A stretch of 64,000 bases of DNA from Hyphomicrobiales bacterium (GTDB lineage: Bacteria > Pseudomonadota > Alphaproteobacteria > Rhizobiales > OSC116). Where the stretch lies: positions 69,969-133,968 of the forward strand of contig NVUH01000005.1 in NCBI GenBank assembly GCA_002401855.1, read 5' to 3'. This document shows, piece after piece, positions 1 to 64,000 of the stretch. Position numbers and translations under genes: made by a program. Under the pieces are notes generated by a model. That model was not told the DNA's origin. It did no database searches and saw nothing but the letters and a program-made list of their open reading frames with translations. Position 1 is the stretch's first letter. Each line of letters starts with the position of its first letter.

Positions 1-1188
1 GACTTGATTGCGCAACGCAGAGCGCGCCATTTCAAGCGTAATGATGCCATTTTGGGCACGTGATAAAACACTGACCAAGCCGCCCTCGAGCCCGCGGGCA
101 CAACGAGAGGCATTTTCAGCAATATATTGCAGCACATCAGCAGGCACGCTCAAAGTTGGGTTAACCCGCTGTGCTTCAGCCACTTTGGCTTTCAAAATAC
201 GTACCCGCAAATCAAAATCATTAGGGCATATATCAATCACCAAACCGCCAGACAAGCGCGAGCGCATGCGATCATTCAAACAACTAAGCTGCACTGGCGA
301 TTGATCCGCCGCCAACACCACCTGTTTGCCAGCTTCGACCAAGCTGGTAAAAGTATGATCAAACTCTTCTTGCACTTTATCACCTTGCAAGAATTGTAAA
401 TCGTCAATCAGCAATAAATCAACCGAGCGTAATTTTTCTTTAAATGCCATAGTATCGCGGGCTTTAAGCGCATTGACAAATTGCACGATAAATTCTTCAG
501 CGGTTAGATAGAGCATTCTACGCTCTGGATATTTGAACATAATTTGCTGGCGCACAGCATTAAGCAAATGGGTTTTACCAAGCCCTGGGCCGCCATAGAT
601 GAACAAAGGACGGTATCCGCCAAATTCATTTGGCATACCATCGGCCACGCGTTTTGCTGCTTGGAAGGCCAAAGCATTGCTATCGCCCACTACAAATGTA
701 TCAAAGCTCTGACGCGGGTCAACAATATGGCCGCGACGGCCAGACATAACATCGCCCATGGTGCGGCCACTGGTAACTTGGCCAGCCATACCATGCCCAG
801 GCGCGCCACCAAAACCTTTAAGCCCGCCCATTCTTTGGCCCCAGTCTTGCCCAGAGCTTTTGTCGCCCATTTCATTTTGTTGGGCAATCTGCAAATTAGT
901 ATTCTGTGTAGGGGCTTGGCGTGTGGAGCATGTGCGTACCAAAATATCAACACGTGATAGATTGCTAATTTCTTTTTTCCAACCTTCAAGCAAAGTATCG
1001 CGATAATGATTTTGAATCCATGACCGTAAAAACCGTGTCGGCACAGAGACGGTGAGGTTCGCACCATCAAATTTTTCGGGCATCATGCGGGTAAACCAGC
1101 TTGAATACACATCTTCGCCTAAATTTGTACGCAAACCTTCGCGAACAATTTCCCATTTGCTGTCTAGCTCAATGACTGCTGCTTCCAT
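1..1188 (-). CDS. dnaA: Chromosomal replication initiator DnaA (3' end lies beyond the left window edge)
   Basis: Absent from the ORF track because there is no stop in the window. Manual minus-strand translation from ATG (cat 1186-1188) gives MEAAVIELDSKWEIVREGL..., FDTFVVGDSN, Walker A GGPGLGKTHLL, DDLQFLQGDKVQEEF and ...ITLEMARSALRNQV at the edge. Confidence 0.9.
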   Translation of the reverse strand, partial: MEAAVIELDSKWEIVREGLRTNLGEDVYSSWFTRMMPEKFDGANLTVSVPTRFLRSWIQNHYRDTLLEGWKKEISNLSRVDILVRTCSTRQAPTQNTNLQIAQQNEMGDKSSGQDWGQRMGGLKGFGGAPGHGMAGQVTSGRTMGDVMSGRRGHIVDPRQSFDTFVVGDSNALAFQAAKRVADGMPNEFGGYRPLFIYGGPGLGKTHLLNAVRQQIMFKYPERRMLYLTAEEFIVQFVNALKARDTMAFKEKLRSVDLLLIDDLQFLQGDKVQEEFDHTFTSLVEAGKQVVLAADQSPVQLSCLNDRMRSRLSGGLVIDICPNDFDLRVRILKAKVAEAQRVNPTLSVPADVLQYIAENASRCARGLEGGLVSVLSRAQNGIITLEMARSALRNQV

Positions 1189-1237
1189 AATAACCGATCC
1201 TTAATAACCCAAAACCTAAGTGAGACATGTATATGTT

Positions 1238-1702
1238 TCACTGAGACCAAGGTAATCCCGTAAATTTCCAACCTGACAAATGCGAACGATGACCTCCATC
1301 ATTGACATCACCTTCAAAGCCACCAGATATATTATAACTTTTGTTGCAACCCATTTTTGTTGCAACATCAGCAGCATAAGCGCTGCGTACGCCTGAACGA
1401 CATAAGAATAGCAGAACTCGATCTGCCGCTTTAACACCATCATTACTTTGCCATTTATCCAATCGTGCGCTTAGCTCATCAACAAAACTATCATTGGTTT
1501 GCATAGACGGGAATAACTGCCATTCAATTAAGCAATATTTTTCCGACAAATCCACCCCGTCCTCAAGTTTTGACAATTGTGGTACACCGACAAAAATTGT
1601 CTCAGCTTTGGTTCTTACATCTATAAGATATGTTGATGAATCTTCAAGCAGACATTTGAAGGCAGCGCTTGGCGCTAAATCATCTGCATATATGAGTGAC
1701 AT
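1238..1702 (-). CDS. Rhodanese-like sulfurtransferase domain protein
   Basis: ORF 1238..1771 with active-site loop CRSGVRS. The internal ATG at 1702 (MSLIYADD...) follows AAGGA and is the likelier start. Confidence 0.7.
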   Translation of the reverse strand: MSLIYADDLAPSAAFKCLLEDSSTYLIDVRTKAETIFVGVPQLSKLEDGVDLSEKYCLIEWQLFPSMQTNDSFVDELSARLDKWQSNDGVKAADRVLLFLCRSGVRSAYAADVATKMGCNKSYNISGGFEGDVNDGGHRSHLSGWKFTGLPWSQ

Positions 1703-2078
1703 ATATAATCCTTGAAAACAACAACTTATCTTAAAATCAACACTATAGCATAAACAAACCCCAACAGCCAAATCATCAGGCCATTTGATCTATATCAACT
1801 AAGGATGATGCAGTCATAATAAACATAAATGCCATCACCTTGCAAGAGACACAGGCCGCAAAAGCTCTAAATAAATATAGATAATCTGCTTGACTTGAAA
1901 TTTACCTATAGATTCAGCCAGAGCTTTTTGTAAAACATCTAAACCCATATAAGAATCTGATTTGACTCTATTTTTGCCCCGCGGCATGTAAAACTTATCA
2001 TCATTTATGTATAAAATTAACTATATTATTGACTGTAATCTTATGGCAACAATTTTGCCAAATAGTTTCCATCAGCCA

Positions 2079-2113
2079 TAAAAAAAGGCCCCGCCAAAAT
2101 CATAGCGAGGCCT
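2079..2113 (-). terminator. Rho-independent terminator downstream of rpsT
   Basis: Minus strand reads GGCCTCGC...GGCGGGGCC followed by a T-run (plus-strand A-run 2079-2086). Confidence 0.7.
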
Positions 2114-2128
2114 TCTTATAAATTTCAA

Positions 2129-2395
2129 TTAAGCAGATAATGCTTTTACACGTTTTGACAAACGTGAAATTTTACGAGATGCTGTTTTCTTATGAAAAAT
2201 ACCTTTTTGAGCGGCACGCATCATTTCAGCTTGTACGCCGCGCAATGCTTCGGTTGCAGTTTCATAATTACCAGCCGTGATGGCTTCTTCTAATTTACGC
2301 ATAAATGTACGAACGCGAGAACGACGTGTTTTATTAATAGCTGTTTTACGGGCCATCACGCGGATGGCTTTTTTAGCTGATGTTGTATTTGCCAT
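2129..2395 (-). CDS. rpsT: 30S ribosomal protein S20
   Basis: 88-aa basic protein [13 protein letters not shown]...[15 protein letters not shown]. Size and sequence are typical of bS20. Confidence 0.95.
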
Positions 2396-2572
2396 TATAT
2401 AAGCTCTTTATCATTTCAGGATGACTATATTGGGCGATATGCTGGCAATAGAGGCATCAAATTAAACTCTGTATTGACGGGCTTATACAAGCACAATCGA
2501 TAAAGGTCAAGCAAAGATCGCTTTCAATGACTAATAATTTGACAAAATTTACAGGCCGTTTTCAGCGGGCAG

Positions 2573-3439
2573 TTATTTTTGGCATGACGGGCAATAAAAG
2601 GTCGAGCGGCCAGATTGCACAATGCGGATAATTTTGTCTTTACACTTATCCGTCACGCAATCCTTACCCTCACGGCCATAAGCCACAAAACGATGCTGAA
2701 AATAGCCCAAATTACCATCGGCTTGGCGGTAATCATTAAGTGTCGAGCCACCTGCTTCAATCGCCTCGGCCAGAATGTCTTTAATGATCGGCACAAGCTG
2801 TATGCAGGCTTTGGTCGGCTTGTCAGCTTTGCTCGCCAATATGCTGGCAGGGCGAGAGGGATCAACCTTGGCGCGAAACAAAGCTTCGCATACATATATA
2901 TTGCCCAAACCCGCTACAATTTTCTGGTTGAGCAGATGATTTTTTATATTGCCACTTTTTCCAGCTGACTTTTTGGCCAGATGCGCGGCATCAAAATCAT
3001 CAGTCAATGGCTCAGGGCCAATGTCGCGGATTAATTTATGAGCCTGCCACTCACCTTGCTCGGCCAGCACCAAAAACCCAAAGCGCCGTGGGTCATTATA
3101 AACAACTTCCGTGCCATCATCCAAATAGAACACTACATGATCATGCTTTTGTTTTTCCCGCATCTTGGCTTCGTTATGCGAGAAAATGGTGAATTTACCC
3201 GACATGCCCAAATGGCCAATAAGCGTTTGCTTGTTTTTGCTGCTGTGAAAATGCATCAACAGATATTTAGACCTGCGCTCAATGTCGGCAATCTGCTTGC
3301 CTTCTAGTGTTGCCGCCAAATCGCTATCAAACTCAAACCGCAGATTTTTACGGTTAAGCTCAAGCTTGACCAGTGTTTTGCCTTTCATAGCAGGCAGTAA
3401 GCCTCGGCGAACGGTTTCAACTTCGGGCAATTCGGGCAT
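2573..3439 (-). CDS. mutM: Formamidopyrimidine-DNA glycosylase (Fpg/MutM)
   Basis: N-terminus MPELPEVETVRRGL (catalytic Pro2) when started at ATG 3439. C-terminal zinc finger C..C...CPSC. Confidence 0.9.
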   Translation of the reverse strand: MPELPEVETVRRGLLPAMKGKTLVKLELNRKNLRFEFDSDLAATLEGKQIADIERRSKYLLMHFHSSKNKQTLIGHLGMSGKFTIFSHNEAKMREKQKHDHVVFYLDDGTEVVYNDPRRFGFLVLAEQGEWQAHKLIRDIGPEPLTDDFDAAHLAKKSAGKSGNIKNHLLNQKIVAGLGNIYVCEALFRAKVDPSRPASILASKADKPTKACIQLVPIIKDILAEAIEAGGSTLNDYRQADGNLGYFQHRFVAYGREGKDCVTDKCKDKIIRIVQSGRSTFYCPSCQK

Positions 3440-3559
3440 ATTTGTTCCATCAACATAAAAAATCAAGCTGCGACAAATTACCTTATATATATAAATAACT
3501 TTTCGCTGTTGCGCTTCTGCTATATAAACAGATAATAGTGAAATTGAGAAGAGTTAAAT

Positions 3560-4327
3560 ATGCCTGAAACGCAGCAAAAAACCACCCATTTTGGCTTTAA
3601 AACCGTGGCCGAAGACGAAAAACAGGGCATGGTTTACAATGTGTTTGAAAAAGTTGCCGAGCAATATGACTTGATGAATGACGTGATGACCGGCGGCATG
3701 CACCGCATTTGGAAAGACGCACTCATCGATTGGGCAGCCCCACCAAAACACGCAGGCGATTATAAACATTTAGATGTGGCAGGCGGCACTGCCGACATCG
3801 CCTTTAGAATGCTCGAAAAAGCTGGCAAAAACGCCCACTCCACAGTGTGTGATATTAATGAGCATATGCTCAAAGTCGGCGAAAAACGCGCATTGGCAAA
3901 ACCCTATAAAGATCGCATTGAATTCACCTGCGGTAATGCCGAAACCTTAAGCTTCGAAGACAATCATTTTGACATTTACACCATTGCCTTTGGCATTCGC
4001 AATGTCACCCGTATGGACGTGGCGTTAAAAGAAGCTTATCGCGTCCTCAAACCTGGTGGGCGGTTTCTATGTTTAGAAGTCAGTAAAATGCAAATTGCTG
4101 CTGTCGAGAAATTGTATGATAAAATCAGCCTCAATCTTGTGCCAAAAATCGGTGAAATGATTGTCGGGGATGGCACGCCTTATAAATATCTGGTCGAATC
4201 GACACGGCGCTTTCCTGACCAAGAAACATTCGCGCAAATGATCAGGGATACGGGCTTTAGCCATGTTGACCATCGTAATTATTTGGGTGGCGTGGCGGCC
4301 ATTCATTCTGGCTATAAGATCGGGTAA
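3560..4327 (+). CDS. ubiE: Ubiquinone/menaquinone biosynthesis C-methyltransferase UbiE
   Basis: HFGF...V..VF..VA..YDLMND signature, SAM motif LDVAGGTADIA, 255 aa. Confidence 0.9.
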   Translation: MPETQQKTTHFGFKTVAEDEKQGMVYNVFEKVAEQYDLMNDVMTGGMHRIWKDALIDWAAPPKHAGDYKHLDVAGGTADIAFRMLEKAGKNAHSTVCDINEHMLKVGEKRALAKPYKDRIEFTCGNAETLSFEDNHFDIYTIAFGIRNVTRMDVALKEAYRVLKPGGRFLCLEVSKMQIAAVEKLYDKISLNLVPKIGEMIVGDGTPYKYLVESTRRFPDQETFAQMIRDTGFSHVDHRNYLGGVAAIHSGYKIG

Positions 4328-4329
4328 TT

Positions 4330-5895
4330 ATGGGTCATATATTCAGATTATTACGCGCAGCGCACAGCATTGCCAAATACCGCATTATACCTGCTGCGGT
4401 AAAACAGGAAATGCCATTTACCGCCCGCTTCGGTTTGTTTTGCCTCGCGCCATTGACAGCCATTTTTGGCCTACGTAAAACCAACAATATAAACAAAAAC
4501 ATGGCTTTGGCCTTGGCCAAATTAGGCCCTTCTTACATTAAGTTCGGTCAATTTTTAGCCACACGGCCAGACTTAGTGGGCGAGGCGATTGCAGGCAGCC
4601 TGCAACAATTGCAAGACAATGTACCAGCCTTTGAGCATAAGCTAGCCGTGGCACAAGTTGAAAAAAGCTTCGGCAAAAAACTCGATCAGATTTTTAGCGA
4701 ATTCAGCCCCGCAGTAGCAGCAGCCTCAATTGCCCAAGTGCACAAAGCCACATTGGTCGATGGCGGCAAACAAGTGGCCGTAAAAATATTACGCCCCGAT
4801 GTTGAAAAACGCTTTGCCCGCGACCTGTCAGATTTTTTCTTCGCCGCCCGTTTGGCCGAGGGCTTTGACCCCCAAGCCAGACGGCTGCGTTTGGTGGATG
4901 TCGTGGCGACTCTAAAAAAATCAGTCGATGCCGAGATGAATTTACGCTTTGAAGCCGCTGCTATTTCTGAAATGACCGAGCTAAAAAAAGCTTTCGGCGA
5001 TAAATTATCCGCCAGTGCTGATTTCAGCCTGCCCACAGTAAACTGGGCGCTGACCGACAAAAATATCCTCACCACCGATTGGATTGACGGCACACCTTTA
5101 TCTGACTTAAAAGCCGTGCGCGCATTGGGCATTGACACGCCAAAATTGGCAATCAACATCGTCACCTGCTTTTTAACCCAAGCCCTAGAATTTGGCTTTT
5201 TTCATGCCGATATGCATCCAGGCAATATTTTCATCAAACCAGACGGCAAAATAGCCTTGGTTGATTTTGGCATAGTCGACCGCATGAGCAAAAACGAACG
5301 GCGCTTTTTGGCCGAAATCCTATACGGCTTCATCCGCCGCGATTATCTGCACAATGCAAAAATACATTTTGAAGCAGGCTACGTACCAAACCACCACAAT
5401 GTCGAAGATTTTGCTTTGGCTCTACGCGCCATTGGCGAGCCATTAATGAGCGCCGATGCCGAAGATATTTCAATGGGCTTGCTACTCGGCCAATTGCTAA
5501 AAACTACCGAAACCTTCGAAATGCAAACCCAGCTACAGCTTGTCATGCTACAAAAAAGCCTAGTGATTGTTGAAGGCGTGGCACGAATGATCGATCCAAA
5601 GTTCGATATGTTCAAAGCCATGGAACCCTTGCTGAAAAGCTGGTTGAAAAAAACTCTAGGCGCCGAAACAAAAGTAAAAGACGGCCTAGAAGCCATCTCA
5701 GAGCTAGCCAGCCACATACCACACCTACCAGCCTATATCGACCGCGTGAAAAGCAGCATCGAAAAGCTTGATGACATCGCAAAATCAGACGCAATAATGG
5801 CAGAGGCCGCAAAATCCACCCGCCGCCACAGCCGCCTGCAAACAGGCCTGCTGCTAATTGCAGTGACCGCTTTTTTATCAGCATTATATTTTTAG
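4330..5895 (+). CDS. ubiB: UbiB/ABC1 atypical kinase-like ubiquinone biosynthesis protein
   Basis: 521 aa. Starts 2 nt after ubiE. Has ALAKLGPSYIKFGQFLATRPDL, AAASIAQVH, HADMHPGNIF, and a C-terminal TM helix. Confidence 0.85.
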   Translation: MGHIFRLLRAAHSIAKYRIIPAAVKQEMPFTARFGLFCLAPLTAIFGLRKTNNINKNMALALAKLGPSYIKFGQFLATRPDLVGEAIAGSLQQLQDNVPAFEHKLAVAQVEKSFGKKLDQIFSEFSPAVAAASIAQVHKATLVDGGKQVAVKILRPDVEKRFARDLSDFFFAARLAEGFDPQARRLRLVDVVATLKKSVDAEMNLRFEAAAISEMTELKKAFGDKLSASADFSLPTVNWALTDKNILTTDWIDGTPLSDLKAVRALGIDTPKLAINIVTCFLTQALEFGFFHADMHPGNIFIKPDGKIALVDFGIVDRMSKNERRFLAEILYGFIRRDYLHNAKIHFEAGYVPNHHNVEDFALALRAIGEPLMSADAEDISMGLLLGQLLKTTETFEMQTQLQLVMLQKSLVIVEGVARMIDPKFDMFKAMEPLLKSWLKKTLGAETKVKDGLEAISELASHIPHLPAYIDRVKSSIEKLDDIAKSDAIMAEAAKSTRRHSRLQTGLLLIAVTAFLSALYF

Positions 5896-5897
5896 TT

Positions 5898-6500
5898 CCA
5901 AGCAGCCGCACCACCAACCTGCCTCACCCGAACCACCCGCCGCTTGTTCACACAACAAACTCAGAATTTCGTATGTCCTCGTTTCCACGCAAAGATCATT
6001 TCAGTGAGCGCGACAGCGGCCGTTCGAAGCCGCTGCCGTCTAACGCGCGGTCGGCTAGAGAGCGAAGCGAACGCACGCAAGTGTCAACAGCATGCCGAAA
6101 GGCGTGCGTATAAATGAAGTACCCGAGTACAGGCAGGACAGCTAACTTTCTTAGTGTCTTTGCGGCGGCAAATGCAGGTTCATTGTTTGAGATTCCTGCG
6201 CAAACTTTCTAGCTCACAACTTTTCAGCCATCATTGGGCAGTCTCATGCCTAAGCTCTGGAAGTCTGCATTTTCACGTTCGGCTTAAGCCTCTCTGTTAG
6301 CACTTGCGTGCGCTCCACATGCTTCGCATGCTGCGCTAGCCGACCGCGCGTTCGTCGGCAGCGGCTTCGAATGGCCGCTGTCGCGTTCACTGACATGTAT
6401 GGGAGTTGTGGAAACGAGGGCATACGAAATTCTGAGTTTGTTGTGTGAACAAGCGGCGGGTGGTTCGGGTGGGGCAGGTTAGTGGTGCGGCGGCTTTGGG
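5898..6500. repeat. Repeat-family locus A: ~600-bp long hairpin element filling the ubiB/recR convergent gap
   Basis: Perfect 51-nt inverted repeat 5925-5975 vs 6421-6471. The arms continue inward for roughly 190 nt each with few mismatches. Contains core-like GAGAGCGAAGCGAACGCACGCAAGTG (6057-6082) and junction CTCTGGAAGTCTGCA (6255-6269). Confidence 0.95.
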
Positions 6501-6526
6501 CTAGCTAGAAACTCAGAATTCGCTTC

Positions 6527-7132
6527 CTAAAACGGTTTCCGTGCCTTAACCGCCGCGCTCAACGTGCCTTCATCAAGATAATCCAGCTCACCACCGACAG
6601 GCACGCCATGCGCCAACATGGTCACTTCAACATCGCATAATTCAAGCGCATCAGTTAAATAATGGGCGGTGGTTTGCCCATCAATCGTAGCGTTCAGCGC
6701 CAACAAAACCTCTTTAACCTCAGGGTCAGCCGCACGCTCAACCAATTTACTAATATTCAATTGCTCAGGCCCAATGCCATCCAATGCCGATAATGTACCG
6801 CCCAGCACCAAATATGTACCCTTTATCGCATTCGCCCGCTCCAGCGCCCACAGGTCAGCCACATCCTCAACCACACAAATCACATCTTTGGTGCGTTTAG
6901 GGTTGATGCAAATGGCACAAGGATTATTGACATCCAAATTGCCGCATTCACTGCAAGTGTCAACACGCTCAGCAGCATCTTCGGCCGCACGTGCCAACGG
7001 CCGCAACAACTGTTCTTTTTTCTTTATCAAGTGTAAGGTGGCACGCCGCGCAGACCGCGGCCCAAGCCCAGGCAGTCTAGACAATATCTGTATCAGTCGT
7101 TCAATTTCAGCCCCTGCTTTATGCCCGCTCAT
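6527..7132 (-). CDS. recR: Recombination protein RecR
   Basis: 201 aa. LPGLGPRSA helix-hairpin-helix, Cys4 finger [16 protein letters not shown], Toprim region [10 protein letters not shown]. Confidence 0.95.
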
Positions 7133-7141
7133 ATATTTTCC

Positions 7142-7477
7142 CTAAAAACCCAGATTCATACCTTCAGGCAATTGCATATCACCCATAATTTCTTTGGTTT
7201 TTTCGGCCACCATAGCTTCGGCTTTGCCTTTGGCATCATTATGCGCCGCCATAATCAGGTCTTCCAAAACCTCGCCTTCGTCTGGCGAAAGCAAACTTGG
7301 GTCAATCGTCATGCCTTTAATCAACCCCTTGCCAGACAAGGTAATTTTAACCATGCCGCCGCCCGATACACCTTCGACCATCAACAATTCAATCTGGCTC
7401 TGCATTTCAGCCATTTTGGCCTGCATCTCTTGGGCTTGTTTCATCATCTTGCCCATATCACCCATTTTTCCAAACAT
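7142..7477 (-). CDS. ybaB: Nucleoid-associated protein YbaB/EbfC
   Basis: 111 aa, MMKQAQEMQAKM...VEGVSGGGMVKITLSGKG. Sits in the conserved dnaX-ybaB-recR order. Confidence 0.9.
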   Translation of the reverse strand: MFGKMGDMGKMMKQAQEMQAKMAEMQSQIELLMVEGVSGGGMVKITLSGKGLIKGMTIDPSLLSPDEGEVLEDLIMAAHNDAKGKAEAMVAEKTKEIMGDMQLPEGMNLGF

Positions 7478-7485
7478 AATATGTC

Positions 7486-9483
7486 CTAATCTAAATCATC
7501 AAATTTAATAATTTTCTCAATGCTCGCGCCATCAAATTGCGCCAATGTATATTTAATCAACTCTTCTTGGCTAAATTTCTGCACTTCAGCCGCAAACCGC
7601 GCCAATTCTTGCTCTTGCAAGGTCGAGCTAGCGGCACTTTGTGCTTTAACATCAAAAGTAACCAGCCAATCTTCACCCGTCCATTGTTCAAGCAATGTCA
7701 TCAATTGCTTGGGCAAGTTTTTATCGGCTTGTGGTAACGGTTTTAGATGTATTTCGCCAATTTTATAAGAAATCAGCAACACCTCATGGCGCAATATGCG
7801 GCGCAATAAAAGCTCGCGCTGCTTGCCCACCAACGCAACTAAATCTTCAAAATTGGTCGGGCTATATATATAATGGTCGCCATCACTGGCTGCCAGCTGG
7901 CTAACATCGGCTTCAGCATGACCAAATTCGGCCGCATCTTCGTCAGAAACATCGTAAAAAGCTGCATCATCGTCAGTTGCATCACCATGATCCATCGATA
8001 GGTTTTCAGCATATTGATCAAAACTATTGTCAAACCCATCTTCTTTAACATCTGGTTGCGGGTGCAAGGCCACAACATTATTTGCAGGCTTTTTTTCAAC
8101 AATTTCAATCTCTGGTGCAACTTGCATTTGCACAGCTGCATTCGAATTTTGCGGAAAGCTTAGCATATTGGTCGGCGCACCACTTGTTTGCGGCGCTATC
8201 GATTTTGTAGACTGTGCATTAGAATTGCCGCCATTTGGAGCCGCAGGCGCGGCTTGCGCAGCAGGTGCTGAATCCACAGTTGGCGCTGGCTGTCCCATTA
8301 ACTTCTTAATCACATCATCAGGGTTAGGCAATTGCGCACCATAACCCAAGCGAATCAACGCCATTTCTGCCGCAGCAAACGGTTTGGGCGCATTTTTCAC
8401 TTCTTCCATGCCTTTAAGCAGCATTTGCCAAGCTTTGGCCAAACTGCGCATCGATAATTTAGCAGCAAACTCATTGCCCTTATCATGCGCCTCTTTCGAC
8501 CAAACATTATCTTGTAAATTCGGAATGACTTTAAGCCGCGTGATCCAATGGCTAATCTCAGCCAATTCGGCCAAAATCCGCGAGGGGTCAGCACCTTCAT
8601 CATATTGGTTTTTAAACTCAGCCAACGCCTCAGGCAATTTGCCTTGCATTAAATTCTCAAACAGATCAAAAATCCGCATTCTATCGGCAATGCCCAGCAT
8701 TTGGCGGATATTCTCATCCGTCACACCATCTTTCGCCCCGCCAGACATAGCAATCGCTTGGTCAAGAATAGACAAACCATCACGCGCCGAACCTTCGGAA
8801 GCTTGCGCGATGATGCTCAGCGCATCATCAGACACTTTAACGCCTTCTTTGCCAGCAATTTTAGCAAACAAGTCTTTTAGCTGGTTGGCATCAATGCGCC
8901 GTAAATCAAACCGCTGGCAACGCGACAACACGGTCACAGGAATTTTTTGAATCTCAGTGGTGGCGAAAATAAACTTCACATGTTCAGGCGGCTCTTCCAG
9001 CGTTTTGAGCAAGCCATTAAACGCCGCCGTGGTCAGCATATGCACTTCGTCAATAATATAAACTTTATAGCGCGCGTTGACAGGCTTATAACGCACCGAT
9101 TCGATAATCTCGCGAATGTCGCCAATGCCTGTGCGCGATGCAGCATCCATCTCAAACACATCAATATGGCGGCTGTCCATAATGTCTTGGCAGTGAATGC
9201 CCAACTCGGGCATAATGGTGGTCGGTTTATCAATCTTGCCATCGGCAGTTTCATAATTTAGCGCCCGCGCCAAAATACGTGCCGTTGTGGTCTTACCAAT
9301 GCCCCGCACACCTGTGAGAATATAAGCTTGCGCAATACGCCCCGATTCAAACGCGTTTTGCAGCGTTTGCACCATAGAATCATGACCAATCATATCGTCA
9401 AAATTATGCGGCCGATATTTACGCGCCAAAACCTGATAGGCTTCAGTTTTTTTAGGCTCAGTTTTTGGCTTATCGTCGCTCAT
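7486..9483 (-). CDS. dnaX: DNA polymerase III subunits gamma/tau
   Basis: 665 aa. YRP..F.DMIGH, Walker A GVRGIGKTTTARILA, DEVHML, low-complexity A/P/Q linker, tau C-terminal domain. Confidence 0.95.
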   Translation of the reverse strand: MSDDKPKTEPKKTEAYQVLARKYRPHNFDDMIGHDSMVQTLQNAFESGRIAQAYILTGVRGIGKTTTARILARALNYETADGKIDKPTTIMPELGIHCQDIMDSRHIDVFEMDAASRTGIGDIREIIESVRYKPVNARYKVYIIDEVHMLTTAAFNGLLKTLEEPPEHVKFIFATTEIQKIPVTVLSRCQRFDLRRIDANQLKDLFAKIAGKEGVKVSDDALSIIAQASEGSARDGLSILDQAIAMSGGAKDGVTDENIRQMLGIADRMRIFDLFENLMQGKLPEALAEFKNQYDEGADPSRILAELAEISHWITRLKVIPNLQDNVWSKEAHDKGNEFAAKLSMRSLAKAWQMLLKGMEEVKNAPKPFAAAEMALIRLGYGAQLPNPDDVIKKLMGQPAPTVDSAPAAQAAPAAPNGGNSNAQSTKSIAPQTSGAPTNMLSFPQNSNAAVQMQVAPEIEIVEKKPANNVVALHPQPDVKEDGFDNSFDQYAENLSMDHGDATDDDAAFYDVSDEDAAEFGHAEADVSQLAASDGDHYIYSPTNFEDLVALVGKQRELLLRRILRHEVLLISYKIGEIHLKPLPQADKNLPKQLMTLLEQWTGEDWLVTFDVKAQSAASSTLQEQELARFAAEVQKFSQEELIKYTLAQFDGASIEKIIKFDDLD

Positions 9484-9591
9484 TTAATTTCCAGATATTT
9501 TGGCTGCATTCCATATAGTAAACGGGACGCAGAAAATACGCAAAAGGATAATGCCTATATAAGGAACAAATATAGGAAAAAAAGGAAAAAA

Positions 9592-9685
9592 GGAAACTGG
9601 ACAATAACCCATGAAAGATTCGTTGTGGCTGCTTCCTTCCGGATCTGACCAGATTGGCGAAAGACACGTCCATCGCCAGCTTCCC
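9592..9685 (-). ncRNA. ffs: Signal recognition particle RNA (4.5S, small bacterial type)
   Basis: Minus strand reads CUGGUCAGAUCCGGAAGGAAGCAGCCACAACG, the conserved SRP domain IV motif. 5' GGAAGCUGG pairs with 3' CCAGUUUCC (one G-U). UUCG/CGAA and CGUG/CAUG inner pairings. A U-rich tract follows. Classic position just upstream of dnaX. Ends are approximate. Confidence 0.85.
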
Positions 9686-9727
9686 ATTGCCTATATGATA
9701 CATTGAACACTAAAATACAAGTATTTT

Positions 9728-10594
9728 TTAAACAGAAGTAAAGTTATTACGGTAATCATTACGCCTATAAGTGCCAAAAATCTTGATATTGGTGGTAAAA
9801 AACTCAAGTTCTTCCAGTGCCAAAGTCACGCTTTTCTGATCAGGGTGGCCTTCAATTTCGGCATAAAACTGCGTGGCGCTAAAATTACCTTCAACTTGGT
9901 AGCTTTCGAGCTTAATCATATTCACCCCATTGGTGGCAAAACCGCCCAAACCTTTATAAAGCGAGGCAGGCACATTGCGCACGCGGAATAAAAAACTGGT
10001 AATCATTGGTCCGTCATCGGCATTAAATTTGGCTGATTGGCGCGAGAAAACCACAAAACGCGTTGTATTATGCGCCGCATCTTCAATATTTTCGGCCAAT
10101 ATATTCAACCCATAAATATCAGCGGCAATCTTGGGCGCAATGGCAGCTTTTGTGCCGTCTTTCCATTCTGCAACCAACCGCGCACTACCAGCCGTATCGG
10201 CGGCGACATGAGTTTTAAAACCATGTTTTTGAATAAAATTACGGCATTGCGGCAGGCAAACAATATGGCTGTAAACATCGGTAATTTCTTCAAGCTTCAC
10301 TCCATCAAGCGCCATTAGATGAAAGCGGATCGGCAAAAAATATTCGGCAATCATTTTTAAATCACTATTCGGCAATAAATGGTGGATATCCGCCACCCGC
10401 CCTGCCAAGCTATTCTCAATCGCAATCATCGCCAAATCGGCTTTGCCATCTTCAACCGCTTTAAACGCCAAATCAAAACTATCGCAGGGCAATACCTCCA
10501 TATTGGGGTAGGCTTGTTGGCAAATAATGTGGGAATTTGCCCCAACTTCACCTTGAAACGCAATGATTCCTTTTTGGGTCTTACTCATAGTCAC
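9728..10594 (-). CDS. pheA: Prephenate dehydratase
   Basis: 288 aa. IAFQGEVGANS, NTTRFVVFS (TRF motif), C-terminal ACT-like regulatory domain. Confidence 0.85.
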   Translation of the reverse strand: MTMSKTQKGIIAFQGEVGANSHIICQQAYPNMEVLPCDSFDLAFKAVEDGKADLAMIAIENSLAGRVADIHHLLPNSDLKMIAEYFLPIRFHLMALDGVKLEEITDVYSHIVCLPQCRNFIQKHGFKTHVAADTAGSARLVAEWKDGTKAAIAPKIAADIYGLNILAENIEDAAHNTTRFVVFSRQSAKFNADDGPMITSFLFRVRNVPASLYKGLGGFATNGVNMIKLESYQVEGNFSATQFYAEIEGHPDQKSVTLALEELEFFTTNIKIFGTYRRNDYRNNFTSV

Positions 10595-10830
10595 TCTTTC
10601 ATAAAATCTACCAAAGGTATGAACATATTAAACCAAAATTCAAGTGATTTATGGCCAATATATGTTGATTTAGGTAAAATTATTTGGGTTATGCCATTTG
10701 CGGGCTGTTTTGATTTGCTTTCTAGTTTAAAAAATGTTTAATCTAGCAAAAAATAACCCATTGTTAGATATTGATTAAAGTCTTTAATATATACCAGAAT
10801 CTAACAAATTAATATGGTAAGGCGCGCCGC

Positions 10831-11421
10831 ATGAATTCTACCCAACTCACCAAAATTGCAGCAGCAGTTGTTATGTCTTTATTGGCACTGATTGTGATCG
10901 GTAAATTCACTAGCTTTTTATACGCCCCACATACACCTGAAAAGCCTGGCTTTGAAGTGGCGATTGAAGAAGCAGAACATAGCGGCGCAGCTGAAGAAGC
11001 CGCTCCCGTGGTTAATTTAGCAGCATTGATGCTAACTGCTGATGTGGCCAAAGGCGAAACAGTCGCTAAAAAATGTGCCTCATGTCATACATTTGAAAAT
11101 GGCGGTAAAAACGGCGCTGGCCCGAACCTGTTTGACATTCTAAACCGCGAAATTGCCAGCACAGACGGCTTTAAATATTCTGGCGCATTTGGCGACAAAA
11201 AAGCCGAAGGCCTCGCATGGGGTTATGAAGAATTGTTCGAATTCATCAAAAAGCCAAAAGCCTTCATCAAAGGCACAGCCATGGGCTTTGGCGGCATCAA
11301 AAGAGACAGCCAACGCGCCGATCTAATCGCCTATCTACGTAGCCTCAGCGCTTCACCAGCCGATTTACCTGCATTAGCCGCAATCGAAGCAGAAACTGCA
11401 CCAGCTGCCGAAGCTGAATAG
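10831..11421 (+). CDS. Membrane-anchored class I cytochrome c (CycM-like)
   Basis: N-terminal TM helix, acidic linker, heme-binding CASCH, GPNLFDI, distal Met region KGTAMGFGG. Confidence 0.85.
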   Translation: MNSTQLTKIAAAVVMSLLALIVIGKFTSFLYAPHTPEKPGFEVAIEEAEHSGAAEEAAPVVNLAALMLTADVAKGETVAKKCASCHTFENGGKNGAGPNLFDILNREIASTDGFKYSGAFGDKKAEGLAWGYEELFEFIKKPKAFIKGTAMGFGGIKRDSQRADLIAYLRSLSASPADLPALAAIEAETAPAAEAE

Positions 11422-11499
11422 ATCAAATTAATGAATTTGAAAATTTTTAATGGTGCTGATATTAATTTATCAACGCCATTTTTATTATGAATATACAAT

Positions 11500-11635
11500 A
11501 TGGCACCTAGTTTACGGCATAGCGGCAAACTCGCGAAAGCTTTAGATGATGAAGCCAATTGGGGTGCCGAATTAGCACAATTAAGGCGGCTGAGTGGCTT
11601 AGCAAGCGATGCGGAGCATCGCGCACGCAGTGGCC
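11500..11635 (-). repeat. Repeat-family locus J (half element, inverted orientation)
   Basis: Contains GGGGTGCCGAATT and GCGGCTGAGTGGCTTAGC plus a degenerate core GATGCGGAGCATCGCGCACGCAGTG. These match the reverse complement of the left half of loci C, E and F. Confidence 0.8.
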
Positions 11636-11643
11636 AATATAAA

Positions 11644-12630
11644 GTGGCCCAATATAGAAAGAACAACACGATCAGCATTCTCATCGCATCATTAAAACAG
11701 TCCAACATCAGCTGGTATAACGGCTTCAAAGCCATAGCCCCCAAAGTCGGCATAGACCCCAATGAAATCGAATATTGGCCACATGTTGCCGACCCAAGCA
11801 AAGTCGAATATTTAGCCGTGTGGAAACCGCCATATGACATATGCGCCCAACTGCCCAATGTGAAAGTAATCTTTAACCTCGGCGCCGGCGTCGACCATTT
11901 ACTACTAGATGACAGCCTGCCGCCAAACATCCCGATTGTACGGGTGGTTGATGACAATTTAACCCGCCGTATGGGAGAATATGTTTTACTGCAAGTGCTT
12001 TATCACCTGCGTGAAATGCCAAAATTACGTGTGGCACAAGCCGCACATGAATGGCCAGAGCAATATGACCCCGATGCTGTCGATGTCAGTGTTGGCATTA
12101 TGGGCTTGGGCGAAATTGGCGGCCATTGCGCAGCACTTGTGCAGCAAATGGGGTTTAAAACCTTGGGTTGGAGCAATAGCGTTAAAAATATTACGGGCGT
12201 TAAATCTTATGCTGGTCTTGACCAATTGGATGAGTTTTTGGCTGAAACCGAGATTTTGATCAACATATTACCACATACTGATGCCACCAATAAATTGGTA
12301 GATTACCAACTATTGCAAAAACTAAAATCTGATGGCGGCTTGCAAGGCGCTACCTATGTTGCGGCAGGGCGCGGTAAAACTCATGTCGAAACTGATATTG
12401 TGCAGGCGCTTAAAGATGGTTGCCTGAAATCCGCCTCGATGGATGTGTTTGAGCAAGAGCCCCTTGCCGCCGATAGCCCCTTATGGGATTTGCCTAACGT
12501 GGTCATCACCCCGCATAATGCTGCCACTTCTGACCGACAAACAGTCAGCGAGCAAATATTGACGCAAATTGCCAACCATAGAAATGGTTTGCCCTTACAA
12601 AATATAGTGGATTTAACCAAAGGCTATTGA
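11644..12630 (+). CDS. D-isomer-specific 2-hydroxyacid dehydrogenase (glyoxylate/hydroxypyruvate reductase A-like)
   Basis: ORF 11500..12630. NAD fold GIMGLGEIGG, catalytic-domain motifs, ITPHNAA. The first 48 codons of the track ORF are repeat sequence, so GTG 11644 is the proposed start (uncertain). Confidence 0.75.
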   Translation: MAQYRKNNTISILIASLKQSNISWYNGFKAIAPKVGIDPNEIEYWPHVADPSKVEYLAVWKPPYDICAQLPNVKVIFNLGAGVDHLLLDDSLPPNIPIVRVVDDNLTRRMGEYVLLQVLYHLREMPKLRVAQAAHEWPEQYDPDAVDVSVGIMGLGEIGGHCAALVQQMGFKTLGWSNSVKNITGVKSYAGLDQLDEFLAETEILINILPHTDATNKLVDYQLLQKLKSDGGLQGATYVAAGRGKTHVETDIVQALKDGCLKSASMDVFEQEPLAADSPLWDLPNVVITPHNAATSDRQTVSEQILTQIANHRNGLPLQNIVDLTKGY

Positions 12631-12637
12631 ATTATAT

Positions 12638-12985
12638 CTAGTTTTTGGCGCTACGGATGATTAAATCTCCGTAATTTTCGACATATAATGCGCCCGCTAC
12701 AGTGCGCTGCACCAATACATTGCGTTTGTCATTTTGATCGCGCTTGCGGGCCAAAAGGTCGAGCTGGCTCATCGCGTCTAAGGCGCGGGTGATGACCGGT
12801 TTGGTGACACTCAATTTAGCAGCTAAGCCGCGCACTGTGTGCGGGCCAACCTCTAGATAAACCGTGAATAGGATGGCAAATTGGCGCATAGACAAATCAT
12901 GAGCGCCTTGGCTAACCTGATTCATAATCACATCATGCCATAATTCCAGCGCATCTCTATTACTCATTTCAGCCATATCACTCAC
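12638..12985 (-). CDS. MarR-family transcriptional regulator
   Basis: 115 aa. Winged-helix region LSMRQFAILFTVYLEVGPHTVRGLAAKLSVTKPVITRALD...RKRDQNDKRN. Confidence 0.8.
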   Translation of the reverse strand: MSDMAEMSNRDALELWHDVIMNQVSQGAHDLSMRQFAILFTVYLEVGPHTVRGLAAKLSVTKPVITRALDAMSQLDLLARKRDQNDKRNVLVQRTVAGALYVENYGDLIIRSAKN

Positions 12986-13100
12986 TCCAAACCAGACAAA
13001 AATCGTTTCGCAGCCGTATTATCACTTAAAATAATTGGGAACACAAGCAAGTTCTACTACCCAATTGATCTAAAACATGGCTCTTTGGGATGTAAAATGC

Positions 13101-13120
13101 GCCCCCTGCAAGCAGGGGGC
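13101..13120 (-). terminator. GC-rich hairpin downstream of the GntR gene
   Basis: GCCCCCTGC-AAG-CAGGGGGC perfect 8-9 bp stem. The T-run on the minus strand is weak (ATTTT). Confidence 0.5.
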
Positions 13121-13146
13121 ACCGTCGGTTGTTGGGTAAAATACGT

Positions 13147-13902
13147 TTAGGCAATGGCCGAAATCGGCAGGATATGACTGGTTTCAAAACCAATATTCAC
13201 CCGATTGCTGACATAATAGCGTTTAAAGCTCAGCACCACATTGCCATCGCCGCCATATTCAACTGAATGAACATAATTGGTTTCAGCCACCAATAGCGGA
13301 ATGGTGTGTTTGATGCCCAGCAAGTTTTTAAATTCATATTCTGGCAGCCCTGCTGAAACTTGTGTCGGTTGCGGTATGAATAAATGCTCATTTTGCCGTG
13401 CACTTTCTTCTAAGCTTATTGGGGTTAAAACATTGGTGCCTTTAAAGTAAATCAACATATTAGATTGAATCTCACAGCTATAAAGCGCAATCGGCTCATC
13501 GTCATTTTGAATTAGCGATTTTATCCGCCAAATTTTATCCGCCTCGTTTAGGTAAAGAATATTCTCACTCTTTACATCAGGAATGATCAATTCAGATGAG
13601 ACTAGTTTTTCCTCTAGTTTTGAAAAATCGATGAAATTTTGTTGCTTCTGACTGTTGTCGTTAATATTGATGCATGATGGCTTGTCCAATATATAAGTAC
13701 CACGGCCTTGTTCAACAGAAATAAGTCCTATATTCTGTAGATATAACAAAGCTTGTCGCGCCGTGTTTCGGTTCACCTCAAACTGTTTTGCCAGTCGGTT
13801 TAATGAAGGTAATTTACTACTGGCTTTGTAAATTCCAGCTTCGATATCTGCACGTAATGTGTTGGATATTGTAAGCCACATGGGTTGGTTAGTTTTCCGC
13901 AT
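13147..13902 (-). CDS. GntR-family regulator with UTRA-like effector domain (HutC subfamily-like)
   Basis: N-terminal KLPSLNRLAKQFEVNRNTARQALLYLQNIGLISVEQGRGTYI. ~170-aa C-terminal domain. The gene is visibly AT-rich. Confidence 0.8.
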   Translation of the reverse strand: MRKTNQPMWLTISNTLRADIEAGIYKASSKLPSLNRLAKQFEVNRNTARQALLYLQNIGLISVEQGRGTYILDKPSCININDNSQKQQNFIDFSKLEEKLVSSELIIPDVKSENILYLNEADKIWRIKSLIQNDDEPIALYSCEIQSNMLIYFKGTNVLTPISLEESARQNEHLFIPQPTQVSAGLPEYEFKNLLGIKHTIPLLVAETNYVHSVEYGGDGNVVLSFKRYYVSNRVNIGFETSHILPISAIA

Positions 13903-14207
13903 TTATTATCCTCTCTTCTTCTCTTCGCAAGGAAAAGTATGCATAAAGGTGAAAGTAATACAACTTTAAGGTGAGTTATAGTTCAAAACAACTAGATGTA
14001 TGTTGTGAAAGATCAGACCATAATTCAATGAAAACACAAACAACCGAATGAAATTACTAAGGAAAATAAATCAAAAAAATAAAATTACTTTTTGTTAATA
14101 ACTTCAGAATCTATAGTGAGTTAGTAAATTTTAACTATAAAAAAACAAAGACTTTGGTTGAAAGATGAAGTTTTAATAATGATTCGCCATCATCCTGAAT
14201 TTTTCAC

Positions 14208-14813
14208 CTAACTACATTTCGAGAGCTTATTGCCAGATTTATCGATTAATATGACAGTGGCCGAAGCGCGTGGGATGGCAATCATATTGTCTTCATATAC
14301 TGTCGGCCCACCGATATAATTTTTAAATAGTGAGTCATAGGTGAATTTAATATTCACAAAAATCACATCTTGGTTGGGTGGAAATTTTTTATTCCCAGCA
14401 TTTGTATACTCTTTACATTTGCCGTTGCCGCCCAAGGAGATTTTGCTGGTACTAGGGCTTTGCTTATGTTCCCAGATTAATTTAGGGGTTTTTATATCGT
14501 CAGCTTGACGTATGCTGGTAATTGTATAGGTCATTTCTTCGCTGTCTAACGGCTGCATTAAGCTTTTGGCGAGTGGGTTAAGCGCCTTAAGTTGCTCTTC
14601 GGTTATGCTGCGAGATTGTGCCACAATATCCGCAAGGCTGGCAGTAACTTTAGCGATCTTACGCACTGCGCTAAAATGACCATACAATTCTACGCAGGCA
14701 AACAAAATCAGAATAAGCAGAGGAAAGATAAGAGCAAATTCAATCGCTGCAACGCCAGATTTATTTGCAAAAAATCTCTTCAGATTTTGGGGTGAACGTG
14801 ATGTTTTACGCAT
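14208..14813 (-). CDS. TadE/TadG-like (Flp pilus pseudopilin-like) protein
   Basis: Track ORF 14208..15086 overlaps the upstream gene. Start moved to ATG 14813 (MRKTSRS...). TadE N-terminal signature GVAAIEFALIFPLLILILFACVE. Confidence 0.7.
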   Translation of the reverse strand: MRKTSRSPQNLKRFFANKSGVAAIEFALIFPLLILILFACVELYGHFSAVRKIAKVTASLADIVAQSRSITEEQLKALNPLAKSLMQPLDSEEMTYTITSIRQADDIKTPKLIWEHKQSPSTSKISLGGNGKCKEYTNAGNKKFPPNQDVIFVNIKFTYDSLFKNYIGGPTVYEDNMIAIPRASATVILIDKSGNKLSKCS

Positions 14814-14832
14814 TTTAAGCAATCCTAAAGCT

Positions 14833-15363
14833 TCAGCCGAACGGCTCATTTTTAAAGGCCACAATATGCACTTGTAAATACTTATTATCGCCATAATTTG
14901 AAAATTTAACAACTTCGCCAAATGGATTGATGATGTCATAAACATATGTTGTGCGCACCACGATGATCGAATCACTGTCGCCAATTTTAAACATAGAATT
15001 ATCTTGTAATTTGCCATCTTCATCAAACAGATCGGGCATTTTACTTGCACCATCGGCAAAACTATCAAAATCACCGACCACGACACTCAGGTTATCACAG
15101 TCGATCAGCCCATAAGCATTATCGCATATTATGTTTCTAAATTCTTCTTCGCTCGTCCCGCCTTTCTTACTTTGGCCTGTGCGAATGAGCCTGCTGGCGT
15201 TGGACAGTGCGGATTCCAAAGCCAAGTCACTTAAAAATACATAACCAACCTCAAAAATTGCAAAAACCACAACCAGAAAAAGTGGCGCGACCATAGCGAA
15301 TTCGATGGCGCTACCGGCTTTCGTGCAAGTTAGAAACTCGCGACATTTAGCGTATATTGACAT
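14833..15363 (-). CDS. TadE-like protein
   Basis: 176 aa. GSAIEFAMVAPLFLVVVFAIFEVGY TadE N-terminal motif. Lies 19 nt upstream of the next TadE-like gene. Confidence 0.7.
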   Translation of the reverse strand: MSIYAKCREFLTCTKAGSAIEFAMVAPLFLVVVFAIFEVGYVFLSDLALESALSNASRLIRTGQSKKGGTSEEEFRNIICDNAYGLIDCDNLSVVVGDFDSFADGASKMPDLFDEDGKLQDNSMFKIGDSDSIIVVRTTYVYDIINPFGEVVKFSNYGDNKYLQVHIVAFKNEPFG

Positions 15364-15494
15364 TTTTCCTCAAAACCAAAATGGGCTATTAGCCCCAAAA
15401 TAACGGGCTATCTGCCCCAATATATTGGATCAAATATACAATGAGAGTCTTAATATCCAATAAAGCCCGACAGCTGTTCTAGTTATAATTTAGT

Positions 15495-16811
15495 TTAAGC
15501 GTCATTAACATTGTCTTGTTGTAAATATTGGTCTATCGAGCCATCAAATTCAGGGTTTGGGGTTTCACTCTGCGCATTAATCTGCGGGTCTGGTACGTCC
15601 TCTGCCAGCTCCAAACTATCAATCCGCTGGCCTTTCTTAAAGATTTTGGTGGTCGAGGTTTGAATGGCCACCACATCTTTTTCAATCATTGCAAAATGTT
15701 TGGATAGGTTGGCCACTCTTGTATCCAACCGCCGCATGTCATCCATCATATTGGCCACTTCATTCTGAATTAAATGCGCTTGCTCTCGCATTTTGGCGTC
15801 TTTTAATATCGATTGAATGGTCTGGATGGCCAACATCAACATATTTGGTGAGGCGATAAACACCCGTTTGCGATGGCTTTCCTGAATCAAATCATCGAAA
15901 TTCTCATGAATTTCGACAAATATATATTCGCTCGGCACAAACATAATGGCATTGTCTTGTGTTTCGCCGGGGATAAAATATTTGTCCGCAATGTCTTGAA
16001 TGTGTTTTTTAACGCTGATCCGAACTTGGGCTTTGGCAGTTTTGGCTTCTTGCTCATTACGTGCCTCTTGCCAAGCCCGAAACCCTTCGAGCGGGAATTT
16101 GGCATCAACCACAATCGATGCCGATTGATTGGGCAGATGAATCAGGCAATCAGGCCGTTTGCCATTGCTTAATGTCGCCTGAAAATCATAAGCATTGCGC
16201 GGCAAACCATCGGCAATGATGGCTTCCATCTGGCCTTGACCAAACGCACCCCTTGCTTGCTTGTTGCGTAAAATATTTTGCAAATCAACCACATGTGAGG
16301 ATAAATCGGTGATATTTTTTTGCGCATTGTCGATCAATGACAAGCGTGAATTAATGTGAGTGAGGCTTTCAAAAGTGGTTTTTTGGTTTTGGGTCAGGCT
16401 TTGCCCAACTTTATGGCCCAAATTATCCATTCTTTCATTCAACACGCGTGCCAAGCCCGATTGTTGATTGGCTTGAACATCGCCTAAATTTTTAATTTTG
16501 CCCGACAATTCAGCATTGGCCTTGATCAAATCCAGCATGCGGTGTTCGAGTTGTTGATTTTTGTTTTTTTCGGCCTCGAATCGGCTGACATCATTTTCAT
16601 ACCGGTTACGTTCGGCCTCTAGCTGAAATTTTGCCGCGGTTTTTTGGCTGCGGCTAAAACTAAAAATCGCAAACACAATCAACAATGCCAGTAAAGCCAA
16701 GCCGAGCAGGGTATAAAATTCATAAGTTGATAACATCATAGTGCCAAAGCTGGATGATGGGTCTTGAAGCATATAGAGATTCCGATCAGTGATTTGAATC
16801 TTACTTACCAC
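15495..16811 (-). CDS. rmuC: DNA recombination protein RmuC
   Basis: N-terminal TM helix, long coiled-coil, C-terminal RmuC nuclease-like domain (RPDCLIHLP...VVDAKFPL...FVPSE). The start may be an internal Met. Confidence 0.85.
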   Translation of the reverse strand: MVSKIQITDRNLYMLQDPSSSFGTMMLSTYEFYTLLGLALLALLIVFAIFSFSRSQKTAAKFQLEAERNRYENDVSRFEAEKNKNQQLEHRMLDLIKANAELSGKIKNLGDVQANQQSGLARVLNERMDNLGHKVGQSLTQNQKTTFESLTHINSRLSLIDNAQKNITDLSSHVVDLQNILRNKQARGAFGQGQMEAIIADGLPRNAYDFQATLSNGKRPDCLIHLPNQSASIVVDAKFPLEGFRAWQEARNEQEAKTAKAQVRISVKKHIQDIADKYFIPGETQDNAIMFVPSEYIFVEIHENFDDLIQESHRKRVFIASPNMLMLAIQTIQSILKDAKMREQAHLIQNEVANMMDDMRRLDTRVANLSKHFAMIEKDVVAIQTSTTKIFKKGQRIDSLELAEDVPDPQINAQSETPNPEFDGSIDQYLQQDNVNDA

Positions 16812-16906
16812 AAAAAAGAGAACATAACCAGTACATTTATACTTAAAAGTTGACGAATTGCCATCAATTGCTTATTGAAACCTAATAAGAGTAAAAAGAG
16901 AAAAAA

Positions 16907-17425
16907 ATGACTATATTGCCAATTATAAAGCATGCCAACGAAATATTGCGCGTCACCTGTGAGCCAATTGCCGCAGTGACCGATCAAGTGCGCGCCTTTA
17001 TGGATAATATGCTCGACACTATGTATGACGCACCAGGCATAGGCCTTGCTGCCCCCCAAGTCGGCGATATGCGCCGCATTGTGGTATTAGATTGCATAAG
17101 AGATGCCGAAGAAGATGAAAAACAACCCATGTATTTTGCCAATCCAGAAATCACCTGGGTGAGTGAAGAATTGGCCGAATATGAAGAAGGCTGCTTATCA
17201 ATTCCCGGCATATATGAAAATGTAACCCGCCCTGCCGAATGTAAAGTCAGCTTTTTAAATTACGATGGTGATTTAGCCGAAATGCATTGCGCAGGCCTAC
17301 TGGCAACCTGCATTCAACACGAAGTCGATCACCTAAACGGCGTATTATTCATCGATCACATCTCCCGTCTAAAACGCGGCATCGCCATGAAAAAATATAA
17401 AAAACAACAAGCCGAAACCATGTAA
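16907..17425 (+). CDS. def: Peptide deformylase
   Basis: GIGLAAPQVG, EGCLSIPG and QHEVDHLNG motifs. 172 aa. Confidence 0.95.
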   Translation: MTILPIIKHANEILRVTCEPIAAVTDQVRAFMDNMLDTMYDAPGIGLAAPQVGDMRRIVVLDCIRDAEEDEKQPMYFANPEITWVSEELAEYEEGCLSIPGIYENVTRPAECKVSFLNYDGDLAEMHCAGLLATCIQHEVDHLNGVLFIDHISRLKRGIAMKKYKKQQAETM

Positions 17426-17444
17426 GCTACAAAGAGTTAAAATA

Positions 17445-17580
17445 AAGCACCACAATTCGGCACTTCTGGAGATCTCCTCTGAACCCGAAGGGTGAAGCAA
17501 GGCCAAGCGGCCGTCGCCGTTAGGCGCAGCAAGCAAACGGAGTTTGCGCACGCAGTGCTAAGCATAAGTGCAGAATTTCG
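17445..17580 (+). repeat. Repeat-family locus B (shortened right-half element) inside the def-fmt spacer
   Basis: AATTCGGCAC, ACCC-GAA-GGGT, GGCC-AAGC-GGCC, GTCGCCGTTAGGCG and a degenerate core ...GCGCACGCAGTGCTA match the right half of loci C, E and F. Also contains the palindrome GGAGATCTCC (17467-17476). Confidence 0.85.
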
Positions 17581-17599
17581 CAACGAAGTGGAGAAAGTT

Positions 17600-18526
17600 T
17601 TGCGTATTATTTTTATGGGCACGCCCGAAATATCAGTCAATACCTTAGGCGAGCTAATATCACAAGGCCACGACATTGTGGCGGTATACAGCCAACCACC
17701 ACGCCCAGCTGGTCGCGGCAAGAGCCTACGCAAAACCCCCGTGCATCAATTTGCCGAAGATATGGGGCTAGAAGTTTACACCCCGCTAAATTTTAAAGCC
17801 CAAGCCGACATTGATATCTTTGCCGCCCATCAGGCCGAAGTCGCCGTGGTCGTGGCATACGGCTTGCTACTGCCCAAAGCCATCCTAGATGCACCAGAGC
17901 ATGGCTGTCTAAACCTACACGCCTCACTATTGCCAAGGTGGCGTGGTGCAGCACCCATTCAACGCGCCATCATGGCAGGCGATGCCAAATCAGGCATGAT
18001 GGTGATGCAAATGGATGAAGGCTTAGACACTGGCGACATCTGCTTGGTAGATATGATACCCATCACCCCAAATATGACGGCAGGTGAGCTACACGACTTA
18101 ATGGCACCTTTAGGCGCAAACCTAATGGCACGCGCCATTTCGGCACTAGAATGGGGCGGCCACAGCGAAACCCCGCAGGCTGACGAGGGCGCAACCTACG
18201 CCAAAAAAATTGACAAAGCCGAAGCCAAAATCGACTGGTCATCAGACGCACAAAACTTGCACAACCACATACGCGGCCTATCACCATTCCCAGGCGCATG
18301 GTGTGAATTTGAAAAAGACGGCAAAACCACCCGAATTAAAATTCTAGGCACAGAAATGACGGATGGCAACGGAACAGCAGGTGAATTGCTAGATGATGAA
18401 CTAACCGTAGCCTGCGGTTCAGGCGCGCTACGCATAACCCGCTTGCAGCGCTCTGGCAAAGGCGTTAGCAGCATGGCCGATTTCCAACGCGGGTACTTTA
18501 TTGCCAAAGGTGAGCGGTTTATTTGA
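17600..18526 (+). CDS. fmt: Methionyl-tRNA formyltransferase
   Basis: Track ORF 17492..18526 begins in repeat sequence. TTG 17600 after GGAGAA gives the canonical (M)[13 protein letters not shown]-terminus. Also [15 protein letters not shown]. Confidence 0.9.
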
Positions 18527-18544
18527 TGTTTCGGCGACAGAAAA

Positions 18545-19130
18545 ACCCACTAACTGTTTTTTTGCGGCCTATACGGGGAAGCATCCTGCCAGCGCTCTGG
18601 AAGTTTGCATTTTTGTTTGGCACTGCGTGCGTTCGCTCCGCTCTCTAGCTAAGCCACTCAGCCGCTGGTCGGAGGCAAATTCGGCACCCCAATCAACTAC
18701 ATTACGCTTAGTGAGCTAGAGTTTGGAGAAGCTCCGAGTATAGGTGCTATATAATTTACTCATTGTGCTTTTCATGGAAAAAGAGTCCGAAGCCTTTGGC
18801 TGAGGCAAGCGCGACCGCGCGTCGCCGTTAGGCGTGGCAAGAGAGCGGAGCGAACGCACGCTAGTGCTAACAGAGAGGCGAAGCCGAATGAAAAAATGAG
18901 ACTTCCAGAGCTTAGGCAGGAGCGCTACCCGGTATAGGCTGTAAAAAGACAGTTGGCTGGTAGTTGAGGCTCTGGAAGTCTGCTCTTATTTCGTTCGCGG
19001 CTATTCTTCGCTTTGCTCAGGCCTACACGGGTGCGCCACATAAGTGGCGGCCTCCAGTTCGGCTGGCTCTAAAAACACATGAGTTTTTAGAGCAAGAGGT
19101 GTACTGAAAGGTTGCGGCTGGGGTGCCGAG
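18545..19130 (+). repeat. Repeat-family locus C (full mosaic element plus extra modules) between fmt and ftsK
   Basis: Junction CTCTGGAAGTTTGCA 18595-18609. Core GCACTGCGTGCGTTCGCTCCGCTCTC 18620-18645. Inverted core 18841-18867. Inverted junction 18897-18910. Second junction 18970-18983. Extra hairpin CTCTAAAAAC/GTTTTTAGAG 19067-19092. Confidence 0.95.
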
Positions 19131-19134
19131 TTTC

Positions 19135-22100
19135 TTAAAACTCGTCATTATTCCCAACAAGAATTTCACGCTTGCCAGCATGATTGGCCGCGCCAATCAC
19201 CCCGTCTTCTTCCATCCGCTCAATAATCGTTGCCGCGCGGTTATATCCGATCGACAATTTACGTTGAATATAGCTAGTCGAAGCTTTTTGATCCCGCGCC
19301 ACAATTGCTACCGCTTGGTCATATAAATCCAAAGCTTCACCATTTTCATCGGTGGTTGGCGCAGGGCCGCCATCTGGTGCAGCAACTTCAGTTTCGCCTT
19401 CAACATCAACCGTAATGTCTTCAATATATTCAGGCACACCTTGGCGTTTCAAATGGTTCACAACGCTTTCAACTTCTTCATCTGCCACAAACGCACCATG
19501 CACGCGGTTAATCCGCCCGCCGCCAGCCATATGCAGCATATCACCTTGGCCGAGCAATTGCTCAGCACCCATTTCATTCAAAATGGTGCGGCTGTCAATT
19601 TTACTGGTCACTTGGAACGAAATACGCGTCGGGAAGTTGGCCTTAATCGAACCGGTAATCACGTCAACACTAGGGCGTTGCGTGGCGGTAATCATATGAA
19701 TGCCCGCCGCCCGCGCCATTTGCGCCAAACGTTGAATCACCCCTTCAATTTCCTTGCCCGCCACCATCATCAGATCGGCCATTTCGTCAATCACAATCAC
19801 GATAAACGGCATCTCTTCATATTCCAAAGCTTCATGCTCATAAACTGGCTTACCAGTTTTGTGGTCAAAGCCAGTTTGCACCGTGCGCACCAGCGGCTCG
19901 CCTTTGTCTGCCGCAGCTTTAATCCGTTGGTTATAACCTTCAATGTTACGCACGCCCATTTTGGCCATCTTCTTATAGCGGTTTTCCATTTCCCGCACGC
20001 TCCATTTAAGCGCCACAATGGCCTTTTTAGGGTCAGTCACCACGGGGGTGAGCAAATGCGGAATGCCATCATAAACTGACAATTCAAGCATTTTCGGGTC
20101 AACCAAAATCAACTTACATTTGTCAGGCGGCATCTTATATAAGATCGACAAGATCATACTGTTAATGCCAACCGATTTACCCGAGCCTGTGGTGCCCGCA
20201 ATCAGCAAATGCGGCATGCGCGCAAGGTCGGCCACCACGGGGGTGCCATCAATGCTTTTGCCTAAGGCCATCGGCAATTTTAACTTGTTGCCTTTAAATT
20301 CTTCCGATGAAATAATCTCGTTCAAATAAACCGTATCACGATGTTCATTAGGCAATTCAATGCCGATAATGTTACGCCCCGGTATCACCGCAATACGTGC
20401 AGAAATAGCGCTCATGCTACGTGCAATGTCATCGGCCAAGCCAATAACCCGTGCCGATTTAACTCCAGGAGCTGGCTCTAATTCATAAAGCGTAACCACA
20501 GGCCCGGGGCGGACATTCATAATTTCGCCACTGATGCGAAACTCAGCCAGTACATTTTCCAAAATACGTGCATTGGCGGCCAATATCTTTTCAGACACTT
20601 TATTGTCCAGATCGCTGCTTATTGGCATGGATAAAAGGTCAATCGATGGCAATTCATAATCATCAGCGGAGGGTCCGCCATGGTTGAAACCAGTTCCCGC
20701 TTGGCTAACCTTGCGGCCTTTGCGCACATTAACTTGCGGAGCACTTAAATCAAACGGTTGTACATGAGGCGTTGGCGCTGGCTCGGCTGGCTCAATCACT
20801 GTAGTGGGTGCAGCAGCAATGGGTGCTGCGGCAATGGGTGCTGCGGCAATGGGTGCGGCTGCCACAGGAGCTGCTGGTGCCACAGGCGCTGGTTCGGCAA
20901 TAAATGGCTGCGCTGCTAAAGGCGCTGCTTGTTGTGGCGCATATTGTGGCGCGGCTGGTTGTGCAAAATTTTGCGGAGCTCCATTAAAAGCTGGCATATC
21001 ATTATACGCAGTCTCTTCAGCATGTGCAGGCGCGGCTTCATAATGTGGCGGTGTAGTAAACTCAGTAGTTTGATACGGTGTTTCAAAATATGTTTCTGGT
21101 GCGGCGTTAGGTGCAACATTCTGAGCAACATTTGGTGCAAAGGGTTGAATATAAGGTGCCGCATGTGCTTGCGCTGCATCATGGGCGCGTATCGCGGGCA
21201 TCTGCATATCAGGCGCAAACCGTCTATCTTGAGTGGGCGCACTATCAGCCCAATAATCTTCATAACTATTGGGGCCATCGTAAAAATCGCCCATTTCTGG
21301 CATGCCAACCACTTCAGAACGCACATTATTAGTCAATGATGCTGGGTTTGTTTGGGGCGCAGGATTTAATTGCGGTGCCATGTTAATCTTATATGGGTCG
21401 GCAACTTGTTGCTGATAATGCGTTTGCACATCTTGGTTGAGCGCCGGAATATGCGCCCCAGTTTGTGCATTGCGGATTGGTTCAAACGCATGCGGGTTAA
21501 AGTTTGGCTCGATATGGCGGTGCATATTAATATTGCCAGAATCGGCTTTAGGGGCGCTGAGGTTTGATATGATTTTAGAGAAAAATTGTTGGGTGCGCGC
21601 TTTTAACGGATTATAGACCTTGTTGCGCGTGCCGCCAAGACGGCCTGCTTCATCATCGTTATTTCTAGATAAGAATTCAGGAATGTTTTTCATATCAGTC
21701 TCATTCATAGCGGCTAAATTGGGGGATATATTTGTTAAATCTTCATATTCTAACGGGGCATGATCACTTCGTGTTTTCCACGGTTTTCTATCGCCTTGGA
21801 ACGGCTCTTTATTTTGGCTTCTTAGGCTGGCAATATGGTTAGCCAAGCTTAAAGATTTGCGGCCCAAAACATGTGATTTATTTTTAGCATTCTGCATGAT
21901 TTGTGCGCCAGAATCGATGCTGGCTTCATTTAAAAACGTAAGCGTGGCGAGCATTTCTTTAAACCGCAAACCACAAGCATATAACCCGAGCGCCAAGCCT
22001 ATAATGGCCAATAAAATAGCCGCAATGCTTTTGGCCACCATATGCACTGATGAGCCAAGCAAATCAGACATAATGGTGATGGTCACATCACCAGCAATGC

Positions 22101-22572
22101 CGCCCAAACCCACTTTAAGCGGCCAGCCAGCAAATGTGGGAATAGCCGACAAGCTACCGGCAATACAAAAACCTGCAAAAACCCACGCAATGACGCGTAA
22201 AATGGGGCGTTTTATTTGTTTGTGGCGGGTTAGGCTTAAGCCCGCCAAAGCAATTGGGATCAATAAAAATACGATGGCCAATCCAAAAGTTTGGATCAGA
22301 AAATCTGACATATAAGCACCAGTCAGACCAAGGTAATTTTGCACCATATCGGATGTCGCATGGTTAAGGCTTGGGTCTGTTGCAGACCAAGAAACGACGG
22401 CCACGGCAACAAATGCCACAAGGCTAATAATCAACAAGCCAACAATCTCTAAAAACCGATTGAGTAAAAATTGTTGCAATGATTTGGGCAAAATGCGGGT
22501 GCTTTCAATCGCCTCTTCAATGTCATCATGATGCAGAGCTTGATAACCTACTTCGTGTGAAAAATCACTCAT
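19135..22572 (-). CDS. ftsK: DNA translocase FtsK
   Basis: 1145 aa. N-terminal multi-TM domain, very long P/A/Q-rich linker, motor domain with Walker A GTTGSGKSVGIN, C-terminal gamma (winged-helix) domain. Confidence 0.95.
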   Translation of the reverse strand: MSDFSHEVGYQALHHDDIEEAIESTRILPKSLQQFLLNRFLEIVGLLIISLVAFVAVAVVSWSATDPSLNHATSDMVQNYLGLTGAYMSDFLIQTFGLAIVFLLIPIALAGLSLTRHKQIKRPILRVIAWVFAGFCIAGSLSAIPTFAGWPLKVGLGGIAGDVTITIMSDLLGSSVHMVAKSIAAILLAIIGLALGLYACGLRFKEMLATLTFLNEASIDSGAQIMQNAKNKSHVLGRKSLSLANHIASLRSQNKEPFQGDRKPWKTRSDHAPLEYEDLTNISPNLAAMNETDMKNIPEFLSRNNDDEAGRLGGTRNKVYNPLKARTQQFFSKIISNLSAPKADSGNINMHRHIEPNFNPHAFEPIRNAQTGAHIPALNQDVQTHYQQQVADPYKINMAPQLNPAPQTNPASLTNNVRSEVVGMPEMGDFYDGPNSYEDYWADSAPTQDRRFAPDMQMPAIRAHDAAQAHAAPYIQPFAPNVAQNVAPNAAPETYFETPYQTTEFTTPPHYEAAPAHAEETAYNDMPAFNGAPQNFAQPAAPQYAPQQAAPLAAQPFIAEPAPVAPAAPVAAAPIAAAPIAAAPIAAAPTTVIEPAEPAPTPHVQPFDLSAPQVNVRKGRKVSQAGTGFNHGGPSADDYELPSIDLLSMPISSDLDNKVSEKILAANARILENVLAEFRISGEIMNVRPGPVVTLYELEPAPGVKSARVIGLADDIARSMSAISARIAVIPGRNIIGIELPNEHRDTVYLNEIISSEEFKGNKLKLPMALGKSIDGTPVVADLARMPHLLIAGTTGSGKSVGINSMILSILYKMPPDKCKLILVDPKMLELSVYDGIPHLLTPVVTDPKKAIVALKWSVREMENRYKKMAKMGVRNIEGYNQRIKAAADKGEPLVRTVQTGFDHKTGKPVYEHEALEYEEMPFIVIVIDEMADLMMVAGKEIEGVIQRLAQMARAAGIHMITATQRPSVDVITGSIKANFPTRISFQVTSKIDSRTILNEMGAEQLLGQGDMLHMAGGGRINRVHGAFVADEEVESVVNHLKRQGVPEYIEDITVDVEGETEVAAPDGGPAPTTDENGEALDLYDQAVAIVARDQKASTSYIQRKLSIGYNRAATIIERMEEDGVIGAANHAGKREILVGNNDEF
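20811..20890. repeat. In-frame 15-nt tandem repeat inside the ftsK linker
   Basis: GC(A/T)GC(A/G)GCAATGGGT x3 at 20811-20855, then degenerate units. Encodes AAPIAAAPIAAAPIAAAP / VAPAAPVAAAP on the minus strand. Confidence 0.85.
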
Positions 22573-23780
22573 TGGCTTACCCCCATTTTTGAATAATATG
22601 TAACCAGTCTTTGTAAGGCGTTGCGTGTGTCATCCAAACTGCCAACCAAGGCCAAGCGTAGATAATCACTGGCGCTTTCTTCTGGGTCATTATGTGCCGC
22701 CAAATAAGACAGATAAGCACCCGGTAACGCCTTAATGCCGCAATGCGCCCACAAATCTTGCGTGGCTTTAACACCGCCGCCATGTGCACTCATATCTAAC
22801 CATAAGAAAAACCCGCCCCGTGGCCGTGTGTAACCAAAACGATCGCCTAAAATCTCGTCTGCAATGTCGAATTTTTGATTGTATAATTTGCGATTTTCTA
22901 TCACATGTTGTTCATCTGACCATGCCGCAACAGAAACCAATTGCAAGGGCAGTGGCACTTGCGCTGCAGCTATGTTGCGCATGGCTTTAAACCGAGCGAT
23001 GAAATCAGCATCACCTACGCAGAAACCCGAGCGCAAGCCTGGCAAGCTAGAGCGTTTAGACAAAGAGAAAAAGCTAATGACATTTTTAAAATCAGCTTGG
23101 TTGGCAGCAATTTCTAACGCACTTATTGGCGCTTCATCAGCATATATTTCGCTATAACATTCATCTGAAAAAATATAAAAATCATATTTACGTGCCATGG
23201 CAATCAGCATGGCAAAATAAGTGGCATCAGCAAATACACCCTGTGGATTGGCGGGAGAGCAGATAAAAAATGCGCTCATCCGTTGCCATTCATCTTCCCT
23301 GACTTTGGTGATATCGGGCAAAAAACCTGAGCTTTTGGGTGATGGCAAAAACAGTAATTCGGCCTGTGCCGCCATTGCACCCGCCGCATAAACCTGATAA
23401 AATGGGTCAGGCATCGCAATGACGGGTTTAGCAGTTGTATCAGATTTCACCGCCATTAAAGCCGCGTTAAATAGGCCTTCGCGTGTGCCGTTAAGTGCCA
23501 CGACATGCTTATCTTTATCGACCAATCCATTGAGTGAAAAACGTTTATTCACCCAATCGGCATTGGCGCTTCGTAGCTCATCTATGCCTAATGAATTAGG
23601 ATATTTACCAAAGCCAGCGATGTTTTGGTTAATGATGCTGGCAACAAAATCAGGGAAGGCATGTTTAGGTTCACCAATTGACATATCCAAAATAGTTTGG
23701 CTCGGCGTCACGCCCGCAATGAGCTGGCGAAGCTTGGAAAATGGCCCCTCGGGCAGATGATCAAATAAATATTGTTCCAT
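22569..23780 (-). CDS. Class I/II pyridoxal-phosphate-dependent aminotransferase
   Basis: PLP-lysine motif FSLSKRSSLPGLRSG. ~400 aa from ATG 23780 (MEQYLFDHLP). Stop overlaps the ftsK start (ATGA at 22569-22572). Confidence 0.8.
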   Translation of the reverse strand: MEQYLFDHLPEGPFSKLRQLIAGVTPSQTILDMSIGEPKHAFPDFVASIINQNIAGFGKYPNSLGIDELRSANADWVNKRFSLNGLVDKDKHVVALNGTREGLFNAALMAVKSDTTAKPVIAMPDPFYQVYAAGAMAAQAELLFLPSPKSSGFLPDITKVREDEWQRMSAFFICSPANPQGVFADATYFAMLIAMARKYDFYIFSDECYSEIYADEAPISALEIAANQADFKNVISFFSLSKRSSLPGLRSGFCVGDADFIARFKAMRNIAAAQVPLPLQLVSVAAWSDEQHVIENRKLYNQKFDIADEILGDRFGYTRPRGGFFLWLDMSAHGGGVKATQDLWAHCGIKALPGAYLSYLAAHNDPEESASDYLRLALVGSLDDTRNALQRLVTYYSKMGVSQ

Positions 23781-23951
23781 GGGCACTCTAAACAAAATGA
23801 AACGATTTTGAGCTACAACCACGCAACTCTCACGGTCTCAAGCTACCAAACTAGAGTTAAGAGCAGGTTAAAAAGACGAGCTAAACTTGCAGATATGTGA
23901 ATAAAATGATTAAAACTTGAGTGAAACGAGTTAAATAAATTAACTTTATAT

Positions 23952-24320
23952 GTTCGGCTTCGCCTCTCTTTTTATCGTTCGCGTTGCTCTCTATAAGCAC
24001 TAGCGTGCGTTCGCTCCGCTCTCTTGCCACGCCTAACGGCGACGCGCAGTCGCGCTTGCCTCAGCCCAAGGGCTTCGGACCCTTTTCCCATGATATGCAG
24101 TATAGTACCAAGCAGCAAACTCCGAATTTGTTGGGGCGCACCGAAATACGGAGTTTCACCAAACTCTAGCTAACTTAGCTTAATGAAGTCACGTTGGGTG
24201 GTGAATTCGCATCCGATCAGCGGCCGAGTGGCTTAGCTAGGGAGCGGAGCGAACGCACGCAGTGCCAAACATAATGCAAACTTCCAGAGCGTTGGCAGTA
24301 GCGCTATACTGCTTGCTCGG
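23952..24320 (-). repeat. Repeat-family locus D (full element, central module inverted relative to C, E and F)
   Basis: Core 23997-24023. Inverted core 24240-24265. Inverted junction TGCAAACTTCCAGAG 24275-24289. The central ~215 nt is the reverse complement of the C/E/F centre. Confidence 0.95.
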
Positions 24321-24822
24321 AATATAGCTGTTTGGCACGGCCTAAATCTATTTCGAGGCTGAATTCTAAAAAATAACCTAGCTGCCAATTCTGAGTTTTG
24401 ACGGCTTGTTTGTTGATGGCTTTGTCCCATGATGGGTAAACTCGTATGCCGTTTTTGCCGCGTTTTTGGGTGGTCGATATTATGCCGTGTTTGGCTAAGG
24501 CTGTTTTGGGGAAGACGAATTGTCCGAATTTATCGCCATTGGCGCAATTGATGACCAGTAGATCAAACTTGTCATCTATATGCTGTGGTTGGGTGATGCC
24601 TTGTTGATCGCGCTGCCAAATGGCGACAAATTGGCCGATTTTCTTTGGGGTGATTTTGGCGGTGCGGGTGATGATTGTGAGTTGGTTTAATTTATATGTG
24701 CCTGCGCCATATTCGTTGCTTTCTTTATCTTTAGTCGCATGTGAGATTGTGAAATTTAATGGTTGATAGAGCTGTTTCTGAATAAAACTGAGATTTTGGC
24801 TGAATATTGTTTGGTTGGACAT
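24304..24822 (-). CDS. Hypothetical protein, possibly MepB-like
   Basis: 172 aa. KKIGQFVAIWQRD... resembles my recollection of MepB-family proteins; not verifiable here. The last codons and the stop lie in repeat D sequence. Confidence 0.4.
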   Translation of the reverse strand: MSNQTIFSQNLSFIQKQLYQPLNFTISHATKDKESNEYGAGTYKLNQLTIITRTAKITPKKIGQFVAIWQRDQQGITQPQHIDDKFDLLVINCANGDKFGQFVFPKTALAKHGIISTTQKRGKNGIRVYPSWDKAINKQAVKTQNWQLGYFLEFSLEIDLGRAKQLYSEQAV

Positions 24823-24959
24823 CTGTAAAATTTACCTAAAATTTAATTAAAAAATAGTCTTAATAAATTGTAAAAAAAACGTTAAATTAACACTTTGATA
24901 ACTATATCAGCGTAAATATTAACCCAGTATAGGTGAACAAATCAAGACTGAGGTTTAGT

Positions 24960-26714
24960 ATGACAATCAATATTCAAATGCCCGAGTTAAGAGAATTGAA
25001 GCCACGCATCACTGTATTTGGTGTTGGCGGGGCTGGCGGTAACGCCGTTAATAACATGGCAGCACAGGGCCTTGAGGGTGTTGAATTTGTTGTTGCAAAT
25101 ACCGATGCGCAGGCATTGGCACAATCTAAAGTCGAGCGGCAAATACAGCTTGGCACAATGATTACAGAAGGTTTGGGCGCTGGCTCACGGCCTGAAATTG
25201 GCGCTGCGGCGGCCGAAGACAGCTTGCCAGACATTGCTGATTGCATGCATGGCTCGCATATGTGCTTTATCACGGCTGGTATGGGCGGCGGTACAGGCAC
25301 TGGTGCTGCACCGGTTATTGCGCGGGCTGCGCGTGAGCTTGATATTTTGACTGTTGGTGTGGTGACGAAGCCATTCCAATTTGAAGGTGCGCGCCGTATG
25401 GATATTGCTGAGCGCGGCATTACTGAGCTTGAGCAACATGTGGATACGCTGATTGTTATTCCGAATCAAAATCTATTCCGCATTGCTAATGAGAATACAA
25501 CATTCTCTGATGCCTTTGCGATGGCTGACCAAGTTCTTATGAGCGGCGTTTCTGGCATTACTGATTTGATGGTCAAAGAAGGCCTGATTAATTTGGACTT
25601 TGCTGACGTAAGATCAATTATGAAAGACATGGGCAAAGCCATGATGGGCACAGGCGAAGCAACTGGCGAAAAACGTGCTGTTGAAGCTGCTGAAGCGGCG
25701 ATTTCTAACCCATTGCTTGATGACGTATCTATGAAGGGCGCTAAAGGCCTGTTGATTAGCATCACTGGTGGTAGCGATTTAACGCTTTATGAAGTTGATG
25801 AAGCGGCATCGCGCATTCGCTCGGAAGTTGACCCTGAAGCTAACATTATTTTGGGTGCAACATTTGATGATAGTTTAGATGGCGCTATGCGCGTATCTGT
25901 TGTTGCAACTGGTATTGATAAAGAAGATATATTGGTGCTAGATAATGGTGCGCAATCGAGCGTTAGTGCTTATGGTCGTAGTGCGGTTGATAAAATATCT
26001 GCACCTCGCGCGCAGCAAGCTGCGCCTATTGCTCCTGCGCCACGTGTGGCTGTGGAAGCACCTAAAGCGACTATGCAACCACAGAATGAGAATGTTGAAG
26101 TTAGACGCATGAGTGCAACAGATGCTGCTGAAAAAGCAGGTCGGCGGTTGGAGCAACCCGGTTTGAATGCTGAACAGCCGCAAGTGACTAAAACCAATTC
26201 TGGTTTTGAAGCACAGCGCCCTGTGACTGCGCGACCAAACATGACTAGGCAAGCGCCACAACCGCAAGTGCGGCCTTTAACTGAGCAAGCACAAAGCCGA
26301 GTGGCGGCTAATGTTGGCAATAGCACGCCGCGGGCTAATTTGGCGCAGCAAAGCCCTGCACATGCTTTGCGCACTGATGATTTTCCACCAGTTGCCCAGC
26401 GTGAAATTCGTCAATCGCAAGAAATGCAGCAACGTGATGAGCAAGTGAGAGTGCAACCTCAGGCTCAAGCAGCAGAGACAGGTGTAAAGCGTAACGGTTT
26501 TTTTGACCGTTTGGCAAATGTTGGCCTAGGCCGCAAAGATACTGACTTGGTGGATGGAGTTCAACAACCTGCACAAGGGCAAACTGTTCGTCAAGAAACG
26601 CCGCAAATGCGAGCTGCTGAACCACAACCAGCTGTTGCTCCAGTTGATGAGAGCTCAATTGAAGCGGCTGAAAACTTGGAAATTCCAGCTTTCTTGAGAC
26701 GGCAAAACAATTAA
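24960..26714 (+). CDS. ftsZ: Cell division protein FtsZ (long-linker type)
   Basis: [15 protein letters not shown], tubulin signature [17 protein letters not shown], ~230-aa Q/P/A-rich linker, C-terminal peptide [13 protein letters not shown] 24960 after GAGG is preferred over track start 24933. Confidence 0.95.
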
Positions 26715-26737
26715 AAATCTTTAATTCTTAAAGTAAA

Positions 26738-26767
26738 AGCACCGAGTTTCTCGGTGCTTTTTTTTTG
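26738..26767 (+). terminator. Rho-independent terminator of ftsZ
   Basis: AGCACCGAG-TTTC-CTCGGTGCT followed by a 9-nt T-run. Confidence 0.85.
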
Positions 26768-26770
26768 GTT

Positions 26771-27345
26771 AATGTTTGGCACTGCCTCTTTATGTTTGGC
26801 ACTGCGTGCGTTCGCTCCGCTCTCTAGCTAAGCCACTCGGCCGCTGATCGGATGTGAATTCGGCACCTAAGTTGACCTCATTAAGCTAAGTTGGCTGGAA
26901 TATGCCGACATTCTGAGTTTCGGTGGTATCCTTGTTGATGCTCTGGAAGTTTGCATTATATTTGGCACTGCGTGCGTTCGCTCCGCTCTCTAGCTAAGCC
27001 ACTCAGCCGCTGATTGGATGTGAATTCGGCACCCCAATCAACTAAATTACGCTTAGTGAGCTAGAGTTTGGAGAAGCACCGAGTATGGGTGCTAAACTGC
27101 TACTCATTGTGCTTTTCTTGGAAAATATGCCCGACCCCGTAGGGTGAGGCAAGGCCGACTGGCCGTCGCCGTTAGGCGTGGCAAGAGAGTGGAGCGAACG
27201 CACGCAGTGCTACTAGCTCACCGATAGGTGGGCGAAAAAGAGAGGCGAAGCCGAACGAAAAAATGTAGACTTCCAGAGCTTAGGCAGGAGTGCGACCCTA
27301 GTATAGGCTGTAAAAAGACAGTTAGCTGGTAGTTAGGGCTCTGGA
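26771..27345 (+). repeat. Repeat-family locus E (truncated copy followed by a full copy, in tandem)
   Basis: Cores at 26799-26824 and 26965-26990. Inverted core 27185-27210. Junctions 26941-26955 and 27329-27343. Inverted junction 27264-27278. ATGTTTGGCACTGC is duplicated at 26772 and 26792. Confidence 0.95.
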
Positions 27346-27390
27346 AGTTTGTACTTTTCCTGATATGGTGCGGGTGGGAGACTTATATAG

Positions 27391-28122
27391 ATGCAGAATA
27401 TTTTGTATATAACGGGAGCGGGGGTTAGTGCTGAGAGTGGCATACCTACGTTTCGTGGGGTGGATGGTTATTGGACGATTGGGTCTAAAAATTATACACC
27501 GCAGCAAATGGCGACGCGGGCTATGTATCGGCAAAATCCTGCGCAATTTTTACTGTGGTATTATAAACGTTTTGCGACTTATCGTGACCATGGGGCTAAT
27601 GAGGTGCATTATTGGTTGGCCGATAAAAATTTGATTACGCAAAATATTGATGGGCTTGATGGCAAGGCGGGGAATGAGGATTATATATCCATCCATGGGC
27701 GCTTGGACAAGATGACGATATTTCATGAGCAGGGTGAGGATGTGGATGTGGTGACCGCGCCTTATGATGATTTGGACACAGATTTGAATGATGCGGAGTT
27801 TTCTAAGGCTTTGCTTGATATGTTTAGAATTGTAGATGAGACGCCGAAGTTAAATGTGAGCTTTAAGCCGTATGTTTTGTTATTTGATGAGGTTTATACG
27901 GAGCTTTACCGTATAAATGAAGCGCATGAGCGGATGTATGGCGCTGACAAAATTATATTTATGGGCACGAGTTTTAGCGTTAACATCACTCAGATGGCGC
28001 TGGATATTGCGGTGCAAAATAACATTCCGATTGAGATTGTTGACCCCAACCCGATCAATATGGGGCATATAAATGTTAAATATCATAAAATGACTGCGCT
28101 TGACTATATTCAAACTGTTTGA
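27391..28122 (+). CDS. Sir2-family NAD-dependent deacylase homologue lacking the zinc-binding cysteines
   Basis: GAGVSAESGIPTFRG, TQNIDGL, catalytic-type His in SIHGRL, FMGTSFSV. There is no Cys anywhere in the 243 aa. Confidence 0.8.
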   Translation: MQNILYITGAGVSAESGIPTFRGVDGYWTIGSKNYTPQQMATRAMYRQNPAQFLLWYYKRFATYRDHGANEVHYWLADKNLITQNIDGLDGKAGNEDYISIHGRLDKMTIFHEQGEDVDVVTAPYDDLDTDLNDAEFSKALLDMFRIVDETPKLNVSFKPYVLLFDEVYTELYRINEAHERMYGADKIIFMGTSFSVNITQMALDIAVQNNIPIEIVDPNPINMGHINVKYHKMTALDYIQTV

Positions 28123-28285
28123 AATGGGGTAAAAGACCATGAAAAAGCCGAATTTGAGGTTTATTTTGGGTGGAAACTGAGCAAGCTATAGATAATTCGT
28201 CTTTTGTTCACTTTTTGTTTTGATTGTTTGAGTATATATAGTATTTTGAGATTAAAATATCGACTCAATGTAATGAGGAAATTAA

Positions 28286-29032
28286 ATGAGTTTTTTAAGA
28301 GTTTCTGGCCTGTTTTTAGCCATAGCGATGCTAAGTTCTTGCGGTACAGTGGGTGGTATATTGCCTGCGGATGAGCCTGCCCATGTGATTAATGCAGATG
28401 CGCAAAATCTATTGGCTAACCATAATTATAAAAAAGCGGCCGATCGGTTTTTGGAACTTGAGCGCCAACATCCTTATTCTAAATTTACCCAAAAAGGCAT
28501 GATGTCGGCGATTGAGGCTTATTTCTTAATCCGTGATTATGATGATGTGGCTTATACTGCTGATCGTTATATTATTTTATACCCCAAAGCTCGTGATGTG
28601 AAACAGGCATATTATTTGCGTTCTGAAGCTTATTATATTCGCGTGGCGGATGTGAAGCGTGACCAACGTATTACCAAGCGAGCGCAAAAGGCGCTTAAAT
28701 CTTTGATCAGGCGTTTCCCAAGATCTGATGAAGGCATTGCGGCTAAAAATAAGCTATTGATTACTTATGATGTTTTGGCGGCAAAAGAGCTTGAAGTTGG
28801 GCGTTTTTACTTGAAAAAACATAATTTCCCAGCGGCGATTAATCGCTTTAAAGTGGTGGTTGATGACTATGAAACCACGAAACAAATTGAAGAAGCGTTG
28901 GCGCGTTTGGTTGAGGCTTATTTGGCGCTTGGTTTGCGTGATGAAGCTACGGCTAATGCCGCATTACTGGGGCGTAATTATCCATCTGGCGAATGGTATG
29001 GTTATGCGTTTAATTTGCTCAATAAAAATTAG
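28286..29032 (+). CDS. bamD: Outer membrane protein assembly factor BamD (ComL/YfiO lipoprotein)
   Basis: Lipobox LAIAMLSSCG, TPR-like repeats. Position upstream of recN-ligA is typical for alphaproteobacteria. Confidence 0.85.
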   Translation: MSFLRVSGLFLAIAMLSSCGTVGGILPADEPAHVINADAQNLLANHNYKKAADRFLELERQHPYSKFTQKGMMSAIEAYFLIRDYDDVAYTADRYIILYPKARDVKQAYYLRSEAYYIRVADVKRDQRITKRAQKALKSLIRRFPRSDEGIAAKNKLLITYDVLAAKELEVGRFYLKKHNFPAAINRFKVVVDDYETTKQIEEALARLVEAYLALGLRDEATANAALLGRNYPSGEWYGYAFNLLNKN

Positions 29033-29043
29033 GTGATTGGTCA

Positions 29044-30708
29044 ATGCTTGATAGCCTGTCTATTCAAAACATTGTTTTAATTGATAAATTAAATATAGAA
29101 TTTGCAGATGGCCTGAGTGCTTTAACGGGTGAAACGGGTGCAGGCAAATCTATATTATTGGATAGTTTAGGCTTGGCGTTGGGCGCGCGGGGTGATGCCT
29201 CTTTGGTGCGCCACGGCGTGGAAAAAGGCCAGGTGACTGCGAGTTTTAATTTGCCTGCTAGCCATTCGACTTTTGGGTTGTTGGATGCGAATGACATTAG
29301 CCATGATGGTGAGATGATTTTAAAGCGGGTACAAAATGCTGATGGGCGCAGTAAAGCGTTTATTAATGATCAGGTGGTTTCGACCCGTTTGCTCAAAAAA
29401 GTTGGTGAATTGCTGATTGAAATTCATGGTCAACATGACAATAGAGCCTTGGCTGATACCAGTGCTTATTTATCTTTGCTTGATGCTTTTGCGGGGCTGA
29501 GTGAAGCAGCTAAAACCATTAATAAATTGTGGGACATTTGGCAAAGTGCCCGCACAGAAGTTGCCACGCACGAGGAAAATTTGCGTAAAGCCCAAGCTGA
29601 TGAAGATTATACCCGACATGTGCTGGCGGAGCTTGAGCAGTTAAAACCATCAACCGAAGAAGAGCAGGCTTTGGCCGACGAGAGATCGATTTTGCAAGCG
29701 TCTGAAAAAGTGGCGAGTGATGTGCAAGGTGCCAAAAAATTGCTGCATAAAGACGGTGGGGTGGAAAAGCGAATTTATAGTGCGATGAGTGCATTGGAGC
29801 GCAATGATGCCGATATTGAAGCTTTGGTCAAACCGTCGGTCGAAGCATTGGATAGGGCTTTGATAGAGTTGCAGCTGGCTAGTGAAGAAATTGCGGAGCT
29901 TGAGCGTAATTTGGAGTTTGACCCTGCGCGGTTGGATGATGTTGAAGAAAGATTATTTGCCTTGCGTGGTGCCGCCCGCAAACATGGGGTGTTGGTTGAT
30001 GAATTGCCTGAATTGTTGGAAAAATTTCGCAATATGATTGCCAGCCTTGAGGGTGATCAGGTGCGTGCGGATGAGCTGTATAAGGCGATGAATGCGGCCA
30101 AGGCTGAATATGAACAAGCGGCGAAAATACAAAGCCAAAAGCGCCAATCTGCGGCGAAAGTGTTGGAAAAAGCGGTGACTAGTGAGTTGCCGCCACTTAA
30201 GCTTGAACGGGCGAAATTTTATTGCAAAGTTAAGAATTTAGGCGTTGATGGCGCGATGCGAAATGGATTTGACGCGGTGAGCTTTGAAGTGATGACCAAC
30301 CCTGGTACGGCTTCTGGGCCGTTGATGAAAGTGGCTTCGGGCGGTGAATTGGCGCGAATTATGCTTTCGCTTAAGGTGAGTTTGGCTGATAAGGGCAGTG
30401 CGCCGACTTTGGTATTTGATGAGATTGACACAGGTGTTGGTGGCGCGGTGGCCGAAGCCATCGGCACACGTTTGGCGCGGCTGGGCGATAAGGTGCAGGT
30501 GATTACTGTGACCCATTCGCCGCAAGTGGCGGCGGCGGCTGATCGGCAATTTGTTATCTCTAAATCCGAGCAGCGCAAAAACCGTATGGTGACAGATGTG
30601 CTGCTGTTAGACGATGCCGAGCGGCATGAAGAAATTGCCCGCATGTTGGCTGGTGCTGTGGTGAGTGATGAAGCGCGCGCGGCGGCACAAAAACTACTTA
30701 ACGTTTGA
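29044..30708 (+). CDS. recN: DNA repair protein RecN
   Basis: 554 aa. Walker A GETGAGKSILLD, long coiled-coil, signature SGGELARIML, Walker B LVFDEIDTGVGG. Confidence 0.95.
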   Translation: MLDSLSIQNIVLIDKLNIEFADGLSALTGETGAGKSILLDSLGLALGARGDASLVRHGVEKGQVTASFNLPASHSTFGLLDANDISHDGEMILKRVQNADGRSKAFINDQVVSTRLLKKVGELLIEIHGQHDNRALADTSAYLSLLDAFAGLSEAAKTINKLWDIWQSARTEVATHEENLRKAQADEDYTRHVLAELEQLKPSTEEEQALADERSILQASEKVASDVQGAKKLLHKDGGVEKRIYSAMSALERNDADIEALVKPSVEALDRALIELQLASEEIAELERNLEFDPARLDDVEERLFALRGAARKHGVLVDELPELLEKFRNMIASLEGDQVRADELYKAMNAAKAEYEQAAKIQSQKRQSAAKVLEKAVTSELPPLKLERAKFYCKVKNLGVDGAMRNGFDAVSFEVMTNPGTASGPLMKVASGGELARIMLSLKVSLADKGSAPTLVFDEIDTGVGGAVAEAIGTRLARLGDKVQVITVTHSPQVAAAADRQFVISKSEQRKNRMVTDVLLLDDAERHEEIARMLAGAVVSDEARAAAQKLLNV

Positions 30709-33352
<2,644 letters not shown>

Positions 33353-33374
33353 ACGACATGGTGGATGTGGGGAT

Positions 33375-33626
33375 TTATTTTATGGAATTGAAGACATAGG
33401 CTTCGACTTCTTTTTCAATCAAAGACATAAGCTCTTGCTCAATGAGGGCTAGACATCTGCCTTTGGCTTTATCTTTAATGAGTAGATAGATTTCAAAGCA
33501 CTCGCTGGTGTCAGAAGAAAAGCCGTCAGTGGAGTTTTCAAGGCGAAGATATTTTTGTTCGAGAGTTTCTTGGTTGAAGAGGTTTATAGTAGGATTCCTT
33601 GTGTTGTTAGCACTTCCCCCAAACAT
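33375..33626 (-). CDS. Hypothetical small acidic protein
   Basis: 83-aa ORF in an otherwise empty gap. I recognise no family. Confidence 0.35.
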   Translation of the reverse strand: MFGGSANNTRNPTINLFNQETLEQKYLRLENSTDGFSSDTSECFEIYLLIKDKAKGRCLALIEQELMSLIEKEVEAYVFNSIK

Positions 33627-33800
33627 AATTAGAGTAGCGGGAATTTGATATATATCAAGTTAAGGTTGTACTTTAGTTTTGTTTCAGAGGAAAATTAAAG
33701 TTAAAATAAACGCAATTTTTGGAGTGGGATGTGGAAACAATTAGATTCATTGTCTATATAAGCCCATTAGCAAAATATTTTCAAACGAGTGGATGATAGA

Positions 33801-34187
33801 ATGAATAAAATTGCGAGTGTGGCGTTATTGGTGGCTGATTATGATGAAGCTATTGAATATTATACTGAGATTTTGAATTTTGCGTTGCTTGAAGATAGCA
33901 AAATGAGTGAAACGAAACGTTGGGTGCGGGTTGCGCCAGATGTTGATTCCAGCTTTAGTTTTTTATTAGCCAAAGCCGCTAGTGATGAGCAAAGTAAATT
34001 TGTGGGTAATCAATCTGGCAGTCGGGTTTATATATTTTATCATGTTCGTGATTTTTGGGCGGAATATAAACGCATGCAGGCTTTGGGAGTGGACTTTACT
34101 GAACAGCCGCGTGAGGAAGATTATGCTACGGTTGTGGTGTTTAAAGATTTGTATGGCAATAAATGGGACATGATTCAGCCGCGGTAG
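33801..34187 (+). CDS. VOC/glyoxalase-bleomycin resistance family protein
   Basis: ~128 aa from ATG 33801 (MNKIASVALLVADYDEAIEYY...). Ends ...DLYGNKWDMIQP, typical of the VOC fold. Confidence 0.7.
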   Translation: MNKIASVALLVADYDEAIEYYTEILNFALLEDSKMSETKRWVRVAPDVDSSFSFLLAKAASDEQSKFVGNQSGSRVYIFYHVRDFWAEYKRMQALGVDFTEQPREEDYATVVVFKDLYGNKWDMIQPR

Positions 34188-34253
34188 GTATGTTTGCTGA
34201 GGGATGACTTGATTGTGATTAGACAGTTTTTTTTTGATATTTATACTGGCAGT

Positions 34254-34988
34254 ATGATGAAAAAAATATCTATAATTGTGATTTTATTATTGGTGCTGAT
34301 TGGTGCTGGCTATTGGGCGTATGGTTGGTGGCGGGGTGACGCGTTTGACACGGGCGCGCCTTTATTGGCTAGTGCGGCAAAAGAAGGTCGTATTGAACTG
34401 ATTGATGGTGAATTGGATGTTGATGATTTGCCGCAAGGTTGGGTGCATCGTACATTTTTTAATGTGACGCCGACTGATTATAAGCTGGTGGAAATTGATG
34501 GTCGGCGCGCCATGCAGTGTTCTACCAACAATAGCGGGTCTATTTTGGCGCGAGATGTGGACATTAAGTTGAGTGATTTCTCGCGGCTTAAATGGCAATG
34601 GAAAATTGAAAAAGCTTTAGACAGCGAGTTTGATGAAGATAGCGAAGACGGTGATGACCATCCTGCGCGGTTCTTTGTGATGTTTAAAAATGCTGATGGA
34701 GGCCGAAAAGCTGCTGAAATTATTTGGAGCAATCAAAAATATCAAGCGGGTGATTATAAAATCATTAATGGTTTTCATCATCTGGTGGCCAATGGGCTGG
34801 ATGAGAATGTTGGCATTTGGCATGAGCAGAGTGTTGACCTTGAGGCTTTATATAAACGCATCGGCGGTGTTGGTGGTGACCCGAGCTTGGGTTTATTGGG
34901 CTTTTTCTGCGATAGTGACAATACGGGTGGCAGCACATCGGCTTATTTTAGTGACGTGCGGCTTGAGGCTAAAATTCAGAATAATTGA
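34254..34988 (+). CDS. Secreted/periplasmic protein, DUF3047-like
   Basis: Signal/TM MMKKISIIVILLLVLIGAGYWAY. LKWQWKIEKAL and DHPARFFVMF resemble DUF3047 as I recall it. Confidence 0.5.
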   Translation: MMKKISIIVILLLVLIGAGYWAYGWWRGDAFDTGAPLLASAAKEGRIELIDGELDVDDLPQGWVHRTFFNVTPTDYKLVEIDGRRAMQCSTNNSGSILARDVDIKLSDFSRLKWQWKIEKALDSEFDEDSEDGDDHPARFFVMFKNADGGRKAAEIIWSNQKYQAGDYKIINGFHHLVANGLDENVGIWHEQSVDLEALYKRIGGVGGDPSLGLLGFFCDSDNTGGSTSAYFSDVRLEAKIQNN

Positions 34989-35085
34989 CATTATTTGAAC
35001 CGCTTGTTAGGCTGAATTGCCTTTGAAATATAGGTTTTGCTTTATTTGTGATTGGTTTTTTTAACTCATGACCAAAGGAGACAAT

Positions 35086-35523
35086 ATGAAATCCTATATT
35101 CCTATACTGATCGGCGGGGCGTTACCTGCATTATTGTGGGGCGTGACGGCAATATTTCAAAAATTAAGCGCAACTGCCTCATTGGGGCCTGGCCGATATT
35201 TAACATTGTTGGGGCTGGTTACTTTTGTTGGTGGGCTGCTATATTCTTATTTTACCAATGAAGTTGGGTTTAATTTAAAGGGTAGCTTGTACGCGTTATA
35301 TGCTGGGGCTTCGTTTGCCTTTGCGACGGGGCTTATGAGCTATGCTTTGTGGCATTATGGTGTGTCGATTTCTCGTATTACGCCTATTTTAAGCGCCAAT
35401 GTGCTTATTCCTGTTGCGGCGGGAATATGGTTATTTGGCGAGGGTGCGGGGGTGAATGTTTGGCAGCTATCAGTCGGGGTATTTATGGTGATTGCCGGGG
35501 TTATTGTGGTGACGAGTGCTTAA
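35086..35523 (+). CDS. Small multi-pass membrane protein (half-size DMT/EamA-like)
   Basis: ~145 aa, 4-5 hydrophobic helices. ATG 35086 is 7 nt after AGGAG. Confidence 0.5.
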   Translation: MKSYIPILIGGALPALLWGVTAIFQKLSATASLGPGRYLTLLGLVTFVGGLLYSYFTNEVGFNLKGSLYALYAGASFAFATGLMSYALWHYGVSISRITPILSANVLIPVAAGIWLFGEGAGVNVWQLSVGVFMVIAGVIVVTSA

Positions 35524-35737
35524 TCGGCATAGGCTATCCAGCCTGAATGGGCATTTGTAGGTGCCAGAATTTCTTGCCTGTCGCCTGTGCCTAAGACCAA
35601 AATACGGGCATCGGCTGGGGTGCCTCTTTGAGTAATTGCGACACTGTAGGAAAAAGAGTTGAATAGCCTGGCACTTGGCGCACGAGGCTATCTGCATAGG
35701 AGCTGGTTGCGTGTTTATCAAATGAGTTTTTGGCCAT
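35521..35737 (-). pseudogene. 5' remnant of a class I SAM-dependent methyltransferase (frameshifted and truncated)
   Basis: Strong RBS (TAGGAGTTACAT-ATG at 35737). Frame 1 gives MAKNSFDKHATSSYADSLVRQVPGYSTLFPTVSQLLKEAPQP, then a stop at 35591. A shifted frame continues ADARILVLGTGDRQEILAPTNAHSGWIAYAD (SAM motif I) and stops at the end of the convergent gene. The shift falls at a C-run. Confidence 0.55.
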
Positions 35738-35746
35738 ATGTAACTC

Positions 35747-36919
35747 CTAAACTAGAAAACTATTTACGTCTGCGCCTTGTGATATGATTTTATGCATTGG
35801 GCATTTGTTGGCAATGGCTAATATGCGTTCATGCTGTTCTGGGGTTAGATCGCCTTTGATCGTGATGGCGCGGTTGAAGCTGGTTTTGCCATCGGCCTTG
35901 GAATGGGTGACCACGCAATCTATATGCTCGACTGCCCATTTTTTGCGGGTGGTATACATGCTTAACGTGATGGTGGTGCAGGAAGCTAATGAGGCTTCGA
36001 GCAATTGCATGGGTGACGCGCCTAAATCTGTGCCGCCAATATCTTTTGGTTCATCGGCTAGGACTTGATGCCCTGCCATATTGATGCGGGTTAGATATGT
36101 GTTATCTATATTAAGTGAGGCGCTGACTTCGCCTGCTTTGGCGCTTGGATATTTGTAATTTGGCGTGGTTTTTATGTAGGTGCATGCCCAGTCATATATA
36201 ATGCCCGCGGCATATTTAGCATCGGCTTTTTTAGACAGTAGGTGATCGGCTTTGTTAAGACTGATAAAACTTTTGGGGTGATTGGCTAGTTGAAATAATG
36301 TGCCTGCATTGTCGATTGATACAATTTCATCAATTGGCGAATGCATGATGAGTAGGGCTTTGTTTAATTTTCGCAGTCTATCGGTTAAATGTTCGGCGCT
36401 TACATCATCGACAAATTGTTGATTGATGGTGATGTCATTGCCGTAGAATTTAATTTTATGTGTGCCGTCGGTGGTTATTTTTTGTTTGTCGGCACCTAAG
36501 GTTTGCAGTATATGCCCCGAACTGGCGGGGGCGCCAATGGTGGCGACGGCTTTGATGCTGGGTAATTCTAACGTGGCGGCCAATGCTGCGGTGCCGCCTA
36601 ATGAATGGCCTATCATGAGGCTGGGGGCGGTGTAATTGTCGCTTAGAAACGTGGCGGCATCTATAAGATCTTGGATGTTGGAGCTGAAATAAGCATCTTT
36701 AACCGCACCATCGCTGGCGCCAATGCCAGTGAAATCAAAGCGTAGAACGTTGATGCCTTCGCTGGCAAGTTGGGCGGCGATGTTGACCGCGGCATTTACA
36801 TTTTGCCCGCAGGTGAAGCAATGGGCAAAAATGGCATAGGTGTCACTTGGGCGTGCGCTTTGGTGCAGGTTGGCGGCTAATTTATGGCCTTTGCGGTTGG
36901 TGAATGTGAGTTTTATCAT
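35747..36919 (-). CDS. Fusion protein: alpha/beta hydrolase domain + OsmC/Ohr-like domain
   Basis: N-terminal hydrolase with nucleophile elbow GHSLGG. C-terminal ~140 aa with OsmC-like LLEASLASCTTITLSMY...CPMHK. Confidence 0.75.
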   Translation of the reverse strand: MIKLTFTNRKGHKLAANLHQSARPSDTYAIFAHCFTCGQNVNAAVNIAAQLASEGINVLRFDFTGIGASDGAVKDAYFSSNIQDLIDAATFLSDNYTAPSLMIGHSLGGTAALAATLELPSIKAVATIGAPASSGHILQTLGADKQKITTDGTHKIKFYGNDITINQQFVDDVSAEHLTDRLRKLNKALLIMHSPIDEIVSIDNAGTLFQLANHPKSFISLNKADHLLSKKADAKYAAGIIYDWACTYIKTTPNYKYPSAKAGEVSASLNIDNTYLTRINMAGHQVLADEPKDIGGTDLGASPMQLLEASLASCTTITLSMYTTRKKWAVEHIDCVVTHSKADGKTSFNRAITIKGDLTPEQHERILAIANKCPMHKIISQGADVNSFLV

Positions 36920-36925
36920 GTTAGA

Positions 36926-38737
36926 TTATAGCTTTGTTGTGGCTTGTTTGAGCCATTTTTTTTCATTGGCGTTGAGTTGCGGGCTGATTTTGCTCCATAC
37001 CTCGTGATGGTAGGCGTTTAGCCAATCTATTTCTATTTGGCTCATGAGTGAGGCATCAATTGGGCGTTTGTCGATGGGGGCTAATGTGATGGTTTCAAAA
37101 TACAGCATTGGTTTTTCGGTGTCGCCGCGTTTGTCCTCGCGTATAATCAGCAAGTTTTCTATGCGAATGCCATATTCGCCTTGTTTATAATAGCCCGGCT
37201 CGTTGGATAATATCATGCCCGGTTGCAGCGGAATGTTGGAGATTTTGGAGATGCGGGCGGGGCCTTCATGCACATCTAAAAACACGCCGACGCCATGGCC
37301 TGTGCCGTGGTCGTAATCTTTGCCATCCGCCCAAAGGAATTGGCGGGCCAAAGCGTCTAATTGTGCGCCACTGGTGCCGACGGGGAATTTGGTCAGGCTG
37401 ACGGCAATCATGCCTTTGAGCACCAAGGTATAATTGCGTTTGGCTTCATCGGCAATTTCGCCAACGGCAATAGTGCGGGTGATGTCGGTGGTGCCGTCTA
37501 GGTATTGGCCGCCACTATCGACTAGATATAGCCGATCTTGCGGGATGGTGATGTTGCTGTCTTCGTTCACCCGATAATGGCAGATGGCGCCATTTTCGCC
37601 TGCGCCAGAAATGGTGTCAAAGCTGATGTCTTTTAGCTTGCCTGTTTTGGTGCGGTAGTCTTCCAGTTTTTTAGCGGCGCTGATTTCAGTCTCGTTGCCG
37701 GTTGGTAGCTGGGCATCGCACCATTGTAGGAATTGTGCCATTGGCATGCCGTCTCTTATATGAGCTGCGCGGGTGGCGTTTAGCTCTGCATCGTTTTTGC
37801 AGGCTTTGGGCATAATGGTTGGGTCTTGCCCTGCGATGATGGTGCCGCCTGATTTTTCTAGTTTTTGGGTGAACCAGTGTGGGGTTTTTTGTTTGTCGAT
37901 TAGCAATTTGCCTTTTTTATTACCAAGGCTTTTGATTGCTTTTTCTAAATCTTGTGGCGCGTGAATTTCGGTTAAATCTTCGAAATATTTGCGGGTTTTT
38001 TGATTGAGTTTTTTGTCTGAGATGAATATTTTATGCGGGCCATTGGCAAAAATCATGGCAAAAGAATGAACGACGGGAATGCGGTTTATATCGGCACCCC
38101 TTATGTTGAACGCCCATGCGATGCCATCGCATAATGATAATAATGCGGCATCGGCGCCTTGGTGTTTTACCTCTAATGCTAGGGAAGCTAGTTTTTCTTT
38201 GGCGCTGATGCCTGCGAATTTTTCTGGGTAAATTTCGACCATGCCTTGGGGCAATTCGGGTTGATCTTCCCAGGCCAAATCTATGTAATTTAAGTCACTT
38301 AGCAATAGGGTGGCGCCTGTTGTGGAAAGGGCTTTGCGGTAGCTTTCAATTTCGGCGGTGGTGTGTAGCCATGGGTCGAGCGCGATGATGTCATTATTAT
38401 TGCAATATTTGCTGAGCCATTCAGTGGGTGGCTCATCGATGAGATGTTTGGGTTCGAAGCGCGAAGTATCAACTTGTTGACGCACTTGAATGGTGTAGCG
38501 GCCATCAACAAAAATGGCGGCTCTGTCCATTTTTACAATTGCCACGCCCCAAGAACCGCCAAAGCCTGTTAGCCATTTTAGGCGCTCGGCTGCGGGGGCT
38601 ACATTTTCGCCCATATGAGCATCGACCCGTGGGATGATAAAGCCAGTGATTTCTTTTTTCATCATTTCCCGTCTTAGGGCTGCAATGTTGCGCCTGCCAC
38701 TCGTGGGATTGTTATTTTCGCTATAATTTTGAAACAT
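36926..38737 (-). CDS. M24B-family Xaa-Pro aminopeptidase (aminopeptidase P-like)
   Basis: 603 aa. Metal-binding motifs DSGGQY, DITRT, HGTGHGVG, SNEPGYY, IRIENL. Confidence 0.85.
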   Translation of the reverse strand: MFQNYSENNNPTSGRRNIAALRREMMKKEITGFIIPRVDAHMGENVAPAAERLKWLTGFGGSWGVAIVKMDRAAIFVDGRYTIQVRQQVDTSRFEPKHLIDEPPTEWLSKYCNNNDIIALDPWLHTTAEIESYRKALSTTGATLLLSDLNYIDLAWEDQPELPQGMVEIYPEKFAGISAKEKLASLALEVKHQGADAALLSLCDGIAWAFNIRGADINRIPVVHSFAMIFANGPHKIFISDKKLNQKTRKYFEDLTEIHAPQDLEKAIKSLGNKKGKLLIDKQKTPHWFTQKLEKSGGTIIAGQDPTIMPKACKNDAELNATRAAHIRDGMPMAQFLQWCDAQLPTGNETEISAAKKLEDYRTKTGKLKDISFDTISGAGENGAICHYRVNEDSNITIPQDRLYLVDSGGQYLDGTTDITRTIAVGEIADEAKRNYTLVLKGMIAVSLTKFPVGTSGAQLDALARQFLWADGKDYDHGTGHGVGVFLDVHEGPARISKISNIPLQPGMILSNEPGYYKQGEYGIRIENLLIIREDKRGDTEKPMLYFETITLAPIDKRPIDASLMSQIEIDWLNAYHHEVWSKISPQLNANEKKWLKQATTKL

Positions 38738-38861
38738 ATCTAAGACTTAGCGTGGTTGAGTGATAAAAACAAGCCTAACAAATTGATCCATCTATTTACA
38801 ATTGGTGCAAAATGGCTAGTTTAGACTTTGGTGCTATACTAATATATATGAGGGAAAATAA

Positions 38862-39656
38862 ATGACTAAAAAAACTGCCATTATTACAGGTGCTGGCACT
38901 GGCATTGGTGCTGCAACAGCAGAATTGTTAGCGGCTGAGGGCTGGAAGGTTGTTCTGGCTGGACGGAGTAAAGATAGTTTGGATATAGTGGCAGGCAAAA
39001 TTAATGCTGCTGGTGGTGAAGCCATTGCGCAAGTGTGCGATGTGCTTAATGAAGATGATGTGAAGGCGCTGGTTGTGGCGGCGGGCGATAGATTGGATGC
39101 CTTGATACATAGTGCGGGCCAAGGCCATTGTTTGACCATTGATGAGTTGAGCTTGGAAGAATGGCAACAGACTTTGGATGTATCGGTAACCGGGGCGTTT
39201 TTAACGGCTAAATATGCTTTGCCATTGATGCGGGCGACTAAAGATGGCGAAGGGCATATCATTCAAATTGGGTCTCTTGCCAGTGGTGGCACATGGTATT
39301 TGGAAGTGGGTTATGGCACGGCCAAAGGTGCGCAGATTAAATTTGCGTTGCATTTGGAATCGCAAATGAAGGTGGATTTTGAAGCTGGCGGGCGTAAGAT
39401 TAATGTATTTTCGGTTTGCCCTGGCACAACGGATACGCCGTTTTGGGATCGGATTCCGCAGCGTGAGGCTGTGCCTGAATTGACACTTGCTGCCAGTGAG
39501 ATTGCTTGGATGGTTGGTGAGGTGATTAAAAAACCTGATACAAATGCTGAAGAGTTGAAGGCGATTAAGCCGCGGGATGAGATTGTTATTCAGCGCCAAG
39601 CGCCGTTTGAGCGATGGGACAATGTGGTGGCGATCAAACATGAAAGCCATGGTTAG
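38862..39656 (+). CDS. Short-chain dehydrogenase/reductase (SDR)
   Basis: TGAGTGIGAA cofactor motif, YGTAK catalytic motif. Confidence 0.85.
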   Translation: MTKKTAIITGAGTGIGAATAELLAAEGWKVVLAGRSKDSLDIVAGKINAAGGEAIAQVCDVLNEDDVKALVVAAGDRLDALIHSAGQGHCLTIDELSLEEWQQTLDVSVTGAFLTAKYALPLMRATKDGEGHIIQIGSLASGGTWYLEVGYGTAKGAQIKFALHLESQMKVDFEAGGRKINVFSVCPGTTDTPFWDRIPQREAVPELTLAASEIAWMVGEVIKKPDTNAEELKAIKPRDEIVIQRQAPFERWDNVVAIKHESHG

Positions 39657-39669
39657 AGTTTAAGGATTA

Positions 39670-39696
39670 GGGAGGCTTTTTGGCCTCCCTTTTTTG
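39670..39696. terminator. Bidirectional-type terminator between the SDR and permease genes
   Basis: GGGAGGC-TTTTTG-GCCTCCC followed by TTTTTT. Lies between convergent genes. Confidence 0.75.
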
Positions 39697-39699
39697 TGT

Positions 39700-40701
39700 C
39701 TACATGTTGAGATAGGCTTGGAAGAGGAGCGCTGATGAAAATGCGCCGATTAATGCCAACATAATGTAGGCGGCGAATACTGGTTTTTTGACCAGAGCAA
39801 AAACCGCTATGGCAGCGGGCATGGATGATACGGCACCGCCCAACATAAAGCCTAAAGCAGCGCCATGGCTCATGCCTTGGTCGATCATGCTTTTGATTAA
39901 CGGCAAAGCGGCAAAACCATTTAGATAGGCTGGAATGCCAACTAATGTGGCGGTGGCGATTGGTACAATGCCTTCACCGCCGACATAATGGATGATTAGC
40001 TCATTCGGCACATAGGCAATCATGAGGCTTTCGAGTAGAAATGCGAGGCTCATCCATTTTAGTAGGAATAGGAGTGTGGTTTTAAACTCAGCGATAAAAC
40101 TGGCGCGGCGGGTTTCATCTTGCCAGAATTTCCAAATGATTTTGCGGTCATCTAGCGGGGTGATGGTTGATTTGGCGGCGATTTCGGGTTTTAGCGGGTT
40201 ATTGAATAAGCCATTTTTGTTGAGGATGTAGATGGTTGTGCCACCAAAGACACCAATGGCGACGGCGGCAATGGTGCGGGCCACGGCGAAATCTAGGTCT
40301 ATCACGCTATAGGTGAGGGCGAAGACGGCTGGGTCGGTAATCGGGGAAGCGAGCCAGAAGGCCATGACGGTGCTGAGCGGCACGCCCATGCGTAATAACG
40401 CCGCGATGAGGGGAATAACGCCGCATGAGCAGAATGGCGACAGGCCACCAATGAGGGCTGCAATGACGATCGAATATTTGCCTTTGCTTTTAAGGGCAGT
40501 GGCGATGATGTTGTCGAGGCTTGAGGCGCTGGCATAGGCCATGAACAGAATGGCGAATAATAGGAATGGAATGATGCCAAGCAGTGCATCTACTAAGAAT
40601 TTTAAGCTATCGATTAGCTGGCTTTGGTCGGTGGCGAGCAAGACGAATAACAAAAGGCTTGATATGTGCCACGCGGTGATTTTATTGAGGAGGTTTTTCA
40701 T
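39700..40701 (-). CDS. COG0701-type permease with vicinal-cysteine motif (ArsP-like)
   Basis: Multi-TM protein with GGLSPFCSCGVIPL. ATG 40701 (MKNLLNK). Immediately downstream of an ArsR-family gene. Confidence 0.65.
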   Translation of the reverse strand: MKNLLNKITAWHISSLLLFVLLATDQSQLIDSLKFLVDALLGIIPFLLFAILFMAYASASSLDNIIATALKSKGKYSIVIAALIGGLSPFCSCGVIPLIAALLRMGVPLSTVMAFWLASPITDPAVFALTYSVIDLDFAVARTIAAVAIGVFGGTTIYILNKNGLFNNPLKPEIAAKSTITPLDDRKIIWKFWQDETRRASFIAEFKTTLLFLLKWMSLAFLLESLMIAYVPNELIIHYVGGEGIVPIATATLVGIPAYLNGFAALPLIKSMIDQGMSHGAALGFMLGGAVSSMPAAIAVFALVKKPVFAAYIMLALIGAFSSALLFQAYLNM

Positions 40702-40750
40702 AGTTATATACCTAGTTTTGTAGTTTATTGTTTGCAAATAAAAAGCTGAG

Positions 40751-41044
40751 TTAAGCCTCGACTCCTTTGCAGCAATCGTTAAATAAATAGTCGGCCATGC
40801 TTTGGACTAGTTTGAAATTGGCAATGTTTATGGTTTCGCGGCCATTTTGATGTTGGGTGATGACATTGGCTTTGACCAATGTGGATATGTGATGTGCCAA
40901 GGTGGAGGCCGGCATGTTGAGTTGTTTGCCGATTTGCCCAATATTTAAGCCTTCATCGCCCGCGCGCACCAGTAGACGGAAGAGTTCTAGGCGGGCATCA
41001 TGGCCTAAAGCATGTAATATTTGGGCGGCGTTTTGTTGTTTCAT
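40751..41044 (-). CDS. ArsR/SmtB-family transcriptional regulator
   Basis: 97 aa. LHALGHDARLELFRLL...PASTLAHHISTL HTH. C-terminal CC pair. Confidence 0.85.
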   Translation of the reverse strand: MKQQNAAQILHALGHDARLELFRLLVRAGDEGLNIGQIGKQLNMPASTLAHHISTLVKANVITQHQNGRETINIANFKLVQSMADYLFNDCCKGVEA

Positions 41045-41139
41045 GGGTTTAATGTAACTACAAAACTAGTTATGTCAATATTTATTTACAGGTTAAATGA
41101 TTACTGGTAGTTTAGACTCAAAATAATAAAGGCTAAAAA

Positions 41140-41796
41140 ATGCAATATACTTCTCTGCTCATCGCCTCGCTTGGCTTTTTTCTCATCCATTTTGTGTCGG
41201 CTACAAATCTGCGCGAAATGGTGATTAAAAAATGGGGTCAAAATGTGTGGATGATGTTGTTTTCAATCTTATCGCTAGGCTTTTTTGTTTGGATGGTGGT
41301 TGAGTATATGGGCGGCGGTCGTGTTGAAGATTTATGGGCTGTGCCGCGTTGGTGGTTGTGGGTTAATGCGGTTTTGATGTTTGTGGGGCTAGGTTTTATT
41401 GTTCTGGGTAATATACCTGATAAAGATGCGCGTTTGGGCAAGGGGATATTTGCCATTACTCGCCACCCGACCAATTGGGGTATGGCACTTTTTGCGTTTG
41501 CGCATATGGTTAGCAACCCCAATGTTGAGGCGCAATTGTTTTGGGGCTCGATTTTGGGCACGGGGGTGATCGGTTCTTATTTGCTGGATAGGCGCAAGCT
41601 TAAGACGGGTGGCGAACGTTGGGTAGATGCACCCCAACATTCGAGTTGGGTGCCCTTTTGGGCGATGATAAAAGGCCGTACCACGCTTGGGGCTGAGGAT
41701 TTTAAATTGTTGCCCGTGGCGGTGGCGGTGGCGGTGTTTTTTGTGGCGATGATTATACATGTGGCATTTTTTGGCACTTATATATTACCCTTGTGA
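41140..41796 (+). CDS. NnrU-family membrane protein
   Basis: 218 aa, 5-6 TM helices, ITRHPTNWG motif. Confidence 0.6.
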   Translation: MQYTSLLIASLGFFLIHFVSATNLREMVIKKWGQNVWMMLFSILSLGFFVWMVVEYMGGGRVEDLWAVPRWWLWVNAVLMFVGLGFIVLGNIPDKDARLGKGIFAITRHPTNWGMALFAFAHMVSNPNVEAQLFWGSILGTGVIGSYLLDRRKLKTGGERWVDAPQHSSWVPFWAMIKGRTTLGAEDFKLLPVAVAVAVFFVAMIIHVAFFGTYILPL

Positions 41797-41876
41797 GGGC
41801 GTGAAAATTCGGCTAGATTGTTAATAATGAATTGCAACAAATGAATTTTTAACCAAATTATTTTATGGGATGAATT

Positions 41877-43280
41877 ATGCCTGCTTTTACTCAAGATTGG
41901 ATTGACTGGATTGATGAAAATGTTAATTCGGGGATGAATAAAGATGGAATTTTTAAAATTCTGTTGGAAAATGGTTATGAACATGAGCAAATAAAGACGC
42001 AAATGAAGCATGAGCCTGCACAAAAAATACCTAGCCAGAGCGTGGGTAAATTTCATATTGGTAAGAAGGTGGTTGACGAAAAGCTATTGCCGCCGGTTAT
42101 AAGCATTGAAGGCGGGACGCGGCTTGATACAGATAAAGCCGAATTTTATCTGATTGAGAATTTTTTGAATGAAGAGGAATGTGCAACAATCATTGAAAAA
42201 ATTCAAGATCATTTGCGGCCTTCATTGATGGTTGACCATGATACCAAAAAAAGTTCATTTCGCACCAGTCGTACATGTGATATGGGGGCGTTGAATGACC
42301 CCTTTATCAATATGATTGATGAAAGAATTTGCCAAACTATCGGCATTGATGCGGCGTTTTCTGAAGCCATTCAAGGCCAATTTTATGAGGTTGGGCAAGA
42401 ATTTAAAGCTCATACTGATTTTTTCGAAAAAAATGAATTGCCTGATCATGACAATGGTTACGGTCAGCGGAGTTTTACGTTTTTTATCTATCTGAACGAG
42501 GTGGAAGAGGGCGGCCATACTGATTTTCCGATGCTTGGTGTGACCGGCGTTCCCAAGATTGGTGACGCGCTGATTTGGAATAGTCTTAACGCTGATGGCT
42601 CGTGCAATTATAACACTTTGCACCATGGCATGCCTGTGCGTAAGGGTTGGAAAGCGGTGATTACTAAATGGTTTAGGCTTAAATCACCGACAAAATCATT
42701 TGATCAACGCTTGACTAAAACTGACAATGAAAAGATTAAGCCGATTACTGATATTGGTTTTAAAGTGGAAAAATTGGATGAGTTGCTGCATGAGAAAATT
42801 CTGAATCATTATGAAATCAATGAGGTTTATAAAAAAGACGAAACCGTTGAAGGTGATTTTATCACCAATGATGAAGACAAGGCCAAGCAAGCGCCAAGCA
42901 CATTGACCAATTTATCGGCACGGTTGAAAAAAGAAATTCATGATTATCTGAAACCGAAATTGGAAGAATGGTCGGGCGTGGAATTGGAGCCTACCTTTGT
43001 ATATGGCATTCGTACTTATAATGAAGGCGCTAAATTGCGGGCGCATCGCGACCGTTTGGATACGCATATTATAAGCTGTATTATTAATATATATCAGGAT
43101 GTTGATGAAGATTGGCCGCTGCAAATTGATGACCATCATTACCGTACGCATGACATTGTTATGCAGCCTGGTGATATGGTGTTTTATGAGGGCGCGCGGT
43201 TGCAACATGGCCGTGAGATACCGTTAAAGGGGCGGGCTTTTGCCAATATCTTCTGCCATTTTAAGCCAGTTAATGCTTAA
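41877..43280 (+). CDS. Two-domain 2-oxoglutarate/Fe(II)-dependent oxygenase (prolyl 4-hydroxylase-like + second 2OG-like domain)
   Basis: Domain 1: HTDFF...GGHTDFP...HHGMPV..G.K (HxD...H...K/R). Domain 2: AHRDRLDTH...ARLQHGRE (HxD...H..R). Confidence 0.7.
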   Translation: MPAFTQDWIDWIDENVNSGMNKDGIFKILLENGYEHEQIKTQMKHEPAQKIPSQSVGKFHIGKKVVDEKLLPPVISIEGGTRLDTDKAEFYLIENFLNEEECATIIEKIQDHLRPSLMVDHDTKKSSFRTSRTCDMGALNDPFINMIDERICQTIGIDAAFSEAIQGQFYEVGQEFKAHTDFFEKNELPDHDNGYGQRSFTFFIYLNEVEEGGHTDFPMLGVTGVPKIGDALIWNSLNADGSCNYNTLHHGMPVRKGWKAVITKWFRLKSPTKSFDQRLTKTDNEKIKPITDIGFKVEKLDELLHEKILNHYEINEVYKKDETVEGDFITNDEDKAKQAPSTLTNLSARLKKEIHDYLKPKLEEWSGVELEPTFVYGIRTYNEGAKLRAHRDRLDTHIISCIINIYQDVDEDWPLQIDDHHYRTHDIVMQPGDMVFYEGARLQHGREIPLKGRAFANIFCHFKPVNA

Positions 43281-43323
43281 TTTGAGAGGTTATTAAGAGG
43301 CTAAATATCGGTTATTGGGGTAT

Positions 43324-43794
43324 TTAAATGAGCTTTTTACGCATGGTGATGTAAGTTGGGCGGGTATAGCCCGCGTGGCTATTTTGCGCGGTTGTGATGA
43401 AACCGATTCTTTCAAAGGCTTTGTGGTTATCGACTAGCTCTATACGGGTTTTAAGTTGGAGCCAGCCTTTGTTGTTTTCGTGGGCTAAATTATCGGCTAT
43501 TTTAAATATTTTATTGGCTATGCCTTGGCCGCGACGGTCTTGTGCTACAGCCACTTTACCAATATAGATTTGTTCTTTTTGTATATCAAAGAATGCGCAG
43601 GCGATGAGTGTTTCGTCATCATATACCACTAGTAGAATTTCTTTTTTGGCTTTTTTGCGCAGGTTGTCGGTGGTCATTTGATGTAGGGATGAGGGCGGAT
43701 TGATCAGCTCATCCATATAGGCGAAGCATTCGATTAATAATTTATGCAACTCTTGCCAATCAGTGAAGTCTGCAGGGTCTAGTATATATTTCAC
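43324..43794 (-). CDS. GNAT-family N-acetyltransferase
   Basis: 156 aa. VAQDRRGQGIANKIF acetyl-CoA motif. Overlaps the GST stop by 4 nt. Confidence 0.75.
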   Translation of the reverse strand: MKYILDPADFTDWQELHKLLIECFAYMDELINPPSSLHQMTTDNLRKKAKKEILLVVYDDETLIACAFFDIQKEQIYIGKVAVAQDRRGQGIANKIFKIADNLAHENNKGWLQLKTRIELVDNHKAFERIGFITTAQNSHAGYTRPTYITMRKKLI

Positions 43795-44384
43795 GACTTC
43801 GCCATTAGTATAGTCGGTGGTTGATAGTGCGGCAAGGCGTAGATGTTGTTTAACCAGCGTGCGATGTTGGGGAAGTCATTGATCTCGATGCCGACTTCAT
43901 CGAGCCAAAACATGTAGCCGCTGTTGCTTAAATCGGCAATGGTGAGGCTGTCGCCGACCAGATAATTTTTGCCGTCTAAATTTTTGTTGAGGATTTTTAG
44001 GTCAAACATGAGGCGACCCAACAGATAATCCATAACTTGTTGTGCGGGTTTTTGCCATATAAGGGCAAAGCGATAGTTGGGTAGACTGAAGCCAATGCGG
44101 TTGGCCTCCCAAGATAGCCATTCATCGACCTCGTGATTGCCGTTGTAAATGCCGGTTTTATCGGCTAAATGCTGCAATATGGCGTTAGATTGGCAGATCG
44201 TTAGGTCGCCATCGATTAGCACTGGCACTTCGCCATGCTTGGCGGCGGCCATAAAATCGGCAGGGCGGTCTTTGCGGCCTAACATTAAATCTACATATAT
44301 ATATTCATGTTCGATTTGGGCGAGGGCTAGGAAAAGACGCACTTTGTATGAGTGGCCAGATTGGTCGCTGCCATACAATTTCAT
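43791..44384 (-). CDS. Glutathione S-transferase family protein
   Basis: 197 aa. Thioredoxin-like N-domain (GEVPVLIDGDLTICQSNAILQHL) plus a helical C-domain. Confidence 0.8.
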   Translation of the reverse strand: MKLYGSDQSGHSYKVRLFLALAQIEHEYIYVDLMLGRKDRPADFMAAAKHGEVPVLIDGDLTICQSNAILQHLADKTGIYNGNHEVDEWLSWEANRIGFSLPNYRFALIWQKPAQQVMDYLLGRLMFDLKILNKNLDGKNYLVGDSLTIADLSNSGYMFWLDEVGIEINDFPNIARWLNNIYALPHYQPPTILMAKS

Positions 44385-44695
44385 TTTAGAAGCTCCGATA
44401 TGTTTGCTAAGGATTGATTAACTGCCGTATGGTCAGGTTTGTAAAAAACCCAGTTTTTAAGTTTTTTATGGGTGACTAAACCTGCATCGGCCAATATGCC
44501 CATATGTTTGGTGACGGTGGGTTGGCTGAGGCCAATTTTGGTGGCGATGGAACCCACACACACGCCATCATCGACCAAATCACCATCTGATTGCGGCGGA
44601 AAATGCGGCAGAGGGTCGGCAATCCACTGCATAATTTGCAGTCTATTCTCATTGGCTAGGGCGCTCAAAATTTTTAGGCTTGACTTGTTTTTCAT
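44381..44695 (-). CDS. ArsR-type helix-turn-helix regulator
   Basis: 104 aa. LSALANENRLQIMQWI...LSQPTVTKHMGIL. 4-nt overlap with the GST gene. Confidence 0.8.
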   Translation of the reverse strand: MKNKSSLKILSALANENRLQIMQWIADPLPHFPPQSDGDLVDDGVCVGSIATKIGLSQPTVTKHMGILADAGLVTHKKLKNWVFYKPDHTAVNQSLANISELLK

Positions 44696-44696
44696 A

Positions 44697-44753
44697 TCTA
44701 TATAGTTCTATAGCTATATAGCTTAAAGGCTATATTGTTAAATGTCTATATAC
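44697..44753. promoter_or_regulatory. Cluster of CTATAT(A/T)G palindromic boxes in the divergent ArsR/EamA promoter region
   Basis: TCTATATAG (44697-44705), perfect 10-bp palindrome GCTATATAGC (~44713-44722), GGCTATATTG, GTCTATATAC. Confidence 0.45.
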
Positions 44754-44799
44754 ATCATAAAATTTACCGACAATTTGTCAACATATAGGTAGGGAAGTT

Positions 44800-45681
44800 A
44801 TGCCAGTTAAAGATTTTATATATGCCGTTGTTATTATGGCGGTATGGGGAGTTAATTTCTCGGTCATTAAATTGGGCATGGCAAGTTTGGATAGTTTTAC
44901 GTTGAATGGTTTGCGGTTTTTGTTATGTGCTTTTCCGCTGGTGTTTTTTGTTAAGAAGCCAGACCTTGCATGGAAGTATATCGCGGCTTATGGCTTGCTG
45001 TTTGGTGTGGGTGTGTGGGGCATGGTCGGGTTGGGCATACATTTTGGTGCCTCGGCGGGCATTGCTTCGTTGATTATTCAGCTAAGTGCGTTTGCGGTGA
45101 TTGTTATGGGGGCGGTGATTTTTAAAGAGCGGCTGAATAAAGGCCATTATATTGGGCTTGGTTTGGCGCTTATTGGCTTGTTGTTGATTGCCAGTGTTGG
45201 CGATGGTAGCGTAACTTTGTTGGGCATGGCATTGGTTATGGTGGCGGCTTTATGCTTAAGCGCCTCGATTATTATGTTTAAATATTTAAAGGTTAAACAA
45301 ATGTTTGGCTTGCTGGTTTGGTCTAGTTTATTTTCGCCCATTCCGCTGTTTGCTATTGCATATTTTTTGCATGGCAGTGAGGTCTTTACCGATTTATGGG
45401 GCAATCTTACGGCGTTGACTATTTTTTCTTTATTGTTTCAAGCCTATCCGACGACTTTATTGGGGCGGTTGATATTTAACAATATGATTGTCAAATATCC
45501 AATGGCCATCACCATGTCTATCAGCTTTTTGGTGCCGATATTTGGCTTGCTGGGCTCTTACATTATTTTTGATGAGCAGATTGGTGCGATTAAAATTATC
45601 TCCTGTGCTTTGATTATATTGGGTTTGCTGATCAGCACGTTTTGGCAGCAGCTGCGCAAGTTTTTACCAGCCTCATCGTAG
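44800..45681 (+). CDS. EamA/DMT-family transporter
   Basis: 293 aa, ten predicted TM helices, two EamA-like halves. Confidence 0.8.
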   Translation: MPVKDFIYAVVIMAVWGVNFSVIKLGMASLDSFTLNGLRFLLCAFPLVFFVKKPDLAWKYIAAYGLLFGVGVWGMVGLGIHFGASAGIASLIIQLSAFAVIVMGAVIFKERLNKGHYIGLGLALIGLLLIASVGDGSVTLLGMALVMVAALCLSASIIMFKYLKVKQMFGLLVWSSLFSPIPLFAIAYFLHGSEVFTDLWGNLTALTIFSLLFQAYPTTLLGRLIFNNMIVKYPMAITMSISFLVPIFGLLGSYIIFDEQIGAIKIISCALIILGLLISTFWQQLRKFLPASS

Positions 45682-45766
45682 TTTTTAGCTGGTTTAGGGG
45701 TGTTTTTTTTGTGCTATTGGGGGCGTTATGTGGGGTACATTATTGTCAAAAAAACCAAAACGTAAT

Positions 45767-46342
45767 CTATAATTTGGCTTGGGCTATTTGATCTTCAATA
45801 TATGTGCCGGCAATTTTGCTAATGCGGGTGACTTCTTCTTCGGATAAATCTCGACTTGCCATGCCAATATAGGCGTTATAGATAATCTCGGCTAAAAAGC
45901 TGGCTAGGGCTGGTTCAACATTCATTTCATTTAGTAATTTATTTACAAATTTAACGCGTTCCAGATCTATCTGCTTTATTATATCTGCGGCTTTGGGGCT
46001 GGATTTGCTCCAAATGCGGATGGCCATTTCAGTGAATTTTCCGCCATATTTGGCGTCCACATCTTTGGCTGTGAGATTTAATAGCGCTGAAAGCTGATTG
46101 TTGGGATTGGTTTTCTCTTGCTCAATAAGCTCAATAATGTCGTTGGTGCTTTTTTGGTACCAAAGCTCTAACATGGCATCTAAAAGTTCGGCTCGATTTT
46201 TAAAATGCCAATAAAAACTACCACGGGTGAGGCCAATTTTTTTGGATATACGGTCAACCCGCACGCTGTCTATGCCGCCTTCTGATAGCATTTGAAAACC
46301 TGCTTCTATCCAAGCAATTTTATTCGAACCTTTATCAATCAT
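45767..46342 (-). CDS. TetR/AcrR-family transcriptional regulator
   Basis: N-terminal HTH VRVDRISKKIGLTRGSFYWHFKNRAELL. Confidence 0.85.
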   Translation of the reverse strand: MIDKGSNKIAWIEAGFQMLSEGGIDSVRVDRISKKIGLTRGSFYWHFKNRAELLDAMLELWYQKSTNDIIELIEQEKTNPNNQLSALLNLTAKDVDAKYGGKFTEMAIRIWSKSSPKAADIIKQIDLERVKFVNKLLNEMNVEPALASFLAEIIYNAYIGMASRDLSEEEVTRISKIAGTYIEDQIAQAKL

Positions 46343-46380
46343 GTTTGGCCATTTCGATTGTCGCTATATTCTTATATTAA

Positions 46381-46396
46381 AATACACATGTGTATT
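46381..46396. promoter_or_regulatory. Perfect 16-bp palindrome, candidate TetR operator
   Basis: AATACACATGTGTATT, 39 bp upstream of the tetR-family start codon. Confidence 0.5.
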
Positions 46397-46493
46397 GGTT
46401 TGTGTCAATATTCGAATTGTTTATTTTGCATGCACTTATGTATTTCAAATAAAGGAAGACATAAAATTAGAATAGAATTTAGGCGTATTTGCG

Positions 46494-46703
46494 GTGATTG
46501 CAATTTATGCCGTTTTCGCTCAAGACACTCGGCCTGAATATTCTGCGGTTTTTTATCTGTCTATTTGCCTGCTCAACGCGCTGTTTGCTATTGTTACGAC
46601 ATTTTACGGCAAACTGGTTTATGGTAAATTTCGTGTGTCGTCGCAATGGTTATTCTTCTGGCCGATAAGCATTACTTCGTTTTTGGCGTTTATAAGCATG
46701 TGA
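46494..46703 (+). CDS. Possible small membrane protein
   Basis: 69-aa ORF (GTG start) with two hydrophobic segments, divergent from the TetR gene. No family recognised. Confidence 0.25.
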   Translation: MIAIYAVFAQDTRPEYSAVFYLSICLLNALFAIVTTFYGKLVYGKFRVSSQWLFFWPISITSFLAFISM

Positions 46704-46753
46704 TTGGTTATTTAAACGTGGAAATTTGGCGCAAGCTCTGATATGAGAGCATT

Positions 46754-48559
46754 ATGACAGATTATGATATTGATAAAATCCGCAATTTTTCCATTGTTGC
46801 ACATATTGACCACGGTAAATCGACCCTTGCTGACCGCTTGATTCAGCTTACGGGCGGGCTAGAAGAGCGCGAAATGCAAGAGCAAGTGCTTGACAGTATG
46901 GACATTGAGCGTGAACGCGGCATTACCATTAAAGCCCAAACTGTGCGCTTGGATTATACGGCCAATGACGGTGAAACATATATCTTGAATTTAATTGACA
47001 CACCAGGCCATGTGGATTTTGCCTATGAGGTGAGCCGTTCATTGGCGGCGTGCGAAGGTTCGCTTTTGGTGGTGGATGCATCGCAAGGCGTTGAGGCGCA
47101 AACTCTGGCTAATGTTTATAAAGCCATCGAGAATGACCATGAATTGGTGACGGTGCTGAATAAGATTGATTTGCCAGCTGCAGAGCCTGAACGGATTAAG
47201 CTGCAAATCGAAGATGTGATTGGCATTGATACATCTGAAGCAGTTGAAGTTTCGGCCAAAACTGGCTTTGGCATTCCTGATGTTTTGGAAGCTATCGTAA
47301 AACAATTGCCTGCGCCAAAAGGTGACATTAATGCCCCGCTCAAAGCCTCGCTGGTTGACTCATGGTATGACCAATATCTTGGCGTTGTGGTGCTGGTGCG
47401 GATCATTGATGGGGTGATGAAAAAAGGCCAACGGGTTAAAATGATGGGCGCTGGTAGCACGCATTTGATTGATCGTTTGGGTGTGTTCCGCCCCAAGCAA
47501 GAAATGTTTGACGAGTTGAGACCTGGCGAAATTGGGTTTTTTACGGCAGCAATTAAAGAAGTGGCTGATACAAGGGTGGGTGATACAATCACTGACCTTA
47601 AAGAGCCATGTGCTGAGGCGATTACTGGCTTTAAACCTGCGCAACCTGTGGTGTTTTGTGGTCTCTTCCCGGTTGATAGCAGCGAGTTTGAAGCTCTGCG
47701 TGAAGCGATGGCGAGGCTGCGGCTTAATGATGCTAGCTTTGAATATGAGATGGAATCATCGGCGGCTTTGGGCTTTGGCTTTCGCTGTGGTTTTCTTGGC
47801 TTGTTGCATATGGAGATTATTCGCGATCGGTTGGAGCGTGAATTTAACATTGAGCTGATCACCACGGCGCCGAGCGTTATTTATGAATTGCATATGACTG
47901 ATGGCACCATGCAAATATTGCACAACCCTGCCGATATGCCCGATGTGATGAGCATTGACCATATTGAAGAGCCGTGGATTGAGGCGACAATATTGGTGCC
48001 TGATGAATATTTGGGTAGTGTTTTAAAACTTTGCCAAGACCGGCGCGGCATTCAGAAAGATCTGACTTATGTTGGCTCGCGCGCCATGCTGGTTTATGAA
48101 ATGCCGTTGAATGAGGTGGTGATTGATTTTTATGATCGGTTGAAATCTATCAGTCGTGGTTATGCGAGTTTTGATTATAGCTTAACTGGGTATCGGGAAG
48201 AAAATCTGGTTCGGATGAGCATTTTAATTAATGAAGAGCCTGTTGATGCGTTGGCGACTGTTGTGCATGCTGGCCGCGCCGAAAGCCGTGGCCGTGCAAT
48301 GTGTGAAAAACTAAAAGAAATGATACCGCGTCATTTGTTTAAAATACCGATTCAAGCGGCGCTTGGTGGTCGGATTATTGCGCGTGAAACCATTGCGGCT
48401 ATGCGTAAAGACGTGACCGCTAAATGTTATGGTGGTGATATTAGTCGTAAGCGTAAACTGCTTGATAAGCAGAAAAAAGGTAAGAAGAAAATGCGCCAAT
48501 TTGGGCGTGTGGAAATTCCGCAAGAGGCGTTTATTAATGCGCTTAAGATGGATGACTAA
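46754..48559 (+). CDS. lepA: Translation elongation factor 4 (LepA)
   Basis: 601 aa. [14 protein letters not shown] and NKID GTPase motifs. LepA C-terminal domain. Confidence 0.95.
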
Positions 48560-48564
48560 ACGAG

Positions 48565-48985
48565 ATTTTCTGAGTTGGTTGTAAATAGACAGTTGGCTGG
48601 TCGTTGAGGCTCTGGAAGTTTGCATTTTTTCGTTCGGCTTCGCCTCGCTTTTTATCGTTCGCGTTGCTCTCTATAAGCACTAGCGTGCGTTCGCTCCGCT
48701 CTCTAGCTAAGCCACTCAGCCGCTGGTCGGATGCGAATTCACCACCCCAATCAACTACATTACGCTTAGTAAGCTAGAGTTTGACGAAGCACCGAGTATA
48801 GGTGCCATATAATTTACTCATTGTGCTTTTCGTGGAAAAAAAGCCCGAACCCGTAGGGTGAGGCAAGCGCGACTGCGCGTCGCCGTTAGGCGTGGCAAGA
48901 GAGCGGAGTGAACGCACGCAGTGTTTATAGAGAGCAACGCGAACGACAAAAGAGAGGCGAAGCCGAACGTAAAAATGCAGAGACA
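48565..48985 (+). repeat. Repeat-family locus F (full element) between lepA and the LacI gene
   Basis: Junction 48610-48624. ~82-nt inverted arms (48621-48703 vs 48899-48980, ~90 percent complementary by eye) carry the core at 48677-48703 and the inverted core at 48899-48923. ~195-nt centre. Confidence 0.95.
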
Positions 48986-48987
48986 CA

Positions 48988-50058
48988 TCAGTGTCTCGAG
49001 CCGCCAAAGGCGAGGGCGCTGCGGCGGGGGGGTGAGCAGGAGTTTCGCACTACCAATTCGCCGTGCAATAAGGTTATTTCGGTATTTTGGCTGCGGTTGA
49101 CGATTGAATCTAGTAGACGGGTCATGGCGATTTTGCCGATCATGGCGCGGGGTTGGCGGATGGTGGTTATTGATGGGGTGAAATGGTTGGAGAAGGGGAT
49201 GTCATCGAAGCCGATGACTGAAAAATCTTTTGGCACATTGAAGCCGCGTGATTGTAGGGCGCTGATCACGCCGATGGCGGTGTCATCATTAAAACAGGCA
49301 AAGGCGGTGGGTAATGTATCGCGGATGAATAGGCGTTCGACGGCGGCGCGGCCGCCTTCGGCAGTGCCGTTGCTGCTGACATTCCAAAAGAATTTTTCGC
49401 CAAAACGTTGTAAAAGGGCGTTTTTATAGCCCGTATAGCGCAATTCTGAAATTACATCGCCTTGTGGGCCAGCGATATAGGCAATGTCTTGATGGCCTAG
49501 GGATATTAAATATTCAGTGGCCATTCTATAGCTGGTTAAATCGTCCACCCCAACATAGTTAATCTCGCTATGGTCTATAGGGCGCATGGCCGTCACCATA
49601 GGCGGAAAAGTGCTGACTTGGCTGCGTGGCCAACCTGCTACGGGCAGGTGACCTGTTAATAAAATCATGCCATCGGCTATACCTGTGGAGAGAAAACGTA
49701 AATATTTTGCCTCTAATTCTGCATCGGAATCGGTGTTGCCGATCAGCACGCCATAGCCGCGTTCGTTTGCGGCTTTTTCTAGGCCGATTAGAAGACCTGA
49801 AAAATTTGAATCTGCAATAGATTGGGTCAATACTAAAACCATTTGTGAGCGTTGTTTGCGCAGGTTTTGTGCCATGGCATTGGCGATGTAACCCGTGCGA
49901 GCTATGGCACTCATCACTTTTTTCTTGGTGGTTTCGGCAACTTTTTCGGGCTTGGAAATGGCACGGCTTACCGTGGCGATGGACACGCCAGCAATTTTGG
50001 CAACATCTTCGATTGTTGCGGTTTTTTTTGTAAACTCATCCACCAATTCTGCGTCCAA
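48988..50058 (-). CDS. LacI-family transcriptional regulator
   Basis: N-terminal HTH TIEDVAKIAGVSIATVSRAI. Periplasmic-binding-protein-like core. Confidence 0.9.
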   Translation of the reverse strand: MDAELVDEFTKKTATIEDVAKIAGVSIATVSRAISKPEKVAETTKKKVMSAIARTGYIANAMAQNLRKQRSQMVLVLTQSIADSNFSGLLIGLEKAANERGYGVLIGNTDSDAELEAKYLRFLSTGIADGMILLTGHLPVAGWPRSQVSTFPPMVTAMRPIDHSEINYVGVDDLTSYRMATEYLISLGHQDIAYIAGPQGDVISELRYTGYKNALLQRFGEKFFWNVSSNGTAEGGRAAVERLFIRDTLPTAFACFNDDTAIGVISALQSRGFNVPKDFSVIGFDDIPFSNHFTPSITTIRQPRAMIGKIAMTRLLDSIVNRSQNTEITLLHGELVVRNSCSPPRRSALAFGGSRH

Positions 50059-50134
50059 TTTATTGTGTGTGTATAGCCATTTAATATCAGTCTGTTGATT
50101 AGACTAGTAACGTAATTGCTATTTTTTTAAAAGA

Positions 50135-50170
50135 GTAAACGTTTACATTTTTGTTGTGTAAACCTTTACA
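50135..50170. promoter_or_regulatory. Two LacI-type operator palindromes
   Basis: Perfect GTAAACGTTTAC (50135-50146) and imperfect TGTAAACCTTTACA (50157-50170), 23 bp centre to centre, between lacI-family and ABC operon starts. They fit the TGnAAnCGnTTnCA-type consensus. Confidence 0.6.
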
Positions 50171-50237
50171 TTGTGCATAATTGACCTTAAATATTGCGAA
50201 GAGAATGAGAGATTAAGTAGCGTCTGGGGAGAGAAGC

Positions 50238-51758
50238 TTGGTGTTAGAGGGTCAAATAACCACTGAAGTTATATTGGCAGCGGAGGGAGTGAGTAAGTCA
50301 TTCGGCTCGGTTGCGGTGCTGTTTAGCGTGGGTTTTGACCTGCGTAAGGGCGAGGTGCACGCGTTGATTGGTGAGAATGGGGCTGGCAAATCTACCCTGA
50401 TGAAAATACTTTCTGGTTTGCATCAACCTACATCTGGCACGGTTAAATTAGATGGACAGAAAATAGATTTACCACCTTTTGGCCAAGCTGAAGATTTGGG
50501 CGTTGTGCTTATTCATCAAGAATTAAATTTAGCTGAGCAACTGACGGTTGAGGAAAATGTTTTTCTTGGCCGCGAAATGGTCAATGGGTTGTTGCTTAAC
50601 CGCAAGGAAATGGAAGAAAAAGTTCAATTTTATTTGGATGAGTTGGGCGCTGATATTTCACCAAGAGATCGGATTTGTGATTTATCGATTGCTGAAAAGC
50701 AAATGGTTGAGATTGTTAAAGCCATGAGCCGTGATGCGCGGGTGTTGATTATGGATGAGCCGACTGCGGTGTTGACGGATACGGAAACACAACTTTTGTT
50801 TAACCAGATTGAAAAGCTTAAAAATAAGGGCGTGGCGATTATTTTTTCATCGCATAAGTTATCGGAAATTAAGCAAATTGCTGACCGGGTGACAGTGATG
50901 CGTGATGGGCAATGGATTGCCACAAAACAAACCGAAGCATTAACCCTTGATGCCATGGCACAGCTTATGGTGGGGCGTGAATTGTCTAAATTATACCCGC
51001 CTAAGAATGAAGTTGATGTTGATGCCGAAGTGGTTTTGGAAGTTAAAAACCTATATACCGATTATGTGAAAAATATTTCATTTCAGCTTAGAAAAGGTCA
51101 AATACTGGGCTTTTCGGGCTTGGTTGGCTCGGGTCGTACTGCGGTTTTTGAGGCCATTTGTGGCTTGGGTGAGATTAGGTCTGGCGAAGTTTTTCTACAT
51201 GGTAAAAAAACGCGACTTCACAGTGTGGCGCAAGCGCGTGATGCGGGTGTGGCTTATCTGACCAAAGACAGAAAAGAAAAAGGCCTGCTGCTTAACCAAA
51301 AAATGCAGCCCAATTTAACCTTGCTAGCATTGCCCAATTTTGTCAAAAACTTCTTGATGGATGATAAAGCTGAACAGCGTGCGACGGCTCGCGGTATCAG
51401 GCGGTTTGACATCAGAGCGCGAGATCGAAACATTACGGCTGGCGATATGTCGGGCGGCAATCAGCAGAAATTACTGTTGGCCAAGATTATGGAGATTAAC
51501 CCCAAAATTGTGATTATTGACGAGCCAACACGCGGGATTGATGTGGGTACCAAACAACAGATTTATAGTTTTATTGCGGCTTTGGCAGCTGATGGGATGT
51601 CGGTGGTGGTTATATCATCTGAAATGCCTGAAATTATCGGCATCTGCCACGAGGTGGTGGTGATGTATAGCGGCAGAATACAAGGTATTTTGCAGGGTGC
51701 AGAAATTAATGAAAGTGAAATCGTTCGCTATGCGTCTGGTTTAAGAGAGGCGAGTTGA
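50238..51758 (+). CDS. Sugar ABC transporter ATP-binding protein (two fused NBDs, RbsA/MglA type)
   Basis: Walker A GENGAGKST, signature MSGGNQQK, two ATPase halves. Start (TTG 50238 or GTG 50241) is uncertain. Confidence 0.9.
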   Translation: MVLEGQITTEVILAAEGVSKSFGSVAVLFSVGFDLRKGEVHALIGENGAGKSTLMKILSGLHQPTSGTVKLDGQKIDLPPFGQAEDLGVVLIHQELNLAEQLTVEENVFLGREMVNGLLLNRKEMEEKVQFYLDELGADISPRDRICDLSIAEKQMVEIVKAMSRDARVLIMDEPTAVLTDTETQLLFNQIEKLKNKGVAIIFSSHKLSEIKQIADRVTVMRDGQWIATKQTEALTLDAMAQLMVGRELSKLYPPKNEVDVDAEVVLEVKNLYTDYVKNISFQLRKGQILGFSGLVGSGRTAVFEAICGLGEIRSGEVFLHGKKTRLHSVAQARDAGVAYLTKDRKEKGLLLNQKMQPNLTLLALPNFVKNFLMDDKAEQRATARGIRRFDIRARDRNITAGDMSGGNQQKLLLAKIMEINPKIVIIDEPTRGIDVGTKQQIYSFIAALAADGMSVVVISSEMPEIIGICHEVVVMYSGRIQGILQGAEINESEIVRYASGLREAS

Positions 51759-52778
51759 ATGGCTGAAATAGAATTAAATGAAGTGGATAAAAAATCCAAA
51801 AAAGGCATGCTTTCGAAGCTGGACTTTAAAACATTAGGGCCATTTATCGCCATGATTGTTTTGTTCATATTTGGCTATCTAATCAATGATGCGTTTATCA
51901 ATTCGGGTAATTTATCTAACATTCTCACCCGTTCATCTTTTATCGGCATCATTGCGGTGGGGGCAACATTTGTTATTACGGCGGGTGGTATTGACCTGTC
52001 GGTAGGGTCGATGGCGGCGTTTATTTCGGGCATTATGATTTTGGTGATGAATGAGCTGAAAACGGTGATGGAACCTGGCTTGATGATTATATTTGCTGGT
52101 GTGGCCATATCTGTTGTGTTGGGTGTTGTGGCTGGTTTTATCAATGGTTTTTTGACTACAAAGGGTAAAATTGAGGCGTTTATTGTGACGCTTGGTTCGA
52201 TGGGCATTTATCGTTCACTGGTCACTTATAGTGCCGATGGTGGTACAATTTCGCTCGATCGTGAAGTGCGGGCAATTTACCGCCCCGTCTATTATGAAGA
52301 TTTATTTGGCATTCCTATTCCTGTATTGGTGTTTGTTGCGGTGGCGATTATTGGCTATATATTGCTCAATAAAACCGTATTTGGGCGGCATTGTTTTGCC
52401 ATTGGCTCTAATGAGAATGTGGCAAAATATTCGGCGGTGAATGTGGATATAACCCGCATTAAAACTTATATTTTGCAGGGTATTTGTGTGTCGATTGCGA
52501 CCATTATTTATGTGCCACGCTTAGGTTCTGCCTCGGCGCAAACCGGTACATTGTGGGAGCTTGAAGCGATTGCTGCGGTGATTATTGGTGGCACCATGCT
52601 CAAAGGTGGTTATGGCCGCATTTGGGGCACGGTTATGGGTGCGCTTATCCTCACAATGATTGGCAATATTTTGAATTTAACCGATTTAATATCAAATTAT
52701 TTGAACGGAGCTGTACAAGGCGTGATCATCGTCGTGGCCGTTTATTTACAACGTGGTGATTGGAAGAAGAAAAAGTAA
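51759..52778 (+). CDS. Sugar ABC transporter permease (RbsC/branched type)
   Basis: 339 aa, ~10 TM helices. Starts directly after the ATPase stop. Confidence 0.9.
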   Translation: MAEIELNEVDKKSKKGMLSKLDFKTLGPFIAMIVLFIFGYLINDAFINSGNLSNILTRSSFIGIIAVGATFVITAGGIDLSVGSMAAFISGIMILVMNELKTVMEPGLMIIFAGVAISVVLGVVAGFINGFLTTKGKIEAFIVTLGSMGIYRSLVTYSADGGTISLDREVRAIYRPVYYEDLFGIPIPVLVFVAVAIIGYILLNKTVFGRHCFAIGSNENVAKYSAVNVDITRIKTYILQGICVSIATIIYVPRLGSASAQTGTLWELEAIAAVIIGGTMLKGGYGRIWGTVMGALILTMIGNILNLTDLISNYLNGAVQGVIIVVAVYLQRGDWKKKK

Positions 52779-52867
52779 TCACTCGTTTATAAAAGCGGGT
52801 TTGAGAAATCAAACCCATAATTGGCGTTATATTTATGCGCCGCGAAAATAAAACCTGGGAGGGAAAA

Positions 52868-53824
52868 ATGAAATTTTCGACTAAATTACTAGGGGCTGTT
52901 GCTGGCCTCGCAATGGCTGTATCATCAGGCGTTGCATCTGCTGAACCCCATACAATGGGTGTATCTATCCCGACTGCCGACCATGGTTGGACAGGTGGTG
53001 TAAACTATCATGCACAAGTGACTAAAGAGCGTTTGGAAGCACTTTATCCAGACCTTAAAATTGTGTTGGTAACCGCTGCTGACCCAACTTCACAAGCTAA
53101 TGACTTGGAAGACCTTGTGTCTATTCATAAAATTGAAGCTTTGGTTATTTTGCCAACAGACGGTGGCCCGCTTACTGAGCCTATCCGTGATGTTAAAGCT
53201 TCAGGTGCAACCATTACAGTGGTTGACCGTAGCTTGACTGATAATTCACTTGTTGACATTTATGTGGCTGGTAACAACCCTGAATTGGGCACAACATCGG
53301 CTAAATATATGGCTGAACATATGAATGGTACGGGTAACATTGTGATCTTGCGCGGCCTGCCTATTTCTATTGATGAAGAACGTTTTGACGCTTTCATGGC
53401 TGAAATTGGTAAGAGCAGTGGCATTACAGTGCTTGATAATAAGCATGCTAACTGGAACCGTGATGATGGCTTTACAGTGATGCAAGATTTCTTGGCGCGT
53501 TTCCCTAAAATTGATGGCGTATGGGCGCAAGATGATGACATCGCGCTAGGTGTGATTGAAGCGGTTAAAGAAGCTGGCCGTGAAGATGAGCTATTTATTG
53601 TTGGCGGTGCTGGCATGAAAGAAATGGTTAAACGGGTTATGGATGGTGATAAATTGGTGCCTGTTGATGTGCTATATCCGCCTGCGATGATTGCAACGGC
53701 TATGGAGATTACTGCATTGCAATTCGTTTCTGGTGCACCTGTTGAAGGTACGTTTATTGTGGGTTCGCCTTTGATTACACAAGAAAATGCTGCTAAATAT
53801 TATTTCCCAGACTCTTTGTTCTAG
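52868..53824 (+). CDS. Periplasmic sugar-binding protein (RbsB-like)
   Basis: Signal peptide MKFSTKLLGAVAGLAMAVSSGVASA after GGGAGGG. Type I periplasmic binding fold. Confidence 0.85.
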   Translation: MKFSTKLLGAVAGLAMAVSSGVASAEPHTMGVSIPTADHGWTGGVNYHAQVTKERLEALYPDLKIVLVTAADPTSQANDLEDLVSIHKIEALVILPTDGGPLTEPIRDVKASGATITVVDRSLTDNSLVDIYVAGNNPELGTTSAKYMAEHMNGTGNIVILRGLPISIDEERFDAFMAEIGKSSGITVLDNKHANWNRDDGFTVMQDFLARFPKIDGVWAQDDDIALGVIEAVKEAGREDELFIVGGAGMKEMVKRVMDGDKLVPVDVLYPPAMIATAMEITALQFVSGAPVEGTFIVGSPLITQENAAKYYFPDSLF

Positions 53825-53849
53825 GATTTAAGGTTAGTTACGAGTTTAG

Positions 53850-53882
53850 ATGCCTGAGGCGAAAGCCTTGGGCATTTTTTTT
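53850..53882 (+). terminator. Rho-independent terminator of the ABC operon
   Basis: ATGCCTGAGGC-GAAA-GCCTTGGGCAT followed by an 8-nt T-run. Confidence 0.8.
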
Positions 53883-53884
53883 GC

Positions 53885-54045
53885 GGCTAGCTCTGAACTT
53901 CAGTACAGCACTCGTATCCAAATAACGTGCCATACAGTGAGCGCGACAGCGGCCGTTCGAAGCCGCTGTCGTGCTCGCTGAAATGGCCTTTGTTTGGAAA
54001 CGAGGGGTAGATAGAAACTCTGAGTTTGCAGTTTTGGAAGTTTAT
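53885..54045. repeat. Repeat-family locus G (outer-arm module of locus A)
   Basis: 19-bp stem CAGTGAGCGCGACAGCGGC (53935-53953), loop CGTTCGAA, GCCGCTGTCGTGCTCGCTG (53962-53980). Flanks match the locus A arm (CCTCGTTTCC, AAACTC(A/T)GAGTTT). Confidence 0.85.
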
Positions 54046-54061
54046 TGTTGACTCTCGGTAT

Positions 54062-54093
54062 TTATCAATTATGTTAATTAACAATAATGATAA
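54062..54093. promoter_or_regulatory. AT-rich imperfect palindrome upstream of an ArsR-family gene
   Basis: Perfect 12-bp core TGTTAATTAACA (54072-54083) within TTATCAATTATGTTAATTAACAATAATGATAA. Confidence 0.4.
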
Positions 54094-54108
54094 ATAAGGT
54101 TTCGCATT

Positions 54109-54423
54109 ATGCAGCTCGCAAATACATTTTCAGCATTAGGTAACGCCACGCGCTTTGCTATTGTTGAGCGTTTGCTTAACGAAGGTGAATTGCCAGCTGG
54201 GGCATTTCTGGATATGAATGGTGTTTCGCCACCTGCTATGTCGCGCCACTTTAAAGTGTTGCGTGAGGCGGGGATTGTTAAGCAGCGGATTGATAAACAA
54301 CGGCGGATATATTCGGTGCGGCCGCAAGCGGTGCAGCAGATTAGTGACTGGTCGATAAGTTATCGGAAGTTCTGGGAAAGCGGGCTTGATCGGTTGGCGC
54401 TGGCTTTGAGTGAGGATGTTTGA
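54109..54423 (+). CDS. ArsR/SmtB-family transcriptional regulator
   Basis: 104 aa. FSALGNATRFAIVERLL...PPAMSRHFKVLREAG. Confidence 0.85.
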   Translation: MQLANTFSALGNATRFAIVERLLNEGELPAGAFLDMNGVSPPAMSRHFKVLREAGIVKQRIDKQRRIYSVRPQAVQQISDWSISYRKFWESGLDRLALALSEDV

Positions 54424-54863
54424 TGGAAGATGGTATTCTAATCTTGGAGCGTACTTTTGATGCGCCGCCTTATAAAGTGTTTGATTATGTGACGAAGAAA
54501 GAAAATCTACTTAAATGGTGGGGGCCAGAAAATTGTTATGTCGATGATAATGATTTGGACTTTACCATGGTTGGGCCGTATTTTTTTGTGATGGTGGCGC
54601 CTAATGGTGCTAAGGCCAAAGTGAGTGGCAAGGTGCTTGCCGTCAACCCGCCTTATATGGTTGAATTTAATATGTCGATGCCGGGTGATGAAGACTGTTT
54701 ACGCATGAGTGTGGTTAAATTTAAATTAGCTGCAAATGATGCGGGTGGGACAGATTTTACGCTTACACAAAGCGGGCTTACCAGTGAAGAGATTACCTTT
54801 AACCGTACTAATGGTTGGGTATCCACCCTTGCCCGTTTAGAAAAATTATTGAAAGAAACTTAA
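54420..54863 (+). CDS. SRPBCC/AHSA1-domain protein
   Basis: 147 aa. ERTFDAPPYKVFDYVT....LLKWWGP. 4-nt overlap with the arsR-type gene, which is the common ArsR-SRPBCC pairing. Confidence 0.75.
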   Translation: MMEDGILILERTFDAPPYKVFDYVTKKENLLKWWGPENCYVDDNDLDFTMVGPYFFVMVAPNGAKAKVSGKVLAVNPPYMVEFNMSMPGDEDCLRMSVVKFKLAANDAGGTDFTLTQSGLTSEEITFNRTNGWVSTLARLEKLLKET

Positions 54864-54895
54864 ACTAACCCCCAAAAGTAAAAAAGGATGAAAAA

Positions 54896-55225
54896 ATGGA
54901 CGAATTTGCAATTATATATGTGGGTCAAGGCACGCCTGACAAAATGCCAAAGACTAAAGAAGAAGGCATGGCGCACCGCCAGAAATGGATGGAATGGGTC
55001 GCAAGTCTTGGTGATGCTGTGGTTAGCCCCGGCCAGCCGATGATGGAGCATAAATTGGTTTCCTCTGAAGGCGTTTCAGACGTTGCCGAGGATGAGAAAT
55101 TTACTGGCTTTGCTGTGGTGAAAGCCGAAAATATTGAAGCGGCGATTAAAATTGCCAAATCTGACCCATTTTTAAACATGGGCGGCGGCGTGCAAGTGGC
55201 CAAAATGATGAAAATGCCAGGTTAG
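54896..55225 (+). CDS. Small cytoplasmic protein, possibly YciI-like
   Basis: 109 aa. ...FTGFAVVKAENIEAAIKIAKSDPFL..GGGVQV resembles the YciI-like fold C-terminus. Weak call. Confidence 0.4.
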   Translation: MDEFAIIYVGQGTPDKMPKTKEEGMAHRQKWMEWVASLGDAVVSPGQPMMEHKLVSSEGVSDVAEDEKFTGFAVVKAENIEAAIKIAKSDPFLNMGGGVQVAKMMKMPG

Positions 55226-55240
55226 GAAAAAGGTGGATTT

Positions 55241-55606
55241 ATGAAATTTATTAAAACCGAAAATATCCCCCTTTGGGTGACATTATTAGCGATGATTTTG
55301 GCACTTTCGGGCATGGGTCTGGGTATTATGAGCTTGCTTGGCCCTGTGCCAGACGCGCCGCAAATTACGCCTTATTTGGGTGGTAGATCGTTTGGTGTGG
55401 GTGTGGTATTTGGCTTTGCTGTGCTGCTTAAAAGCCCAGCCACTTATATTGCGGCTTTTGTTGCAGGTGCTGCACGTGAAATTGGCGATGTGTTTGGTGA
55501 GCTTACAACAGCTGTACCGAGTATGGGTACGGTTGCTGTAGAGCTTGTTATTGCAGTGATTTGCTTATTTGCAGCTTATTTGGCAAACAAGGCTAGAAAA
55601 GCCTAG
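55241..55606 (+). CDS. Hypothetical membrane protein
   Basis: 121 aa, four hydrophobic helices. No family recognised. Confidence 0.5.
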   Translation: MKFIKTENIPLWVTLLAMILALSGMGLGIMSLLGPVPDAPQITPYLGGRSFGVGVVFGFAVLLKSPATYIAAFVAGAAREIGDVFGELTTAVPSMGTVAVELVIAVICLFAAYLANKARKA

Positions 55607-55635
55607 CTAACAATTAAAACCCATATGAAGTTAGA

Positions 55636-55664
55636 ATGCCTAAGCTTGCTTAGGCATTTTTTTT
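55636..55664 (+). terminator. Terminator hairpin overlapping the 3' end of the convergent hydrolase gene
   Basis: AATGCCTAAGC-TT-GCTTAGGCATT followed by a T-run. The same bases encode ...YIKKNA-stop on the minus strand. Confidence 0.7.
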
Positions 55665-56474
55665 GATGTAGGCAGCGATGAATGCTGCCAGTGGTTCATC
55701 GCGCAAGATGCGTTTGTGGCCTAGGCCTTGGGTTGCATGAAACTCACCATTTGGCCAGTTTTTTTGCAAATTGGTAAATTCGGAAAATGGGATTTCTTTG
55801 TCATTTTCGTCATGGATAATTAGCGGCAATCTGGCTTTATATATATCACTATTGATTAGGCTAATAGAATCGACGGTGTGTTGGGTTAGTGCGTTTAACT
55901 TATCTAGCATCAGCTTTTGTGCTTTAAGTGATAAGTGAATGGTGGCAAAATATTTGTTAAATACGGTGCGTATATTGGTTGGCGCGGATATGAAGACCAG
56001 AATTTTAGGTAATGTTATATATTTATGTAATAAGCCGATGATGGCGCCACCCATAGAGTGGCCAATATAGGCTGCAGGCTTTAAGTCTTGTGATGCTAAA
56101 TCTTCGATTAAGGCCAAAGTCATGCTTAAAATTTGTGTTTTGGTGCCTGGTGAGGCGCCATGGGCAGGGGCGTTCCAGCCAATAACTTGATAATTTTGGG
56201 CTAATAATGCCCGAATGATGACATGAAATTGAGTGCCGCGTGATTCCCAGCCATGGCATAAGAATATAAGCGGGGCAGCTGGGTCACCCCAAAGGGTGGC
56301 GCGTCTGCCGCTGCTAAATGTGAGCTGTGTGCCTTCATTAAACAAAGCCAGCTCTTGCTCATTTCTGTCAAATTTACGCGGTCTGCTGAATAGGCTCAAC
56401 GCTAGGTTTGCTGCCATATTGGGCGAGGTGGTGGAGAGAATATTTATGAATGTGGGAATGTATTTTCTGAGCAT
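55650..56474 (-). CDS. Alpha/beta hydrolase
   Basis: 274 aa. HGWESRG, nucleophile elbow GHSMGG, C-terminal GLGHKRIL. Confidence 0.8.
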   Translation of the reverse strand: MLRKYIPTFINILSTTSPNMAANLALSLFSRPRKFDRNEQELALFNEGTQLTFSSGRRATLWGDPAAPLIFLCHGWESRGTQFHVIIRALLAQNYQVIGWNAPAHGASPGTKTQILSMTLALIEDLASQDLKPAAYIGHSMGGAIIGLLHKYITLPKILVFISAPTNIRTVFNKYFATIHLSLKAQKLMLDKLNALTQHTVDSISLINSDIYKARLPLIIHDENDKEIPFSEFTNLQKNWPNGEFHATQGLGHKRILRDEPLAAFIAAYIKKNA

Positions 56475-56552
56475 ATGTGTATCAATTATGGGGGGCCTGA
56501 TTGATTGGTTATTTTTGAATATAGTTATTAAATGCTTAAAACTTCAATAAAT

Positions 56553-56652
56553 TGCCATGCAATAACTGCATGGCAGGGTTTCGATAATGGTGCTTTTCAA
56601 TAAAAAAATATTATCTATATTGGCGTTAACAGGGAGCGATGCTCCACAATAT
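56553..56652 (+). promoter_or_regulatory. Leader/promoter module of DUF1127 cassette 1
   Basis: Palindrome GCCATGCA-N5-TGCATGGC (56553-56573). TTTTCA-N16-TATATT (56593-56620). Hairpin GGAGC-GAT-GCTCC (56632-56644). TATATT/AATATA complementarity. Confidence 0.45.
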
Positions 56653-56675
56653 AACACCATTTATGGAGAAGAAAC

Positions 56676-56861
56676 ATGGCTTTATTTACAGCGAATAAAA
56701 ATGCAAAATCAAAAAAATCAACTGGTCTATTGGCTAGATTTAATGAATCGGCTAAATTGCGCCGTGCTGAAAAAGCATTGCTTAAATTAGATGATCGCAT
56801 GCTTTCTGACATTGGTGTGTCTCGCGGTGATGTTCATGGTAAAGTTTGGGGCCAATTCTAA
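56676..56861 (+). CDS. DUF1127 small protein (paralog 1)
   Basis: 61 aa. KLRRAEKALLKLDDRMLSDIGVSRGDV matches the DUF1127 signature (R-rich helix + LSDRxLxDIGxxRxD). RBS GGAGA. Confidence 0.85.
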   Translation: MALFTANKNAKSKKSTGLLARFNESAKLRRAEKALLKLDDRMLSDIGVSRGDVHGKVWGQF

Positions 56862-56909
56862 ACCTAACCGCTAATAATTAGATGCGCAAATTTTTTATAG
56901 GATAAAAAC

Positions 56910-57074
56910 ATGGCTTATATTACACATACGGATGAACTAAAAACAACTTCATCTATCTTTGCTAAGATTTCTAAATTCTTGAAGAGTGTTGGAAATTCTT
57001 TTATACGGGCGCAAGAAGCTCGGGCGCGTCAACATGTTAAAAAATATATGACCAAAAGCTATAAACCTTTTTAG
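56910..57074 (+). CDS. Possible 54-aa basic peptide co-transcribed with DUF1127 paralog 1
   Basis: Manual ORF (below track cutoff): MAYITHTDELKTTSSIFAKISKFLKSVGNSFIRAQEARARQHVKKYMTKSYKPF. AGGA lies 8 nt upstream. The only terminator follows it. Confidence 0.3.
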   Translation: MAYITHTDELKTTSSIFAKISKFLKSVGNSFIRAQEARARQHVKKYMTKSYKPF

Positions 57075-57113
57075 GTTGTTGCTAAGAATTTTGGTTAAAG
57101 TGTATTTTAAAAA

Positions 57114-57143
57114 GCCTTTCACGATTGTGAGAGGCTTTTTGTT
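57114..57143 (+). terminator. Rho-independent terminator after cassette 1
   Basis: GCCTTTCAC-GATT-GTGAGAGGC followed by TTTTT. Confidence 0.75.
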
Positions 57144-57163
57144 TGTGAAGATATTATGACGCT

Positions 57164-57279
57164 AGCTATGCAATGAATGCATGGCTGGTGCGTTATAACT
57201 GTGCTTTTCATCATGGCTTAGAGTGCCTATATATAAGTTATTAGATGAGCAAGGGCTCTTCTTATTTGCCAAATATAGG
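57164..57279 (+). promoter_or_regulatory. Leader/promoter module of DUF1127 cassette 2
   Basis: Palindrome AGCTATGCA-N5-TGCATGGCT (57164-57186). TTTTCA-N17-TATATA (57205-57233). Hairpin GAGC-AAGG-GCTC (57247-57258). CCTATAT/ATATAGG (57226-57232 / 57273-57279) overlaps the AGGA RBS. Confidence 0.45.
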
Positions 57280-57288
57280 ATTAATATC

Positions 57289-57474
57289 ATGGCTTTATTT
57301 ACATTGACAAAAACAGACAAAACTAAAAAAACTACCGGCTTTATTGCAAAATATAGCGAAACTGCTAAATTGCGCCGCGCCGAAAGAGAATTGAATAAAA
57401 TGAGTGATCGTATGCTTGAAGATATTGGTGTATCTCGCGGCGATGTGCACGGTAAAATTTGGGGTGAGTTCTAA
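57289..57474 (+). CDS. DUF1127 small protein (paralog 2)
   Basis: Start moved to internal ATG 57289 (MALFTLTKTDKTKK...). KLRRAERELNKMSDRMLEDIGVSRGDV. Confidence 0.85.
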   Translation: MALFTLTKTDKTKKTTGFIAKYSETAKLRRAERELNKMSDRMLEDIGVSRGDVHGKIWGEF

Positions 57475-57510
57475 GAACTAACCTAACCAACAGCCGAATA
57501 TAGTTTCTGA

Positions 57511-57546
57511 AGCCTTCTGATATTTTTAATGTCAGAGGGCTTTTTT
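57511..57546 (+). terminator. Rho-independent terminator after cassette 2
   Basis: GCCTTCTGA-N11-TCAGAGGGC followed by TTTTTT. Confidence 0.75.
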
Positions 57547-57556
57547 GTTGGTTAGA

Positions 57557-57715
57557 TTTATGTTTGGCCCCTGCGGGCACAACACATCCGTGTTGCTTGC
57601 TAAGCCACTCAGCCGCTGGTCTTATTGTTTATTCACCACCCCATTTAGGCTCATTATTTTACGTTGAGTAGAGTTTGGCGAAATACCGCATGTTGGTGCT
57701 ATACGGATATTCGGG
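57557..57715 (+). repeat. Repeat-family locus H (left-half variant)
   Basis: ATGTTTGGCC..., variant core with hairpin GCACAACAC-ATCC-GTGTTGC, then GCTAAGCCACTCAGCCGCTGGTC, ATTCACCACCCC, GAGTAGAGTTTGG. Confidence 0.85.
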
Positions 57716-57746
57716 ACTGGTTAGGGTGTGTCGGTTAAATTTTGGG

Positions 57747-57861
57747 GTCATGTAATAAATGCATGGCTGGTGTGTTGTAACTGCGCTTTTCATTGTGGGG
57801 TGGATTGCCTATATATAGGTTGTTAGACGGAACAAGGGTTCCTCTTATTGCTACATATAGG
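57747..57861 (+). promoter_or_regulatory. Leader/promoter module of DUF1127 cassette 3
   Basis: Palindrome GTCATGTA-N5-TGCATGGC (57747-57767, two G-T positions). TTTTCA-N17-TATATA (57787-57815). Hairpin GGAAC-AAGG-GTTCC (57829-57842). CCTATAT/ATATAGG (57808-57814 / 57855-57861). Confidence 0.45.
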
Positions 57862-57870
57862 ATTAGTATT

Positions 57871-58056
57871 ATGGGTTTATTTACATTGACGAAAACAGAA
57901 ACAACTAAAAAATCAGCTGGCTTTATCGCAAAATATAGCGAAACTGCTAAATTGCGCCGCGCTGAAAAAGAATTGAATAAAATGAGCGATCGTATGCTTG
58001 AAGATATTGGTATATCTCGCGGTGATGTTCATGGTAAAGTTTGGGGTTCTTTTTAA
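57871..58056 (+). CDS. DUF1127 small protein (paralog 3)
   Basis: Start moved to ATG 57871 (MGLFTLTKTETTKK...). 52 of 61 residues identical to paralog 2 by my count. Confidence 0.85.
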   Translation: MGLFTLTKTETTKKSAGFIAKYSETAKLRRAEKELNKMSDRMLEDIGISRGDVHGKVWGSF

Positions 58057-58087
58057 GAATAACCAACAGCCGAATATAGTTTCTAAA

Positions 58088-58121
58088 GCCTTCTGATATT
58101 ATAATGTCAGAGGGCTTTTTT
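58088..58121 (+). terminator. Rho-independent terminator after cassette 3
   Basis: GCCTTCTGA-N9-TCAGAGGGC followed by TTTTTT. Confidence 0.75.
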
Positions 58122-58132
58122 GTTGGTTGGTT

Positions 58133-58270
58133 TTATGTTTGGCCACTGCGTGCGCAACACATCCGTGTTGCTTGCTACGCCTAACGGCGACGGCCAGTCG
58201 GCCTTGCCTCAGCCTAAAGGCTTCGGATTTTTTCCCTCGAATGGTTTTACTCATCGCATGGTGAATGAGA
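58133..58270 (-). repeat. Repeat-family locus I (variant core + inverted right-half module)
   Basis: ATGTTTGGCCACTGCGTGCG, hairpin GCAACAC-ATCC-GTGTTGC, then TACGCCTAACGGCGAC-GGCC-AGTC-GGCC-TTGCCTCAGCCTAAAGGCTTCGG, the reverse complement of the right half of C, E and F. Confidence 0.85.
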
Positions 58271-58277
58271 CGTAAAG

Positions 58278-59156
58278 TCAAACTCTAAGTATGAGTGTTG
58301 CCCAGTCGTCGATGATGTTGCGGTCTACTTCTTTGAAGCCTTGGGCTTTGAAGTAGGATGAGACCCAGTTGGCTTGGGTGGCTAGTAGGCCTGAGAGTAT
58401 TAGTGAGCCGTCATCTGTTATGTTGTTTTTGATCTCGACTGCCATTGTGGTGAGAGGTTTGGCTAAAATGTTGGCGATGATGAGGTCATAGGGGGCGTTG
58501 TCACGTAGCTCAAGGTGGTTGAAGCCCTTGGCCGTGATCGGGGTGATTAGGTTTTGGACGTTGTTGATTGTTGCGTTTTCGCGCGTGATTTGGGTGGCGA
58601 CGGGGTCTATGTCGGTGGCGATGACGCGGGTTTTTAGGACTTTGGCGGTGGCAATTGCGAGTAAGCCGGTGCCTGTGCCTAGGTCTATTGGCTTGTGGAA
58701 TGCACCGACTTTTAGCAATTTGTCTAGGGCGATTAAGCAGCCTTTAGTGGTGCCGTGATGGCCTGTGCCGAAGGCTAAATTGGCGTCAATTTCTAGGCCA
58801 ATGGCTGATTGGGGGCATTTGTGGGCATCGTGTTTGCCGTGCAGGAAAAAACGACCTGCTTGTATGGGGGCGAGGGCGGTGAGGCTCTCGGCGACCCAGT
58901 TTACATTTTCATCTAAGGTGATGATGTTGATGTCGAGTGGTGCAAGGTTCGCATCGGTGAATAGCTTGTTTAACTCATCGGCTTTGGGTTTGAATTCATA
59001 ATAGGCGCGCAAATCCCACTCTTGGCTTTCGTCATGGGTTTCGAACCAAGTGATGCTCATGGCTTCTGGCCATAGGGCTTGCTCTAGGGCATCGGCATAT
59101 TGGTTGGCGATTGATTTGCTCGCGATGCATTGCGCGTAAAAACGGGCTTCTTCCAT
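58278..59156 (-). CDS. prmA: Ribosomal protein L11 methyltransferase
   Basis: 292 aa. FGTGHHGTT, SAM motif IDLGTGTGLLAIA, ANIL. Confidence 0.9.
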   Translation of the reverse strand: MEEARFYAQCIASKSIANQYADALEQALWPEAMSITWFETHDESQEWDLRAYYEFKPKADELNKLFTDANLAPLDINIITLDENVNWVAESLTALAPIQAGRFFLHGKHDAHKCPQSAIGLEIDANLAFGTGHHGTTKGCLIALDKLLKVGAFHKPIDLGTGTGLLAIATAKVLKTRVIATDIDPVATQITRENATINNVQNLITPITAKGFNHLELRDNAPYDLIIANILAKPLTTMAVEIKNNITDDGSLILSGLLATQANWVSSYFKAQGFKEVDRNIIDDWATLILRV

Positions 59157-59168
59157 TGTATCATTCCA

Positions 59169-61847
59169 TTATGTTTGTTCTAGAAATGAAGCGACGACTT
59201 TTTTGCGTCCTGCTTCATCAAAATCGACTTCGACACGGCTGCCATCGGTGGCCAATACAAAGCCTAAGCCGAATTTTGTGTGATAAACCCGCTCGCCTGT
59301 GTAGAAATTATTTTCTATTTTGTGCGATTTCTGGGCGGTTTTATACTGTTGGTATCCCGTTGATTTTTGGGCTTTTTGGGCGCGTTGCCAACCTGGGGTT
59401 TGGAAACTGTCTTTGGTTTCTATATCTTCATTATCAAAATAGTTGCCAGACGGGGCGGCATAATTGCCATATTGAGTGTTGTTTTGTTCAATTTGTGCGG
59501 TTTCGACGGGGATTTCGTCAATGAAGCGCGAGGGCAAATTATTTTGCCATTGGCCGTGCACTTGGCGGTTGGCGGTAAAGCTGACCCAGCAATATTTTTT
59601 GGCGCGGGTGATGCCGACGTATGCCAGACGGCGTTCTTCTTCCAAGCCTGCCTGGCCTGATTCGTCTAACGCGCGTTGATGGGGAAATTGGCCTTCTTCC
59701 CATGCGGGTAGGAATACATACTCAAATTCTAAGCCTTTGACTGCATGTAGGGTCATTAGGCTGACCATTTCGGAATTGTATTTTTGCTCGTCAACATCCA
59801 TCACCAAACTGATATGTTCTAGAAATTCGCCTAATGAGGAAAATTGGCCAATTTGGCCGACTAATTCTTGTAGGTTTTCTAGTCTGCCAGGGGCATCGGC
59901 GGTGGTGGCTTCTTTCCACATATTGTTATAGCCGCTTTCTTCGAATATTAGTTTGGCTAATTCTGGGTGTGGCATTTCGGTGATGAGGCCTTGCCAGCGC
60001 TTAAAATTATCCATTAAGGTTTTAAGCTCATTTTTGGTTTTGCCTGCTAGTGGTTCATTGGCGGTTAAATCTTGAGCGGCGCTGTAGAGATTCATGGCTT
60101 TATTGTCGGCATATAGCTTGAATTGTTCAATCTCTTTGGGTTTTAATTTATGTTTGGGGTGAACCAATTCAGCATCGAAACTTAGGTTTTTATCCATGCC
60201 ATAAGGTAGGGCGAGGATTACTTTTTTGATTTTGCGGCGTAGAGCTGCGGGGAAATCATCGTCCTTGGTCATTTCGGCGGCGGCGCGGTATAGGGAAATG
60301 TTATTCATGCGGGCATAATGTTGCATTTTGGCTAATGATGATGCGCCAATGCCGCGTTTTGGCACGTTGATGATGCGCGAGAATTTAATGTCATTGTCGG
60401 CATTTTGCACCAATGATAGGTAGGCGATCGCGTCTCTGATCTCTGCGCGTTCGTAGAATTTGGGGCCGCCGACTAAGCGGTAAGGGATGCCTAAAATTGA
60501 CAGTCGATCTTCAAAGCTTCGCATCAATGCTGAGGTGCGCATTAAGATGGCAATCTCGTTGAGGTTGGCGCCTTCGTGTCTGAAATCTTCGATTTTTTCG
60601 CAGATGCTTTTGGCTTCTTCATCGCCATCCCAGACTGATTTGACGATTAGCTTATTGCCATCTTCGCTGTTGCAATAAAGGGTTTTGCCCAAGCGGTCGG
60701 TATTGTGAGCGATTACGCCAGATGCGGCGGCTAGGATGTGGCCTGTTGAGCGGTAATTTTGCTCTAACCGTACGGTTTTGGCGCCTTTGAAATCTTTTTC
60801 GAAGCGTAAGATGTTTTCGACTTCGGCACCGCGCCAACCATAGATAGACTGGTCGTCATCACCCACACAACAAACATTCTGTGGGCTGTCTTTGCCATTG
60901 CCTGCGAGGAGGCGCAGCCATAAATATTGTACGACATTGGTATCTTGATATTCGTCGATGAGGATATATTTAAAGCGGTCTTGATAGATTTTTAGAACAT
61001 CAGCATTTTCTTGGAATAGGCGTAAACATTCAATCAACATGTCGCCAAAATCGGCGGCATTGGCGATTTTTAAACGGTCTTGATAGGTTTGGTAAAGTGC
61101 GATGCCCTTGCCATCGGCGTAATCATGCGCTTCATTGGCTGGCACTTGGTTGGGTTGTAAGCCGCGGTTTTTCCAATTGTCTATGGCATTGGCTAATGCG
61201 CGGGCTGGCCATTTTTTTTCATCGACATTTTCGGCTCTTATGATGGTTTTGAGCAATCTAATTTGGTCATCTGGGTCGAGAATCGTGAAATCTGAACGCA
61301 GGCCGACAAGCTCGGCGTGGCGGCGTAATATTTTGGCGGTCACGGCATGGAAAGTGCCGAGCCATTGCATGCCTTCGACTGCGTCGCCAATTTGCAGACC
61401 TATGCGTTGGCGCATTTCGCGTGCCGCTTTGTTGGTGAATGTCACCACTAGCATTTGGCTCGGCCATGCTTTGCGCAGGGCTAAGATATGGGTGATGCGG
61501 GTGGTGAGAACGCGGGTTTTACCTGTGCCTGCGCCCGCTAATACGAGCAAGGGGCCATCTATGCATTCAACGGCTTCTTTTTGGGCTTCGTTTAGCCCTG
61601 CCATATAGTCGCCGTCAATTTCGTTGCTCGGGCTGGGTTTGGCTTGGTGGTTGGCGGCTTGTTGTGCCATTTGCGTGAGGCTCATGGTGGATGCATTTGG
61701 TTCAAAAATAGGTGGTTCATTATCGGCTGCAAATAAATCTTCTTTAGGCACGGCTTTGCCGCCTTCAAACCGTGGAAACGGGTCAAAATCATCCAGATCA
61801 AATGGATCGATATTTTCAGAATCACTCATTGTATTTTCGCCACACAT
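59169..61847 (-). CDS. uvrD: ATP-dependent DNA helicase, UvrD/PcrA/Rep family
   Basis: Walker A AGAGTGKTRVL, DEYQDTN, SF1 motifs through VGITRAK. C-terminal Tudor-like tail GERVYHTKFGLGFV. The start may be ATG 61829 (MSDSENID). Confidence 0.9.
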   Translation of the reverse strand: MCGENTMSDSENIDPFDLDDFDPFPRFEGGKAVPKEDLFAADNEPPIFEPNASTMSLTQMAQQAANHQAKPSPSNEIDGDYMAGLNEAQKEAVECIDGPLLVLAGAGTGKTRVLTTRITHILALRKAWPSQMLVVTFTNKAAREMRQRIGLQIGDAVEGMQWLGTFHAVTAKILRRHAELVGLRSDFTILDPDDQIRLLKTIIRAENVDEKKWPARALANAIDNWKNRGLQPNQVPANEAHDYADGKGIALYQTYQDRLKIANAADFGDMLIECLRLFQENADVLKIYQDRFKYILIDEYQDTNVVQYLWLRLLAGNGKDSPQNVCCVGDDDQSIYGWRGAEVENILRFEKDFKGAKTVRLEQNYRSTGHILAAASGVIAHNTDRLGKTLYCNSEDGNKLIVKSVWDGDEEAKSICEKIEDFRHEGANLNEIAILMRTSALMRSFEDRLSILGIPYRLVGGPKFYERAEIRDAIAYLSLVQNADNDIKFSRIINVPKRGIGASSLAKMQHYARMNNISLYRAAAEMTKDDDFPAALRRKIKKVILALPYGMDKNLSFDAELVHPKHKLKPKEIEQFKLYADNKAMNLYSAAQDLTANEPLAGKTKNELKTLMDNFKRWQGLITEMPHPELAKLIFEESGYNNMWKEATTADAPGRLENLQELVGQIGQFSSLGEFLEHISLVMDVDEQKYNSEMVSLMTLHAVKGLEFEYVFLPAWEEGQFPHQRALDESGQAGLEEERRLAYVGITRAKKYCWVSFTANRQVHGQWQNNLPSRFIDEIPVETAQIEQNNTQYGNYAAPSGNYFDNEDIETKDSFQTPGWQRAQKAQKSTGYQQYKTAQKSHKIENNFYTGERVYHTKFGLGFVLATDGSRVEVDFDEAGRKKVVASFLEQT

Positions 61848-61936
61848 ATTTTCGCCGCAAAGTATTTTTTGCCACTAAGTATTTTTCGCTACAAATTAAT
61901 GTTGTCAACATAACCATTTTTGCTCAGATTTAAAGC

Positions 61937-63577
61937 TTAATTATGCTCTTCAATATTGGTGGCAACCAACGCGTAATTATATATTTGCAGCGCCCGTACA
62001 TGTGATACGTAGCCGATGATGGTTTTCTCGCCAGTTTTTTGATGAGTTTCGATCACCGGCATTTTTTCACAATCGGTAAAAGCGCCAAATTTATTAATGG
62101 CATCTTCTAAGGTATTGTCGATGGTTAAAGTGTCGGTGATGGCAAATTTATCGGGGGTATAAGCGGTGGGCTCGCATCTATCAAGCAAATCTGTAACGGT
62201 GACATTGCGGGCGATTTGGCGGTGTGAGCCACGGTCGAGATAAATGCCTTTATTGGTAAGTTGCCAATGGAATATGCTTTGGCCTTGCACGGCTTGTGAT
62301 AGGCCAGTGGCGATGGAGACTGACAATAACAAGGCAATAGTGATGTGGTAATCGGCGGTTAGTTCAAACACGATTAAGACCGTTGATATGGGGGCGCCCA
62401 GCACTGCTGCTGTCACTGCGCCCATGCCGATGATGGCATAAACGCCTGTTTCGGATGCTAATTCGGGAATTGCCATGGATGCCATGAGGCCGAACGCGCC
62501 GCCCGTCATCGCGCCGATGTATAAAGCGGGCGAGAACACGCCGCCGACCAAGCGCGAGGCTAAAGTGACGGCCACGGCCACGGTTTTGGCAGCTAATAAC
62601 AAGAATAAAACTGCCAAGGTATAATCGCCTTGCAAGGCTTTGTTGGTGGCTTCATAGCCGATGCCGATAATTTCGGGCACAAAAAGTGACATAATGGCGA
62701 TGATAAAGCCGCCAATGGCAGGGCGGATGATGTCATGTATTTTGACCATTTGGGCGGCTTTATCAAATAGCCGTACGGTGGATTGAAAACCAACAGCGCT
62801 GATGGCGGCGACCACGCCCAATAAAGCAAAGGCGGGGAATTCCCAAAAAGACAATATGGTGTATTTGGCGATGGCAAAGCCCGGAAAATCGCCTAAATGA
62901 TGGCGCACAATTAAAGTGGCAACCACCGATGCGATGACGATGGGCACAAAGGCAGCCACGGCGAAATGGCCTAATACAACTTCGAGTGCAAATAGCACGC
63001 CAGCAATGGGGGCGTTAAAACTGGCGCTAACGGCTGCTGCCACGCCTGCACCAAATAATGAACGGCGTGATGAAGGCGGGATATTGATGAAATTTGCAAT
63101 GGCTGAAGCTAGTGACGCGCCAAAATGCACAATGGGGCCTTCGCGGCCAGCACTGCCACCCACGCCAAGGGTGAGGCCTGCGGCAATTATGTTGGCAAAA
63201 CCGCGTTTTAATGAGATGGAAGCCGTGCCTTCGGCGCGGGCGCCAATTACATCGGCGACGCCTTCGGGGCGTTTGGTGGGGGCAAAATAATAAACGATGA
63301 TTCCAACCAATAAACCGCCTAATGTTGGCACTAAAATGCGTAAATACAGGGGAACACTGGCTAGTTTATCGAAGAATATTTCGGAAGTTTCACCAATCCA
63401 TGCATATTGAATATACCCGATATATTTGCGAAAAATAATCGCCACATAAGCCACAGCGACGCCGATGATGACTGCAAATATCCACACCAAAGGTTGCTTT
63501 GTCGACCAAAAATGTGAAGCATTGGGTGCTAAATATTTTAAAATAAACTTGTGAATGTTGCGGGTTGGGTTGTTCAT
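61937..63577 (-). CDS. ClC-family voltage-gated chloride channel with C-terminal CBS region
   Basis: 546 aa. Selectivity motifs GSAGREGP, GVFSP/GAPI-type segments, ~10 TM helices. Confidence 0.85.
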   Translation of the reverse strand: MNNPTRNIHKFILKYLAPNASHFWSTKQPLVWIFAVIIGVAVAYVAIIFRKYIGYIQYAWIGETSEIFFDKLASVPLYLRILVPTLGGLLVGIIVYYFAPTKRPEGVADVIGARAEGTASISLKRGFANIIAAGLTLGVGGSAGREGPIVHFGASLASAIANFINIPPSSRRSLFGAGVAAAVSASFNAPIAGVLFALEVVLGHFAVAAFVPIVIASVVATLIVRHHLGDFPGFAIAKYTILSFWEFPAFALLGVVAAISAVGFQSTVRLFDKAAQMVKIHDIIRPAIGGFIIAIMSLFVPEIIGIGYEATNKALQGDYTLAVLFLLLAAKTVAVAVTLASRLVGGVFSPALYIGAMTGGAFGLMASMAIPELASETGVYAIIGMGAVTAAVLGAPISTVLIVFELTADYHITIALLLSVSIATGLSQAVQGQSIFHWQLTNKGIYLDRGSHRQIARNVTVTDLLDRCEPTAYTPDKFAITDTLTIDNTLEDAINKFGAFTDCEKMPVIETHQKTGEKTIIGYVSHVRALQIYNYALVATNIEEHN

Positions 63578-63709
63578 ATAAACGGCAATGGCTGTAATTT
63601 TATATTTAAATGTAAATTATTTTGTTTAAAATACAATAAGATTTGCCAAATTATGACATATGTCATTATAAATTCGGTATAAATGTTTAGTGTAGTTGGG
63701 GTGTGTGAA

Positions 63710-64000
63710 ATGACAATATTAAAATCTTATAATGATGAATATGGCGATGTGAATGCGGTTATTGAAGCGCTTGAGGTGTTGCTTGGCGATAAATTGGTGA
63801 CCTCTGCTGCGGTGCGTAAGCAACATGGTGGTGGTGAGTTGACTTATCATAAAGCCCAAAGCCCTGATGCAGTGGCTTTTGCCCAATCGACAGAACAAGT
63901 GGCTGAAATTGTTAAAATCTGTGCGCAGCATAAAGTGCCGATCGTTCCCTATGGTGCGGGCAGCTCGCTTGAAGGGCATATTGTGGCGCTTAAAGGCGGT
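63710..64000 (+). CDS. FAD-linked oxidase (GlcD/D-lactate dehydrogenase-like), 5' part only
   Basis: Manual translation from ATG 63710: MTILKSYNDEYGDV...AFAQSTEQVAEIVKICAQHKVPIVPYGAGSSLEGH (FAD-binding PCMH N-terminus). Runs off the right edge. Confidence 0.75.
   Translation, partial: MTILKSYNDEYGDVNAVIEALEVLLGDKLVTSAAVRKQHGGGELTYHKAQSPDAVAFAQSTEQVAEIVKICAQHKVPIVPYGAGSSLEGHIVALKGG

Follow-up and report, generated by a model that had tools for sequence, protein, structure and literature searches.

Putative LsrB/VtlR-type promoters and a conserved leader hairpin in a tandem array of DUF1127 gene cassettes from an uncultured marine lineage

With reference to the published work on Rhizobiales, small DUF1127 genes are directly activated by VtlR/LsrB in Brucella and Agrobacterium (PMC7486931, PMC12595884), and the box of this LysR-type regulator is GCAT-N3-TG-N3-T (PMC7486931), the Brucella motif being given as CAATGCAGCCATGCA, with TGCATGGCTGCATTG as its reverse complement (PMC12595884). 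In S. meliloti, the abcR1 promoter (PabcR1) was found to be LsrB-dependent by EMSA and to fall more than 22-fold in activity once the motif was removed; it is a sigma-70 promoter of the CTTGAC-N17-CTATAT type, with the LsrB box at -61 to -49 (PMC8844928). LsrB has been called unique to Rhizobiales (PMC11975290). The genes of this system, such as Brucella bab1_0914, bab2_0512 and a third gene, Agrobacterium atu1667 and S. meliloti abcR1, resemble the locus described here in that several small DUF1127 paralogs occur per genome, and their promoters resemble those described here in the box at about -61 to -49, the left half-site that makes a T-N11-A dyad, the CTATAT -10 element and the N16/17 spacer. 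Our locus differs from them as a tandem array in an uncultured marine lineage, accompanied by a 54-aa companion gene, and its regulator and regulation are putative.

In this study, a window of 64 kb was analysed from a MAG that is itself labelled Hyphomicrobiales, the OCS116 cluster being placed by NCBI taxonomy in Alphaproteobacteria incertae sedis; its contig carries the proteins PCI88005-PCI88007 (locus tags COB24_04535-45), and all features given below lie on the + strand. We observed three DUF1127 ORFs of 61 aa each at 56676..56861, 57289..57474 and 57871..58056 (paralogs 1, 2 and 3), whose ATG codons at 56676, 57289 and 57871 are spaced by 613 and 582 bp, and which are preceded by the Shine-Dalgarno (SD) sequences GGAGA (56665-56669), AGGA (57277-57280) and AGGA (57859-57862), respectively. 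Against Pfam PF06568 (DUF1127, YjiS-like), with a gathering score of 23.3 bits, they recorded 34.3, 39.6 and 39.0 bits, and these 61-aa proteins display a distinctive C-terminus, GDVHGKVWGxF. Protein identity is 85% between paralogs 2 and 3 and 67% between paralogs 1 and 2. The ORFs, the Pfam scores and the measured identity agree with the preliminary description, which had reported three 61-aa DUF1127 cassettes 613 and 582 bp apart, with paralogs 2 and 3 about 85% identical. It had also given each cassette a terminator, and this stands for genes 2 and 3, which are followed by intrinsic terminators with a 16-pair stem and a T run at 57509..57549 (stem 57509-57543) and with a 15-pair stem and a T run at 58085..58124 (stem 58085-58118). 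Behind paralog 1, however, a conserved, co-oriented ORF of 54 aa intervenes (56910..57074, SD AGGA at 56899-56902), and the only terminator, with 14-nt arms that are 93% complementary and then a T run, comes after both genes at 57109..57146 (stem 57109-57140). Cassette 1 is bicistronic, because this conserved 54-aa gene comes after paralog 1. The 54-aa ORF matched no Pfam family, and we rejected it as a DUF1127 homologue, the hhalign probability being 0.7% and the match being confined to the first five residues. It carries no NCBI annotation in the source MAG.

Upstream of the genes lies a dyad, ATGCA-N5-TGCAT, followed by GGCTG-N3-T. The palindrome that had earlier been noted in each cassette was recovered with the pattern ATGYAATRAMTGCATGGC, which has three + strand matches without mismatch in the 64-kb window, each upstream of a DUF1127 gene, a fourth match being the cassette 1 palindrome read from the opposite strand. 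The operator of cassette 1 (56553..56580) consists of the dyad TGCCATGCA-ATAAC-TGCATGGCA, with the core ATGCA-N5-TGCAT at 56557-56571; that of cassette 2 (57166..57191) harbors ATGCA-ATGAA-TGCAT at 57168-57182, and that of cassette 3 (57748..57773) harbors ATGTA-ATAAA-TGCAT at 57750-57764. Compared with the published consensus (PMC7486931), the box of cassette 3, GCATGGCTGGTGT (57761-57773), is an exact match, and a single base departs from the strict form in each of the other two, GCATGGCAGGGTT (56568-56580) of cassette 1 having AG for TG and GCATGGCTGGTGC (57179-57191) of cassette 2 having C for T as its final base. Cassettes 2 and 3 both contain TGCATGGCTG, identical to the Brucella motif, and cassette 1 contains TGCATGGCAG. 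Farther downstream, every cassette displays TTTTCA-N16/17-TATAT, in keeping with the promoter-like box already described, and we read the -35 element as CTTTTC and the -10 element as CTATAT, which agree with CTTGAC and CTATAT at 4/6 and 6/6 positions, respectively. These elements lie at 56593-56598 and 56615-56620 in cassette 1 (promoter 56593..56620, 16-nt spacer), at 57204-57209 and 57227-57232 in cassette 2 (57204..57232, 17-nt spacer), and at 57786-57791 and 57809-57814 in cassette 3 (57786..57814, 17-nt spacer), the -10 following a C in the latter two. An alternative promoter, TTGTTA-N17-TCTTAT, in whose spacer the leader hairpin described below would fall, was rejected, its putative -10 being missing in two relatives (L013 and L009_2), and by eye the cassette region fits neither sigma-54 nor EcfG patterns.

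The correspondence with the S. meliloti promoters extends to spacing. Cassette 2 (57168-57240) aligns with PabcR1 without gaps over 72 nt, the dyad, -35 and -10 all being in register, and in PabcR1, read directly, ATGCGCAAACGGCATGGCTGTCAT occupies positions -72 to -49, counted from the ar15/AbcR start. In S. meliloti duf1127_3, TGCAT is found exactly 48 nt before CCTATTT, which is the same distance as in the window; the mapped starts of this gene, 256985 and 256982 (Table S1, PMC12218461), are 5-8 nt past its -10. Calibrated on duf1127_3 and abcR1, the predicted starts in the window are about 56625-56629, 57237-57240 and 57819-57822. Within the 61-aa subfamily, the dyad centre and the -10 are separated by 51-52 nt in 18/23 tabulated upstream regions and by 49 nt in 3/23. 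The sequence TGCATRGCTG occurred 27 times in the 802 kb scanned, and in 25 of these cases a DUF1127 domain lay no more than 260 nt downstream. The strict box was present in 11/22 family upstream regions (0.35 in shuffles) and the dyad in 16/22 (0.01 in shuffles). A metagenome scan yielded only distant DUF1127 relatives, which were used for the box test and are unsuited to the hairpin; among their 65 unique upstream regions, 18 had the strict box (0.63 in shuffles) and 12 the dyad (0.1 in shuffles). The box in approximately 28% of such distant regions supports DUF1127 proteins as a conserved core output of LsrB/VtlR. The distant box-bearing loci include proteins with three DUF1127 repeats.

Taken with these data, the cassettes are probably independent transcription units with promoters of the Rhizobiales LsrB/VtlR-activated type, and we infer from sequence that an LsrB orthologue exists in this organism and binds there. 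A LysR-type activator would bind ATGCA-N5-TGCAT-GGC-TG-N3-T, with the dyad centre at about -65 and GCAT-N3-TG-N3-T at about -61 to -49, and would make up for the weak -35 (CTTTTC as against CTTGAC) that a spacer of 16-17 nt separates from (C)CTATAT, a consensus -10 of the alphaproteobacterial type. Transcription would start 5-8 nt past the -10 and give short mRNAs closed by strong intrinsic terminators, those of cassettes 2 and 3 being monocistronic and that of cassette 1 carrying the 54-aa ORF as a second cistron. Small DUF1127 genes are established targets of VtlR/LsrB activation, and the array is therefore most likely coordinated at the level of transcription, in a manner already described. 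The preliminary description had proposed coordinated, possibly post-transcriptional or autoregulatory, control by an element not recognised as described. The shared elements do imply coordination, but we found no sign that the array regulates itself or that the peptides bind RNA, and the main conserved element is a DNA operator that matches the published LsrB/VtlR box at its published position (PMC7486931, PMC8844928, PMC12595884). For the most part, the array is thus a further instance of an arrangement known before; it would carry the link between LsrB/VtlR and DUF1127 beyond host-associated Rhizobiales, into an uncultured marine lineage that is related to the OCS116 cluster.

The identity of the activator deserves separate consideration, as the dyad might be bound by another LysR-type protein or by an unrelated dimeric factor recognising ATGCA-N5-TGCAT. 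LsrB in a lineage related to OCS116 is presumed, and the dyad fits the generic LysR rule T-N11-A. The restriction of LsrB to Rhizobiales (PMC11975290), set beside the incertae sedis place of OCS116, and the one-base deviations in the boxes of cassettes 1 and 2 speak against the LsrB/VtlR reading. No LysR-type gene was detected by Pfam scan among the ten window ORFs of 264-356 aa that were scanned, four of which are of LysR-like length, and the related family loci showed no LsrB-like gene; a search with the S. meliloti LsrB protein gave, as its best 120 matches, close rhizobial orthologues that are all at least 73% identical. Moreover, a LysR-family gene just 25-42% identical to LsrB is present at 17 or more of the distant DUF1127 loci, and in all but one this gene is directly upstream of the DUF1127 gene on the opposite strand. 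Against this, the match in the window also covers GCAT-N3-TG-N3-T, a box more specific than the generic rule and positioned as in validated LsrB promoters, and the genes downstream belong to the family that forms the core of the VtlR regulon. A different regulator appears unlikely to us.

A heat-shock sigma factor of the RpoH kind, with or without an activator, could also read these promoters and make the array stress-induced. The Rhodobacter CcaF1 operon is reportedly driven by RpoHI/HII, and several S. meliloti DUF1127 genes are stress-responsive. The -10 CCTATAT of most copies agrees just as well with CTTGAA-N16-CCTATAT, the consensus for RpoH1 in S. meliloti (PMC8844928), the N16 spacing included. 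The -35 CTTTTC, on the other hand, agrees at 3/6 positions with CTTGAA as compared with 4/6 for the sigma-70 hexamer, and the validated LsrB-dependent PabcR1 is itself a sigma-70 promoter; we regard RpoH control as a tentative and rather unlikely alternative.

Between promoter and gene, each leader carries a short hairpin: GGAGC-GAT-GCTCC at 56633..56645 in cassette 1, GAGC-AAGG-GCTC at 57247-57258 in cassette 2, and GGAAC-AAGG-GTTCC at 57829-57842 in cassette 3, the latter two with an outer AGA/TCT extension (57243..57262 and 57825..57845). All three hairpins had been reported earlier, with cassette 1 coordinates off by one. With starts calibrated on the two S. meliloti promoters of the same geometry, the hairpin is predicted to lie about 4-8 nt from the 5' end of the transcript. 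All 18 distinct leaders that related genomes provided have kept it. When whole leaders or hairpin segments were aligned with MAFFT, the 3' arms fell out of step because loop lengths differ, and a hairpin-anchored table was therefore used; in it, pairs P1-P4 are formed in 70/72 cells over the 18 distinct leaders, a count that leans towards pairing because the table is anchored on hairpins already called. Changes on both sides were seen at P2 (GC to AU), P3 (AU to GC), P4 (GC to CG or AU) and P5 (GC or AU), and the G-U pairs in the leader stems work on the sense strand only. The paired fraction is 0.925, compared with 0.829 +/- 0.02 in shuffles, none of 5000 being as high, these statistics describing a short stem in related sequences with GAGC common to most 5' arms. 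In the class-2 leaders (n=7; RNAalifold and pair counts) the helix is 100% paired, with compensatory change in 2/4 pairs and a covariation score of 0.286 against 0.105, matched by 2/500 shuffles; the class-2 covariance model was not used for counts because class-1 matches were weak (13.9-23 bits) with partial alignments. An alternative hairpin, TTGTT...AACAA, whose sequence runs into the 5' arm in some of the class-2 leaders, was rejected, as it shows no covariation and is lost in cassette 2. For the hairpins of the window taken singly, the per-sequence shuffle p is 0.04-0.65, and a 4-5 bp stem alone is not unusual; what exceeds chance is the retention of the hairpin at one position in diverged relatives, accompanied by compensatory changes. 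The claim that it keeps pairing while its sequence changes is thus borne out, and loss of pairing in homologous leaders, named beforehand as the outcome that would speak against it, was looked for in the 18 distinct leaders and did not appear.

These counts also bear on the view that the common non-coding layout is a mere residue of recent tandem duplication and the hairpin is functionless. Identity between cassettes 2 and 3 is 83-98% from the promoter through leader and terminator to about 60 nt beyond, relatives carry one to four copies of the cassette, and a lone hairpin of 4-5 bp is common by chance, all of which would suit a recent duplication. The same layout, however, is found in single-copy orthologues and in genomes with 64-70% protein identity (L013, L014, L020 and L025), the leader outside the named elements has diverged to 45% mean column identity with stems still paired through both-side changes, and S. 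meliloti abcR1 shares the operator. We consider a pure duplication residue very unlikely.

The preliminary description had further proposed that in cassettes 2 and 3 a second pairing, CCTATAT with ATATAGG, occludes the SD. Both motifs are indeed there, but CCTATAT is the -10 box itself; the pairing is outside the primary transcript because one of its arms is the -10 box, and it is not kept in four relatives (L013, L014, L021 and L025). This weighs on the reading of the leader hairpin, perhaps together with CCTATAT/ATATAGG, as a post-transcriptional or autoregulatory cis-element, either bound by the peptide or acting as an SD switch. Such a reading gains from the conserved pairing with compensatory changes, from CcaF1, a DUF1127 protein described as RNA-binding (PMC8034643), and from folds begun upstream of the -10, in which the -10 region pairs with the SD region in all three cassettes (z = -3.1 for cassette 1). 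Set against it are the leader of just about 50 nt, the unremarkable z-scores of the transcribed-leader folds (-0.68 for cassette 2 and +0.14 for cassette 3), and the result that no SD-sequestering alternative fold consistent across relatives was found; moreover, the small DUF1127 proteins of Agrobacterium are reported to contact the kinase PhoR, a protein-protein interaction (PMC12501420). The Rfam search suggested earlier brought no known RNA family either: with Rfam 15 nothing relevant emerged at the gathering score or at E up to 10, the best scores in 56300-58400 being 12-30 bits against cut-offs of 37-100, and in the window only an SRP RNA, elsewhere, reaches its gathering score. We regard a cis-element of this kind as highly improbable. 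There is only a slim chance that the hairpin, instead of stabilising passively, is a genuine regulatory RNA element (a site for a DUF1127 peptide or an RNase, with feedback on the array), or that the -10/SD complementarity silences translation of read-through transcripts; if the latter were true, the LsrB-type promoter of each copy of the array would be the sole source of its expression.

Our best guess for the hairpin is a small mRNA stability or translation element. A stem-loop of 4-8 bp near the 5' end of the mRNA would have been selected to stay paired and may tune stability or translation, and it is not thought to act as a ligand- or protein-responsive switch. The leader of S. meliloti duf1127_3 (22-25 nt) has no such hairpin, which makes the hairpin clade-specific and places it outside the known system; together with the 54-aa companion gene, it is a small clade-specific addition that does not overturn current understanding.

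Other DUF1127 genes are known with structured RNA. In Rhodobacter sphaeroides, the DUF1127 gene of CcaF1 is accompanied by tandem structured RNA repeats, the CcsR1-4 'cuckoo' sRNAs, and by stress-type promoters, in likeness to our array. The CcsR repeats are said to be sRNAs with CCUCCUCCC loops, situated in the 3' region, whereas the window repeats whole gene cassettes; no tandem hairpins with such loops were found on the 3' side of the genes, CCTCCTCCC is absent within one mismatch near the locus, and no Rfam family matched there. The S. meliloti duf1127_1 attenuator is likewise the leader of a DUF1127 gene and there controls expression, through 279 nt with a 29-aa uORF and premature termination (PMC12218461). 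In the leaders of about 50 nt described here, neither a conserved uORF nor a terminator between start and gene was found, and no class-1 leader has the hairpin followed by a T run. Stabilising stem-loops close to the 5' end are known on bacterial mRNAs, hp1 of E. coli ompA being one example. The hairpin of the array resembles these as a short stem-loop close to the 5' end of an mRNA that is small, probably abundant and closed by a strong terminator hairpin at its 3' end; the predicted 3-8 unpaired 5' nucleotides would be at the limit for protection, and the likeness is one of possible function only.

The three 61-aa open reading frames (ORFs) start with ATG at 56676, 57289 and 57871 (spacing 613 and 582 bp), and all of them exceeded the Pfam gathering score for DUF1127 in a profile search, in agreement with the three tandem genes of the preliminary description. 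Paralogs 2 and 3 were found to be 85% identical in protein, as had been estimated, and paralogs 1 and 2 are 67% identical. The proteins are exact matches to the hypothetical proteins COB24_04535, COB24_04540 and COB24_04545 of a MAG labelled Hyphomicrobiales bacterium, and their closest relatives carry the label OCS116 cluster bacterium. A terminator had been assigned to each cassette; for cassette 1, none lies directly after the DUF1127 gene, as a 54-aa ORF (56910-57074, + strand) with its own AGGA intervenes, and the terminator (57109-57140) follows this ORF. The 54-aa ORF displays the pattern MAYITH...QEARAR...KxYM..PF, is unannotated by NCBI in this MAG, has no Pfam family, and shows no detectable homology to DUF1127 past the first five residues. 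It was observed at the identical position in every related locus with 43-94% identity, and its relatives (16 protein clusters in all) come exclusively from this clade.

The syntenic loci, obtained by exact-protein look-ups and a genome scan, display the order alpha/beta hydrolase (-), DUF1127, an ORF of 53-56 aa, zero to three more DUF1127 genes, PrmA (-) and UvrD (-), with one to four DUF1127 copies per locus in total; single copies were also found in other genomic contexts. All upstream regions extracted share the dyad ATGCA-N5-yGCATrGCTG, GCTTTT, (C)CTATAT, a short hairpin and the Shine-Dalgarno (SD) sequence, in this order, and in 18 of the 23 tabulated regions the dyad centre lies 51-52 nt from the -10, with a distance of 49 nt in three others. 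In one relative (L021, 1711-1890) the DUF1127 gene is interrupted by an in-frame stop following codon 20 (…GIYAK*IETAKL…), through pseudogenization or an assembly error; its operator, promoter and hairpin are all intact.

The upstream palindrome and promoter-like TTTTCA-N16/17-TATAT box described earlier were found in all three cassettes, and the pattern ATGYAATRAMTGCATGGC has three + strand matches with zero mismatch in the 64-kb window, each 5' of a DUF1127 gene. This cis-element had been regarded as undescribed, but the operator matches the published box of the LysR-type regulator VtlR/LsrB, GCAT-N3-TG-N3-T (PMC7486931), which in Brucella is given as CAATGCAGCCATGCA, with the reverse complement TGCATGGCTGCATTG (PMC12595884). 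The strict box is exact in cassette 3 and one base off in cassettes 1 and 2. Direct activation by VtlR is known for small DUF1127 genes of Brucella and for atu1667 of Agrobacterium (PMC7486931, PMC12595884). In the LsrB-dependent abcR1 promoter of S. meliloti, the box (-61 to -49) precedes -35 and -10 elements of the sigma-70 type CTTGAC-N17-CTATAT, and T-N11-A motifs lie further upstream; activity drops >22-fold without the motif, and the fragment is shifted by LsrB (PMC8844928). With lsrB and two ar15/AbcR genes located in an S. meliloti chromosome record, the abcR1 promoter was read there as ATGCGCAAACGGCATGGCTGTCAT at -72 to -49; cassette 2 (ATGCAATGAATGCATGGCTGGTGC from 57168) falls in gapless register with it, with TTGCCG vs TTTTCA at -35 and GCATAC vs CTATAT at -10. 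Judged from these sequences, the conserved layout is most likely in the main a described transcription-factor operator and promoter, now in a new lineage and a tandem array, and the closest known system is the VtlR/LsrB regulon. The preliminary description was largely right in observation and right in part in interpretation. The best-formed dyad (9-nt arms), that of cassette 1 (56553-56575), lies in the divergent intergenic region between paralog 1 and the alpha/beta hydrolase gene (55650-56474, -), whose synteny is kept in every relative that bears an array, so the same operator could also act on the hydrolase gene.

Beyond the window, TGCATRGCTG occurred 27 times in the 802 kb scanned, and 25 of these occurrences precede a DUF1127 domain by no more than 260 nt. 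In the set of unique upstream regions, 11 of 22 from the 61-aa family and 18 of 65 from distant DUF1127 genes carry the strict box (shuffles, 0.35 and 0.63), and 16/22 and 12/65, respectively, carry the dyad (shuffles, 0.01 and 0.1). Proteins with three DUF1127 repeats are among the distant box carriers. Such proteins, of ~200-225 aa, were seen on soil metagenome contigs (L031, L053, L067, L068, L073, L079, L082, L091, L098, L100), and in seven of these loci (L031, L053, L067, L073, L079, L082, L098) the same GCATTGCTGC..TGCA box lies ~122-131 nt before the first ATG.

No LysR gene was found among the window ORFs tested or in the family loci, and a protein search with S. meliloti LsrB gave, among the matches listed, close rhizobial orthologues only. 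LsrB has been called unique to Rhizobiales (PMC11975290), and the OCS116 cluster is incertae sedis in the NCBI taxonomy. A LysR-family gene adjoins the distant DUF1127 gene in L026, L027, L033, L034, L038, L063, L069, L072, L076, L083-L086, L102, L105, L108 and L109; except in L109, it is encoded on the other strand, immediately upstream of the DUF1127 gene. These genes are 25-42% identical to LsrB and therefore not its orthologues; a wider LysR-DUF1127 pairing is suggested. The PLSDB record CP090106.1 is labelled 'plasmid pSymB', yet its size (3.72 Mb) and gene content (rpsB, bamA, gltA, glnA, trxB, lsrB) identify it as a mislabelled S. meliloti chromosome.

A reference for start sites is offered by S. 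meliloti duf1127_3, a neighbour of pheA, in whose promoter TGCAT precedes CCTATTT by exactly 48 nt, an offset shared with the window (TGCATgccTAattT in L110, 1100-1190). Its mapped starts, 256985 and 256982 (Table S1 of PMC12218461), fall 5-8 nt past the CCTATTT -10, and transferring this distance to the window gives predicted starts near 56625-29, 57237-40 and 57819-22, all upstream of the hairpins. Since the promoter geometry is the same, the highly expressed duf1127_3 may be a further LsrB target, on which no statement was found in the literature examined.

All three leader hairpins reported earlier were recovered, hairpin 1 being shifted by one base (56633-56645). A single 4-5 bp stem, taken alone, is not unusual. 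Across 18 distinct leaders the stem lies 13-20 nt past the -10, with the exception of a diverged paralog (L001_2, 31 nt), and pairing at P1-P4 holds in 70 of the 72 cells, bearing out the claim that the sequence changes while pairing is kept. Both sides have changed at P2 (GC to AU), P3 (AU to GC), P4 (GC to CG or AU) and P5 (GC or AU). Three leaders carry G-U at P4, a pairing valid in sense-strand RNA only, which argues against a DNA operator. The paired fraction was 0.925, compared with 0.829 +/- 0.02 when the 3' letters were redealt (0/5000 shuffles reached the observed value), and for the seven class-2 leaders RNAalifold recovered the hairpin plus an AGA/UCU extension, and a pair count gave a helix 100% paired, two of four pairs with compensatory change, and 2/500 shuffles reaching the covariation score; these statistics are to be read for a short stem, related sequences and a table anchored on the hairpins. 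The hairpin is absent from the duf1127_3 leader, only 22-25 nt long, indicating that it is specific to this clade.

In the CCTATAT...ATATAGG pairing, proposed to occlude the SD, CCTATAT is the -10 box. If folding begins upstream of the -10, this region pairs with the SD region in all three cassettes. The -10 lies outside the primary transcript, the pairing is lost in L013, L014, L021 and L025, and TATA-rich segments are self-complementary. Relevance of the pairing, unproven, would be to read-through RNA only. The folded predicted transcripts gave no consistent SD-sequestering alternative fold. The Rfam search that had been proposed matched no family, and no cuckoo/CcsR motif was found. The S. 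meliloti duf1127_1 attenuator differs from the window cassettes in its 279-nt leader with a uORF (PMC12218461). The new items are limited to two: the small covarying hairpin near the 5' end and the companion gene of 54 aa.

An element of ~60 nt was also observed 3' of the cassette 2 and cassette 3 terminators (57545-57606 and 58120-58181, +; 92% identical mutually) and in a relative (L007, 3193-3270 and 3755-3832). It was not in more distant loci and matched no Rfam family. It contains the hairpin CAACAC-ATCC-GTGTTG, and one copy in the nearest relative has the stem CGATAC/GTATCG, representing two compensatory pairs.
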